Source of the DNA: a virus
Taxonomy: Duplodnaviria; Heunggongvirae; Uroviricota; Caudoviricetes
IMG/VR virus record: IMGVR_UViG_2548877009_000015
Length of the DNA: 4,143 nucleotides
Direction: 5' to 3' (one strand)
In this document: piece after piece, positions 1-4,143 of the stretch
Numbering within the stretch: position 1 is the first letter of the stretch
Layout: each line of letters begins with the position of its first letter
Made by a program: the position numbers and the translations under genes
The notes under the pieces: generated by a model
What the model was told of the DNA's origin: nothing
Seen by the model: the letters and a program-made list of their open reading frames with translations, nothing else
The model's database searches: none

Positions 1-84
1 ATCACTACCCGCAAAAATAATGACTTCTGTTTCTTTGTGTTTTATGCCGCGTGACTGCTGTTTTACGTTCGGTGCCAGTTTCAT
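1..84 (-). CDS. Hypothetical protein G, 5' partial (first 28 codons); continues beyond the window start
   Basis: ATG at 82-84 overlaps the stop of F and is preceded by AGGGG with a 6-nt spacer. My own translation is MKLAPNVKQQSRGIKHKETEVIIFAGSD with no stop before position 1. Not in the supplied ORF track. Confidence 0.4.
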   Translation of the reverse strand, partial: MKLAPNVKQQSRGIKHKETEVIIFAGSD

Positions 85-380
85 TTTTTACCCCTGAATC
101 CGTTAATCATTGTTTTCAGCTTCTGGATGTTTGCCCGTGCTCTGGCGTTGCTGGTGGGCACGTTATGCGGCGCGGTCTGTACCAGAGAAAAATCACGCCG
201 GAACTGATAAACAGGCATCACGCAATCATATTCGTAACCTTCACGGCGGTAAGTTACGCACCGTCCCGCCACGCCCTTAATCATTACCGTACCGCCGTAC
301 TGGTCGCGGTAAATATCACCGCGCGTAAATTTAGGGTGAGTGTTGCCACTGGCAGTTAAGCCAGAATATTTAAGCTTCAT
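81..380 (-). CDS. Hypothetical small protein F, 99 aa
   Basis: ATG at 378-380 with GGAG about 10 nt upstream (inside the last codons of E). TGA stop overlaps the ATG of the next ORF (ATGA at 81-84). Gly/Tyr/Arg-rich, beta-like sequence KFTRGDIYRDQYGGTVMIKGVAGRCVTYRREGYEY. Confidence 0.55.
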   Translation of the reverse strand: MKLKYSGLTASGNTHPKFTRGDIYRDQYGGTVMIKGVAGRCVTYRREGYEYDCVMPVYQFRRDFSLVQTAPHNVPTSNARARANIQKLKTMINGFRGKK

Positions 381-385
381 TATTT

Positions 386-619
386 TTATTCTCCGGTGTG
401 GGGCGCTTTATACTGGTCGTGTAATGTCTCTATTTCCTGCAACTCATTTATTACAGGCTCAAGAAGCGTTATTAATGCCGTGGCAATTCTTGATTTTTGT
501 TTGTCGCGTTCATTGTCGCCAAGTGTTTCAAGCCATATGCGCAATATTTCCATCATATTTTCACTGTGAGAAAGTGCAAGAAATACGCGATCTGTTGTTT
601 CGTGGTAAATATCACGCAT
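386..619 (-). CDS. Hypothetical small protein E, 77 aa
   Basis: ATG at 617-619, 1 nt after the stop of D, with GGGGA upstream. Helical-looking sequence. No family recognised. Confidence 0.55.
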   Translation of the reverse strand: MRDIYHETTDRVFLALSHSENMMEILRIWLETLGDNERDKQKSRIATALITLLEPVINELQEIETLHDQYKAPHTGE

Positions 620-620
620 A

Positions 621-842
621 TTAATCCCCGTCCGTCGCTTTTCTTAAAATAACCTCTGTCACGAAATCAGCATAGTTAGCGGCAATATCAAGAATATTTA
701 GCCCTGTATCTCTGTGCTCATCAGTGCAAAGAAAGAAAAAAGCCACCCGCATAATTTCAGATATTGACGAAAGCGCATCAGCCGCATCATCAGGAACGCC
801 GGAAAATTCCTGTTTCAGGGAATTAAAACGATCATCACGCAT
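621..842 (-). CDS. Hypothetical small protein D, 73 aa
   Basis: ATG at 840-842 directly downstream of the G-run, which can act as a Shine-Dalgarno. TAA stop is separated by 1 nt from the start of E (TAATATG). Confidence 0.5.
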   Translation of the reverse strand: MRDDRFNSLKQEFSGVPDDAADALSSISEIMRVAFFFLCTDEHRDTGLNILDIAANYADFVTEVILRKATDGD

Positions 843-1075
843 AACCCCCCCCCATTTTCACAATCAGCAATCAGGATGGCTTTGGCCTCATTCAGCGCCA
901 TATCAGCACTAAGTTGCATAACCGCCAGCGAATGAGGAACGAAAGCCCCTGCATATTCTGTTTCACTGGTGGCGTGCTTATGCGCCCTGTCAGCAATAAC
1001 AGAAATATCAATAAGCGCGAGCATCAGCGTAGTGAGCGCGGCGGCGGTTGCGTCCGGACGGATGTTATTGCACAT
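815..1075 (-). CDS. Hypothetical small protein C, 86 aa from the internal ATG (track ORF starts at 1132)
   Basis: ATG at 1073-1075 preceded by GGAGGGG with a 6-nt spacer; overlaps the end of B by 11 nt. Contains a hydrophobic stretch AAALTTLMLALIDISVIA. Its C-terminal Gly-Gly-Gly is encoded by the G9 tract. Confidence 0.5.
   Translation of the reverse strand: MCNNIRPDATAAALTTLMLALIDISVIADRAHKHATSETEYAGAFVPHSLAVMQLSADMALNEAKAILIADCENGGGLCVMIVLIP
845..853. repeat. Homopolymer C9 (G9 on the coding strand) at the C/D junction
   Basis: Nine consecutive C at 845-853. On the minus strand it reads GGGGGGGGG-TT-ATG, directly upstream of the start of D and inside the 3' end of C. Confidence 0.9.
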
Positions 1076-1298
1076 GGTGTACCCCTCCGCATTTTTTTTC
1101 GTTAGAAATAAGCGTTCTTCTTTCCTGTTCATCGCTCAGGAATACGCAGACCTCACCGCTAAGGCGTTTAAGTAAGCCGATGATTGCCCCTGATTCGCTG
1201 TCGGTCATCATGCCAGGGTAATCCTCTGCCAGTGCGCAAATAACTTCGATTTGGTGGGCGCGTTCTGCTGCCTGTTGTAGTGTGATTTCCTGGCTCAT
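1065..1298 (-). CDS. Hypothetical small protein B, 77 aa, from the ATG-initiated start (track ORF extends to a TTG at 1355)
   Basis: ATG at 1296-1298 overlaps the stop of A (ATGA) and is preceded by GGAGG with a 7-nt spacer. Acidic, helical-looking MSQEITLQQAAERAHQIEVICALAEDYPG... Confidence 0.55.
   Translation of the reverse strand: MSQEITLQQAAERAHQIEVICALAEDYPGMMTDSESGAIIGLLKRLSGEVCVFLSDEQERRTLISNEKKCGGVHHVQ
1092..1099. repeat. Homopolymer T8 (A8 on the coding strand) at the B/C junction
   Basis: Encodes Lys-Lys (GAA AAA AAA) near the C-terminus of B, immediately upstream of the Shine-Dalgarno of C. Confidence 0.9.
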
Positions 1299-1489
1299 AA
1301 GCCTACCTCCTGACGAATACGGGCGGCAAATACAGCAACACAACCGGACGGGCAACGGTTACGCGCTTCGCGTTCCGTCCAGGCGGTTACGTGGATGATT
1401 TGAGATTCTCCGGCACTCAGTGCCAGAAAACGCCACACAAAGGCCGTTTGTGTGTGTACAAGGTGTGGTATATGATTTACAGCAACCAT
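1295..1489 (-). CDS. Hypothetical small protein A, 64 aa; first gene of the leftward operon
   Basis: ATG at 1487-1489 preceded on the minus strand by AGGAG with a 5-nt spacer. TGA stop overlaps the start of the next ORF (ATGA). His/Cys pattern HIPHLVH...CPSGC. No family recognised. Confidence 0.55.
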   Translation of the reverse strand: MVAVNHIPHLVHTQTAFVWRFLALSAGESQIIHVTAWTEREARNRCPSGCVAVFAARIRQEVGL

Positions 1490-1518
1490 AACGGCTCCTA
1501 GTTTACGTTGTTGGTTAG

Positions 1519-1551
1519 AAGCCCGGTTAGTGTTCGCGCACAGCCGGGCTT
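1519..1551. other. GC-rich inverted repeat / stem-loop in the leader of the leftward operon
   Basis: AAGCCCGG (1519-1526) and CCGGGCTT (1544-1551) form an 8-bp stem with a 17-nt loop. On the plus strand it is followed by GC and T6 (1555-1560), which is terminator-like. Confidence 0.4.
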
Positions 1552-1576
1552 TGCTTTTTTAAGTGCCCTTGTGTTA

Positions 1577-1588
1577 AGGTGTACACCT
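1577..1588. promoter_or_regulatory. Operator-like site 1, perfect 12-bp palindrome AGGTGTACACCT in the divergent promoter region
   Basis: Perfect inverted symmetry read directly from the sequence; lies between the divergent starts at 1489 (minus) and 1622 (plus). Confidence 0.5.
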
Positions 1589-1611
1589 ATCGAGTAAAAA
1601 CATAACGCAAT

Positions 1612-1623
1612 AGGTGTACACAT
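1612..1623. promoter_or_regulatory. Operator-like site 2 (AGGTGTACACAT, GTGTACAC palindromic core) overlapping the regulator start codon
   Basis: Shares ATAGGTGTACAC with the reverse complement of site 1; centres are 35 bp apart; the 3' end overlaps the ATG at 1622-1624. Confidence 0.5.
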
Positions 1624-1816
1624 GTCAACGGTTATTAAGCGTGATAAAAAACCAAAGGGAACAGGTAAAGCCCCCCCGTTCCATATGCGAATATCTCCAG
1701 AACTGAAAGAACAGTTTGATAACGAGGCTAGCAATGATGGAGTAAGCCTAGCCAACTGGCTTAAAGAGTTGGGGCGCACTGAACTAAAGCGGCGCGGCAT
1801 AGAACCCAAAGGATAA
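1622..1816 (+). CDS. Ribbon-helix-helix (Arc/MetJ-like) DNA-binding protein, 64 aa; putative repressor of the divergent promoters
   Basis: Basic N-terminal tail KRDKKPKGTGKAPP, then FHMRISPELKEQFDNEASNDGVSLANWLKEL, which fits the beta-strand / helix / Gly-turn / helix pattern of Arc-like proteins. Two palindromic sites lie immediately upstream. AGG 7 nt before the ATG; TAA stop at 1814-1816. Confidence 0.65.
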   Translation: MSTVIKRDKKPKGTGKAPPFHMRISPELKEQFDNEASNDGVSLANWLKELGRTELKRRGIEPKG

Positions 1817-1873
1817 AAACCATCAGCGCCGTGGTGTGAGGTACTCCGGCGCATTGCTTTACCGGTACACACA

Positions 1874-2077
1874 ATGACCAACAAAGAATCAACCAATACA
1901 CCATCGCAAAAAACGAACAGAGAGCACGAAAATATGGCGCTCGAGCATGAATCAGCAAGATTCGCACCATGCGCTTTTGTCCTTGATGAGTTTCTAAAAA
2001 AATATTCACGTTCTGAACGGATGAAAATGGCAGCACAATACGGCCCCAACAAGCAAGATAATTGCCCACCAGCCTGA
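1874..2077 (+). CDS. Hypothetical small protein, 67 aa (or 47 aa from the internal ATG at 1934)
   Basis: ORF between the regulator gene and the plus-strand terminator with hydrophilic K/E-rich composition. No clear Shine-Dalgarno at either start. Could instead be a non-coding 3' region. Confidence 0.3.
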   Translation: MTNKESTNTPSQKTNREHENMALEHESARFAPCAFVLDEFLKKYSRSERMKMAAQYGPNKQDNCPPA

Positions 2078-2144
2078 TCGCGGTTATCATGCCCGGGCTT
2101 ATGATTGTTGACACATACGGCGCAGCGGGTTAATTGTTCAGAAA

Positions 2145-2173
2145 GGTGGCTCCATTTCGGGGCCGCTTTTTTT
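2145..2173 (+). terminator. Rho-independent terminator closing the plus-strand regulator transcript
   Basis: Stem 2146-2153 GTGGCTCC pairs with 2159-2166 GGGGCCGC (two G-U wobbles), loop ATTTC, then T7 at 2167-2173. On the minus strand the wobble pairs become mismatches and no U-run follows, so it is essentially unidirectional. Confidence 0.55.
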
Positions 2174-2198
2174 ATGTTCATCATTTGCCCTATATATG

Positions 2199-2405
2199 TT
2201 AAGCGGTCGTTCCGCGCGCTTCTTGTTCGCGTTCTTTCATCCATGCGATTACGTCTTCCTCATACCATCCGCGACGGCGCAAACCGACACGAAAACCCTG
2301 CGGGAATTCTCCGGCGTTGATCATGCTTTGCAGCGTGCTGTCTGCCTTAATGTGGATAAGTTTTTTTACTTCCTGGCGAAAGATGACTTTTTTGATTGCT
2401 TCCAT
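2199..2405 (-). CDS. alpA: AlpA-family winged-helix transcriptional regulator / excisionase-like protein, 68 aa
   Basis: Translation ...FRQEVKKLIHIKADSTLQSMINAGEFPQGFRVGLRRRGWYEEDVIAWM fits the AlpA/Vis/TorI pattern (R..EV..L....ST......G.FP......G.R..W.e.dv.aW). ATG at 2403-2405 preceded by GAGG with a 9-nt spacer. Same orientation as int. Confidence 0.8.
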   Translation of the reverse strand: MEAIKKVIFRQEVKKLIHIKADSTLQSMINAGEFPQGFRVGLRRRGWYEEDVIAWMKEREQEARGTTA

Positions 2406-2420
2406 CGTGATTTACCTCAT

Positions 2421-2512
2421 TAATCCGGTGTATTCCGGTGAGAAATACGGTAAATCATCGGATGCAGGGAAAAACAGTACTCACCGTTTTTAAACGGTAT
2501 ACACCGTTTTTT
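2421..2512 (-). promoter_or_regulatory. Promoter/operator region of the AlpA-family gene with a repeated CGGT(G/A) motif array
   Basis: Tandem 10-mers TAATCCGGTG (2421-2430) and TATTCCGGTG (2431-2440); ACGGT at 2447-2451 and 2494-2498; inverted copies CACCG at 2482-2486 and 2502-2506; hairpin-like ACCGTTT-TT-AAACGGT at 2483-2498. Lies between the int-operon terminator and the alpA ribosome-binding site. Confidence 0.45.
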
Positions 2513-2536
2513 ATATTGATGATTTGAAAGGGATTT

Positions 2537-2564
2537 ATAAAAAAAGCGGCATTTCTGCCGCTTT
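2537..2564 (-). terminator. Rho-independent terminator for the int transcript
   Basis: Minus-strand RNA reads GAAAGCGGCA-GAAA-UGCCGCUUUUUUUAU: 6-bp GC stem (2546-2551 / 2556-2561) extendable by A-U pairs, GAAA tetraloop, then U7 (plus-strand A-run 2539-2545). Confidence 0.7.
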
Positions 2565-2572
2565 CAGGATTG

Positions 2573-2803
2573 TTACCGCCATTTTTTTGGCCTGCCTCCG
2601 GTCTTCATGGATGCCGGACGTACAACCTTATCAATACTTACAGCCAGATTTCTGGAAGCCCCACGGGATACCAGGAAATCTACTACCTGTTTTTTTGATG
2701 GGGCCGTCGTTCTGTCCTCCGGATCGTAGGTTGACCAAAATTCATGCTGAACCATCAGGGCCAGTTGCAGCCCGTCGCAATTGCATCTGAAATTTGTTTG
2801 CAT
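2573..2803 (-). CDS. Hypothetical small protein, about 76 aa from the first ATG (track ORF extends to a TTG at 2824)
   Basis: ORF between the int stop and the terminator; its stop (2573-2575) lies 11 nt upstream of the terminator stem. No convincing Shine-Dalgarno before the ATG at 2801-2803, and no recognisable family. Confidence 0.3.
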   Translation of the reverse strand: MQTNFRCNCDGLQLALMVQHEFWSTYDPEDRTTAPSKKQVVDFLVSRGASRNLAVSIDKVVRPASMKTGGRPKKWR

Positions 2804-2858
2804 CTTAACAGTTTCATTTTTCAAGGCCTCGTCGTTAAATGTGATGCAATTATACGAC

Positions 2859-2893
2859 GGTTTTAAATGGTTTTCGTAGTTTTTACTGGTTTT
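2859..2893. other. Helically phased T-tracts (putative intrinsically bent DNA) just downstream of the int stop
   Basis: GGTTTT at 2859-2864 and 2869-2874, GTTTTT at 2879-2884, GGTTTT at 2888-2893; T-tract spacing about 10 bp. Confidence 0.4.
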
Positions 2894-2901
2894 CTGTACA
2901 G

Positions 2902-4143
2902 CTAAACGGCTCGGATACCCCTTTTACCACTGGCGAGGGTTACGCCCGTCGCCGCAGCCTCGACAAATTCGCCCCACCAGCGCATAAGCACGATGCGTTT
3001 TTCTATGTAGTTGCTCCGGTTGTATGCCCGTCTGACTTCGTTGGTGTCGACGTGGGCAAGTGCGGCCTCTATTACGTCTGGCTCAAAGCCTTCTTCGTTC
3101 GCTGCTGTGCTGAATATGGCGCGTAATCCATGAGACACCAGCACGCCAGCGAATCCCATGCGTCGTAATGCTGCGTTAGCGGTCTGGCTGTTCATCGGCT
3201 GCTGTGGGTCTTTCAGACTCGGGAAAACATAATCGCGGTGGTGGCTGATTGGTTTCATAGCCTCCAGCACTGCCATAGCCTGGTCACAAAGCGGGATAAC
3301 GTGGTCGCGGCGCATCTTCATGCGTCCGGCGGGTATGGTCCAGCGTTGCGCTTCCATGTCGATTTCTTCCCAGCGTGCCGACGATGCTTCAACGGGACGG
3401 GTTACGGTCAGTAACTGCCATTCAATCAGTAATCTGGTCTGCCGTTCTGTTGCCGATACTGATAAAGCCTGCATAAGCTCCGGCAGCTGTTCGGGGCGGA
3501 TTGTTGGCATATGTTTTTTTACAGGGGAGGGGAACGCCTTACGCACATTCATAGCCGGATTGGCATCAATCATCCCACTATTGGCGGCGTAATCCATTAC
3601 CTCATTTATACGCTGTAAAACTCGCTTGAGCGTTTCCAGGTTGCCACGTTCCTTGATGGGGGTAAGCACCTCAACGAACCTGCGAGCGGTCAGGGTGTCT
3701 ATTGGCGTGTTGCCGATGAACGGGAATACATATTTTTCCAGCGATCGCCAGATGTCTTTAATCGTATTGGGGGCCAGATTCTGGCTGATTTTCACCTGGT
3801 ACCATGCTGTTGCCACATTTTCGAACGTGTTCCCTTGTCTTCGGGCCTCTGTCTCTCTTTTTTGCCTCTCGTGGTCCTGCGGGTCAGTTCCGGCACGAAT
3901 TAACGCCCTGTACTCGCTACGGCGTTTTCTGGCATCAGCCAGGGAAACATCATCAAGCGATCCAAAACTCAGCAATATTCTTTTTTTGTCCGATGGTCGG
4001 TAGTAGGAAAATCTCCAGAGTTTTGATCCGGACGGTTTGATCAGGAGAAAAAGCCCTCCGCCGTCCTGTAGGGTGTATTCCTTTTCTGCTGGTCTGGCTG
4101 CTTTGATCTGTACTGTGGTTAATGGGGGTGTTTTTCTCGCCAT
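2902..4143 (-). CDS. int: Tyrosine recombinase, P4-family phage integrase, 413 aa
   Basis: 413-aa ORF starting MARKTPPLTTVQIKAARP. N-terminal arm-binding-type region (DGGGLFLLIKPSGSKLWRFSYY...SLADARKRR). C-terminal catalytic signature with Arg in TRPVEASSARWEEID, HGLR (HxxR box) and LAHVDTNEVRRAYNRSNYIEKR with the catalytic Tyr, then MRWWGEF. ATG at 4141-4143 (cat on plus), TAG stop at 2902-2904. Confidence 0.95.
   Translation of the reverse strand: MARKTPPLTTVQIKAARPAEKEYTLQDGGGLFLLIKPSGSKLWRFSYYRPSDKKRILLSFGSLDDVSLADARKRRSEYRALIRAGTDPQDHERQKRETEARRQGNTFENVATAWYQVKISQNLAPNTIKDIWRSLEKYVFPFIGNTPIDTLTARRFVEVLTPIKERGNLETLKRVLQRINEVMDYAANSGMIDANPAMNVRKAFPSPVKKHMPTIRPEQLPELMQALSVSATERQTRLLIEWQLLTVTRPVEASSARWEEIDMEAQRWTIPAGRMKMRRDHVIPLCDQAMAVLEAMKPISHHRDYVFPSLKDPQQPMNSQTANAALRRMGFAGVLVSHGLRAIFSTAANEEGFEPDVIEAALAHVDTNEVRRAYNRSNYIEKRIVLMRWWGEFVEAAATGVTLASGKRGIRAV

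Follow-up and report, generated by a model that had tools for sequence, protein, structure and literature searches.

Positions 1-1489 of the window, the 4,143-nucleotide stretch of DNA analyzed here, are most probably (with a probability of roughly 0.85) the early operon, for regulation and replication, of an EcCICFT073-type Gram-negative PICI with a gating mechanism as proposed below. The operon shares gene identities and synteny with EcCICFT073 and CP-933C, is under purifying selection, and is very widely distributed. An antisense RNA and a divergent RHH-like repressor with its operators, both predicted from the nucleotide sequence, probably gate its expression. The initial annotation had described the region as a satellite operon that encodes an undescribed system or cargo. 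The first part of this description holds, with a translationally coupled, leftward early operon in an int-alpA island. The second part does not, as an Icd-like gene followed by a primase gene is the ordinary early gene content of known satellites.

The operon contains seven coupled ORFs (A-G), all located on the minus strand as had been noticed earlier, and the signals at their junctions are read on the coding strand. ORF A (1295-1489), the first gene, encodes a basic Icd-like protein of 64 residues (pI 9.0) and is preceded by a Shine-Dalgarno site, AGGAG (1495-1499). It overlaps ORF B (1065-1298, 77 residues) with an ATGA (1295-1298), and a second Shine-Dalgarno site, GGAGG (1309-1313), is located before ORF B. 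ORFs B and C (815-1075, 86 residues) overlap by 11 nt, with GGAGGGG positioned 6 nt upstream of the ATG of ORF C. The overlap between ORFs C and D (621-842, 73 residues) is 28 nt long and spans a run of nine G nucleotides on the coding strand (845-853). ORFs D and E (386-619, 77 residues) are joined by a TAATATG (617-623), and a gap of 5 nt separates ORF E from ORF F (81-380), which encodes a basic protein of 99 residues (pI 10.2). ORF F overlaps ORF G (1-84) with another ATGA (81-84). ORF G comprises codons 1-28 of a primase (pri-rep) gene that is truncated by the window edge.

Every complete ORF matches a PHROG family, with E values between 3e-28 and 7e-42. The pN/pS ratios for ORFs A to F are 0.27, 0.04, 0.36, 0.44, 0.37 and 0.37, respectively, as calculated against 6-48 distinct homologous sequences, and these six ORFs are under purifying selection. 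The matches and ratios confirm that the operon is beyond what can be expected by chance from non-coding DNA.

None of the seven translations had been assigned to a nameable family in the initial annotation, which is incorrect for ORFs A, F and G. ORF A matches the Icd-like profile NF033153 of NCBIfam over the entire length of the profile (positions 1-48 of 48), with a score of 64.9 bits (cutoff 25) and an E value of 5e-18, and also phrog_29966, phrog_1743 and phrog_6196. It is 100% identical over 62 residues to the allele in OI-51 of O157:H7, and 48-56% identical to those in EcCICFT073 and ATCC 25922. With a gravy of 0.24, the protein is neither hydrophobic nor membrane-like. A tblastn search with ORF A against phages finds the Klebsiella satellite vB_KppS-Ant as the sole match. 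ORF G is identical in all of its 28 residues (100%) to the start of a 584-residue primase (1755 bp) in EcCICFT073 and the related locus L001, both of which annotate the counterpart as 'DNA primase family protein'. It also matches phrog_864, DNA primase.

ORF F belongs to the DUF4222 family (Pfam PF13973), with a score of 82.1 bits against a gathering score of 27. It is 96% identical to the DUF4222 protein of OI-51 (CP-933C), and retains an RGD (residues 20-22) within the segment FTRGDIY. From its size, its position and the RGD motif, the OI-51 protein is inferred to be RgdR, a regulator with pleiotropic effects and non-specific DNA binding. RgdR is an activator of LEE1 and a repressor of motility in O157:H7, as is C1493, its orthologue in CFT073 (Flockhart et al. 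2012, PMC3378721).

ORFs B to E encode small, acidic proteins (pI 4.3-5.0) that are confined mainly to Escherichia and Shigella, and the homologs of ORF D are found almost exclusively in E. coli and Shigella. ORF B matches phrog_1478 (E 3e-28) and is 100% identical over 74 residues to the copies in EcCICFT073 and ATCC 25922, and it is missing in many related loci. ORF E matches phrog_2196 (E 6e-38). Across the loci, ORFs B to E occur as mosaic alleles, some of which are replaced or absent. This mosaic of presence and absence indicates that they are not a strictly required backbone. The four proteins show no mutual similarity in profile-profile comparisons, and are therefore not detectable paralogs. 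The profile searches proposed in the initial annotation identified ORFs A, F and G. The same searches gave nothing credible in Pfam or NCBIfam and no PADLOC match for ORFs B to E, while PDB sequence-profile searches with C-D and F found no match at E values up to 10.

Judged from their sequences, ORFs C and D are the N-terminal and C-terminal halves of one gene, which is fused or split according to the length of the poly-G run. ORF C matches phrog_5146 and residues 1-77 of phrog_2512, and ORF D matches phrog_24341 and residues 78-145 of phrog_2512. Among 37 C/D junctions (36 related loci and the present window, which has G9), the run is G8 in 16, interrupted but of this same length in two, G9 in nine, G7 in nine, and G11 in one. 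A G7 run brings the two halves in frame and fuses them. Proteins of 150/151, 86 and 79 residues are each frequent for this region, and fused forms of 150-154 residues are common. An AF2 model of fused C-D, calculated from an alignment of 25 sequences from E. coli only, is all-helical and of low confidence; with a mean pLDDT of 46.9, matches from a fold search would have no meaning. Of the fused B-C-D product suggested earlier, only the C-D portion can be retained. Fusion of B and C by slippage on an A8 run at their junction was considered and rejected, as the length of this run is constant in 14 loci and none of the 120 listed homologs of ORF C has the length expected for the fusion.

The tyrosine integrase gene int occupies positions 2902-4143, and its orthologue in the related loci L001 and L002 abuts tRNA-Pro/yejM. 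A 68-residue ORF at 2199-2405 is 90% identical to an ATCC 25922 protein annotated as 'AlpA family transcriptional regulator'. The operon had been placed next to the integrase, but alpA, two genes on the opposite strand and the regulatory region are located between them. The closest records are 97.7% identical to the window. Their gene order is int, a small ORF, an alpA-type HTH gene, divergent small genes, the Icd-like gene, four hypothetical genes, the DUF4222 gene and primase, followed by capsid-type genes. In the closest complete genomes, the island is flanked by tRNA-Pro/yejM on one side and yejO on the other. Islands of about 10-11 kb are found in L001 and L002, and they carry capsid-type/terS genes only, with no tail or lysis genes. 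None of the complete relatives (L001, L002, L003 and L005) has an annotated psu, delta, sid or epsilon gene, the markers of P4-like satellites. With an integrase gene and attachment site, AlpA and pri-rep, and with size and gene content as seen in its relatives, the island appears to be a Gram-negative PICI. No tRNA or tmRNA is found in the window, and a DNA search with positions 1-1600 against a phage collection gives no match.

A detailed comparison can be made with EcCICFT073 (NC_004431, 1377930-1388654; locus L005), the prototype Gram-negative PICI. Helper phage-dependent induction, packaging and transfer have been demonstrated for this island, and AlpA is the helper-induced activator of its genes; Gram-negative PICIs have no known master repressor (Fillol-Salom et al. 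2018, PMC6092414). The operon is matched gene for gene, with an HTH/alpA gene, a divergent small regulator, the Icd-like gene, four small ORFs, DUF4222 and primase in both islands. The identity is 100% for B, 78% for D, 94% for E, 91% for F and 100% for the primase N-terminus. EcCICFT073 also has the antisense RNA motif described below (L005 8767-8860, 63 bits). In comparison, the A alleles are only 48% identical and the C alleles 50%, the integrases share 25% identity, and the attachment site is in the roxA/phoQ region rather than at tRNA-Pro/yejM. The divergent regulator is of the YlcI/YnfO type in EcCICFT073, as it is in ATCC 25922, and a short RHH protein in the window.

The organization of CP-933C/O-island 51 of O157:H7 is also similar, with the Icd-like gene first, then small ORFs and DUF4222, and a replication gene last. 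The likeness in A and F noted above extends to E (88%) and C (86%). On the other hand, C-D is a single gene of 154 residues with a G7 run in CP-933C, a different small ORF takes the place of B, and the replication gene encodes a RepA-family helicase instead of a primase.

The module is present in 1443 of 5426 complete E. coli genomes (27%), with up to six copies in one genome. Its last gene is always a replication gene (primase, RepA helicase, DUF927 or DUF5906). Comparative genomics, as called for in the initial annotation, revealed a conserved block in one respect and a variable one in another. The frame, with the Icd-like gene first and DUF4222 and the replication gene last, is constant across the 1443 genomes and EcCICFT073, whereas ORFs B to E vary within it. 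A more variable stretch of the island family is located at 1500-2200, which accounts for the bulk of the uncovered query and where the genes differ most between loci.

The one unreported item of the operon is a candidate cis-antisense small RNA of about 80 nt, predicted on the plus strand at about 1481-1560. It covers the start codon (1487-1489) as well as the Shine-Dalgarno site of ORF A, and has a hairpin-hairpin-terminator arrangement. The loop of the first hairpin (P1) displays an anti-Shine-Dalgarno sequence, and the second hairpin (P2) forms the terminator (1523-1560) together with a U-run near 1555-1560. The predicted folding energy is -31.4 kcal/mol (z -3.35). In helix 2, 11 of the 13 pairs are changed on both sides and 99.2% of the cells are paired, values that are reached by none of 500 shuffles. 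The inner stem of helix 1 varies in register across the alleles, with 75% of the cells paired. Helix 2 contains 89 G-U cells and no A-C cells. A same-strand leader RNA of the C4/CI type was rejected on this strand signal, the position of the U-run on the antisense strand and the lack of a C4 match in Rfam. A -10-like TATGAT (1471-1476) is located ahead of the candidate RNA, and the -35 element is weak (TTGTGT). A TAnnnT hexamer is found at fixed spacing in all 30 distinct upstream contexts, although part of its conservation may reflect protein constraint, as the -10 element overlaps the coding sequence.

A covariance model of the candidate RNA detects nearly all Icd-like loci, including a Klebsiella satellite that was not used in training, and gives no match in a 49-kb control. 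The RNA motif accompanies Icd-like genes near-universally across Enterobacterales, and the pair is kept in genera in which B to F are not detectable. Some loci hold additional, orphan copies of the RNA module. No Rfam family matches the candidate at its gathering score, and there is no match to C4 at E values up to 1. The best Rfam match is SymR (1484-1555), with a score of 26.8 bits and an E value of 0.044. No described sRNA was found at this position in the literature, as far as incomplete coverage can tell.

The regulatory region upstream of ORF A also contains a candidate leftward promoter (1599-1628, minus strand), with TTGACA (1628-1623) and TATGTT (1604-1599) separated by an 18-nt spacer and 10 of 12 matches to the consensus. 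It is flanked by two palindromic, operator-like sites, AGGTGTACACCT (1577-1588) and AGGTGTACACAT (1612-1623). By visual inspection, the TTGAC of the -35 element is retained beside the second operator in related loci of several genera. A divergent gene on the plus strand (1622-1816) encodes a 64-residue Arc/RHH-like regulator, the candidate repressor of the operon. Its product matches phrog_228, Arc-like repressor (6e-6), and weakly HicB, with a score of 19 bits that is under the cutoff of 21. Loci with another allele of the divergent regulator have another pair of palindromes in the same place (for example, GGTAATTACC in L003, TACGTACGTA in L013 and TTGTAATTACAA in L017). The two palindromes of the window are probably bound by the divergent Arc/RHH-like protein.

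These features suggest a mechanism for the operon. Transcription would start at its own sigma-70 promoter, under the control of the divergent protein at the two flanking operators. The antisense RNA would be produced constitutively and pair with the ribosome-binding site and start codon of ORF A. As all the downstream genes are translationally coupled, a block in the translation of ORF A should silence the operon, including the primase. Induction by a helper phage, through AlpA according to the EcCICFT073 literature, would raise transcription enough to outrun the RNA. The product of ORF A, once expressed, would arrest division or growth. The protein of ORF F, which is basic and possibly a Tudor/KOW-like barrel, would serve as a regulator of low specificity associated with DNA or RNA polymerase, and the primase of ORF G would replicate the island. 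For the acidic proteins encoded by the allelic ORFs B to E, binding to helper-phage or host proteins is the most likely role, although this is the weakest step of the proposal.

Silencing through the first ORF would be analogous to the action of C4 RNA on icd-ant in phage P1. The immI region of phages P1 and P7 consists of the C4 antisense RNA, icd and ant, and the work on it is reportedly that of Citron and Schuster, Biere et al. in 1992, and Riedel et al. in 1993. As in the window, the first ORF is of the Icd family and its start is targeted by a small structured RNA, a candidate in the case of the window. The downstream genes are translationally coupled there as well, so that a block on the first ORF silences the operon. 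There are also differences. C4 is encoded upstream on the same strand and acts in a trans-like manner on sites a2/b2, while the candidate in the window is cis-antisense. In addition, the downstream gene of immI encodes an antirepressor rather than replication proteins.

Another explanation for the same pair of features is that the Icd-like gene and the antisense RNA serve first of all as a module for addiction or programmed growth arrest, of the type I toxin-antitoxin or the abortive-infection kind, rather than as a replication gate. The layout fits, with the translation start of a small protein under a cis-encoded, structured RNA candidate. SymR/SymE and other type I pairs likewise have an RNA of about 77-80 nt over the 5' UTR, Shine-Dalgarno site and start codon, and SymR has a similar two-hairpin architecture. 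The weak match to SymR, the conservation of the pair where B to F are not detected, and the orphan copies of the RNA are also in favor of such a module. However, the SymR score is far under the gathering score of 61, so the candidate is not a SymR member, and SymE is unrelated to ORF A. Most type I toxins are hydrophobic, in contrast to the product of ORF A, which moreover always heads an operon (of seven genes in the window) that ends in a replication gene. A module of this type is compatible with the gating model and is not an exclusive alternative to it; as the primary function of the pair, it is rather unlikely.

Alternatively, the block could be variable accessory cargo that encodes a so far undescribed system for anti-phage activity, anti-defence or interference with the helper. 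ORFs B to E would suit this description, being small, acidic, mosaic, mainly of Escherichia and Shigella, and without known function. A 'prophage-encoded superinfection exclusion' locus of ECOR61 consists of six linked genes, one of which encodes an Icd-like protein and another a DNA primase, and it arrests growth when triggered by a phage accessory gene (Silas et al. 2023, 10.1101/2023.04.06.535777). Its likeness to the window is drawn from the described gene content, and a difference is that the Icd-like protein of ECOR61 is extended at its N-terminus by a long segment. In the window, the block has the regulatory region on one side and the primase, to which it is translationally coupled, on the other, unlike the layout of satellite defence hotspots. 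The operon frame is also constant in the 1443 genomes and the prototype PICI, and the variability of the island family is greater at 1500-2200. The PADLOC-DB v2 models give no match to ORFs A to G at E values up to 0.1, and cargo of this kind is very improbable. A host-directed role for the operon, in which ORF F and its neighbors mainly reprogram virulence and motility genes, is improbable as well. The similarity of ORF F to the OI-51 protein with its RGD, the reported effects of RgdR and C1493 on LEE1 and motility, and the presence of PerC-type regulators in related islands are consistent with such a role. However, the DNA binding of RgdR is non-specific, and homologs of ORF F overlap the replication gene at the same place in strains without LEE. 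This conserved position suggests a role for ORF F in the satellite's own cycle, with the effects on the host as a by-product.

Under the preferred reading, an early operon with a gate, a broader proposal can be put forward tentatively and as a whole. The antisense RNA, the repressor of the RHH or YlcI type and the allele-specific operators might together be the maintenance (immunity) switch that has been missing from the picture of Gram-negative PICIs and cf-PICIs, and would then correspond, in cis-antisense form, to the immunity of P1 (C4/icd) and of P4 (CI RNA). Translation of the leader Icd-like gene would be blocked and the coupled operon silent until induction by a helper phage. The poly-G toggle of C-D and ORFs B to E would then be the helper- or host-specific effectors that the switch releases.

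The operon is an ordinary backbone early operon, and roughly one in four sequenced E. coli carries its satellite family, with CFT073, ATCC 25922 and O157:H7 among the carriers. Few E. coli genes without known function are as common as ORFs B to E, which are located in experimentally tractable islands. The candidate antisense RNA and the repressor/operator pair provide a testable hypothesis for how these islands may be kept silent and how the putatively toxic product of the Icd-like gene may be restrained.

The integrase (2902-4143) is located on the minus strand, together with a 76-aa ORF (2573-2803) and a 68-aa HTH/AlpA-type gene (2199-2405). Two plus-strand ORFs (1622-1816 and 1874-2077) lie between the AlpA-type gene and the operon, which consists of seven minus-strand ORFs, lettered in the order of the transcript: A (1295-1489), B (1065-1298), C (815-1075), D (621-842), E (386-619), F (81-380) and G (1-84, truncated by the window boundary). 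The tight coupling of these ORFs is as described in the initial annotation. The A/B and F/G junctions are ATGA overlaps, the D/E junction reads TAATATG, B and C overlap by 11 nt with GGAGGGG ahead, and the 28-nt overlap of C and D spans a G9 run. AGGAG and GGAGG are found ahead of A and B, respectively. Every complete ORF has a PHROG family match (E values 3e-28 to 7e-42), and the pN/pS values, based on 6 to 48 distinct homologous nucleotide sequences per ORF, are 0.27 for A, 0.04 for B, 0.36 for C, 0.44 for D, 0.37 for E and 0.37 for F. These matches and values confirm that A to F are real genes.

Among relatives, conservation within the window is lowest across 1500-2200. The 67-aa ORF at 1874-2077 matches phrog_21027 (2e-11). 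Its weak matches to Cas8g models in NCBIfam and PADLOC (16.8 bits, against an NCBIfam cutoff of 125) are almost certainly due to chance.

The operon had been put forward as a candidate undescribed system, with no product assignable to a named family. However, A scores well above the cutoff of the NCBIfam Icd-like model (64.9 bits vs 25), F is above that of Pfam DUF4222 (82 bits vs 27), and G is the primase. An Icd-like gene followed by a primase is an ordinary set of early satellite genes, and clear homology of this kind had been named in advance as refuting the proposal of an undescribed system, which therefore falls away. None of the genes A to G matches a PADLOC defence model.

F corresponds to RgdR (ECs1581), which is 99 aa long, carries RGD at residues 20-22 and has its gene between z1841 and z1842 of OI-51. 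RgdR binds DNA non-specifically, activates LEE1 and type III secretion and represses motility (PMC3378721; PMC10877973). The RGD motif is present in F of the window (FTRGDIY). The orthologues listed for RgdR include C1493 of CFT073 and ECED1_1787 of ED1a (PMC3378721; PMC10877973), and from length, position and motif we infer that the DUF4222 proteins of the O157:H7 and CFT073 islands are ECs1581/RgdR and C1493. F is basic (pI 10.2), and its predicted structure has a confident core (residues 20-70, pLDDT about 92) in the form of a small barrel of five strands, after which comes a long, basic C-terminal helix.

The operon matches that of EcCICFT073 (NC_004431), the prototype Gram-negative phage-inducible chromosomal island (PICI), gene for gene. 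The latter contains an Icd-like gene of 201 bp, ORFs of 231, 222, 222 and 234 bp, a DUF4222 gene of 300 bp and a primase gene of 1755 bp, with a divergent YlcI/YnfO-family gene upstream. A megablast search of 5426 complete E. coli genomes finds the window in 1574 of them, with identities up to 99%, and the operon alone (1-1500) in 1443, at up to six copies each and nearly all chromosomal. The closest record is L001 (97.7% identity), whose island spans about 10 kb. From tRNA-Pro/yejM it reads int, a small ORF, HTH and divergent small genes. Next come a gene annotated as 'host cell division inhibitor Icd-like protein', four hypothetical genes, DUF4222 and a primase gene of 1755 bp (annotated 'DNA primase family protein'). 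A gene fusing prohead protease and major capsid follows, and then yejO. ATCC 25922 (L002) carries the same island at the same site, and the O157:H7 version, between roxA and phoQ, is CP-933C (O-island 51). The operon is therefore a known backbone operon that is very common in the PICIs of E. coli.

At the tRNA-Pro/yejM site, L001 has one gene (3470-5359) in which a ClpP-like prohead protease is fused to the major capsid protein, and L002 has separate major capsid, head-decoration and small-terminase genes (3147-5723). The packaging module has been exchanged behind a common early operon.

Related loci collected through the Icd-like protein (13 from other Enterobacterales species and 80 from IMG/VR) were compared. 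The Escherichia-type loci have a constant frame, with the Icd-like gene first and DUF4222 last, overlapping into a replication gene (primase, RepA-type helicase, DUF927 or DUF5906). The middle is a cassette region, where B, C, D and E can each be kept, missing or replaced and the alleles are 35-100% identical. One such arrangement, with A, another ORF, a B-like gene of 53% identity and F in this order, is shared by a large group of IMG/VR loci that are nearly identical. Beyond Escherichia/Shigella, B to F are mostly undetectable, and the Icd-like gene and the regulatory region are retained. The operon is therefore backbone with a variable middle and not the integrase-proximal cargo first suggested.

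The protein identities between the window and these islands show a mosaic of alleles. A is 100% identical to the O157 allele and 48-56% to other island alleles; B is 100% identical to CFT073; C is 100% identical to L001, 86% to O157 and 50% to CFT073; D and E are 78% and 94% identical to CFT073; F is 100% identical to L001 and ATCC 25922, 96% to O157 and 91% to CFT073; and the primase N-terminus is 100% identical to CFT073. B to E are acidic (pI 4.3-5.0), with no paralogy detectable among them and homologues essentially limited to E. coli/Shigella. Our best guess is that their binding partners are helper-phage or host proteins; it draws on acidity, size, the mosaic of alleles and the narrow range of hosts, and is the weakest step here. 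Other joins exist among database proteins: in P0096 the Icd-like protein is fused straight to C, and in P0141 C continues into a different C-terminal half that is E-like. The small genes behave as shufflable modules.

C and D belong to one gene, which is split here. C covers positions 1-77 and D positions 78-145 of the 154-position family phrog_2512, and the O157:H7 annotation has a single 154-aa CDS. A fused B-C-D product had also been envisaged. This reduces to C-D, because length variation is never seen in the A8 run near the B/C junction. The poly-G run at the C/D junction (845-853, G9 on the coding strand) varies among 37 junctions (36 related loci and the window): G8 in 16 (two further runs have this length but are interrupted), G9 in nine including the window, G7 in nine and G11 in one. 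With G7, C and D are in one frame; with G8, C ends in ENGGGYA; with G9, C has the tail LCVMIVLIP of the window. G10 would also be in frame and is found at none of the 37 junctions, and fused database proteins reading ENGGGV imply it. The ATG of D, just past the run, is kept in every split state. Among close relatives, C-D is thus switched by run length between a single 150-154-aa protein and two proteins, and lengths of 150/151, 86 and 79 aa are all frequent among database proteins. Homopolymer sequencing error could explain part of this variation, and the hypervariability itself may be real. An AlphaFold2 model of fused C-D (P0089, 100% identical to C of the window across 88% of its length), from a shallow alignment of E. 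coli sequences only, has five helices and a mean pLDDT of 46.9, unusable for a fold search.

The start of A is overlapped by a candidate cis-antisense small RNA on the plus strand (about 1481-1560, or 1466-1566 with its own -10 element and terminator). The predicted fold of this strand has two hairpins (-31.4 kcal/mol, z -3.35), compared with z of only -1.44 for the mRNA strand. Hairpin P1 has the stem AACCAUAACG / CGUUGUUGGU, and its loop presents GCUCCUAGUUUA, the complement of the Shine-Dalgarno sequence of A. P2 is a GC-rich hairpin followed by UUUGCUUUUUU. This regulatory anatomy is conserved ahead of Icd-like genes in Escherichia, Shigella, Rahnella, Superficieibacter, Enterobacter, Pectobacterium, Rosenbergiella, Intestinirhabdus and Acerihabitans. 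In 48 distinct sequences, both sides have changed in 11 of the 13 pairs of helix 2, with 99.2% of cells paired, and the whole structure is 87.9% paired, vs 38-49% with the partners slid. None of 500 shuffles attains any of five measures. Helix 2 contains 89 G-U cells and no A-C cells, and only 84.8% of its cells would pair on the mRNA strand. For the four outermost pairs of helix 1, the figures are 100% on the antisense strand and 87% on the mRNA strand, and the U-run is likewise on the antisense strand. The structure therefore belongs to the antisense strand.

A TAnnnT hexamer (TATGCT, TATGAT, TAGACT or TATAAT) precedes the complement of the start codon of A in 30 of 30 distinct upstream contexts, at a distance of 10 nt in 27 of them and 4 nt in the other three. 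A complete extended -10 is seen in some E. coli alleles, such as TGGTATAAT in ATCC 25922. A covariance model matches essentially every locus with upstream sequence, as well as the Klebsiella satellite vB_KppS-Ant outside the training set (72 bits), with no match in a 49-kb CFT073 control. Rfam contains no such family (best match SymR, 26.8 bits vs a gathering score of 61), and no description was found in the literature searched, of which coverage is incomplete. The antisense RNA is accordingly presented as a candidate from comparative prediction. In vB_KppS-Ant (LR881103), an annotated 324-aa 'hypothetical protein' (8578-9552) contains the motif (9286-9377, minus strand) directly ahead of its Icd-like part (9379-9525); this CDS is probably over-extended and the true Icd-like gene short. 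Second copies of the antisense-RNA module are located upstream of the main one in L001 (10232-10323, with no annotated Icd-like gene behind) and in L032, L062, L066, L071, L083, L091 and L093. These copies may be decoys, or what is left of tandem regulatory modules.

A candidate leftward sigma-70-like promoter on the minus strand, TTGACA (1628-1623)-18-TATGTT (1604-1599), is the best consensus match within 1-2900. It is bracketed by the palindromes AGGTGTACACCT (1577-1588) and AGGTGTACACAT (1612-1623), the second of which abuts the ATG of a divergent 64-aa Arc/RHH-like gene (phrog_228, 6e-6). Loci with other regulator alleles retain the TTGAC element and have a different palindrome pair (GGTAATTACC in L003, TACGTACGTA in L013 and TTGTAATTACAA in L017). 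This is the pattern expected of a specific repressor/operator pair, whose binding we infer, and suggests that the palindrome and the divergent RHH/YlcI-type regulator are specificity modules swapped together.

The alpA gene is bracketed by a perfect 14-nt inverted repeat, GCCGCTTTTTTTAT / ATAAAAAAAGCGGC (2162-2175 and 2537-2550). As each arm belongs to a terminator-like hairpin, alpA looks like its own transcription unit, separate from the A-G transcript. Its upstream region (2406-2570) contains tandem 20-nt direct repeats (2472-2491 / 2492-2511, 85% alike) and 10-nt repeats (2421-2430 / 2431-2440), possible binding sites for AlpA autoactivation or a helper factor. In EcCICFT073, AlpA is the helper-induced activator required for induction, and pri and int are required for uncontrolled replication (PMC6092414). 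A six-gene Icd-like and primase locus in ECOR61 causes growth arrest upon expression of a phage accessory gene, and its Icd-like gene is required (10.1101/2023.04.06.535777). In E. cloacae, Icd-like genes are found in most P4-like, PICI and cf-PICI elements (PMC13612085). Gram-negative PICIs have no known master repressor (PMC6092414).

While the island is at rest, the RHH-type protein would repress the leftward promoter, and any A mRNA still made would be paired by the antisense RNA at its ribosome-binding site and start codon. With A untranslated, there would be little translation of B to G, as these are chained to A by overlaps, and transcription would probably terminate prematurely. The proposed silencing logic, in which an untranslated first ORF silences the coupled genes, is that already established in phage P1 for C4 RNA, icd and ant. 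Upon helper induction, transcription would outrun the antisense RNA; A, the acidic B to E, F and the primase would then be made, and the island would replicate.

Two by-products are worth recording, the poly-G toggle between fused and split C-D, and the antisense-RNA candidate with its repressor/operator partner. If real, the antisense RNA and the repressor/operator would bear on how Gram-negative PICIs stay silent.

Follow-up and report, generated by a model that had tools for sequence, protein, structure and literature searches.

Poly-G/C tracts that change in length by slipped-strand mispairing have been described in several bacteria. The examples include hmbR and hpuAB of Neisseria (PMC3786947), the contingency genes of Campylobacter (PMC8355987), the 7C tract of glpK in M. 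tuberculosis (bioRxiv 10.1101/717272), and the homopolymeric tracts associated with microevolution in Bordetella pertussis (PMC1891110). Our literature searches found no paper on simple-sequence-repeat variation in PICIs, nor on the tract described here, a run of nine G residues at the junction of two small genes, C and D. This tract lies in a stretch of viral DNA of 4,143 nucleotides (IMGVR_UViG_2548877009_000015), which was analysed at its full length and is referred to below as the window. Compared across related islands, the tract is a homopolymer polymorphism of an ordinary kind, and nothing points to programmed recoding.

The poly-G tract and its operon

By gene content, the window is assigned to a capsid-encoding E. 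coli phage-satellite (PICI / P4-like) island, of which it covers the part next to the integrase. The genes on which this assignment is based are a tyrosine integrase at positions 2902-4143 (NF007246, E = 4.6e-167), an AlpA/HTH_17-like ORF at 2199-2405 (a weak match, below the Pfam cut-off), a replication module and a capsid gene, the last two being found in locus L001. This locus is 99% identical over the C-D region, and its operon goes on with a RepA helicase, an SSB and a ClpP-like protease/major-capsid fusion. The early minus-strand operon displays the order Icd-like, B, C, D, E and DUF4222, followed by the RepA helicase, and two further genes, one of them Arc/HicB-like, are encoded on the plus strand of the window. 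A point of comparison is EcCICFT073 (PMC6092414), as its host, CFT073, carries a G8 allele of C in the split state (UniProt A0A0H2V8R5_ECOL6). The 121 nt around the junction were matched in 1003 of 5426 complete E. coli genomes, roughly a fifth. The full 4143 nt were matched by none of the complete E. coli genomes searched, the best coverage being 93%, and the island is a mosaic.

The tract occupies positions 845-853, where the plus strand reads CCCCCCCCC and the coding (minus) strand reads G9. It is the single homopolymer of at least nine bases in the window; 0.03 such runs are expected per window, and at least one was present in 5 of 200 dinucleotide-preserving shuffles. The tract comprises Gly codons 75-77 of gene C together with a Shine-Dalgarno-like element of gene D, from whose ATG (842-840) it is separated by a TT spacer. 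A first-pass annotation of the window had placed a G9 run exactly at the C/D junction, 2 nt upstream of the ATG of D, and its coordinates, sequence and spacing were all confirmed.

In the G9 allele, gene C spans 815-1075 on the minus strand and encodes 86 aa with a predicted helical hairpin (phrog_5146). Its start was taken as the ATG at 1075, following the PGAP-style start in the near-identical loci L001 and L002. Across the tract, the coding strand in the C frame reads GAA AAT GGG GGG GGG TTA TGC GTG ATG ATC GTT TTA ATT CCC TGA; C reads C-E-N-G-G-G into the tract and then LCVMIVLIP, a tail that is the out-of-frame reading of the D start. The Gly-Gly-Gly sequence had been described in the first-pass annotation as the C-terminus of C, which has to be amended. 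The frame continues for nine codons past the Gly run to a TGA at 817-815, and C therefore overlaps D by 28 nt (815-842, minus strand), an overlap limited to tract lengths divisible by three. Gene D (621-842, minus strand) encodes a helical product of 73 aa (phrog_24341). Upstream, gene B (1065-1298, minus strand; 77 aa, phrog_1478) belongs to the same tightly overlapping operon, and gene E (386-619, minus strand; 77 aa, phrog_2196) is located downstream in it.

Profile searches of C-D against Pfam, NCBIfam and PDB returned no match. In PHROGs, C (phrog_5146), D (phrog_24341) and the fusion (phrog_2512) are placed in separate families, none with an assigned function. For the fused form, AlphaFold2 gave an all-helical model of low confidence (pLDDT 61), with C as a two-helix hairpin, residues 78-95 as a low-confidence, disordered linker, and D as helices. 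A Foldseek search of this model against the PDB gave only generic helical bundles, with E of 0.3 or worse. Tandem paralogy of C, D and E was also considered and rejected, as BLASTP similarity among them was absent.

The Shine-Dalgarno sequence of every gene in the operon sits within the preceding ORF, and that of gene E (GGGGA), located in the 3' end of D, is arranged as at the C/D junction. For D, complementarity to the anti-Shine-Dalgarno sequence was observed within the range of 3-12 nt upstream of the start and inside C, with an overlapping stop and start (28 nt in G9, 8 nt in G8), as in translationally coupled gene pairs. The duplex between the tract and the anti-Shine-Dalgarno sequence amounts to -11.1 kcal/mol, with values of -11.6 for gene B and -10.0 for gene C. 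Sharma et al. (2014, PMC4066793) observed that tetramers rich in G behave as Shine-Dalgarno sequences, from which initiation is driven downstream. Being complementary to the anti-Shine-Dalgarno sequence, the tract is therefore able to serve D as a ribosome-binding site. A local hairpin occluding the AUG of D was marginal (-12.1 kcal/mol, p ~0.06). The tract was additionally considered as the spacer between the -35 and -10 elements of a promoter and rejected, since no sigma-70-like promoter or terminator was detected in 560-1160 on either strand. Rfam gave no match at the junction, even at E up to 1.

Tract-length alleles and their inheritance

E. coli genomes, IMG/VR, one Shigella genome and a gapped-pattern scan of metagenome contigs provided 124 junctions, including that of the window, with tract lengths taken from consensus assemblies. 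The scan of a one-genome-per-species collection yielded a single locus, in Shigella flexneri (G8), because this collection holds one genome per species. G8 was found in 44 of the 124 loci, G7 in 34, G9 in 29, G10 in 5, G11 in 2 and G4 in 3, and the tract was interrupted in the remaining 7. The interrupted tracts read GGGGGTGG, GGGGTTGG, GGGGAGGGGGGG and GGGGGGGGGGAG, and GGGGGGGGTGG was identified in one further metagenome contig. Including protein-level evidence, the overall range of lengths covers G4 and G7-G13. A pure, uninterrupted G run is kept in 117 of the 124 loci, across 88 haplotypes, despite the divergence of the flanks.

With tract lengths of 7, 10 or 13, the C frame encounters no stop and C-D form one ORF of 150-152 aa. 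With lengths of 8 or 11, C ends in GGGYA, 8 nt into D, and with lengths of 9 or 12 (9 in the window), C ends in GGGLCVMIVLIP, 28 nt into D. The G9 run is thus a mononucleotide tract of at least 7 in which a one-base change alters the frame of an ORF, as at contingency loci, with G7 and G10 fusing C and D and G8 and G9 separating them. According to the first-pass annotation, one extra G would carry the C frame through GGG-V-M-R-D-D straight into D, giving a fusion of roughly 150 aa. This reading holds: the G10 fusion has 151 aa, and natural proteins of 150-152 aa share the same join. A protein search with this hypothetical fusion returned many such full-length proteins, with identity of up to 99%, so that fused C-D is a common natural form. 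The linker in the fused proteins is mostly GG (G7), in some GGG (G10), and in two GGGG (G13). Furthermore, fixed, "locked" versions of both states exist, G4 being fused and GGGGGTGG split.

The comparison of tract lengths across homologous islands, which had been proposed in the first-pass annotation, thus revealed heterogeneity from G4 to G13, with approximately one-third of the alleles fused. Given this heterogeneity and the fused alleles, the relatives do not display the outcome that had been named as speaking against an unstable junction, namely G9 throughout and C and D never joined. Fused lengths (n = 1 mod 3) accounted for 28 of 90 haplotype-by-length combinations (31%; binomial test against 1/3, p = 0.74), and no reading frame is favoured. 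D was intact (65-79 aa) in 72 of 73 related loci at whatever tract length, and the C frame was open in all 73.

Haplotypes were defined by 200 nt on each side of the tract (400-nt flanks), which gave 88 haplotypes, 16 of them with at least two members. More than one tract length was observed in 8 of these 16 multi-member haplotypes with identical 400-nt flanks, a count that may be inflated because some public length differences are assembly errors. The locus therefore exhibits the length polymorphism among identical or near-identical alleles that is expected of a contingency locus. Control runs in the same loci, among them an A8 run in gene B (1092-1099, minus strand; T8 on the plus strand), were near-invariant (A8, 14/15; A7, 22/22 and 15/16; G6, 9/9, 6/6, 6/6 and 5/5), the controls being A/T and G6 runs only, as the loci offered no G/C run of at least 7 in a stable context. 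The tract is a genuine mutation hot spot, with a length that changes faster than its flanks.

The individual states are widely distributed. The exact C of the window (86 aa, G9 type), whose tail needs the G9-type frame, was found on 437 contigs and the exact D on 918. At least 1000 contigs each carry the fused 154-aa protein of O157:H7 and the G8-type C that is encoded in CFT073/Nissle, and a G10-type 151-aa protein was found on 37. The tract-length states are inherited alleles. In an O157:H7-dominated block, all 20 sampled complete genomes match over 119 nt, which corresponds to the G7 length, and the one that was read (L087) has G7. At least 17 O111-type complete genomes share a match length of 4971 nt, and the one read (L143) has G9; a single O111-type record that is one base longer also has G9, its extra base being located in a T run of gene E (records read: L143 and L144). 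In the NCBI pipeline (PGAP), the G9 allele of O111 is treated as the fused protein's pseudogene and marked "frameshifted". By consensus assemblies, neither the O157 nor the O111 clone appears to vary in tract length, and because of this apparent stability, rapid, high-frequency phase variation is unproven.

One pair of records, Nissle 1917 (G8) and EcN_Sk (G7), was considered as a case of within-strain switching. In EcN_Sk, the change from C8 to C7 is accompanied by a change from T8 to T7 within 1.3 kb, and the Icd-like gene is frameshifted. Because of the nearby T8 to T7 change and the frameshifted gene, the case was rejected as a signature of homopolymer under-calling. Errors of assembly do add to the variation in public records, but they explain neither the G9 of the window nor the main allele classes.

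Probably coupled genes and alternative readings

An exhaustive HMMER search of 1.84 billion representative proteins recovered only 50 clusters, indicating a narrow family. Distant C-only homologues end around residue 73-77, without the CENGG motif, and distant D-only homologues (71-78 aa) begin at query residue 78, the Met after the tract. Unrelated genes come after the distant C genes. Partner exchange was also observed in closer islands, where D follows a different upstream gene bearing AGGGGGGTAAACATG, its own G6 Shine-Dalgarno sequence, and where C, ending in ENGGGDYAK, precedes a different downstream gene. The mosaic joints of these partner swaps fall at the tract, and D, as the downstream ORF, is autonomous in relatives, as expected of coupled pairs. 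Our conclusion from the sequences of these relatives is that the two genes were separate in ancestry and that, in the subclade of the window, tract length determines whether C and D are joined or separated. Of the three options proposed in the first-pass annotation, two genes using the tract as a ribosome-binding site is the best supported, a phase-variable switch is not shown, and a single gene is contradicted by the C-only and D-only relatives.

We consider it probable that C and D are translationally coupled, ancestrally separate genes with a slippage-prone homopolymer at their junction, and that the length classes are near-neutral heritable alleles. The tract specifies the Gly-Gly(-Gly) of the terminal part of C and would at the same time provide a Shine-Dalgarno-like sequence for D. 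In a G/C homopolymer of such length, replication slippage would alter the number of G residues much faster than mutation alters the flanks. Whatever the state, translation of D would most likely begin at its own start codon, with the 8-nt or 28-nt overlap providing the coupling to C. As an ATG and a ribosome-binding site for D are present in every class, tract length would decide whether C is free or covalently linked, and not whether D is made. The fused and split forms are assumed to be functionally equivalent. The observed pattern, with lengths clustering at 7-9, apparently stable in clones and variable among lineages, agrees with the ordinary, length-dependent mutability of homopolymers where the host is proficient in mismatch repair.

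A block of ~80 nt around the tract (798-877, minus strand; C codons 67-74 and D codons 1-15; 38 indel-free haplotypes) contains almost no synonymous variation, which is partly forced by the search pattern; over the whole alignment, 68 of 134 degenerate codons vary. The block could be accounted for by the initiation of D translation in this region, by a weak hairpin, or by recombination where mosaic modules meet. Strict neutrality predicts neither the uninterrupted tract in 117 of 124 loci nor the block without synonymous change.

The tract could also be read as a selected contingency locus, with reversible high-frequency switching between fused and separate C-D and with differing satellite/helper-phage effects of the two states. 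The length polymorphism between identical flanks, the purity of the run across haplotypes and the conserved block would suit such a locus. So would the two Gly codons, both GGG without exception, and a second length-variable poly-G tract that sister islands carry inside a variant of the neighbouring gene E. A precedent in another enterobacterium is poly-G phase variation of Klebsiella rmpA (bioRxiv 10.1101/2025.09.12.675794). However, the apparent fixation of length in the O157:H7-dominated block (20 of 20 at the G7 length) and in at least 17 O111-type genomes argues against switching, as does a frame distribution equal to the random 1/3. The start codon and ribosome-binding site of D are retained in all states, so no clear ON/OFF output would result, and locked variants of both kinds persist. 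Moreover, mismatch repair is active in E. coli and suppresses slippage by a single nucleotide. Overall, we regard a selected contingency locus as unlikely, and the more specific proposal that slipped-strand switching of C-D diversifies the interaction of the island with helper phages or the host as distinctly unlikely.

Another reading treats the fused protein of ~150 aa as the functional gene and the G8/G9 alleles, including that of the window, as frameshifted pseudogenes decaying in a domesticated island. This would agree with the "frameshifted" label given by PGAP to the O111 G9 allele, with the abundance of the fused O157:H7 protein (at least 1000 contigs) and with the existence of a PHROG family for the fused form. 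Nevertheless, approximately two-thirds of the haplotypes are split, and the split alleles keep both C and D as intact ORFs, a poor fit to decay. Distant homologues are separate, either C-only or D-only, the latter starting at the Met after the tract, and both genes pair with other partners. Even within the fused proteins, this Met is kept in 23 aligned diverse sequences, and one of 120 inspected has VI instead of VM. We therefore judge decay from a functional fusion to be quite improbable.

Programmed recoding, by -1 ribosomal frameshifting on G_GGG_GGG or by RNA-polymerase slippage on the 9-G run, would produce a regulated C-D fusion from the G9 allele. By sequence, shifting by -1 at the final two GGG codons produces GGG-V-M-R-D-D with perfect re-pairing of tRNA-Gly, and the hybrid of RNA and DNA inside RNA polymerase is as long as a run of nine identical bases. 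In vivo, efficient slippage is documented on 9 A or 9 T (PMC5009743). The documented slippage-prone runs are, however, A/T and not G/C, and the tract of most relatives is G7 or G8, shorter than nine; at a transcriptional slippage site, a run of ~9 or more identical bases (in bacteria known as A or T) would be expected at conserved length, and the window has 9 G and its relatives mostly G7/G8. The frame relation of C and D also varies among homologues, being 0 for G7/G10, +1 for G8/G11 and -1 for G9, so that a -1 shift, a +1 shift or none would be needed depending on the homologue. Of the frameshift values measured in E. coli, that of G_GG.G_GG.U was the lowest (0.018%), and no G-only heptamer is listed among the efficient motifs (PMC4066793). 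No downstream stimulatory structure was detected at positions 770-860 (minus strand; fold z = 0.12 against shuffles). G_GGG_GGG is formally in phase, but an efficient heptamer type, a stimulator and a conserved frame are all lacking. Programmed frameshifting is not supported, and recoding in either form is very improbable.

Finally, a sequencing or assembly error at the homopolymer, which the first-pass annotation had raised and which the error-proneness of G/C homopolymers and the EcN_Sk record bear out for some public assemblies, deserves scarcely any credence for the G9 of the window, as the exact G9-frame C protein recurs in independent assemblies (437 contigs), G9 is present in L001, L002, L143 and L144 and in 12 of 53 metagenome contigs, and at least 17 O111-type complete genomes share one match length.

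Significance and comparison with known systems

The interpretation of C and D as coupled genes with heritable tract-length alleles has consequences for annotation. The RefSeq annotation of the locus takes three forms (two CDS, a single CDS or a "frameshifted" pseudogene), and PHROGs divides it into three families. Viewing these as tract-length alleles removes the inconsistency at a locus present in approximately one-fifth of complete E. coli genomes. The junction also amounts to an experiment in gene fusion and fission that nature has repeated, in which two small satellite proteins are either Gly-Gly-linked or separate with no obvious selective preference. Additionally, the C/D tract offers a convenient marker, and a warning, where the accuracy of homopolymers in E. 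coli assemblies is concerned. If high-frequency switching were true, simple-sequence-repeat phase variation would join the regulatory repertoire of phage satellites. If the tract were a selected contingency locus, it would be the first such phase variation described for a satellite of the PICI type, and unusual for an E. coli proficient in mismatch repair.

Among the known systems, the recoding sites of dnaX, IS3/IS911, prfB and the A9 run of Thermus dnaX have in common with the C/D junction a slippery homopolymer where two overlapping frames meet and where a one-base shift leads to a trans-frame fusion. They differ from it in several respects. The C/D junction possesses neither a conserved frame nor a stimulator, its run consists of G and not of A/T, and its motif is inefficient in E. 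coli.

The slipped-strand tracts of Neisseria, Campylobacter, Klebsiella, M. tuberculosis and B. pertussis resemble the C/D tract in being coding G/C runs of 7-11 in which a one-base change shifts the frame. Their length is likewise polymorphic among near-identical alleles and changes far faster than the flanks. Unlike the tracts with an ON/OFF output, the C/D tract silences no gene when its frame shifts but leaves either a single fused ORF or a pair of overlapping ORFs. A start and a ribosome-binding site of its own are present for the downstream gene D, none of the frames is favoured, and length appears clone-stable. The setting is different as well, the host being a mismatch-repair-proficient E. 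coli and the element a putative phage satellite.

The layout of C and D is also that of coupled overlapping genes in phage and satellite operons. The ATG of D lies 2 nt past a stretch complementary to the anti-Shine-Dalgarno sequence inside C, with an overlap of 8 or 28 nt, and the same coupled overlapping layout is found at the B/C, D/E and E/DUF4222 junctions. Unlike known coupled overlapping genes, D has a Shine-Dalgarno-like sequence that is a pure homopolymer; the junction is therefore mutationally unstable, and an in-frame fusion of the two genes becomes possible.

Modular exchange of genes C and D

Genes C (815-1075, -) and D (621-842, -) are mosaic modules, and the recombination joints of both coincide exactly with the G9 tract (845-853) at their junction. 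Gene D is also found downstream of an unrelated gene, where it carries its own G6 Shine-Dalgarno sequence, AGGGGGGTAAACATG; in other loci, an unrelated gene lies downstream of C, which there ends in ENGGGDYAK*. Mosaic arrangements were observed at the homologous loci L043, L044, L046, L053 and L055, and at L054, L060-L062, L065 and L073.

The NCBI RefSeq annotation of this one junction is inconsistent. With G9, it is represented as two overlapping CDS in L001 and L002 and as a 'frameshifted' pseudogene in the O111 loci L143 and L144, while the G7 locus of O157 (L087) is given a single CDS of 154 aa. An additional T8 to T9 change, which shifts the frame of gene E, was identified in L144.

Synonymous variation around the junction

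Across 38 indel-free haplotypes, codons 67-74 of gene C and the first 15 codons of gene D (798-877 of the window, -) exhibited essentially zero synonymous variation, for which the search pattern is a partial cause. Over the entire alignment, 68 of the 134 degenerate codons vary. A candidate cause of the block is a hairpin in which the G run pairs with UUUAAUUCCC and would occlude the AUG of D, with a folding energy (-12.1 kcal/mol) that is marginal against shuffled sequences.

Homopolymers in the neighbouring genes

Gene B contains a run at 1092-1099 of the window (T8 on the + strand, A8 in the gene), and its contraction to A7 results in a B-C fusion. Such fusions were identified in a 153-aa protein (P0132, 3 contigs) and in the EcN_Sk assembly. 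In the latter, the gene B run is shortened together with the C/D tract (C8 to C7), which points to under-calling of homopolymers in this assembly.

A second poly-G tract of variable length (G7-G10) is present in sister islands, located mid-gene in a variant allele of gene E, the next gene after D, and, as in the C/D tract, at a Gly-Gly. Its first type, GCCGAAC[A]-Gn-ATTTATTT, was observed at L026:~3565, L059:~3566, L064:~3566 and L103:~687, and its second type, CACCGAGC-Gn-TATTTACT, at L024:~3517, L090 and L128. Only some tract lengths keep the reading frame of E, and all three sampled second-type alleles are out of frame. The tract is absent from the window's own gene E (386-619, -).

Divergent intergenic region

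The divergent intergenic region (1484-1621, +) encompasses a terminator-like hairpin (AGCCCGG...CCGGGCT, ~1521-1560) followed by a T run, and a sub-threshold Rfam match (SymR-like, 1484-1555, E = 0.044) antisense to the 5' end of the Icd-like gene. Furthermore, two copies of the palindrome GGTGTACAC (1578-1586 and 1613-1621, +) are located directly 5' of the Arc/HicB-like gene (1622-1816), within which a C7 run (1671-1677, +) reads K-A-P-P-F. The two palindromes are likely operator sites.

Follow-up and report, generated by a model that had tools for sequence, protein, structure and literature searches.

The A8 tract between genes B and C of an Escherichia coli satellite operon: probable ordinary packing of three separate small genes

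Genes B, C and D in the leftward operon of the analysed DNA (a stretch of 4,143 nt, referred to as "the window") are very probably three separate small genes whose products are each predicted to be a helical hairpin; they are tightly packed, and presumably coupled, in the early operon of an E. coli satellite of the P4-like/PICI type, with the A8 tract at the B/C boundary being a product of ordinary gene packing. This reading is carried by the anatomy of the B/C junction, by a conserved start of C that is independent of B, by the modular occurrence of B, and by the predominance of A8 among homologous loci.

The window combines, in a small island, an integrase, an AlpA-type regulator and the start of a primase/replicase module (Table 1), as is characteristic of P4-like/PICI satellites. 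In a 2026 survey of Enterobacter satellites, Icd-like, AlpA, integrase and primase genes are described as typical content (PMC13612085). The leftward operon reads Icd-like gene, B, C, D, E, DUF4222 gene and RepA helicase/primase gene, which is also the order in the homologous loci annotated by PGAP; the last of these genes starts at position 84 and leaves the window leftward. Judged by its position and its good match to a sigma-70-like consensus, the promoter-like site upstream of the Icd-like gene would drive this operon. Spacing is tight throughout, with overlaps of 4 nt (ATGA) at Icd/B, 11 nt at B/C, 28 nt at C/D in the window (8 nt in a form with one G less, G8) and 4 nt (ATGA) at DUF4222/helicase, and with spacers of 1 nt between D and E and of 5 nt at another boundary. 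Inside the Icd-like gene, a terminator-like hairpin is present on the minus strand at 1434–1454, and the divergently placed HicB/YlcI-like gene contains a C7 run at 1671–1677 as a further potential slippage site.

Table 1. Features of the window and their coordinates
Feature	Position	Strand	Remarks
Tyrosine integrase, P4-type, 413-aa ORF	2902–4143	minus	annotated as integrase in homologous loci
AlpA-like HTH gene	2199–2405	minus	
HicB/YlcI-like gene	1622–1816	plus	between the divergent arms
Promoter-like site, TTGACA-18-TATGTT (10/12)	1599–1628	minus	upstream of the leftward early operon; consensus match only
Icd-like gene, 64 aa, first in operon	1295–1489	minus	NCBIfam NF033153, E 5e-18; PGAP on homologous loci
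Gene B, 77 aa	1065–1298	minus	PHROG phrog_1478
A8 tract	1092–1099	minus	T8 on the plus strand
Shine-Dalgarno GGAGGGG of C	1082–1088	minus	within the 3' end of B
Gene C, 86 aa in the G9 state	815–1075	minus	PHROG phrog_5146
G9 tract, C/D junction	845–853	minus	C9 on the plus strand; also G-rich ribosome-binding region of D
Gene D, 73 aa	621–842	minus	PHROG phrog_24341
Gene E, 77 aa	386–619	minus	phrog_2196
DUF4222 gene, 99 aa	81–380	minus	Pfam PF13973, E 2e-23
RepA-helicase/primase gene, 5' end, first 28 codons	1–84	minus	PGAP on homologous loci

Related elements are carried by 1574 of 5426 complete E. coli genomes (~29%), with up to six copies per genome, and the related IMG/VR contigs are mostly 7–17 kb in size. 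The whole window was recovered from none of the complete RefSeq E. coli genomes, the best coverage being 93%, in two to four pieces; since no complete genome holds it end to end, though 1574 carry related elements, the island family is a recombinant mosaic. For B, C and D, neither Pfam nor NCBIfam returned a family match, the PHROG matches were solely to families of "unknown function", and a literature search found neither the genes nor the homopolymer polymorphism described. Searching Rfam gave nothing at gathering scores and only chance-level matches at E up to 1.

At the B/C junction, the arrangement is the one that the first-pass annotation had read from the letters: a run of eight A residues in the final codons of B, a GGAGGGG ribosome-binding site placed correctly before the ATG of C, and a frame relationship in which a 1-nt deletion puts B into the frame of C and two single-base changes (A8 to A7, G9 to G10) join B, C and D. 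Both the deletion product and the fully joined frame turned out to exist in natural alleles. The last twelve codons of B are GAA AAA AAA TGC GGA GGG GTA CAC CAT GTG CAA TAA. Herein, the A8 tract consists of the second and third positions of the Glu66 codon plus the complete codons of Lys67-Lys68, and it ends 3 nt upstream of the GGAGGGG of C, which in turn precedes the C start codon (1075–1073) by 6 nt. The TAA of B (1065–1067) lies 11 nt beyond the ATG of C, producing an 11-nt overlap (ATGTGCAATAA) of stop and start as is expected of a coupled gene pair. Because the frame of C is +1 with respect to that of B, the deletion of one A fuses B to C, reading ...EKNAEGYTMCNN... across the junction.

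In first-order Markov simulations of the window, an A/T run of at least eight residues arose in 46% of cases and a G/C run of at least nine in only 1.4%; thus, the A8 tract is statistically unremarkable and the G run is remarkable. In the nearest complete-genome locus (L001), which is 98.3% identical and has the same A8 and G9 tracts, PGAP annotates B, C and D as three genes, and it also keeps them separate in other A8 loci.

The start of C does not depend on B. It is found behind three unrelated upstream genes, namely B itself, an Icd-like gene that directly precedes C in L004 with the same ...CATGTGCAATAA overlap as B, and an unrelated 70-aa gene in O157:H7 (L005). Across all three contexts, the ATG of C is kept in 10 loci together with a Shine-Dalgarno sequence 5–8 nt upstream, as expected of a gene with its own start. 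Among the 120 C homologue clusters listed, none carries an N-terminal extension derived from B, the two that are extended at the N-terminus being Icd-C fusions. B-only, C-only and D-only homologues as well as the corresponding PHROG families exist, so that the pieces occur as independent genes, which is not what would be expected of the fragments of a pseudogene. In the window, the predicted helical hairpin of C leads into GGG and then into the out-of-frame tail LCVMIVLIP. Queried by tblastn, the C-D fusion had no match among 50,697 phage records.

Gene B is an independent family and cassette, a gene in its own right. Its residues 2–62 align with the 63-residue profile phrog_1478, and tblastn recovered stand-alone relatives of 62–64 aa, covering its residues 4–61, from the Salmonella phage Fels-1 as well as from Klebsiella prophages. 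Over the latter residues, the homologues in Fels-1 (L010, 1195–1389) and in a Klebsiella phage (L011, 1195–1383) show 38–41% identity. These distant homologues are situated in the early region of temperate phages, the one in L011 adjoining a gene annotated as recombination-related exonuclease and the one in L010 being located downstream of a repressor gene; B is therefore not satellite-specific. A scan of genome contigs revealed no B relatives beyond those in the E. coli sets. The 3' end of B was found in 257 complete genomes, compared with 655 for the junction of C end, G tract and D start; B is missing from most elements carrying C-D, and it thus shows a cassette-like presence/absence.

The tail of B varies by allele, with the termini ...NEKKCGGVHHVQ, ...VHVQ, ...VNHVQ and ...NGKNEGAPCLKC, each followed by a stop codon. 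In a divergent allele (L009), B ends in ...NAKNAEG, the A run is interrupted (ACGCAAAAAAT), and a TAA located 3 nt upstream of the C start codon parts B from C although the frame is shared. The residues encoded by A8 lie past the portion conserved between B and its distant relatives, and the A8-bearing tail is dispensable. As to the endings in the wider operon family, B- and Icd-type genes terminate in ...HVQ via CATGTGCAATAA, and many other genes terminate in ...HA or ...YA via ATGCGTGA (L002, L005).

The length of the A tract was followed with a 67-nt query comprising the 3' end of B and the A run, which located 271 places in 257 complete E. coli genomes. A8 is present in ~80% of these places, with an exact match to the query in 203 of the 257 genomes, and among the IMG/VR loci with the junction it is present in 28 of 30, the other two having A7; the G tract in these loci measures 7, 8, 9 or 10. 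The split form, and not an intact single ORF, is hence the predominant one among homologues. A7, by which B and C are fused, occurs in 49 places, all of one flank haplotype and nearly all from O111:H8/H-/NM STEC; in this clade, including the finished reference strain 11128, it is fixed. A locus that was compared with regard to a shared descent of the A7 and A8 haplotypes (L043) is a mosaic. The principal B clusters of the protein database are 76–78 aa long, and a few representatives correspond to A7 (B-C fusion) or A9 products, both of which are low-frequency variants of the tract.

Sporadic A7 with window-like flanks was seen in four further genomes. Of these, the lab strain 25DN (L007) has A7 and ATCC 25922, which it resembles, has A8; the EcN_Sk assembly (NZ_CP172017.1) lacks one base in the A tract and one in the G tract relative to other assemblies of Nissle 1917. 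At the G tract, the Nissle assemblies differ as G8 versus G7, which points to an assembly error, since the deviating assembly is the one that also lacks a base at A8. Going by these comparisons of like strains, the A7 of 25DN and EcN_Sk is probably due to homopolymer under-calling by the assembler, and the 146-aa B-C "protein" that it yields (WP_251120848.1) is probably spurious; part of the homopolymer variation may be assembly error. Overall, A8 has rarely changed, and the slippage rates of A8 and of the G tract are very different.

Fusion and deletion between neighbouring cassettes are common in the operon family. In O111-clade elements (L006, L044), A7 in combination with G9 gives a B-C fusion that ends in LCVMIVLIP and leaves D separate; on these alleles, PGAP leaves B unannotated and marks the C-D region as "frameshifted". 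As A7 is fixed in the clade, finished strain 11128 included, the B-C fusion is at least tolerated. A single genome, SD134209 (L008), combines A7 with G10 and possesses a complete B-C-D ORF of 221 aa, of which PGAP annotates only the C-D part (148 aa). The fusions retain the internal ATG and the ribosome-binding region of the downstream gene. Other joined products, found among P0131, P0133, P0155, P0021 and P0060, are a chimera in which B runs into the C-terminal portion of a C-like gene (...RTLISARSLDKAKNILIADVNG), a gene X of 121 aa that is linked to D at RLRDD/MRDD, and fusions of Icd with C.

At the C/D junction, the G tract is a genuine hot spot at which genes become fused or split. It directly precedes the ATG of D (842) and ranges from 7 to 12 residues between strains, displaying the length polymorphism of a contingency locus. 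With G7 or G10, C and D are fused in frame (...CENGG(G)VMRDDRF...; 150, 151 or 154 aa; phrog_2512); with G8 or G11, C ends in ...GGG(G)YA and overlaps D by 8 nt (ATGCGTGA); with G9 (the state of the window) or G12, C acquires its nine-residue out-of-frame tail and ends 25 nt inside D. The own ATG of D is kept in every one of these states, fusions included. Among the 120 listed C clusters, 58 represent fusions of 150–151 aa, 26 the 86/87-aa type and ~13 the 79/80-aa type ending in YA; in many of the 86-aa clusters, the tails vary in step with the D alleles.

The frequency of the G-tract states was estimated from 60 evenly spaced rows out of 895 matching genomes, with 44 rows (655 genomes) spanning the whole junction. 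In these 44 rows, G7 accounts for 45% (a share inflated by clonal O157:H7), G9 for 27% and G8 for 20%, and G10, G11 and G12 are represented by one row each. G9 is present in an estimated 180 complete genomes (12 of the 60 evenly spaced rows, at ~15 genomes per row). The ATGCGTGA overlap, by which the upstream gene ends in ...YA or ...HA, recurs at several other boundaries of the operon family, so that the G8 form conforms to the usual junction of this family; a related overlap gives an ...HE ending. The starts of D (834–842) and E (611–619) both begin with ATGCGTGAT. The shared junction sequences ATGCGTGAT, ATGCGTGA and CATGTGCAATAA look like breakpoints for the swapping of gene cassettes.

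To place C and D in a wider context, 1.84 billion representative proteins were searched for their relatives. Those with less than about 55% identity and without the G tract are either C-only (71–84 aa) or D-only (74–78 aa), the D-only relatives beginning exactly at fusion residue 78, and most of the longer relatives are G-tract fusions or visibly frameshifted or chimeric products. Given that the distant relatives without the tract are separate and that the fusions keep the ATG of D, the C-D fusions are read as the derived state, produced when slippage joined two coupled genes, and the window is not read as a broken fusion.

For B alone, AlphaFold2 predicts a helical hairpin at residues 7–70 (helices 7–26 and 34–70) with a pLDDT of 80 in the best model, obtained from a shallow alignment of 8 near-identical sequences, and with a pLDDT of at most 59 in the other four models. 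Lys67-Lys68 are located at the end of the second predicted helix, where the confidence is dropping, and residues 72–77 have a pLDDT below 50. The C-D fusion (P0014) is modelled as two hairpins, at residues 9–73 and 97–147 (pLDDT ~62–77), which are connected by a linker at residues 76–100 with a pLDDT below 50; given a pTM of 0.45, there is no confident packing between the C and D domains. A sequence search of the fusion against PDB chains gave nothing at E up to 1. Foldseek matches of the C-D model in the PDB were generic helical hairpins with E >1 for a model of pLDDT 64, and they were discarded as not meaningful. Profile–profile comparison of B with C-D found no relationship; B and C-D are, thus, not detectable paralogues.

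Taken as a working model, ribosomes translating B would pass the A-rich stretch and the Shine-Dalgarno sequence of C before terminating 11 nt beyond the C start codon; C itself would start from its own GGAGGGG/ATG, probably coupled to the termination on B by termination–reinitiation. The same coupling logic would apply at every boundary of the operon. The A-rich stretch possibly contributes by keeping the ribosome-binding site of C unstructured and accessible. Slippage from A8 to A7 has fused B and C in the O111 clade, and frequent slippage in the G tract sets C to one of its three states.

This model has to be weighed against the possibility, raised by the first-pass annotation, that B, C and D are a single gene of about 230 aa broken by two homopolymer frameshifts. 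That the three are the remains of one ancestral gene of ~220–230 aa, pseudogenized by indels in the A and G tracts, is extremely improbable by now and this reading is largely refuted. It can draw on the 221-aa ORF of SD134209 (A7 and G10), on the B-C fusions of the O111 clade and the frequent C-D fusions, and on the "frameshifted" label that PGAP assigns to the O111 G9 allele. However, A8 is the majority state (~80%), C occurs without B in most elements, behind other genes and with its own Shine-Dalgarno sequence and ATG, the distant relatives of B, C and D are stand-alone small ORFs, every fusion keeps the internal start and ribosome-binding region of the downstream gene, and the profiles of B and C-D are unrelated. 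The single long ORF that the annotation had proposed to look for elsewhere does exist, but as a small, phylogenetically confined minority. As an ancestral or normal state, the single gene is therefore unsupported, given the A8 majority and the separateness of the distant relatives; what survives of the idea is that A7 is fixed in O111, that one genome has the joined B-C-D frame, and that in-frame C-D fusions are among the commonest states. The proposed comparison of fused and separate folds covered B alone and the C-D fusion, with B predicted as a hairpin on its own and C-D as two hairpins around a linker of low confidence. Overlapping coupled genes, which the annotation had slightly favoured, are supported at the B/C junction, where the A8 majority, the conserved start region of C and the stand-alone B relatives argue for them; the coupling itself is probable.

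Runs of eight A residues are slippage-prone for both RNA polymerase and the ribosome. A8 might, thus, be a programmed recoding site, at which transcriptional slippage or +1 sliding of the Lys-tRNA generates a minor B-C fusion beside separate B and C; C is in the +1 frame and within reach of a one-base slip on the run, and the O111 clade demonstrates that a B-C fusion protein is tolerated in nature. We nevertheless regard such recoding as very unlikely, considering that chance alone accounts for A/T runs as long as this one, that there is no stimulatory RNA structure (an 86-nt segment beginning at the run is no more stably folded than its shuffled versions, z = +0.60), and that L009 both interrupts the run and puts a stop between B and C, so that conservation as a recoding signal is lacking. 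In comparison with the programmed -1 sites of dnaX and insertion sequences (A_AAA_AAG plus stimulator), the heptamer A_AAA_AAA is present here in the correct register of the B frame (GA[A AAA AAA]), but the target C is in the +1 frame, there is no structure 5–9 nt downstream, and the -1 frame (...KKMRRGT...) closes after ~22 codons, short of C, leaving no extended -1 ORF. Of equally low probability is the explanation that the homopolymer lengths of the window are sequencing or assembly errors and that the true frame arrangement is another one. Assemblies of the same or similar strains do disagree (EcN_Sk and Nissle 1917; 25DN and ATCC 25922); however, A8 is the consensus state, and G9 is widespread and also found in the 98.3%-identical locus L001. 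Only slightly less doubtful, and still improbable, is a scenario in which both homopolymers are functional switches, with phase variation of the G tract and low-level slippage on A8 setting the ratio of separate to fused hairpin proteins (B-C, C-D, B-C-D). If it were true, a helper-interference or regulatory function would be tuned between lineages or within a population. As in contingency loci, the G tract is length-polymorphic between similar elements and has three reading-frame outcomes; unlike in these loci, there is no ON/OFF logic, since the start of D and the folded domain of C are kept in all states.

For annotation, the preferred reading of three separate genes implies that B, C and D in the window should be called as such. 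Homologous loci are currently annotated as two genes, as one fused gene or as a "frameshifted" pseudogene, and with B unannotated in O111; this inconsistency of the public annotation arises from the hypervariable G tract and, rarely, from the A tract. Recognizing the variation of the tracts prevents spurious pseudogene calls in a satellite family that is present in ~29% of complete E. coli genomes. Furthermore, the natural coexistence of fused and unfused alleles suggests that C and D, and possibly B, act together, which would be a cheap lead to the function of uncharacterised satellite proteins.

Compared with known systems, the window shares the integrase, the AlpA-like, Icd-like and DUF4222 genes and the start of the primase/helicase with P4-like/PICI-type satellites of Enterobacteriaceae; this type assignment is made from the 4.1-kb window, with genes for capsid remodelling/packaging or helper exploitation (sid/psu/delta) lying outside of it. 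The promoter match and the hairpin in the Icd-like gene recall the immunity/termination control of the left operon of P4. As in the coupled overlapping genes of phage and satellite early operons (with ATGA or ATGNNNTGA overlaps), every boundary in the present operon is tight and the Shine-Dalgarno sequence of the downstream gene is located inside the upstream gene, and in this respect the B/C boundary has nothing unusual. B, C and D fit well-known kinds, i.e., coupled overlapping genes combined with homopolymer indel polymorphism, and are otherwise ordinary.

Follow-up and report, generated by a model that had tools for sequence, protein, structure and literature searches.

An Arc-like regulator with paired putative operators and a predicted SymR-type antisense RNA at the head of an Icd-like operon in a phage-satellite island

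The interval 1440–1630 of the 4,143-nucleotide stretch analysed here (the window) probably holds a compact two-layer control of a toxic Icd-like gene and a replication operon in an integrated phage-satellite island, a reading to which we assign a probability of about 0.75. One layer would be a small Arc-like ribbon–helix–helix (RHH) protein acting on two operators; the other would be a SymR-type antisense RNA. The results computed for this region comprise the fold and homology of the protein, paired sites that co-vary, cassette swaps between loci, promoter hexamers, and the structure, strand and SymR homology of the RNA.

The regulator gene (1622..1816, + strand) encodes 64 amino acids and was analysed with a family profile, AlphaFold2 and Foldseek. 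All agree with the original prediction of an RHH gene, and the nearest solved relative by both sequence profile and fold is P22 Arc. Arc is the best PDB match of the family profile (21 homologues; E = 0.002, marginal for a 64-residue profile), the alignment placing residues 12–59 on Arc 2–49, residues 19, 21 and 23 on Arc Q9, N11 and R13, and F20/R23 on Arc F10/R13. The AlphaFold2 model (pLDDT 78) has an extended segment (19–25) and two helices (26–38 and 43–57), with a β-strand that reads P19-F-H21-M-R23-I; its top Foldseek matches are the Arc structures 1myl, 1par and 1bdv (probability 1.0, target TM-score ≤0.86). The first 21 residues, at the N terminus, are conserved among homologues.

NCBI names these homologues 'HicB family antitoxin', and the Pfam HicB model, an RHH domain, scores 19 bits against the regulator, under the 21-bit cut-off. 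A HicB antitoxin of a type II HicAB system is a poor fit, given that the 64 residues amount to the RHH part only, without a HicA-binding domain or a hicA-like neighbour. Megablast comparison of the window with a phage collection gave no match, and a tblastn search with the regulator returned five records only, none informative. A 248-aa ORF (1498–2244, − strand) was also rejected as a gene, being antisense to the conserved Arc-homologous ORF, lying across the hairpins described below and having a non-protein-like sequence. RefSeq pipelines sometimes annotate a spurious 247-aa antisense ORF instead of the regulator, and they leave the antisense RNA unannotated.

Two putative operators were located by pattern searches and by their recurrence across loci: site 1, the perfect 12-bp palindrome AGGTGTACACCT (1577–1588), and site 2, AGGTGTACACAT (1612–1623). 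Both palindromes are as first described, 35 bp apart start to start, and both lie between the start codon of the Icd-like gene (CAT, 1487–1489, − strand) and that of the 64-aa ORF (ATG, 1622–1624). The reported overlap of site 2 with the regulator start is equally sound: the final two bases of AGGTGTACACAT are the A and T of the ATG, and the site also includes the regulator Shine–Dalgarno (SD) sequence AGGTG (1612–1616). The general operator form is a 12-bp (pseudo)palindrome, AGGT-N4-ACCT.

Exact GTGTACAC occurs only twice in the window, at these two sites. Allowing one mismatch gives five matches against 1.09 expected, a count that 1 of 200 shuffles of the window reaches, and an identical 8-bp palindrome is found twice within 60 bp in 72 of 3,000 windows simulated with a first-order Markov model (2.4%). 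Evidence for an operator pair from the window alone is modest. A third, partial copy (GTGTACAA, 1454–1461) is probably due to chance; like the partial sites at 1075–1086 and 2495–2506, it shows no conservation. Pattern searches of the window and of the 8-kb loci turned up no additional operators, the alpA and int promoters included.

Comparison across loci provides the decisive evidence for the paired sites. The original prediction had suggested looking for the motif in homologous islands; we did so in 57 related Enterobacterales loci (8 kb each), scoring recurrence of the 8-mer at −8, and found locus-specific paired cores in about 40 of them. In these loci, the 8-mer that precedes the start codon is seen again ~35 bp upstream, at −39 to −43, as an exact copy, either direct or reverse-complemented, that occurs almost never elsewhere in the 8 kb. 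Spacing of the two sites is 31–35 bp among homologues. Core changes are concerted, involving both copies together with β-strand residues 19 and 21 (the positions of Arc Q9 and N11). Operator class maps almost one-to-one onto the β-strand motif, a correlation that represents about 8 class transitions and not 57 independent events, the regulator gene and adjacent sites being co-inherited. The window belongs to class PFH (core GTGTACAC); the remaining classes are QFR (GTGACCAC), QFK (GTGGCCAC), HFK (GGGGCCCC), TFQ (GTACGTAC), AFQ (GTACATAC or GTACACAC), M/LFN (GTCTATAC) and IFS (GTCCATAC). The outer GGT/ACC of the operator and R23 of the protein are constant across classes. The leftward gene that accompanies one regulator/operator class can be Icd-like, Ash-like, that of a 176-aa protein or that of a SymE toxin, which are not related to one another. 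Most likely, then, the paired sites are operators of the adjacent RHH protein.

The candidate symmetric operators overlap conserved promoter hexamers, besides co-varying with residues 19 and 21 and with the cassette swaps. The predicted regulator promoter, P_right (1551..1580, + strand), is composed of a −35-like TTGCTT (1551–1556), a TG (1572–1573) and TAAGGT (1575–1580), with a predicted start at about 1587; its extended −10 (TGnTAnnnT) keeps the same place, −47 relative to the start codon, in 40/51 distinct sequences. The predicted promoter of the Icd-like operon, P_left (1599..1628, − strand), has a −35 TTGACA (1628–1623), an 18-bp spacer and a −10 TATGTT (1604–1599), a predicted start at about 1592 and a promoter scan score of 10/12. 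Its −35 is exact in 47/51 distinct sequences and its −10 (nAnnnT at 16–19 bp, mostly 18) is present in 49/51, with a weak version of CAAGAT type in the Citrobacter/Enterobacter class. The regulator Ser codon is almost invariably TCA, so that TGTCAA is retained. Site 1 overlaps the P_right −10/start and would fall about +5 to +16 from the P_left start, whereas site 2 falls within the P_left spacer, from −35 to −10. One site has been lost in L030–32, L039, L040, L044, L048 and L057; this, with the weak P_left −10 of one class, means that two-site control is not universal.

These positions modify the divergent promoter region first proposed. Both units do have conserved promoter elements, but the promoters are predicted to stand face-to-face with crossing starts (about 1587 versus about 1592), not back to back. 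The tandem operator bound by a dimer of dimers, as in Arc/Mnt/CopG proteins, is not sustained: Arc-type subsites lie about one helical turn apart, and 35 bp centre to centre is too far. That spacing equals 3.3 helical turns and is, to our knowledge, unlike known RHH operators. The sites look instead like two separate operators, one for each of the overlapping face-to-face promoters. Repression with autoregulation is still the best reading, the sites overlapping conserved promoter elements of both units.

A narrower role for the protein would be autoregulation only, or that of a type II antitoxin neutralizing a partner protein, with the leftward operon left uncontrolled. RHH antitoxins are typically autoregulated, and site 1 overlaps the regulator's own −10; the NCBI names and the weak Pfam match to HicB point the same way. 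We nevertheless consider this unlikely. The HicB score is below its cut-off, 64 residues hold no extra toxin-binding domain, and neither a co-transcribed toxin nor hicA is present. The divergent partner comes from at least four unrelated families, which speaks against a specific protein–protein partner, and site 2 sits exactly within the spacer of the conserved leftward promoter.

Base pairing would be another source of co-variation. The sites could be arms of an RNA or cruciform hairpin (1579–1595 with 1605–1621) which, in a longer + transcript, would hide the regulator SD AGGTG against the anti-SD-like CACCT. The inverted repeat is 17 nt long and 88% complementary, and the non-palindromic cores of the AFQ, N and S classes are mutual reverse complements; furthermore, the weak terminator after SL2 (the second hairpin of the antisense RNA, below) in many loci could permit read-through spanning both arms. 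The QFR core GTGACCAC, however, is a direct repeat in L005, L009, L011, L016, L017, L062 and L074, which would give central mismatches in a stem, and L012 has the inverted QFR form; a symmetric dimer tolerating the central base pairs accounts for either orientation. Site 1 would lie outside the mRNA, given the P_right start predicted at about 1587, the E. coli 95-3322 (L001) cassette has three direct palindrome copies without such hairpin geometry, and the core co-varies with β-strand residues. A hairpin origin is accordingly quite improbable, and recognition by the RHH protein remains the preferred explanation of the paired sites.

Further discrimination comes from an exchangeable cassette (1530..1809, unstranded) that takes in the 3′ half of SL2, the two promoters with the two operators, and the coding sequence of the regulator. 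The window and L001 are 98.2% identical over 1306–1529 and 99.6% over 1810–4143, with 1530–1809 replaced in L001 by a different 59-aa regulator and three GTGTTnAACAC copies. O157 AR-0430 (L074) has the left flank of the window, but a QFR/GTGACCAC cassette. Int, AlpA, orf67 and Icd of this E. coli backbone are 98–99.6% identical while regulator-plus-operator cassettes differ, so that the sites track the regulator and not AlpA, Int or the target gene. The same data make it very improbable that another factor (AlpA, the integrase, orf67 or some protein of host or helper) binds the palindromes in place of the adjacent RHH protein, even though AlpA acts as the recognized master activator in Gram-negative PICIs, elements for which a global repressor is reported as unclear (PMC6092414). 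Across genera, too, site class goes with the RHH β-strand while neighbouring genes are unrelated. Searching 66 loci by tblastn with the other proteins of the window found mostly unrelated neighbours, which we take to demonstrate cassette mobility; a conserved operon partner is ruled out by the same search. The view that the palindromes arose by chance in AT-rich intergenic DNA, for which the 2.4% of Markov windows with an identical 8-bp palindrome pair within 60 bp might be cited, is already refuted by concerted paired change at fixed spacing in about 40 loci and can be set aside.

The leftward operon begins with the Icd-like (host cell-division inhibitor-like) gene (1295..1489, − strand), assigned by NCBIfam phage_ICD_like (E = 5e-18) and concordant RefSeq annotation of homologous islands. 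Its SD, AGGAG, reads from the sequence as the complement of 1495–1499. A 67-aa ORF from the ORF list (orf67; 1874..2077, + strand) lies 3′ of the regulator and is probably co-transcribed with it. It is present in L001 and missing 3′ of the regulator in L075, has no match in a Pfam search, and is followed by a terminator-like hairpin (2148–2164) and T-run (2167–2173), identified by sequence reading and the terminator part of the Rfam alignment.

The layout originally proposed was that of a lysogeny-type switch; the setting is an integrase/AlpA island of phage-satellite type, PICI or P4-like. Gene order in L001 is tRNA-Pro, int, AlpA-type HTH, Icd-like, DUF4222, RepA helicase, PerC and a capsid/protease fusion, and L074, L075 and L077 carry a P4-family primase or DUF927, plus BRO-N. 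By gene content, the context fits a Gram-negative PICI/P4-like satellite, a small island that has an integrase beside a tRNA, AlpA and a replication module (primase or helicase) and lacks a complete set of phage genes. A four-zone organization of Gram-negative PICIs has been described (PMC10111431).

Positions 1484–1560 (+ strand) are predicted to encode a conserved SymR-family cis-antisense RNA of ~77 nt that runs across the Icd-like SD and start codon. The assignment draws on folding, a covariance model and covariation. The RNA occupies over half of the interval considered in the original prediction and was overlooked there. It consists of two hairpins, SL1 (1484–1516) and the GC-rich SL2 (1518–1552), and a U-run (1553–1560); SL1 spans the Icd-like start codon, and its loop includes CUCCU, complementary to the SD. 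The predicted promoter (1448..1476, + strand) is embedded in the opening codons of the Icd-like ORF, with a −35-like TTGTGT (1448–1453), a 17-bp spacer and a −10 TATGAT (1471–1476). A TAnnnT about 7–10 nt upstream of 'AGCCAT' is conserved in a 53-sequence alignment, and this hexamer lines up with the −10 (TAGAAT) of symR in E. coli K-12, a gene whose promoter lies inside the symE ORF (PMC1891008).

RNAfold gives −31.3 kcal/mol for 1484–1560 (z = −4.4). RNAalifold on a plain MAFFT alignment of the region returned no structure, owing to misalignment; the structure tests used per-sequence folding and covariance-model alignment. Folded individually, 50/50 distinct homologues give the same two-hairpin fold, and in 50/50 the + strand is more stable than the − strand (mean 12 kcal/mol), with 3–8 G–U pairs versus 0–2. 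Compensatory changes occur at 23/26 pairs, and paired cells in the covariance-model alignment reach 87%, versus 69% in shuffles and ≤46% when slid. The model built from these loci (R1) scores 73.9 bits at window 1484–1560 and also finds K-12 symR (L073 2336–2417; annotated 2336–2412), with an identical 5′ end. Rfam SymR (RF01809) scores 26.8 bits at the window (E = 0.044), not reaching its gathering score of 61, and eight related loci scanned with Rfam at E ≤ 0.1 yielded tRNA-Sec alone, a result we attribute to a SymR model too narrow for such sequences. Many homologues, and K-12 SymR too, have a weak U-run behind SL2 or none; read-through of the antisense RNA past SL2 into the regulator gene may occur. 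An immunity RNA of the P4 CI/P1 C4 type was rejected: neither C4 nor isrK matches either strand at E ≤ 1, and the structured RNA lies on the opposite strand.

In the two-layer scheme that we favour, the first layer would act on transcription. Arc-like RHH protein produced from P_right would bind both 12-bp sites: on site 2, in the P_left spacer, it would block RNA polymerase, and on site 1, over the P_right −10/start, it would exert negative autoregulation. Site 1, lying just past the P_left start, could also serve as a roadblock, and direct competition is expected between face-to-face promoters with crossing starts. Operator specificity would reside mainly in residues 19 and 21 of the β-strand, and the invariant R23 probably reads the invariant GG/CC. 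The second layer would act on translation. A constitutive promoter within the Icd-like opening codons would yield the SymR-type RNA, complementary throughout to the leftward mRNA at its SD and start codon; acting as SymR does on symE, the RNA would block translation, and partly destabilize the mRNA, of transcripts escaping the first layer. Candidate inducers are a helper-phage antirepressor and read-through from an upstream AlpA-controlled promoter. Protein binding, the direction of regulation and the transcription start sites are here inferred from sequence.

An Arc-like repressor on the replication-operon promoter would add a repression layer to Gram-negative phage-inducible islands, and the operator, protein and RNA provide a concrete handle on how helper phages turn islands on. 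The SymR family would be extended past symE to Icd-like and other first genes, LexA control being swapped for a private repressor. Natural residue-19/21 variants with matched operators make a test set for RHH DNA reading. More speculatively, and at somewhat less than even odds, Arc-like repressor, two operators, SymR-type RNA and the target's first ~8 codons may form a portable 'lock' cassette, shuffled among Enterobacterales satellites and prophages with at least eight operator specificities plus non-homologous replacements. A subset of Gram-negative PICI/P4-like satellites might then have in it the immunity or master repressor that has been missing, with specificity set by one or two β-strand residues; if so, these loci would be a natural recognition-code series for RHH proteins. 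In the incomplete library available, we did not find an RHH repressor or SymR-like RNA described in this arrangement in P4-like/PICI satellites.

Several known systems share parts of this architecture. The lytic and lysogenic promoters of P2 and 186 are face-to-face, with overlapping transcripts and a small repressor on one of them. Facing promoters and a small repressor are also predicted in the window, which differs in an overlap of only ~5 nt (predicted), an RHH instead of an HTH repressor, and its satellite setting. Stl proteins are large, contain an HTH and are inactivated by helper-phage proteins. Stl (Rpr), the SaPI/PICI master repressor in Gram-positive cocci, has no homology to the window regulator; the two are alike in where they sit and in the role they are inferred to play, with a repressor gene pointing away from the satellite excision/replication operon (PMC6092414). 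An Icd-type gene that heads an early operon and is restrained by a small RNA, as predicted here, recalls P1 c4-icd-ant and the P4 CI RNA. Reports place such RNAs in the 'dynamic zone' of Gram-negative PICIs (PMC10111431). C4 and CI derive by processing from RNA of the gene's own strand, upstream of it, and their targets are repeated sites; the window RNA, in contrast, is on the opposite strand.

Closer at the RNA level is SymE/SymR (RF01809; Kawano, Aravind and Storz 2007, PMC1891008), likewise with a cis-antisense RNA of ~77 nt and a promoter inside the ORF (predicted here). Both RNAs, that of the window as predicted, start 3 nt inside the ORF, cover the start codon and SD, form two hairpins and contain the sequence blocks AG(U/C)CAU, UG(A/G)UUAG and GUGUUnnCGCAC; both loci have a repressor site (putative here) in the equivalent position, just past the RNA 3′ end. 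Among related loci, about 18 of the TFQ class have a SymE-family toxin (PF08845, E = 4e-17) as target gene. The window target is Icd-like and not a SymE (AbrB-fold) toxin, and its unit lies in a mobile satellite island, ahead of a replication operon. A LexA box (CTG-N10-CAG), which K-12 has as CTGTATATATCATCAG at the corresponding place, is absent from window 1490–1640; in its stead stand the putative operators for the cassette-encoded Arc-like repressor.

P22 immI (Arc, Mnt, P_ant/P_mnt and sar) combines a small RHH repressor, an operator within a promoter, two overlapping promoters and a small antisense RNA over the ribosome-binding site of a harmful early gene. An RHH repressor, overlapping promoters and an antisense RNA are likewise predicted in the window region, and the regulator and Arc have in common the N-terminal arm KGxxKxP and the strand pattern x-F-x-x-R, the window protein being 10 residues longer at the N terminus and having a conserved GIEPKG at the C terminus. 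The window regulator is divergent from the gene it would control, whereas that of immI is upstream in the same operon, and the window antisense RNA is homologous to SymR, not sar. An Arc tetramer binds a single 21-bp operator whose subsites are 11 bp apart; the window instead has two 12-bp palindromes 35 bp apart, one for each promoter.

A pattern search of the window finds a perfect 12-bp palindrome, AGGTGTACACCT, at 1577–1588 (site 1) and a second candidate operator, AGGTGTACACAT, 35 bp beyond it at 1612–1623 (site 2), just where the original prediction had placed the pair. Exact GTGTACAC occurs twice in the window, at these sites only. Divergent 64-aa ORFs flank both, with the predicted starts at 1489 (−) and 1622 (+) confirmed by the ORF list; as also anticipated, site 2 runs into the regulator gene (1622–1816, +), its final two bases being the A and T of the start codon. 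Judged from the window alone, the paired GTGTACAC is only moderately unusual (an identical 8-bp palindrome appears twice within 60 bp in 72 of 3,000 Markov-simulated windows), and the case therefore depends on comparison with related sequences. A partial third motif, GTGTACAA (1454–1461, in the spacer of an antisense-RNA promoter), has no counterpart in other loci of the GTGTACAC class and is thus probably due to chance. Between orf83 and alpA (2492–2509) there is a further palindrome, AAACGGTATACACCGTTT; a scan flags it as terminator-like on both strands, it matches the operator 12-mer with three mismatches, and it may function as a terminator or as a site related to AlpA or Int.

The predicted leftward promoter has a −35 TTGACA at 1628–1623 (−; promoter scan) and, after an 18-bp spacer, a −10 TATGTT at 1604–1599 (−). 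TTGACA is the complement of TG-TCA-A, that is, of the regulator start codon and the codons that follow; among 51 distinct sequences, 47 have TTGACA exactly and 49 carry an nAnnnT hexamer 16–19 bp away. The predicted regulator promoter combines a TTG-containing −35 (1551–1556, +) with an extended −10, TG-n-TAAGGT (1572–1580, +), conserved as TGnTAnnnT in 40/51. Transcription is predicted to start at ~1592 leftward and ~1587 rightward, so that the promoters would face each other. Site 2 occupies the leftward-promoter spacer and also includes the regulator Shine–Dalgarno sequence (AGGTG); site 1 overlies the −10 and start of the regulator promoter, at ~+5 to +16 of the predicted leftward transcript. 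On the simplest reading, the sites would serve repression of the leftward operon and negative autoregulation. A tandem operator occupied by a dimer of dimers, as first proposed, is not borne out: the spacing (35 bp in the window, 31–35 in homologues) exceeds the reach of Arc-type adjacent-dimer contacts, and we accordingly count each site as an operator of its own.

Pfam and NCBIfam matches of the regulator are all sub-threshold (HicB ribbon–helix–helix (RHH) domain, TraJ N terminus), and its family is small, with 27 clusters at 90% identity and 128 matches at E ≤ 1e-3 among 1.84 billion representatives. The RHH identity originally assigned to it nonetheless holds. A profile of 21 members has P22 Arc as its top match among all PDB sequences (E = 0.002, regulator residues 12–59 on Arc 2–49), and Arc structures lead the Foldseek matches to an AlphaFold2 model (pLDDT 78) comprising an extended segment (19–25) and two helices. 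Residues 19, 21 and 23 align with Arc Q9, N11 and R13, which we take to be the base-contacting strand residues (Arc–operator structure 1PAR). The N-terminal 21 residues are conserved at the protein level, which argues that the start at 1622 is correct; in some homologues the equivalent codon is TTG, CTG or GTG. A HicB-type antitoxin, the family of one sub-threshold match, is contradicted by protein size, the absence of hicA and the varied partner genes. A C-terminal tail, G-I-E-P-K-G, is nearly invariant family-wide and an N-terminal arm, RDxxPKGxGKxP, is likewise conserved; tetramerization, partner binding or a degradation signal are possibilities for these.

We inspected the region upstream of each regulator homologue in 66 loci from many Enterobacterales genera. 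The architecture is kept and the site core varies from locus to locus. A motif search across homologous islands, suggested with the original prediction, yields locus-specific paired sites: in ~40/57 loci the 8-mer directly before the start codon has an exact second copy at about −43, in either direct or reverse-complement orientation, and it is nearly absent from the remainder of each 8-kb locus. The two copies change in concert; the intervening 23-bp stretch drifts. Site classes match the regulator strand motif (residues 19–21) close to one-to-one: PFH with core GGTGTACACC, QFR with GGTGACCACC, QFK with GGTGGCCACC, HFK with GGGGCCCC, TFQ with GGTACGTACC, AFQ with GGTACATAC or GGTACACAC, M/LFN with GGTCTATAC and IFS with GGTCCATAC, a correlation that amounts to ~8 class changes, not 57 independent events, because the regulator gene adjoins its own sites. 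Invariant across classes are the outer GGT/ACC of the sites and R23 of the regulator.

One regulator/operator class can precede unrelated leftward genes, and one backbone can carry different cassettes (exchangeable block, 1530–1809): PFH/GTGTACAC in the window, QFR/GTGACCAC in E. coli O157 AR-0430, and in E. coli 95-3322 a 59-aa regulator that is unrelated and whose own palindrome, GTGTTnAACAC, is present three times. Identity between the window and 95-3322 is 98.2% up to 1529 and 99.6% from 1810 on, with only 1530–1809 replaced. Int, AlpA, orf67 (1874–2077, +) and the Icd-like gene (1295–1489, −) stay constant while the sites change, which argues that the two sites belong to the regulator as predicted operators. 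These swaps contradict a role for AlpA, Int or another factor as the binding protein. An RNA hairpin formed by the two site arms is contradicted by the QFR class, which repeats a non-palindromic core directly, and chance origin is excluded by the comparative data across loci.

In 95-3322 the three GTGTTnAACAC copies (locus L001, 10293–10346) precede the gene for a 59-aa protein labelled ‘YlcI/YnfO family’; a 101-aa protein of the same family name fills this slot in another locus (L077), and a Pfam search gave no significant match for either. An MFN/GGTCTATAC-class cassette in E. coli 30345_1#186 (L076) has as neighbours an IS5 element and a gene for a Mor-family transcription activator, a setting that is not an integrase/AlpA island.

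The original prediction overlooked a predicted antisense RNA that covers the point where Icd-like translation begins. The first pointers were a plus-strand hairpin with T-run (1519–1560) and a weak Rfam match to SymR, the E. coli antisense RNA opposite symE. Folded individually, all 50 distinct homologues give the same two plus-strand hairpins, the first pairing AGCCAU with GUGGUU around a CUCC-containing loop, the second GC-rich. The plus strand is the stabler in 50/50 (mean 12 kcal/mol), with 3–8 G-U pairs against 0–2 on the minus strand. A conserved TAnnnT −10 lies ~7–10 nt upstream of the RNA, inside the leftward ORF at its first codons. A covariance model built from ten loci gives a match in almost all loci at the corresponding position, scoring 73.9 bits at window 1484–1560 and 30.5 bits (E = 8e-5) for annotated K-12 SymR. 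In its alignment the share of paired cells is 87%, compared with 69% when shuffled and at most 46% when slid; compensatory changes occur in 23/26 pairs, and 0/500 shuffles reach the observed score. The window RNA folds at −31.3 kcal/mol (z = −4.4). In one locus, L045, a second SymR-like RNA copy (5788–5865, 35.7 bits) follows ~1.9 kb further downstream.

Chromosomal islands matching the window are present in 1,574 of 5,426 complete E. coli genomes; a DNA-level search of a phage collection returned no matching record. In 95-3322 the island, located at tRNA-Pro, begins with an integrase, a small ORF, an AlpA-type HTH, two small plus-strand genes and an Icd-like gene, and continues with small ORFs, DUF4222, RepA helicase, PerC and a protease/capsid fusion. 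In other E. coli versions of the island, P4-family primase, DUF927 or BRO-N genes are present. The gene order is that of Gram-negative phage-inducible chromosomal islands and P4-like satellites. In the window, too, the first leftward gene is Icd-like (NCBIfam 5e-18). A tract of 9 C at 845–853 is 7 C in 95-3322, and this 2-nt difference splits a single 150-aa CDS (L001, 9562–10014) into two overlapping ORFs of the window, 621–842 and 815–1132; slippage, phase variation, a pseudogene or sequencing error are possible. A 248-aa minus-strand ORF (1498–2244), which crosses the regulator gene and orf67 in antisense orientation, is very probably spurious; RefSeq lists its counterpart in O157 AR-0430 (L074, 3076–3819) as a ‘hypothetical protein’ and leaves the Arc-like gene there unannotated.

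We propose control in two layers, for which binding, start sites and inducing signal are inferred. The Arc-like repressor would block transcription of the leftward operon and limit its own synthesis, and the SymR-type RNA would keep the toxic first gene from being translated from transcripts escaping the repressor. A hairpin with T-run at 2148–2173 is a predicted plus-strand terminator that looks weak in the opposite direction, so alpA read-through into the leftward operon might, speculatively, provide a bypass.

SymR is a stable 77-nt RNA with its promoter inside symE; it acts mainly by blocking SymE translation, and the symE promoter is repressed by LexA (PMC1891008). The symE/symR locus of K-12 and our loci align in successive blocks: the symR −10 (TAGAAT) and 5′ end (AGUCAU) coincide with their equivalents, and the regulator promoter and site 1 take the position of the LexA box, which is absent from the window control region. 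The leftward gene encodes a true SymE-family toxin (PF08845, 4e-17) in ~18 related loci, is Icd-like in the window and encodes a 176-aa or Ash-like protein elsewhere; the first ~8 codons (MAxxxST...) are alike among these unrelated proteins because the antisense promoter overlaps them. In the Citrobacter/Enterobacter/Kluyvera class (L032–L066, for example, L036, L041 and L050) the divergent SymE-family gene is ~140 nt upstream of the regulator, and three loci of this class have the unit within ~1–3 kb of tRNA-Sec. Precedents exist for Arc-type repressors, for SymR and for antisense or RNA-based immunity before icd-type genes. Kawano et al. (2007) placed some SymE genes in operons with RHH factors and viewed RHH protein and RNA as alternatives (PMC1891008); none of the papers covered by our search describes these elements in combination. 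New here are two spaced-apart predicted operators for an Arc-like repressor, placed on promoters that face each other, a divergent member of the SymR family, and the packaging of repressor and RNA as an exchangeable cassette, of at least eight specificity classes, that heads satellite replication operons.

Follow-up and report, generated by a model that had tools for sequence, protein, structure and literature searches.

Near the int end of a phage satellite of the PICI type from Escherichia coli we find a small regulator gene whose 64-aa product is, judged by sequence and predicted fold, a ribbon-helix-helix (RHH) protein with Arc of phage P22 as its nearest relative. Two palindromic sites lie in and just after the promoter of a divergent operon headed by an Icd-like gene. 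Sequence comparison shows that the centres of the two sites vary jointly, and that residues in the beta-strand of the regulator vary along with them. We consider it probable that the protein is an Arc-like, immunity-type repressor which acts on the Icd-like/replication operon via both sites, the whole being carried in an exchangeable cassette. An earlier note on this DNA had offered two readings of the region, a master repressor of the island or the antitoxin half of a toxin-antitoxin pair. The first is retained here in part, the second is abandoned. The window is the whole stretch of DNA analysed (4,143 nucleotides, IMG/VR record IMGVR_UViG_2548877009_000015). Its relevant features are:

1295-1489, minus strand: Icd-like gene, first of the leftward operon
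1483-1560, plus strand: candidate cis-antisense RNA of ~78 nt, facing the start codon and ribosome-binding site of the Icd-like gene
1561-1809: exchangeable cassette, comprising O1, O2, the two promoters and the regulator gene
1577-1588: putative operator O1, a perfect 12-bp palindrome AGGTGTACACCT, ~10 nt past the -10 of P_left
1599-1628, minus strand: predicted leftward promoter P_left (-35 TTGACA 1628-1623, 18-bp spacer, -10 TATGTT 1604-1599)
1612-1623: putative operator O2, AGGTGTACACAT, which fills the -35/-10 spacer of P_left
1622-1816, plus strand: regulator gene, predicted 64-aa Arc-like RHH protein
1826-1852, plus strand: conserved hairpin (GCGCCG, 15-nt loop, CGGCGC), right cassette edge
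1874-2077, plus strand: orf67, 67-aa small protein, E. coli-restricted, with conserved core EHESxRFAPCAFxLxxFLKxY and variable tails
2141-2173, plus strand: intrinsic terminator of the regulator-orf67 transcript, 13-bp stem and U-run

The regulator gene and its product

The gene at 1622-1816 is real and evolves under purifying selection. Compared with homologues of 77-79% identity its dN/dS is 0.11-0.13, and the differences are distributed 7/6/28 over the three codon positions. The product starts with MSTVIKRDKKPKGTGKAPPF, a basic tail with six K/R among the first 20 residues. Since this tail is kept in 21 full-length homologues, the first ATG is taken as the start. The C-terminal GIEPKG tail is invariant in an alignment of 24 homologues. 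Between the tails, the basic N-terminal arm (residues 1-19) is followed by a beta-strand (approximately 20-25), helix A (26-38) and helix B (43-57).

Sequence similarity of the regulator to members and profiles of the RHH family is significant, though weak. P22 Arc is the top sequence match in the PDB (E 0.0019, residues 12-59 on Arc 2-49), PHROG 228 'Arc-like repressor' matches at 6e-6, and the Pfam HicB profile stays sub-threshold with 19 bits against a cut-off of 21 bits. The AlphaFold (AF2) single-chain model has an extended segment at 20-25 and helices at 26-38 and 43-57, with a core pLDDT of 86-93; the beta-strand is unformed in this monomer, as expected for RHH proteins. The model thus displays the strand-helix-helix topology over ~45 residues that characterizes the RHH superfamily. 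In a Foldseek search with this model the top five matches are Arc structures (probability ~1), followed by NikA, ParG and CopG. Model and Foldseek place the protein outside the helix-turn-helix class and lend no support to homology with Stl or Rpr. The basic tail and Arc-like core described in the earlier note are confirmed, and so is the likeness it wished to see examined by structural comparison with Arc, Mnt and CopG: on the single-chain model Arc leads and CopG is matched as well.

The same DNA is crossed on the minus strand by a 248-aa ORF (2244-1498), of which the small plus-strand ORFs might be mere shadows. The frame is open in the window, in the O157 island (247 aa), in RM9387 (235 aa) and in ST130 (454 aa), PGAP annotates it in O157 and ST130, and its pN/pS across the RHH segment is also low (0.26-0.34). 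However, the plus frame has the lower pN/pS in all four comparisons (0.19-0.23). The two frames have their third codon positions in common, and it is because of this coincidence that the minus frame is open and its pN/pS low. Moreover, the minus-strand ORF is cut to 52 aa in loci L005 and L006, where the RHH gene is intact; it would cross a terminator, two promoters and the operators; and its product is Cys/Ser/Arg-rich and without Pfam match, whereas the plus frame yields the Arc-like fold. We therefore reject the 248-aa frame as a shadow ORF, broken in L005 and L006 and belonging to no family; that it should be the real gene is hardly credible.

Paired sites in the divergent promoter

The two 12-bp palindromic sites (AGGTnnnnACCT) are 35 bp apart. 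O1 covers the start of the leftward transcript, and O2 overlaps the ribosome-binding site and start codon of the regulator itself. Six matches to the operator motif with at most three mismatches are present in the window against 0.89 expected, a number which none of 200 shuffles reached. The palindromes to which the earlier note alluded are thus real, and can be placed at 1577-1588 and 1612-1623.

P_left is conserved in the ten homologous loci. TTGACA is found in all ten, even where the regulator start codon is TTG; each has a TAnnnT -10 at 16-18 bp from it, and in each O2 lies within the spacer. A convincing conserved -35/-10 pair for the regulator's own promoter was not found across the loci.

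In the same number of loci the position of O1 is conserved, with invariant AGGT/ACCT and an allele-specific central 4 bp. Within each locus the centre of O2 equals that of O1 or its reverse complement (exactly so in 8/10); from E. coli to Pasteurella the two centres vary jointly. Six classes of centre occur: GTAC, GACC/GGTC, GGCC, ATAG/CTAT, GTGT/ACAC and AATT/ATAT. Each class goes with its own residues at positions 19 and 21 of the regulator, which align to Q9 and N11 of Arc, positions where Arc contacts bases, and R23 (aligned to Arc R13) is invariant like the outer AGGT. The association does not represent independent events, because the classes are inherited together as cassettes.

The motif proper to each locus is found only at the divergent promoter, and none was found upstream of alpA or int in the loci compared. 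A stretch at 2495-2506 upstream of alpA (GGTATACACC) is similar to the core of the operator and was considered as a third site. It was rejected and is treated as an unrelated hairpin: RM9387, with another regulator, shares this region at 99% identity, and in none of the loci did the locus's own motif occur in further copies.

Gene and sites are exchanged as one cassette

Comparison of the window with RM9387 shows 93% identity over 1-1560 and 99% over 1810-4143, and the stretch between is unrelated. In RM9387 the replacing stretch encodes a protein of the YlcI/YnfO family. The break points at 1561 and 1809 exactly bracket the sites and the regulator gene, and alternative regulator alleles come with their own, different repeats. 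Regulator and operators are thus swapped jointly, with six centre classes inside the Arc-like family, as is characteristic of immunity cassettes. On the basis of these alignments, sites and gene appear to form a self-contained specificity cassette that is recombined between satellites like the immunity regions of phages.

The YlcI/YnfO alleles gave an hhalign probability of just 0.3 when compared with RHH proteins. The sole bridge from these alleles to RHH is indirect and leads via the second allele of ST130.

orf67 and the toxin-antitoxin reading

The earlier note had described a 67-aa ORF with weak translation signals, followed by a good terminator. Both descriptions hold: orf67 is present at 1874-2077 with a start region, ggtacacacaATG, that lacks a Shine-Dalgarno sequence, and the terminator at 2141-2173 is strong on the plus strand alone (on the minus strand no significant structure, z 0.04). 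The conserved 21-codon core changes in the manner of coding DNA: the window differs from L008 at 10.5 of 13 synonymous and 4.5 of 50 nonsynonymous sites, corresponding to a pN/pS of ~0.11; dN/dS of the whole gene is 0.43. orf67 matches PHROG 21027 at 2e-11, and its homologues form 12 clusters, every one from E. coli. The AF2 model is helical with low confidence (pLDDT 65). The hairpin at 1826-1852 forms the 5' leader of the orf67 unit. It accompanies every gene of the orf67 family, whatever the regulator, and is missing wherever orf67 is missing. It is no more stable than shuffled sequences (z -0.43).

An RHH protein followed by a small ORF, with palindromic operators for autoregulation, is the usual architecture of type II toxin-antitoxin loci, in which the RHH protein would be the antitoxin and orf67 the toxin. 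The names given to regulator homologues in NCBI/RefSeq ('HicB family antitoxin') and the sub-threshold HicB match point the same way. Against this reading, orf67 is missing or replaced after the RHH gene in 9 of 12 loci, the window counted. It is absent in L004, L006, L010 and L013, not annotated in L009, replaced by a SWIM protein in L005, and in L011, L012 and L015 a 450-aa unknown protein follows instead. Conversely, near-identical orf67 genes follow an unrelated YlcI/YnfO regulator (RM9387) and an RHH protein of 36% identity (ST130), and one identical 57-aa allele stands after the Arc-like RHH gene in O157 and after a YlcI/YnfO regulator in CFT073. The RHH protein ends 7 residues past helix B and has neither a toxin-binding extension nor the N-terminal domain of HicB. 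Searches of Pfam, NCBIfam, PADLOC and the PDB linked orf67 to no toxin family, and between the two ORFs lie 57 nt and the hairpin. HicA was found neither in the window nor in 12 related loci, and the PADLOC defence-system models gave no meaningful match.

HicB and other RHH antitoxins (ParD, RelB-like, VapB, AtaR) have the RHH DNA-binding domain in common with the regulator, which differs from them in having no HicB N-terminal domain, no C-terminal extension, no toxin neighbour and no conserved partner gene. Partner variability, the missing neutralising domain and the absence of toxin homology led us to discard the toxin-antitoxin interpretation, which we regard as very improbable. In our reading orf67 is a separate, real small gene on the regulator transcript and not a cognate partner.

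The Icd-like operon and a candidate antisense RNA

The presumed target of repression is the Icd-like gene (NCBIfam phage_ICD_like, 5e-18) with its operon, in which the gene order in relatives is Icd-like, small ORFs, DUF4222 and a primase or RepA helicase.

Opposite the Icd-like translation start lies the candidate antisense RNA. Its predicted 5' hairpin exposes CUCCU (anti-SD) in the loop; a terminator hairpin at 1518-1552 comes next, with a U-run after it. A candidate promoter is TTGTGT (1448-1453)/TATGAT (1471-1476), of which the -10 is kept in 10/10 loci. The MFE of -31.4 (z -3.7) was reached by none of 200 shuffles. Compensatory changes are seen at 10 of 16 predicted pairs, and nearly all of these fall in the terminator hairpin with its 11 pairs. 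Several of the G-U pairs can form on the plus strand only. Rfam gives for this RNA only a sub-threshold SymR match (1484-1555). Across the window no Rfam family attains its gathering score, and C4, isrK and int-alpA RNA are not found at E<1. The sub-threshold matches to SymR, rnk leader and Atu_C8 owe their scores to terminator hairpins.

This arrangement recalls the RNA-based immunity of P4 and P1, with CI, C4 and IsrK RNAs upstream of icd-type genes: here, too, the controlled operon begins with an Icd-like gene, at whose translation start a small structured RNA is predicted. It differs in that the candidate RNA would be a true cis-antisense RNA from the opposite strand and is joined by a protein repressor candidate. 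Immunity RNAs have been placed in this zone of Gram-negative PICIs (PMC10111431). In ST130 the same cassette type is found upstream of bona fide C4 and isrK elements.

The module in other satellites

A regulator divergent from the Icd-like-to-primase operon and beside alpA-int is seen in 12 loci of four genera, with representatives in E. coli, Edwardsiella, one Klebsiella record, metagenomes and Pasteurella Pmp8 (42% identity). This is the position, divergent from the replication/excision operon and next to int, which master repressors occupy in PICIs and SaPIs. The capsid-forming island of O157:H7, whose gene content is as described for EcCIEDL933, encodes a 63-aa homologue of the regulator. 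EcCICFT073 has at the same position a divergent small regulator of the YlcI/YnfO type together with an orf67 homologue, and the Pasteurella satellite also carries an RHH regulator. An RHH gene beside int-alpA had been regarded as an unusual control layout. As EcCICFT073, the O157 island and the Pasteurella satellite share the layout, this view cannot be upheld. The module is common and is found in the best-studied satellites of E. coli, yet it is unstudied and partly hidden by annotation. Among the papers searched, none connects ribbon-helix-helix proteins with PICIs or mentions the RefSeq accessions.

Proposed mode of action

We propose that RHH dimers bind the two AGGT-N4-ACCT sites within the 130-bp divergent control region, where O2 would fill the P_left spacer and O1 would cover the first transcribed bases. 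Such occupancy would block transcription of the operon with Icd-like, DUF4222 and primase/helicase genes, that is of replication and late functions. The regulator should also limit its own synthesis, because O2 covers its ribosome-binding site and start codon and O1 the region upstream. Exchange of the cassette would yield many alleles: Arc-like proteins that differ in their operator centres, as well as regulators of the YlcI/YnfO type. At induction the repressor is probably bypassed and not destroyed. The gene alpA is encoded upstream on the other strand, and its transcripts would meet no effective terminator. Transcription that depends on AlpA could therefore pass, in antisense, across orf67 and the regulator gene and reach the replication operon.

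Of the term 'master repressor' used in the earlier note, 'repressor' is supported by comparative evidence from fold, operator placement, co-variation and exchange. 'Master' is not, as the operator motif is absent upstream of alpA and int, and a regulator whose motif is missing from the alpA and int region would not control the whole island. According to published work, over-expression of AlpA alone induces EcCICFT073; the regulator is therefore not the sole gate, and it may be a minor brake.

AlpA sufficiency also points to a feedback role like that of CopG, in which the regulator would tune the level of replication genes after induction (copy-number control) instead of keeping the satellite silent. 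The RHH fold is that of CopG, and the target operon encodes a primase or RepA helicase. We nevertheless judge this role unlikely: copG sits inside the operon that CopG represses, whereas the regulator gene is divergent and has a terminator to itself; a variety of alleles, each with operators to match, is what immunity modules typically show; and the perfect -35 of P_left argues for a need of tight repression.

Alternatively, the regulator could mainly control its own small operon and the cargo downstream, with little effect on the satellite cycle. The slot behind it is variable (orf67, the SWIM protein, the 450-aa protein), and the overlap of O2 with the regulator start codon fits self-control. 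However, what alone stays with the regulator from genus to genus is the divergent Icd-like/replication operon and not the cargo, O2 is situated exactly in the P_left spacer in 10/10 loci, and several loci are without any gene downstream of the regulator. Control restricted to the cargo is thus quite unlikely, and repression of the divergent operon is the reading we prefer.

Relation to known repressors

In the immI region of Salmonella phage P22, to which Mnt also belongs, the Arc operator occupies the stretch from -35 to -10 of a strong promoter, where divergent promoters overlap, and the small antisense RNA sar acts in the same region. The regulator resembles Arc as a small RHH protein with a shared N-terminal arm (KGxxKxPxFxxR), in the putative operator between -35 and -10, and in the antisense RNA, here a candidate only, in the same region. 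In contrast, arc heads the very operon that Arc represses (arc-ant), and the regulator is divergent from its presumed target. The Arc operator measures 21 bp with TAGA boxes, as compared to two separate 12-bp AGGT-N4-ACCT sites 35 bp apart. The Arc target encodes an antirepressor, the operon here Icd-like and replication proteins, and identity between the two proteins is only ~25%.

Stl and Rpr of SaPIs and Gram-positive PICIs are divergent from the replication operon, located next to int, and silence the island (PMC6092414). The regulator is alike in position and logic, silencing being proposed here. It differs as a 64-aa RHH protein from these larger helix-turn-helix proteins, which are inactivated by helper-phage proteins; the documented trigger of Gram-negative islands is activation by AlpA. 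The relation is thus one of functional analogy only.

CopG (RepA) of pMV158 and plasmid RHH copy-control repressors are comparable RHH proteins of 45-64 aa. They repress a replication-gene operon from a pseudo-palindromic site that overlaps its promoter, as is predicted here for the regulator. Yet copG is co-transcribed with repB and CopG acts on a single 13-bp element, whereas the regulator is divergent, has two sites and belongs to an integrated satellite.

Significance

Gram-negative PICIs are described as having no recognised repressor and relying on AlpA, and their difference from Gram-positive islands was called "a mystery" (PMC6092414). For these islands a candidate repressor is now proposed, for which operators, promoter and specificity residues can be named. 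The repressor question becomes directly testable, because the candidate is present in two experimentally tractable prototypes. Moreover, the annotation is corrected: homologues were called HicB antitoxins or were hidden beneath a 247-aa shadow ORF. The mislabelling enters the 'toxin-antitoxin' counts in surveys of satellites (e.g. PMC13612085). The six classes of operator centre and residues represent a small natural data set on the DNA-recognition specificity of RHH proteins.

More tentatively, and with less confidence than in the repressor itself, we suggest that Gram-negative PICIs, including the prototypes EcCICFT073 and the O157 island, might possess an overlooked two-part immunity module of diverse alleles, consisting of a small RHH-type repressor with its operators at the promoter of the replication operon and a cis-antisense RNA over the start codon of the Icd-like gene. 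AlpA, induced by the helper, would override it by antisense read-through of the regulator gene. If this were true, satellite control would be a repressor/antiterminator switch, and the diversity of alleles would decide which co-resident satellites cross-silence each other.

Results

The window spans the 4.1 kb at the integrase end of an E. coli island and carries the following features.

4143-2902, minus strand: int
between int and the AlpA-type gene, minus strand: 83-aa ORF
2405-2199, minus strand: AlpA-type HTH gene (alpA)
2141-2173, plus strand: intrinsic terminator (13-bp stem and U-run) between the convergent alpA and orf67
1874-2077, plus strand: 67-aa ORF (orf67)
1622-1816, plus strand: 64-aa ORF, ribbon-helix-helix (RHH) regulator
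1489-1295, minus strand: Icd-like gene, first of the leftward operon
after the Icd-like gene, minus strand: small ORFs and DUF4222

In close relatives, which lie at tRNA-Pro or another attachment site, the leftward operon extends into RepA helicase or primase, PerC and capsid genes. This gene order is that of Gram-negative phage-inducible chromosomal islands (PICIs). The closest relatives encode a 629-aa ClpP-like prohead protease/major capsid fusion (L001 7356-9245; the ST130 island L003, 2640-4529) and lack portal and terminase; this sets them apart from classical PICIs as well as from the full capsid-forming type. In the window, two overlapping minus-strand ORFs (815-1132 and 621-842), which jointly match both halves of one 154-residue family, phrog_2512, meet at a run of nine C (845-853), read as G9 on the coding strand. 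The run may be a site of slippage or phase variation, or the gene may be split.

The 64-aa ORF is a gene: against homologues of 75-79% DNA identity its dN/dS is 0.11-0.13, and differences at codon positions 1/2/3 number 7/6/28. Since the basic N-terminal 20 residues are kept in the 21 full-length homologues, translation starts at 1622. The family is small (27 clusters among 5.8 billion proteins; 128 representatives at E<1e-3 among 1.8 billion), and nearly all members stand alone at 43-110 aa. P22 Arc is the best solved relative of the family profile (E 0.0019), the alignment taking in the N-terminal arm (KGtGKaPaFkmRi against Arc KGMSKMPQFNLRW). An AlphaFold model has the ribbon-helix-helix layout (helices 26-38 and 43-57, core pLDDT about 90) and matches Arc structures best, followed by NikA, ParG, CopG and RHH antitoxins. 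The modelled fold is thus Arc-like, in agreement with the Arc-like core seen in the earlier note, which had proposed comparison with Arc, Mnt and CopG. The C-terminal GIEPKG (residues 59-64, window 1799-1816) is nearly invariant in the family, also in the Pasteurella protein of 42% identity, with a near-variant, GIESKE, in a second ST130 allele; the tail could serve as a conserved tag for interaction or degradation.

Two putative operators, AGGTGTACACCT (1577-1588) and AGGTGTACACAT (1612-1623), lie 35 bp apart. Ten homologous loci were compared: three kinds of E. coli islands, Edwardsiella, a Klebsiella phage record, a Mor-containing element, two metagenome contigs and the Pasteurella satellite Pmp8 (protein 42% identical). 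In all ten, the divergent operon's strand has a perfect TTGACA followed 16-18 bp later by a TAnnnT hexamer; one site falls exactly in the -35/-10 spacer, and its partner lies about 10 nt past the -10. TTGACA is retained even where the overlapping regulator start codon is TTG in place of ATG. Across loci the outer AGGT/ACCT is constant, and the central 4 bp are locus-dependent and change together in both sites; the two centres are equal or reverse complements in eight loci, with one and two mismatches in the remaining two. Six centre classes coincide with residues 19 and 21, which align to two base-contacting residues of Arc, Q9 and N11, and R23 (aligned to Arc R13) is invariant.

Regulator residues 19 and 21, operator centres and loci
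P,H; GTAC; window and L011 (Edwardsiella)
Q,R; GACC / GGTC; L002 (O157:H7 island), L004, L005
Q,K; GGCC; L013
M,N; ATAG / CTAT; L006
A,Q; GTGT / ACAC; L009 (Klebsiella record), L015 (E. coli-like metagenome contig)
Q,Q; AATT / ATAT; L010 (Pmp8)

The classes are not independent events, because they are inherited as units; the pattern is what would be predicted of a protein-operator pair. In every locus its own motif is confined to the divergent promoter, with none near alpA and int. A palindrome, AAACGGTATACACCGTTT (2490-2510, about 90 bp upstream of alpA), has a core, GGTATACACC, one base off the operator core; it is probably unrelated to the regulator, since it is kept in strain RM9387, which has a different one.

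RM9387 is 93% identical to the window over 1-1560 and 99% over 1810-4143. The intervening 250 bp, made up of the regulator gene with its two sites and the two promoters, are replaced by unrelated DNA holding a YlcI/YnfO-family protein gene and its own, different repeats. The prototype E. coli PICI, EcCICFT073, has a YlcI/YnfO regulator at the same position, divergent from the Icd-like gene (L018 8243-8653; NC_004431.1 1380242-1380652), with its own repeated motif AGGTGTGGCCCAC. It is followed by a 57-aa orf67 homologue identical to the one behind the Arc-like protein in the O157 island. Contrary to what the earlier note had supposed, the layout is not unusual for E. coli PICIs. About 215 complete E. 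coli genomes match an Arc-like cassette along 80% or more of its length. Such a joint swap of regulator and sites between otherwise homologous elements, as seen with RM9387, is a hallmark of immunity regions. In ST130 the window-type cassette is accompanied, in a tandem second regulator-orf67 module, by a related RHH allele (hhalign probability 95%). Leftward of the window-type cassette, inside an 'ash family' pseudogene, lie genuine C4 and isrK elements, scored by Rfam at 77.6 and 66 bits (L003 8676-8861, minus strand); protein repressor cassettes and P4-type RNA immunity are therefore combinable.

The earlier note had raised, as an alternative, that the RHH protein could be the antitoxin, and orf67 the toxin, of a toxin-antitoxin pair. 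Homologues are indeed named 'HicB family antitoxin', a name that is due to the shared RHH domain only. This reading fails on four defining features. The partner varies: orf67 follows the regulator in the window, O157 and ST130, a SWIM protein in L005, a 450-aa protein in L011, L012 and L015, and nothing in L004, L006, L013 and Pmp8, with no plus-strand gene annotated downstream in the Klebsiella record. Co-variation is absent, the same orf67 standing behind unrelated regulators; the RHH protein has no extra, toxin-neutralising domain; and toxin family searches with orf67 in Pfam, NCBIfam, PADLOC and the PDB gave no match, in line with its noted dissimilarity to RelE and ParE. The variable slot fits an accessory-gene hotspot. 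Its cargo includes the SWIM zinc-finger protein (L005 3336-3692) and the 450-aa protein without Pfam match (L011 4218-5573, L015 4219-5568).

As to orf67 itself, its core (EHESxRFAPCAFxLxxFLKxY) is conserved between freely variable ends and shows the substitution pattern of a coding sequence: 10.5 of 13 synonymous and 4.5 of 50 nonsynonymous sites differ between the window and the related locus L008. Its 12 homologue clusters all come from E. coli, and 834 complete E. coli genomes have the region. The weak translation signals and good terminator described earlier are borne out by the lack of a Shine-Dalgarno sequence and by the hairpin at 2141-2173, which is strongly strand-asymmetric, the minus strand having no significant structure.

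A 248-aa minus-strand ORF (1498-2244; counterparts L002 9016-9759, L003 8999-9739) covers regulator, orf67, terminator and promoters. In O157:H7 and ST130, RefSeq has an opposite-strand 247-aa 'hypothetical protein' across the module instead of the RHH gene, and labels pieces of the ORF 'pseudogene' in other genomes. We reject it as a real gene. Its open frame and low pN/pS (0.26-0.34) are explained by its sharing third codon positions with the two plus-strand genes, whose frame is lower (0.19-0.23) in all four comparisons; it is interrupted in two loci with an intact RHH gene, runs across the terminator and promoter region, and matched nothing in a family search. It is a shadow ORF that masks the regulator in the O157:H7 and ST130 records.

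Opposite the Icd-like ribosome-binding site and start codon lies a candidate cis-antisense RNA of about 78 nt (within 1448-1560, plus strand). Its -10 TATGAT (1471-1476) is conserved in all ten loci, a 5' hairpin holds CUCCU in the loop, and its 3' end is exactly the left edge of the regulator cassette. The terminator hairpin (1518-1552) has compensatory changes at most of 11 pairs (10 of 16 predicted pairs overall) and G-U pairs valid on the plus strand only. Rfam gave only a sub-threshold SymR match.

Discussion

Repression of the leftward promoter is argued by a site in the spacer of a perfect -35 promoter and a second over the first transcribed bases, positions that would block RNA polymerase; judged from this geometry, the regulator most likely acts in this way at 1612-1623 and 1577-1588. 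The target would be the Icd-like/replication operon, the sole partner conserved from E. coli to Pasteurella. As the spacer site also takes in the ribosome-binding site and start codon of the regulator gene, the protein likely limits its own synthesis too. Of the master repressor proposed in the earlier note, repression is thus supported, by this geometry and the cassette exchange, and mastery of the island is not: in EcCICFT073, over-expressing AlpA is by itself enough to induce the island, and alpA expression is helper-dependent (PMC6092414). Neither alpA nor int, moreover, has the operator motif nearby, so the regulator is unlikely to be the switch that senses the phage. Because the terminator at 2141-2173 works on the plus strand only, alpA transcription could run on antisense through orf67 and the regulator into the replication operon; such read-through would bypass the leftward promoter and disturb the synthesis of the repressor.

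Devices of this kind are classical. P22 Arc is the closest known protein; in function, the nearest analogues are replication repressors of the CopG type and, with a different fold, Stl/Rpr of Gram-positive islands. The PICI and cf-PICI papers describe no repressor for Gram-negative islands (PMC6092414), and a PICI gene-content survey gives only Bro-type proteins and immunity RNAs in the regulator's zone (PMC10111431). Our literature search found no paper connecting RHH proteins with PICIs. The regulator cassette as the likely repressor module of Gram-negative satellites, both prototypes included, appears to be unreported, and it makes the existence of a repressor in these islands simple to test by experiment.

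Follow-up and report, generated by a model that had tools for sequence, protein, structure and literature searches.

Reading along its minus strand, the window analysed here (the whole stretch of 4,143 nucleotides) contains a gene for a tyrosine integrase (int), a small conserved gene (ORF83), an intrinsic terminator (T1), a cluster of repeats and alpA. The coordinates of these features, and of the elements into which we divide the repeat cluster, are collected in Table 1.

Table 1. Features of the int-ORF83-alpA locus, in the order in which they are met on the minus strand.
Feature	Position	Strand	Description
int	2902-4143	-	P4-type tyrosine integrase; Pfam Phage_integrase, Phage_int_M and Arm-DNA-bind_3
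ORF83	2573-2803	-	76 residues from the annotated start; 83 residues from an upstream TTG at 2824
T1	2543-2564	-	Intrinsic terminator; AAAGCGGCA-GAAA-TGCCGCTTT, then a T-run; inverted repeat I7
A/T-rich block	2511-2526	-	AATCAnCnAnATAAAAA; just upstream of D1; partly conserved; UP-element-like position
D1	2491-2510	.	Distal 20 bp dyad; AAAACGGT-GTAT-ACCGTTTA in the alpA sense; centre 2500.5
D2	2471-2490	.	Proximal 20 bp dyad; AAAACGGT-GAGT-ACTGTTTT in the alpA sense; centre 2480.5
Spacer from D2 to -10-like block	2458-2470	-	Identity 0.54; length fixed
Anti-SD arm	2449-2457	-	TGATTTACC; inverted repeat I3; complementary to GGTAAATCA at 2408-2416
Candidate -10 hexamer	2447-2452	-	TACCGT; includes the ACGGT at 2447-2451; predicted start at about 2439-2440
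Tandem boxes	2422-2438	-	CCGGAAT-ACA-CCGGATT; direct repeats 10 bp apart; core of the originally predicted 10-mers
Shine-Dalgarno (SD) and spacer	2408-2418	-	GAGG at 2415-2418; right fold-back arm at 2408-2416
alpA	2199-2405	-	68-residue winged-helix AlpA/excisionase-type regulator

The alpA product scores 17.8 bits against the Pfam family Phage_AlpA, which is under the cut-off of 21. It matches PHROG 66/2790 ('excisionase and transcriptional regulator') with an E value of 1e-7 and, in a profile comparison, PDB entry 8C3T ('AlpA family') with an E value of 6e-4; in RefSeq it is named as an AlpA family or HTH regulator. The arrangement is that of a PICI, with int at one end reading inward, alpA downstream of it and both on the minus strand. 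A tRNA-Pro gene adjoins int in the closest annotated genome, which carries a 97%-identical island. This island is about 9.7 kb long and encodes a RepA helicase, DUF4222, an Icd-like gene and a fusion of prohead protease and major capsid protein; no tail or lysis genes are annotated in it, and its replication module and small size are likewise those of a PICI. Relatives in IMG/VR are mostly contigs of 7-14 kb, with a few in contigs of 20-55 kb. The window is part of an Escherichia coli PICI-type phage satellite in which alpA is the master-switch gene.

The codon-position identities of ORF83 (0.74, 0.81 and 0.47) indicate purifying selection. The gene is found in 43 of the 44 contigs that bear the dyads D1 and D2 and in none of 16 distant lineages, a co-occurrence that is confounded by physical linkage. 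Its AF2 model (pLDDT 80) has three helices and a basic tail, GGRPKKW. It could be assigned to no Pfam, PHROG or NCBIfam family, and a structure search gave no neighbour (best Foldseek E value 2.2). An ORF83-like protein named 'AlpA family' (P0037) proved to be a deletion fusion of ORF83 to AlpA, and a C-terminal likeness to the gap ORFs of other lineages was set aside at phmmer/hmmsearch E values of at least 0.01 on eight sequences. The original prediction had placed an int terminator upstream of the repeats; a terminator is indeed present, but because the conserved ORF83 sits between int and T1 it closes an int-ORF83 unit and not int alone. T1 folds at -15.4 kcal/mol. The hairpin of the 70% clade folds at -14.3 kcal/mol with a changed sequence, its stem arms being 72% identical. 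In sister lineages the int-alpA gap is occupied by unrelated ORFs of 150-270 residues and by repeats of their own, for example four copies of AAAACTTCCA.

Composition and conservation of the repeat cluster

Six copies of a CGGT core had been described upstream of alpA, and on re-checking every position proved correct. They comprise the tandem 10-mers TAATCCGGTG and TATTCCGGTG at 2421-2440, which are 90% identical, ACGGT at 2447-2451 and 2494-2498, and CACCG at 2482-2486 and 2502-2506; as had also been noted, 2483-2498 forms the near-palindrome ACCGTTT-TT-AAACGGT. When the window was simulated 2000 times under a first-order Markov model, no simulation reached six copies of CGGTR within 92 bp (the maximum averaged 2.35), and over the whole window 20 copies against 14.3 expected represent a mild enrichment. 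A further cluster of six is found at 247-321, within a coding region, so that clustering of this 5-mer alone is not diagnostic. Among longer patterns, the 7-mer AAACRGT occurs four times in the window, each time as a half-site within 2472-2509; AAACNGT-N4-ACNGTTT has two matches against 0.02 expected and CCGGWWT-N3-CCGGWWT has one against 0.01 expected.

The region was compared with more than 60 related islands. AlpA relatives were taken from IMG/VR; a scan of genome contigs for them gave no match. Between the window and the clade at about 70%, identity is 0.47-0.61 at third codon positions and 0.54-0.59 in the flanking spacers, compared with 0.95-1.00 for D2, 0.95 for the CCGG pair, 0.88 for the -10-like block and 0.80 for D1. 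The A/T-rich block upstream of D1 shows 0.62-0.69 identity to the 70% clade, and columns A11-A15 and A21-A28 of the gap-free alignment of 20 distinct family sequences (A6) are invariant within it. A conservation check in related islands, suggested with the original prediction, is thus borne out: identity is 0.80-1.00 in the regulatory blocks and about 0.5 at neutral sites, and this excess confirms that the blocks have a function. The repeat cluster is real, non-random and strongly conserved, and it comprises at least two separate control elements before alpA. The earlier description is supported in that the region between a terminator and the ribosome-binding site of alpA is regulatory, conserved and composed of several sites.

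The distal element consists of the two abutting dyads D1 and D2, each of the form AAAAC-N-GT-N4-AC-N-GTTTT. A single 8-mer, in alternating orientation, makes up all four half-sites. The D2 half-sites are invariant in 20 of 20 distinct family sequences; those of D1 are retained, with D1 degenerate in a few islands, while the 4 nt spacer and the central N vary. Eight spacers are seen in the dyads (GTAT, TCTA, TATA, GAGT, GGGT, GGAT, GGGA and TGGT). In one lineage (L020) D1 is deleted and a 20 bp palindrome persists alone. Inverted half-sites that are invariant or nearly so, around an unconstrained spacer, are what a dimeric operator would present. The spacer between D2 and TACCGT, which leads to a promoter that is itself predicted, contains no insertion or deletion in the 20 distinct sequences despite its variable sequence.

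The double dyad was found in 46 IMG/VR contigs, and all 44 full-length loci encode the AlpA and integrase of the family. In every locus inspected it is present as a single copy 70-100 bp upstream of alpA. It is confined to relatives with an AlpA identity of at least 65%, and the 40 bp double operator is present in 374 of 5426 complete E. coli genomes (about 7%), including Nissle 1917 and ATCC 25922, in both of which the region is 92% identical. A BLAST search of the 97 bp region against 50,697 GenBank phages returned one insignificant match, a search that short degenerate operators would escape; as no operator-bearing phage was found, no helper protein could be tied to the operator. Among the matches listed for the single-dyad pattern in IMG/VR, most were low-GC environmental contigs at about chance level. 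By inspection, consensus sites for LexA, CRP, IHF, CpxR and P2 Ogr do not fit, and we know of no E. coli regulator that matches the half-site AAAAC-N-GT.

The proximal element, the pair of CCGG boxes, has a wider distribution. It is retained 6-8 nt before the Shine-Dalgarno sequence in lineages of 41-53% AlpA identity, in which the upstream sequence is otherwise unrelated, and down to 41% it accompanies AlpA proteins of the MINAGEFP-type subfamily, more remote AlpA proteins having other words. In L013 the 10-mer is present in three copies; L169 has CGGWAW boxes 10 bp apart without self-complementarity, and in L169, L171 and L175 the AlpA proteins are similar and the boxes only partial. Upstream of alpA of the CP4-57 and EcCIEDL933 types the words differ (AACCAA and ACAAT) and the 10 bp phased layout before the Shine-Dalgarno sequence is the same. 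Sites of the form CCGG-WWT-N3-CCGG elsewhere in the islands were considered as further AlpA boxes and proved to be ordinary terminators with a 7 bp stem (AGCCGGA/TCCGGCT).

These observations bear on whether the copies form one array of equivalent CGGT sites, as was first supposed. A single protein (AlpA, the RHH protein or a host factor) might read a core ACCG(T/G)-WWT and fill all six or seven copies; seven 8-mers within 92 bp of the window do fit AC(C/T)G(T/G)WWT, and the box centres are phased at about 10 bp. However, the copies fall into two classes under different constraints, with different invariant positions and rules of orientation. The distal boxes, found in one lineage only, are arranged as dyads and combine A-C-n-G-T, free at its centre, with a T-tract, whereas the proximal boxes are direct repeats of n-C-C-G-G-W-W-T. 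Their phylogenetic ranges also differ, the CCGG pair reaching down to 41% AlpA identity and the dyads extending only to 65%, and over the wider range the T that makes the proximal boxes 'CGGT' is not conserved. The RHH protein, moreover, is encoded in only 14 of the 44 islands with the distal operator, which makes it unlikely as an obligatory partner. We consider a single array very improbable and treat the two classes as separate elements.

Candidate promoter, operators and leader

A consensus scan of the alpA strand gave no sigma-70 consensus promoter, and the D1/D2 region has no -35 element. The candidate -10 hexamer TACCGT is invariant in the family. In all ten CCGG-bearing lineages a hexamer of the form nAnnnT ends 8-10 nt before the first CCGG, with an extended -10 TG in four; this regularity of position was noticed after the fact. 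Taken singly these hexamers are weak, scoring no better than 16-47% of background windows, and that of the window has a score of 2.8, which 16-25% of background windows equal.

In our view the elements are best read jointly as an alpA promoter that depends on an activator and has two dimer operators, AlpA-type boxes at the start and a fold-back that silences read-through, a reading that we judge to have about an even chance of being correct. D1 and D2 would be operators of the same type for a dimeric regulator, the 8 bp half-sites AAAAC-N-GT being inverted around a free 4 bp spacer. With a start at about 2439-2440 the dyad centres would fall at about -61.5 (D1) and -41.5 (D2), D2 covering the place of the -35 element, so that an activator bound there could replace the -35 contact; D1 appears to be an auxiliary, helper site. 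Because the alpA promoter of related satellites needs a helper signal as well as AlpA, D1/D2 is the best candidate for the site of a lineage-specific input, which might come from a helper-encoded or helper-controlled factor, from ORF83 or from AlpA itself. Of the binders first proposed, a helper or other factor is plausible for these distal dyads, and AlpA chiefly for the tandem boxes of the proximal element.

CCGGWWT-N3-CCGGWWT, located where the transcript is predicted to start, would be a distinct, family-wide element, most likely a set of head-to-tail AlpA boxes serving autoregulation. We read the pair in this way because winged-helix proteins of the Xis/AlpA type bind tandem direct repeats, and CCGGAAT/CCGGATT has the spacing of about 10 bp that is typical of such sites. 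CCGG is also self-complementary, and the pair would make a small hairpin with a 4 bp stem where the mRNA is predicted to begin. We note that +2 to +18 is an odd location for such boxes if AlpA activates its own gene, as it is reported to do in other PICIs.

The opposite sign of regulation would follow from a different start. An alternative -10 hexamer, TACTGT at 2474-2479, would place the dyads over the core promoter in the layout of a repressor operator, with a start at about 2465 and dyad centres at about -14 and -34. ORF83, made together with int, would then keep alpA off until a helper inactivates it, as happens with Stl of the staphylococcal islands, which is inactivated by helper phage and sets helper specificity; the whole fold-back would belong to the normal leader. 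The key A and T positions of this hexamer (TACTGT or AACTGT) are retained in all family members, and a start near 2465 would put the strongly predicted leader hairpin in every transcript. The co-occurrence of ORF83 with the operator (43 of 44 against 0 of 16), its purifying selection and its modelled helical fold with a basic tail could all suit a repressor, but linkage alone explains the co-occurrence and ORF83 belongs to no recognisable DNA-binding family or fold. Furthermore, there is no -35 element at either spacing, the 92% clade has AACTGT, and in other lineages the likely -10 hexamer adjoins the CCGG pair, which argues against this layout. PalpA has been described as needing activation, with no repressor known (PMC6092414). 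We regard repression through D1/D2 as distinctly unlikely. Much the same doubt attaches to an extended proposal in which the int-alpA stretch is a swappable sensor cassette, represented here by ORF83 and D1/D2, and ORF83 is a master repressor or sensor that holds PalpA until a helper protein removes it, thereby setting helper specificity.

The -10-like TACCGT overlaps an arm able to pair with the ribosome-binding site in longer transcripts. With the start at about 2439-2440, transcripts from upstream, for instance by read-through from int-ORF83, would fold back and bury the Shine-Dalgarno sequence and start codon, whereas those from the proper start would keep both free. The predicted fold of the long leader in the window (-26.5 kcal/mol, z -5.2) is more stable than chance, with none of 200 shuffles as stable, and includes the Shine-Dalgarno sequence; the short leader leaves it open. 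One compensatory pair is seen in the family (UA in 12, AU in seven and a mismatch in one, L041), which is probably one evolutionary event. Across nine independent lineages the fold energy is significant in three and pairing of the Shine-Dalgarno sequence is not above shuffled controls (Fisher p 0.26); the idea of a family-wide sequestering leader was downgraded after this control. There is no Rfam 15 match in 2400-2530, and all three matches in the window are far below threshold.

D1 and D2 might themselves act as RNA, forming a long hairpin of A-tract, stem and U-tract (H1 with H4 and H2 with H3) that would follow T1 as a further terminator or insulator, possibly in both directions, and, together with the fold-back, bar int-ORF83 read-through from alpA. 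In every clade its predicted energy lies between -15 and -17 kcal/mol, similar to that of T1; it is flanked by A5-6 and T5, a scan flagged terminator-like sub-hairpins there, of 7 bp only, on both strands, and the z value of -5.25 for the fold of the full intergenic RNA counts towards such a reading. Its arms pair in 98.9% of cells, the sole variable paired position toggling from G-U to A-U, but no double compensatory change occurs and the score equals that of shuffles; D1 as a hairpin of its own has its central pair broken in 14 of 20 sequences. It is the sequence and not merely the pairing that is conserved (half-sites 0.94 identical against 0.72 for the T1 stem arms), and the stem is AU-rich, with the U-tract itself inside it. 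A hairpin would also leave unexplained the same 8-mer in four arms, the lone 20 bp palindrome of L020 and the fixed distance to the -10 block. Two operators require four identical half-sites in alternating orientation and a single hairpin does not, and this symmetry therefore favours operators. We consider a role as RNA unlikely and retain D1 and D2 as putative operators.

Significance and comparison with known systems

Gram-negative phage-inducible islands, which carry genes for virulence and defence from one enterobacterium to another, have AlpA as their master switch. Neither the phage signal that turns alpA on nor its target DNA is identified in the literature searched, in which we also found no published description of the elements reported here or of the operators, start site or leader of any PalpA. 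The present analysis supplies a 40 bp double operator, a tandem box shared across the family at the predicted start of transcription and a predicted fold-back. D1-D2 could serve as bait for the factor, inducer or repressor, that switches such satellites on, and the lineage-variable int-alpA cassette may mark where helper specificity is encoded. Should the elements prove to be an autoregulatory site and a second terminator, the outcome would be routine annotation.

In PICIs of the EcCICFT073, EcCIMP1 and EcCIEDL933 types PalpA is induced by the helper and autoactivated by AlpA (PMC6092414), and it remains helper-induced without alpA (PMC11773190), which indicates that two inputs exist. Helper-phage induction and transfer are known for other islands (PMC6092414; bioRxiv 10.1101/2022.09.08.507074). 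As AlpA in related islands activates the entire satellite cycle (PMC6092414), the original view of the cluster as controlling excision is too narrow. The present island resembles the Gram-negative PICIs in being small and tRNA-linked, with a capsid-type gene and with int followed by alpA in the same direction and then by replication genes. The EcCIEDL933 type differs in having another AlpA allele, another module than int-ORF83-alpA and ACAAT-type repeats. CpxR, considered as a regulator from the EcCIMP1 paper, served there only as a control.

The late promoter of P4, PLL, has no good -35 element and is activated from an upstream dyad by P2 Ogr or P4 Delta, and Vis, the AlpA homologue of P4, binds near its own promoter and is reported to be a negative autoregulator. 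PLL is likewise a satellite promoter directly before an AlpA-family gene (vis), with a poor -35 element and an upstream dyad. P4, however, has a single TGT-N12-ACA dyad at about -55 for zinc-finger activators, whereas the window has two 20 bp dyads, unrelated in sequence and with predicted centres at about -41.5 and -61.5; by inspection TGT-N12-ACA is absent. The P4 late promoter and the alpA homologue are among the subjects discussed in PMC10111431.

Small winged-helix proteins of the Xis/AlpA/Vis group recognise two or three imperfect direct repeats spaced by about 10 bp, on which they assemble cooperatively in head-to-tail order (PMC2603039). The CCGGAAT-N3-CCGGATT pair, possibly together with ACCGTAT 12 bp upstream, shares this layout with the sites of lambda Xis, Gifsy-1 Xis and TorI. 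Those sites, in contrast, lie in attP/attR arms and serve recombination, and the boxes here are about 1.7 kb from the att-proximal end of int, at a predicted promoter and leader. Pseudomonas aeruginosa AlpA is a much longer, Q-like protein (contacts to residue 142) that places an N-terminal ring in the RNA exit channel, and its ABE is a single GGGACG between -35 and -10 (PMC7969949, PMC9371919). It shares with the present system the name and a promoter-proximal DNA element read by 'AlpA'; the 68-residue protein here is only a winged helix, and no GGGACG is present. The different protein architecture and element rule out an antitermination model of this type.

In IS10-type fold-back, the ribosome-binding site is paired with a sequence that lies immediately before the genuine start, so that translation is silenced only in transcripts from outside. 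The contrast between long and short leaders here would be of the same kind, a likeness that rests on the predicted start and has mixed support among lineages. At class II/I activator promoters, such as those of the CRP type and PRM with lambda CI, a dimer site at -41.5 overlaps an absent -35 element and a second site lies two turns upstream. The geometry of D1 and D2 and their strict spacing from the -10 hexamer would match this arrangement, given a start that is itself only predicted.

The island and its int-alpA region

The genes and control elements identified in the window are listed in the table. E. coli NCCP 13963 carries an island 97% identical to that of the window beside tRNA-Pro. It spans about 9.7 kb and also encodes Icd-like and DUF4222 proteins, a RepA helicase and a fused prohead protease/major capsid protein; its site, size and gene content identify the island as a PICI-type phage satellite. 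Of 5426 complete E. coli genomes, 374 contain the 801-bp int-alpA region, falling into tiers of roughly 99, 92 and 70% identity; it is carried by no GenBank phage.

Features of the window around alpA
Feature	Position	Strand or remark
P4-type integrase	2902-4143	minus
ORF83, small conserved ORF	2573-2803/2824	minus
T1, strong terminator hairpin	2543-2564	after ORF83
A/T block, partly conserved	2526-2511	alpA orientation, after the terminator
D1 and D2, abutting 20-bp palindromes	2510-2491, 2490-2471	AAAAC-N-GT-N4-AC-N-GTTTT
Variable spacer, 13 nt		between D2 and the invariant block
Invariant block TGATTTACCGTATTT		includes ACGGT at 2447-2451
CCGG pair, CCGGAAT-ACA-CCGGATT	2438-2422	core of the tandem 10-mers of the original prediction
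SD (GAGG)	2418-2415
alpA ATG	2405
alpA, 68-aa AlpA/excisionase-type winged-helix gene	2199-2405	minus

Two further features of the island were noted. ORFs 815-1132 and 621-842, separated by nine consecutive C (845-853), correspond respectively to the first and second halves of a single PHROG family (phrog_2512, positions 1-77 and 78-145 of 154); the NCCP 13963 homologue is annotated as frameshifted, and the split is due either to a frameshift in the homopolymer, which may be phase-variable, or to an error in sequencing. The plus strand at 1484-1560, immediately upstream of the start of the oppositely oriented Icd-like gene, contains a GC-rich hairpin with a T-run behind it (GAAGCCCGG...CCGGGCTTTGCTTTTTT) and gives weak sub-threshold Rfam matches (symR, 26.8 bits versus 61). 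The hairpin may terminate antisense transcription or belong to a small RNA associated with Icd.

Two classes of box upstream of alpA

The original prediction placed a multi-site regulatory region upstream of alpA. Its coordinates for the CGGT-core copies are all correct, and the region does contain conserved elements at fixed distances, but these do not form the single array of CGGT sites that was proposed. Six CGGTR motifs within 92 bp were reached in none of 2000 simulations; however, an equally dense cluster of six lies at 247-321, inside the DUF4222 gene (81-380, minus strand), and the 5-mer statistic alone is therefore weak. (The DUF4222 homologue in Sakai is annotated rgdR, 'prophage regulator RgdR'.) Two longer patterns describe the region far more strongly: AAACNGT-N4-ACNGTTT, with two matches against 0.02 expected, and CCGGWWT-N3-CCGGWWT, with one against 0.01. 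The near-palindrome ACCGTTT-TT-AAACGGT noted earlier is the D1/D2 junction.

The two classes differ in constraint, orientation and lineage range. The distal boxes (D1 and D2) are inverted and retain A-C-n-G-T and the T-tract, whatever the central base and the 4-nt spacer; they are restricted to islands with an AlpA identity to the window of 65% or more. The proximal boxes (the CCGG pair) are direct repeats retaining n-C-C-G-G-W-W-T. At least seven other lineages, in which AlpA is 41-53% identical and the upstream DNA otherwise unrelated, have them 6-8 nt ahead of the SD. The exact double dyad D1-D2 matches 46 IMG/VR contigs, and all 44 available as full-length loci encode the family AlpA and integrase. 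It occurs once per island (16 sequences checked for position), and in upstream regions lies 70-100 bp before alpA. The lineages with 41-53% AlpA identity have other upstream repeats where the dyads would be, such as four copies of AAAACTTCCA in locus L067; among L067/L175, L062, L064, L069 and L071 the direct repeats comprise AAAACTTCCA (four copies), ACTTCCA, CTACCAACA (two copies) and TTACC about every 21 bp.

Conservation was assessed in 63 related IMG/VR loci and seven E. coli genomes. Identity to the 70% clade is 0.95-1.00 for D2, 0.95 for the CCGG pair, 0.88 for the -10-like block and 0.80 for D1, where changes are restricted to the spacer and central N; the values are 0.47-0.61 at third codon positions, about 0.59 in the terminator flank and 0.54 in the variable spacer. 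Twenty distinct family sequences align without gaps across 135 columns, and distances are thus conserved even where the sequence varies. Repeat copy number does vary: one locus (L013, about 1560-1625) has three copies of the 10-mer CACCGGAATA, and a single 20-bp unit replaces two in two loci and in further single-unit loci, including L020 (about 1640-1726) and L209. Such variants would be usable as natural mutants.

Protein operators or RNA structure

A live rival explanation is that D1-D2 acts as RNA, its four half-site arms (H1-H4) pairing as H1:H4 and H2:H3 in one long hairpin. In this arrangement 98.9% of cells pair and the predicted stability, -15 to -17 kcal/mol, equals that of the genuine terminator, but there are no compensatory changes and the score is the same as that of shuffles. 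If D1 and D2 are folded as two hairpins, the D1 central pair is broken in 14 of the 20 sequences without compensation. Since conservation lies in the sequence itself, beyond pairing alone, since all four arms are one 8-mer, for which a hairpin has no need, and since the distance to the -10 block is fixed, we prefer to read D1 and D2 as two putative dimer operators.

As CCGG is self-complementary, the proximal direct repeat doubles as a 4-bp stem. A WWT is conserved behind each CCGG, L169 has partial boxes with 10-bp phasing but without self-complementarity, and remote AlpA genes have non-palindromic words; all three point to putative tandem boxes for a protein, of the kind known for Xis/AlpA (PMC2603039). 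CCGG pairs at other places in the islands were considered as further boxes and rejected as ordinary terminators.

The arm TGATTTACC (2457-2449) is complementary to GGTAAATCA (2416-2408). A leader from an upstream start is predicted to fold with -26.5 kcal/mol (z -5.2; none of 200 shuffles as stable), with the SD, spacer and some of the AUG buried, while one from 2440 would form only a small CCGG hairpin and leave the SD free. Within the family, the sole variable position of the left arm covaries with that of the right (UA 12, AU 7, one mismatch). All 13 CCGG-bearing leaders folded singly (about 8-9 independent lineages) have similar architecture, but when only the upstream block was shuffled stability was significant in three of nine lineages, with no excess SD pairing over these shuffles in the nine. 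We therefore regard the fold-back as likely in the lineage of the window and as no more than possible for the family as a whole.

Candidate binders, predicted promoter geometry and known alpA systems

The Arc-like RHH protein, one of the binders originally suggested, is unlikely to be an obligatory partner of the distal dyads, its gene (1622-1816) being present in only 14 of 44 operator-bearing contigs. Directly upstream of that gene are two copies of AGGTGTACAC, each containing the palindrome GTGTACAC, at 1577-1586 and 1612-1621 (35 bp apart); the second ends one base before the ATG (1622). The RHH protein probably autoregulates its gene through this pair as an operator, which is separate from the repeats at alpA.

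The double-dyad operator travels with Int, ORF83 and AlpA, and stays fixed while the Icd-like and DUF4222 genes diverge to 34-40% identity. In distant lineages with integrases 68-82% identical, ORF83 is found in 0 of 16 and the operator in none; their int-alpA gaps hold unrelated ORFs of 150-270 aa. Among these gap ORFs, L064, L069 and L071 share one related group and L062 and L067 another. We found no phage copy of the operator among the IMG/VR matches listed or in a BLAST search of the 97-bp region against 50,697 GenBank phages. The codon-position pattern shows ORF83 to be a real gene. It is under purifying selection and confined to E. coli/Shigella islands of the window's lineage. Its core, EFWSTYDPED, is invariant, and it is predicted to form three helices plus the basic tail GGRPKKW (pLDDT 80), with no family or fold match. 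In the 90-aa database protein P0037, named as 'AlpA family', the N-terminus of ORF83 is joined in frame to the C-terminus of AlpA, reflecting deletion of the whole control region; its public record is labelled Cooperia oncophora and looks like bacterial contamination of a nematode assembly.

No consensus sigma-70 promoter was found on the alpA strand, as an activation-dependent alpA promoter (PalpA) would predict. The best candidate -10 is the invariant TACCGT (2452-2447). An nAnnnT hexamer, individually unremarkable, ends 8-10 nt before the first CCGG in every CCGG-bearing lineage, with an extended -10 TG in four. If transcription starts at the predicted 2439-2440, the dyad centres (2480.5 and 2500.5) lie at -41.5 and -61.5, with D2 over the missing -35. 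Alternatively, TACTGT inside D2 would be the -10, which would place the dyads over the core promoter. On the plus strand, a promoter-like TTTAAA-N17-TATATT (9/12) at 2489-2517 overlaps D1 and faces T1, away from alpA; its -10 is kept in the 92-100% clades (TATATT/TATGTT), but the 70% clade, with TATCTC, does not keep it. The site may be the promoter of a short antisense transcript or a chance match (1.6 expected).

In our view, the best model, whose start site and binders are all inferred, treats the sequence controlling alpA as composite and not one array: two dimer operators would occupy activator positions, AlpA-type tandem boxes would lie at the predicted transcript start, and the fold-back would act against read-through transcripts. 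We found no description of PalpA operators, start site or inducer in the literature to 2026. In EcCICFT073, both helper phages and AlpA activate PalpA, the inducer being 'under study' in 2018 (PMC6092414). In EcCIMP1 helper induction persists without alpA (PMC11773190), so PalpA has two inputs.

In an O157:H7 EcCIEDL933-type island (L269; repeats at 6215-6275 and 5985-6015), the int stop is followed at once by nAACAAnnnn, repeated five times with 10-bp phasing, and the alpA SD is closely preceded by three repeats of ACAAT type, in the style of the proximal boxes but with a different word. The layout of candidate -10, proximal boxes and SD recurs, with other words, at CP4-57 alpA (TAATCT, 6 nt, AACCAA-agtg-AACCAA, SD) and EcCIEDL933-type alpA (CACTCT, 6 nt, AACAAT..ACAAT..). 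In the P. aeruginosa AlpA/ABE system both the protein and the element differ from those of the window.
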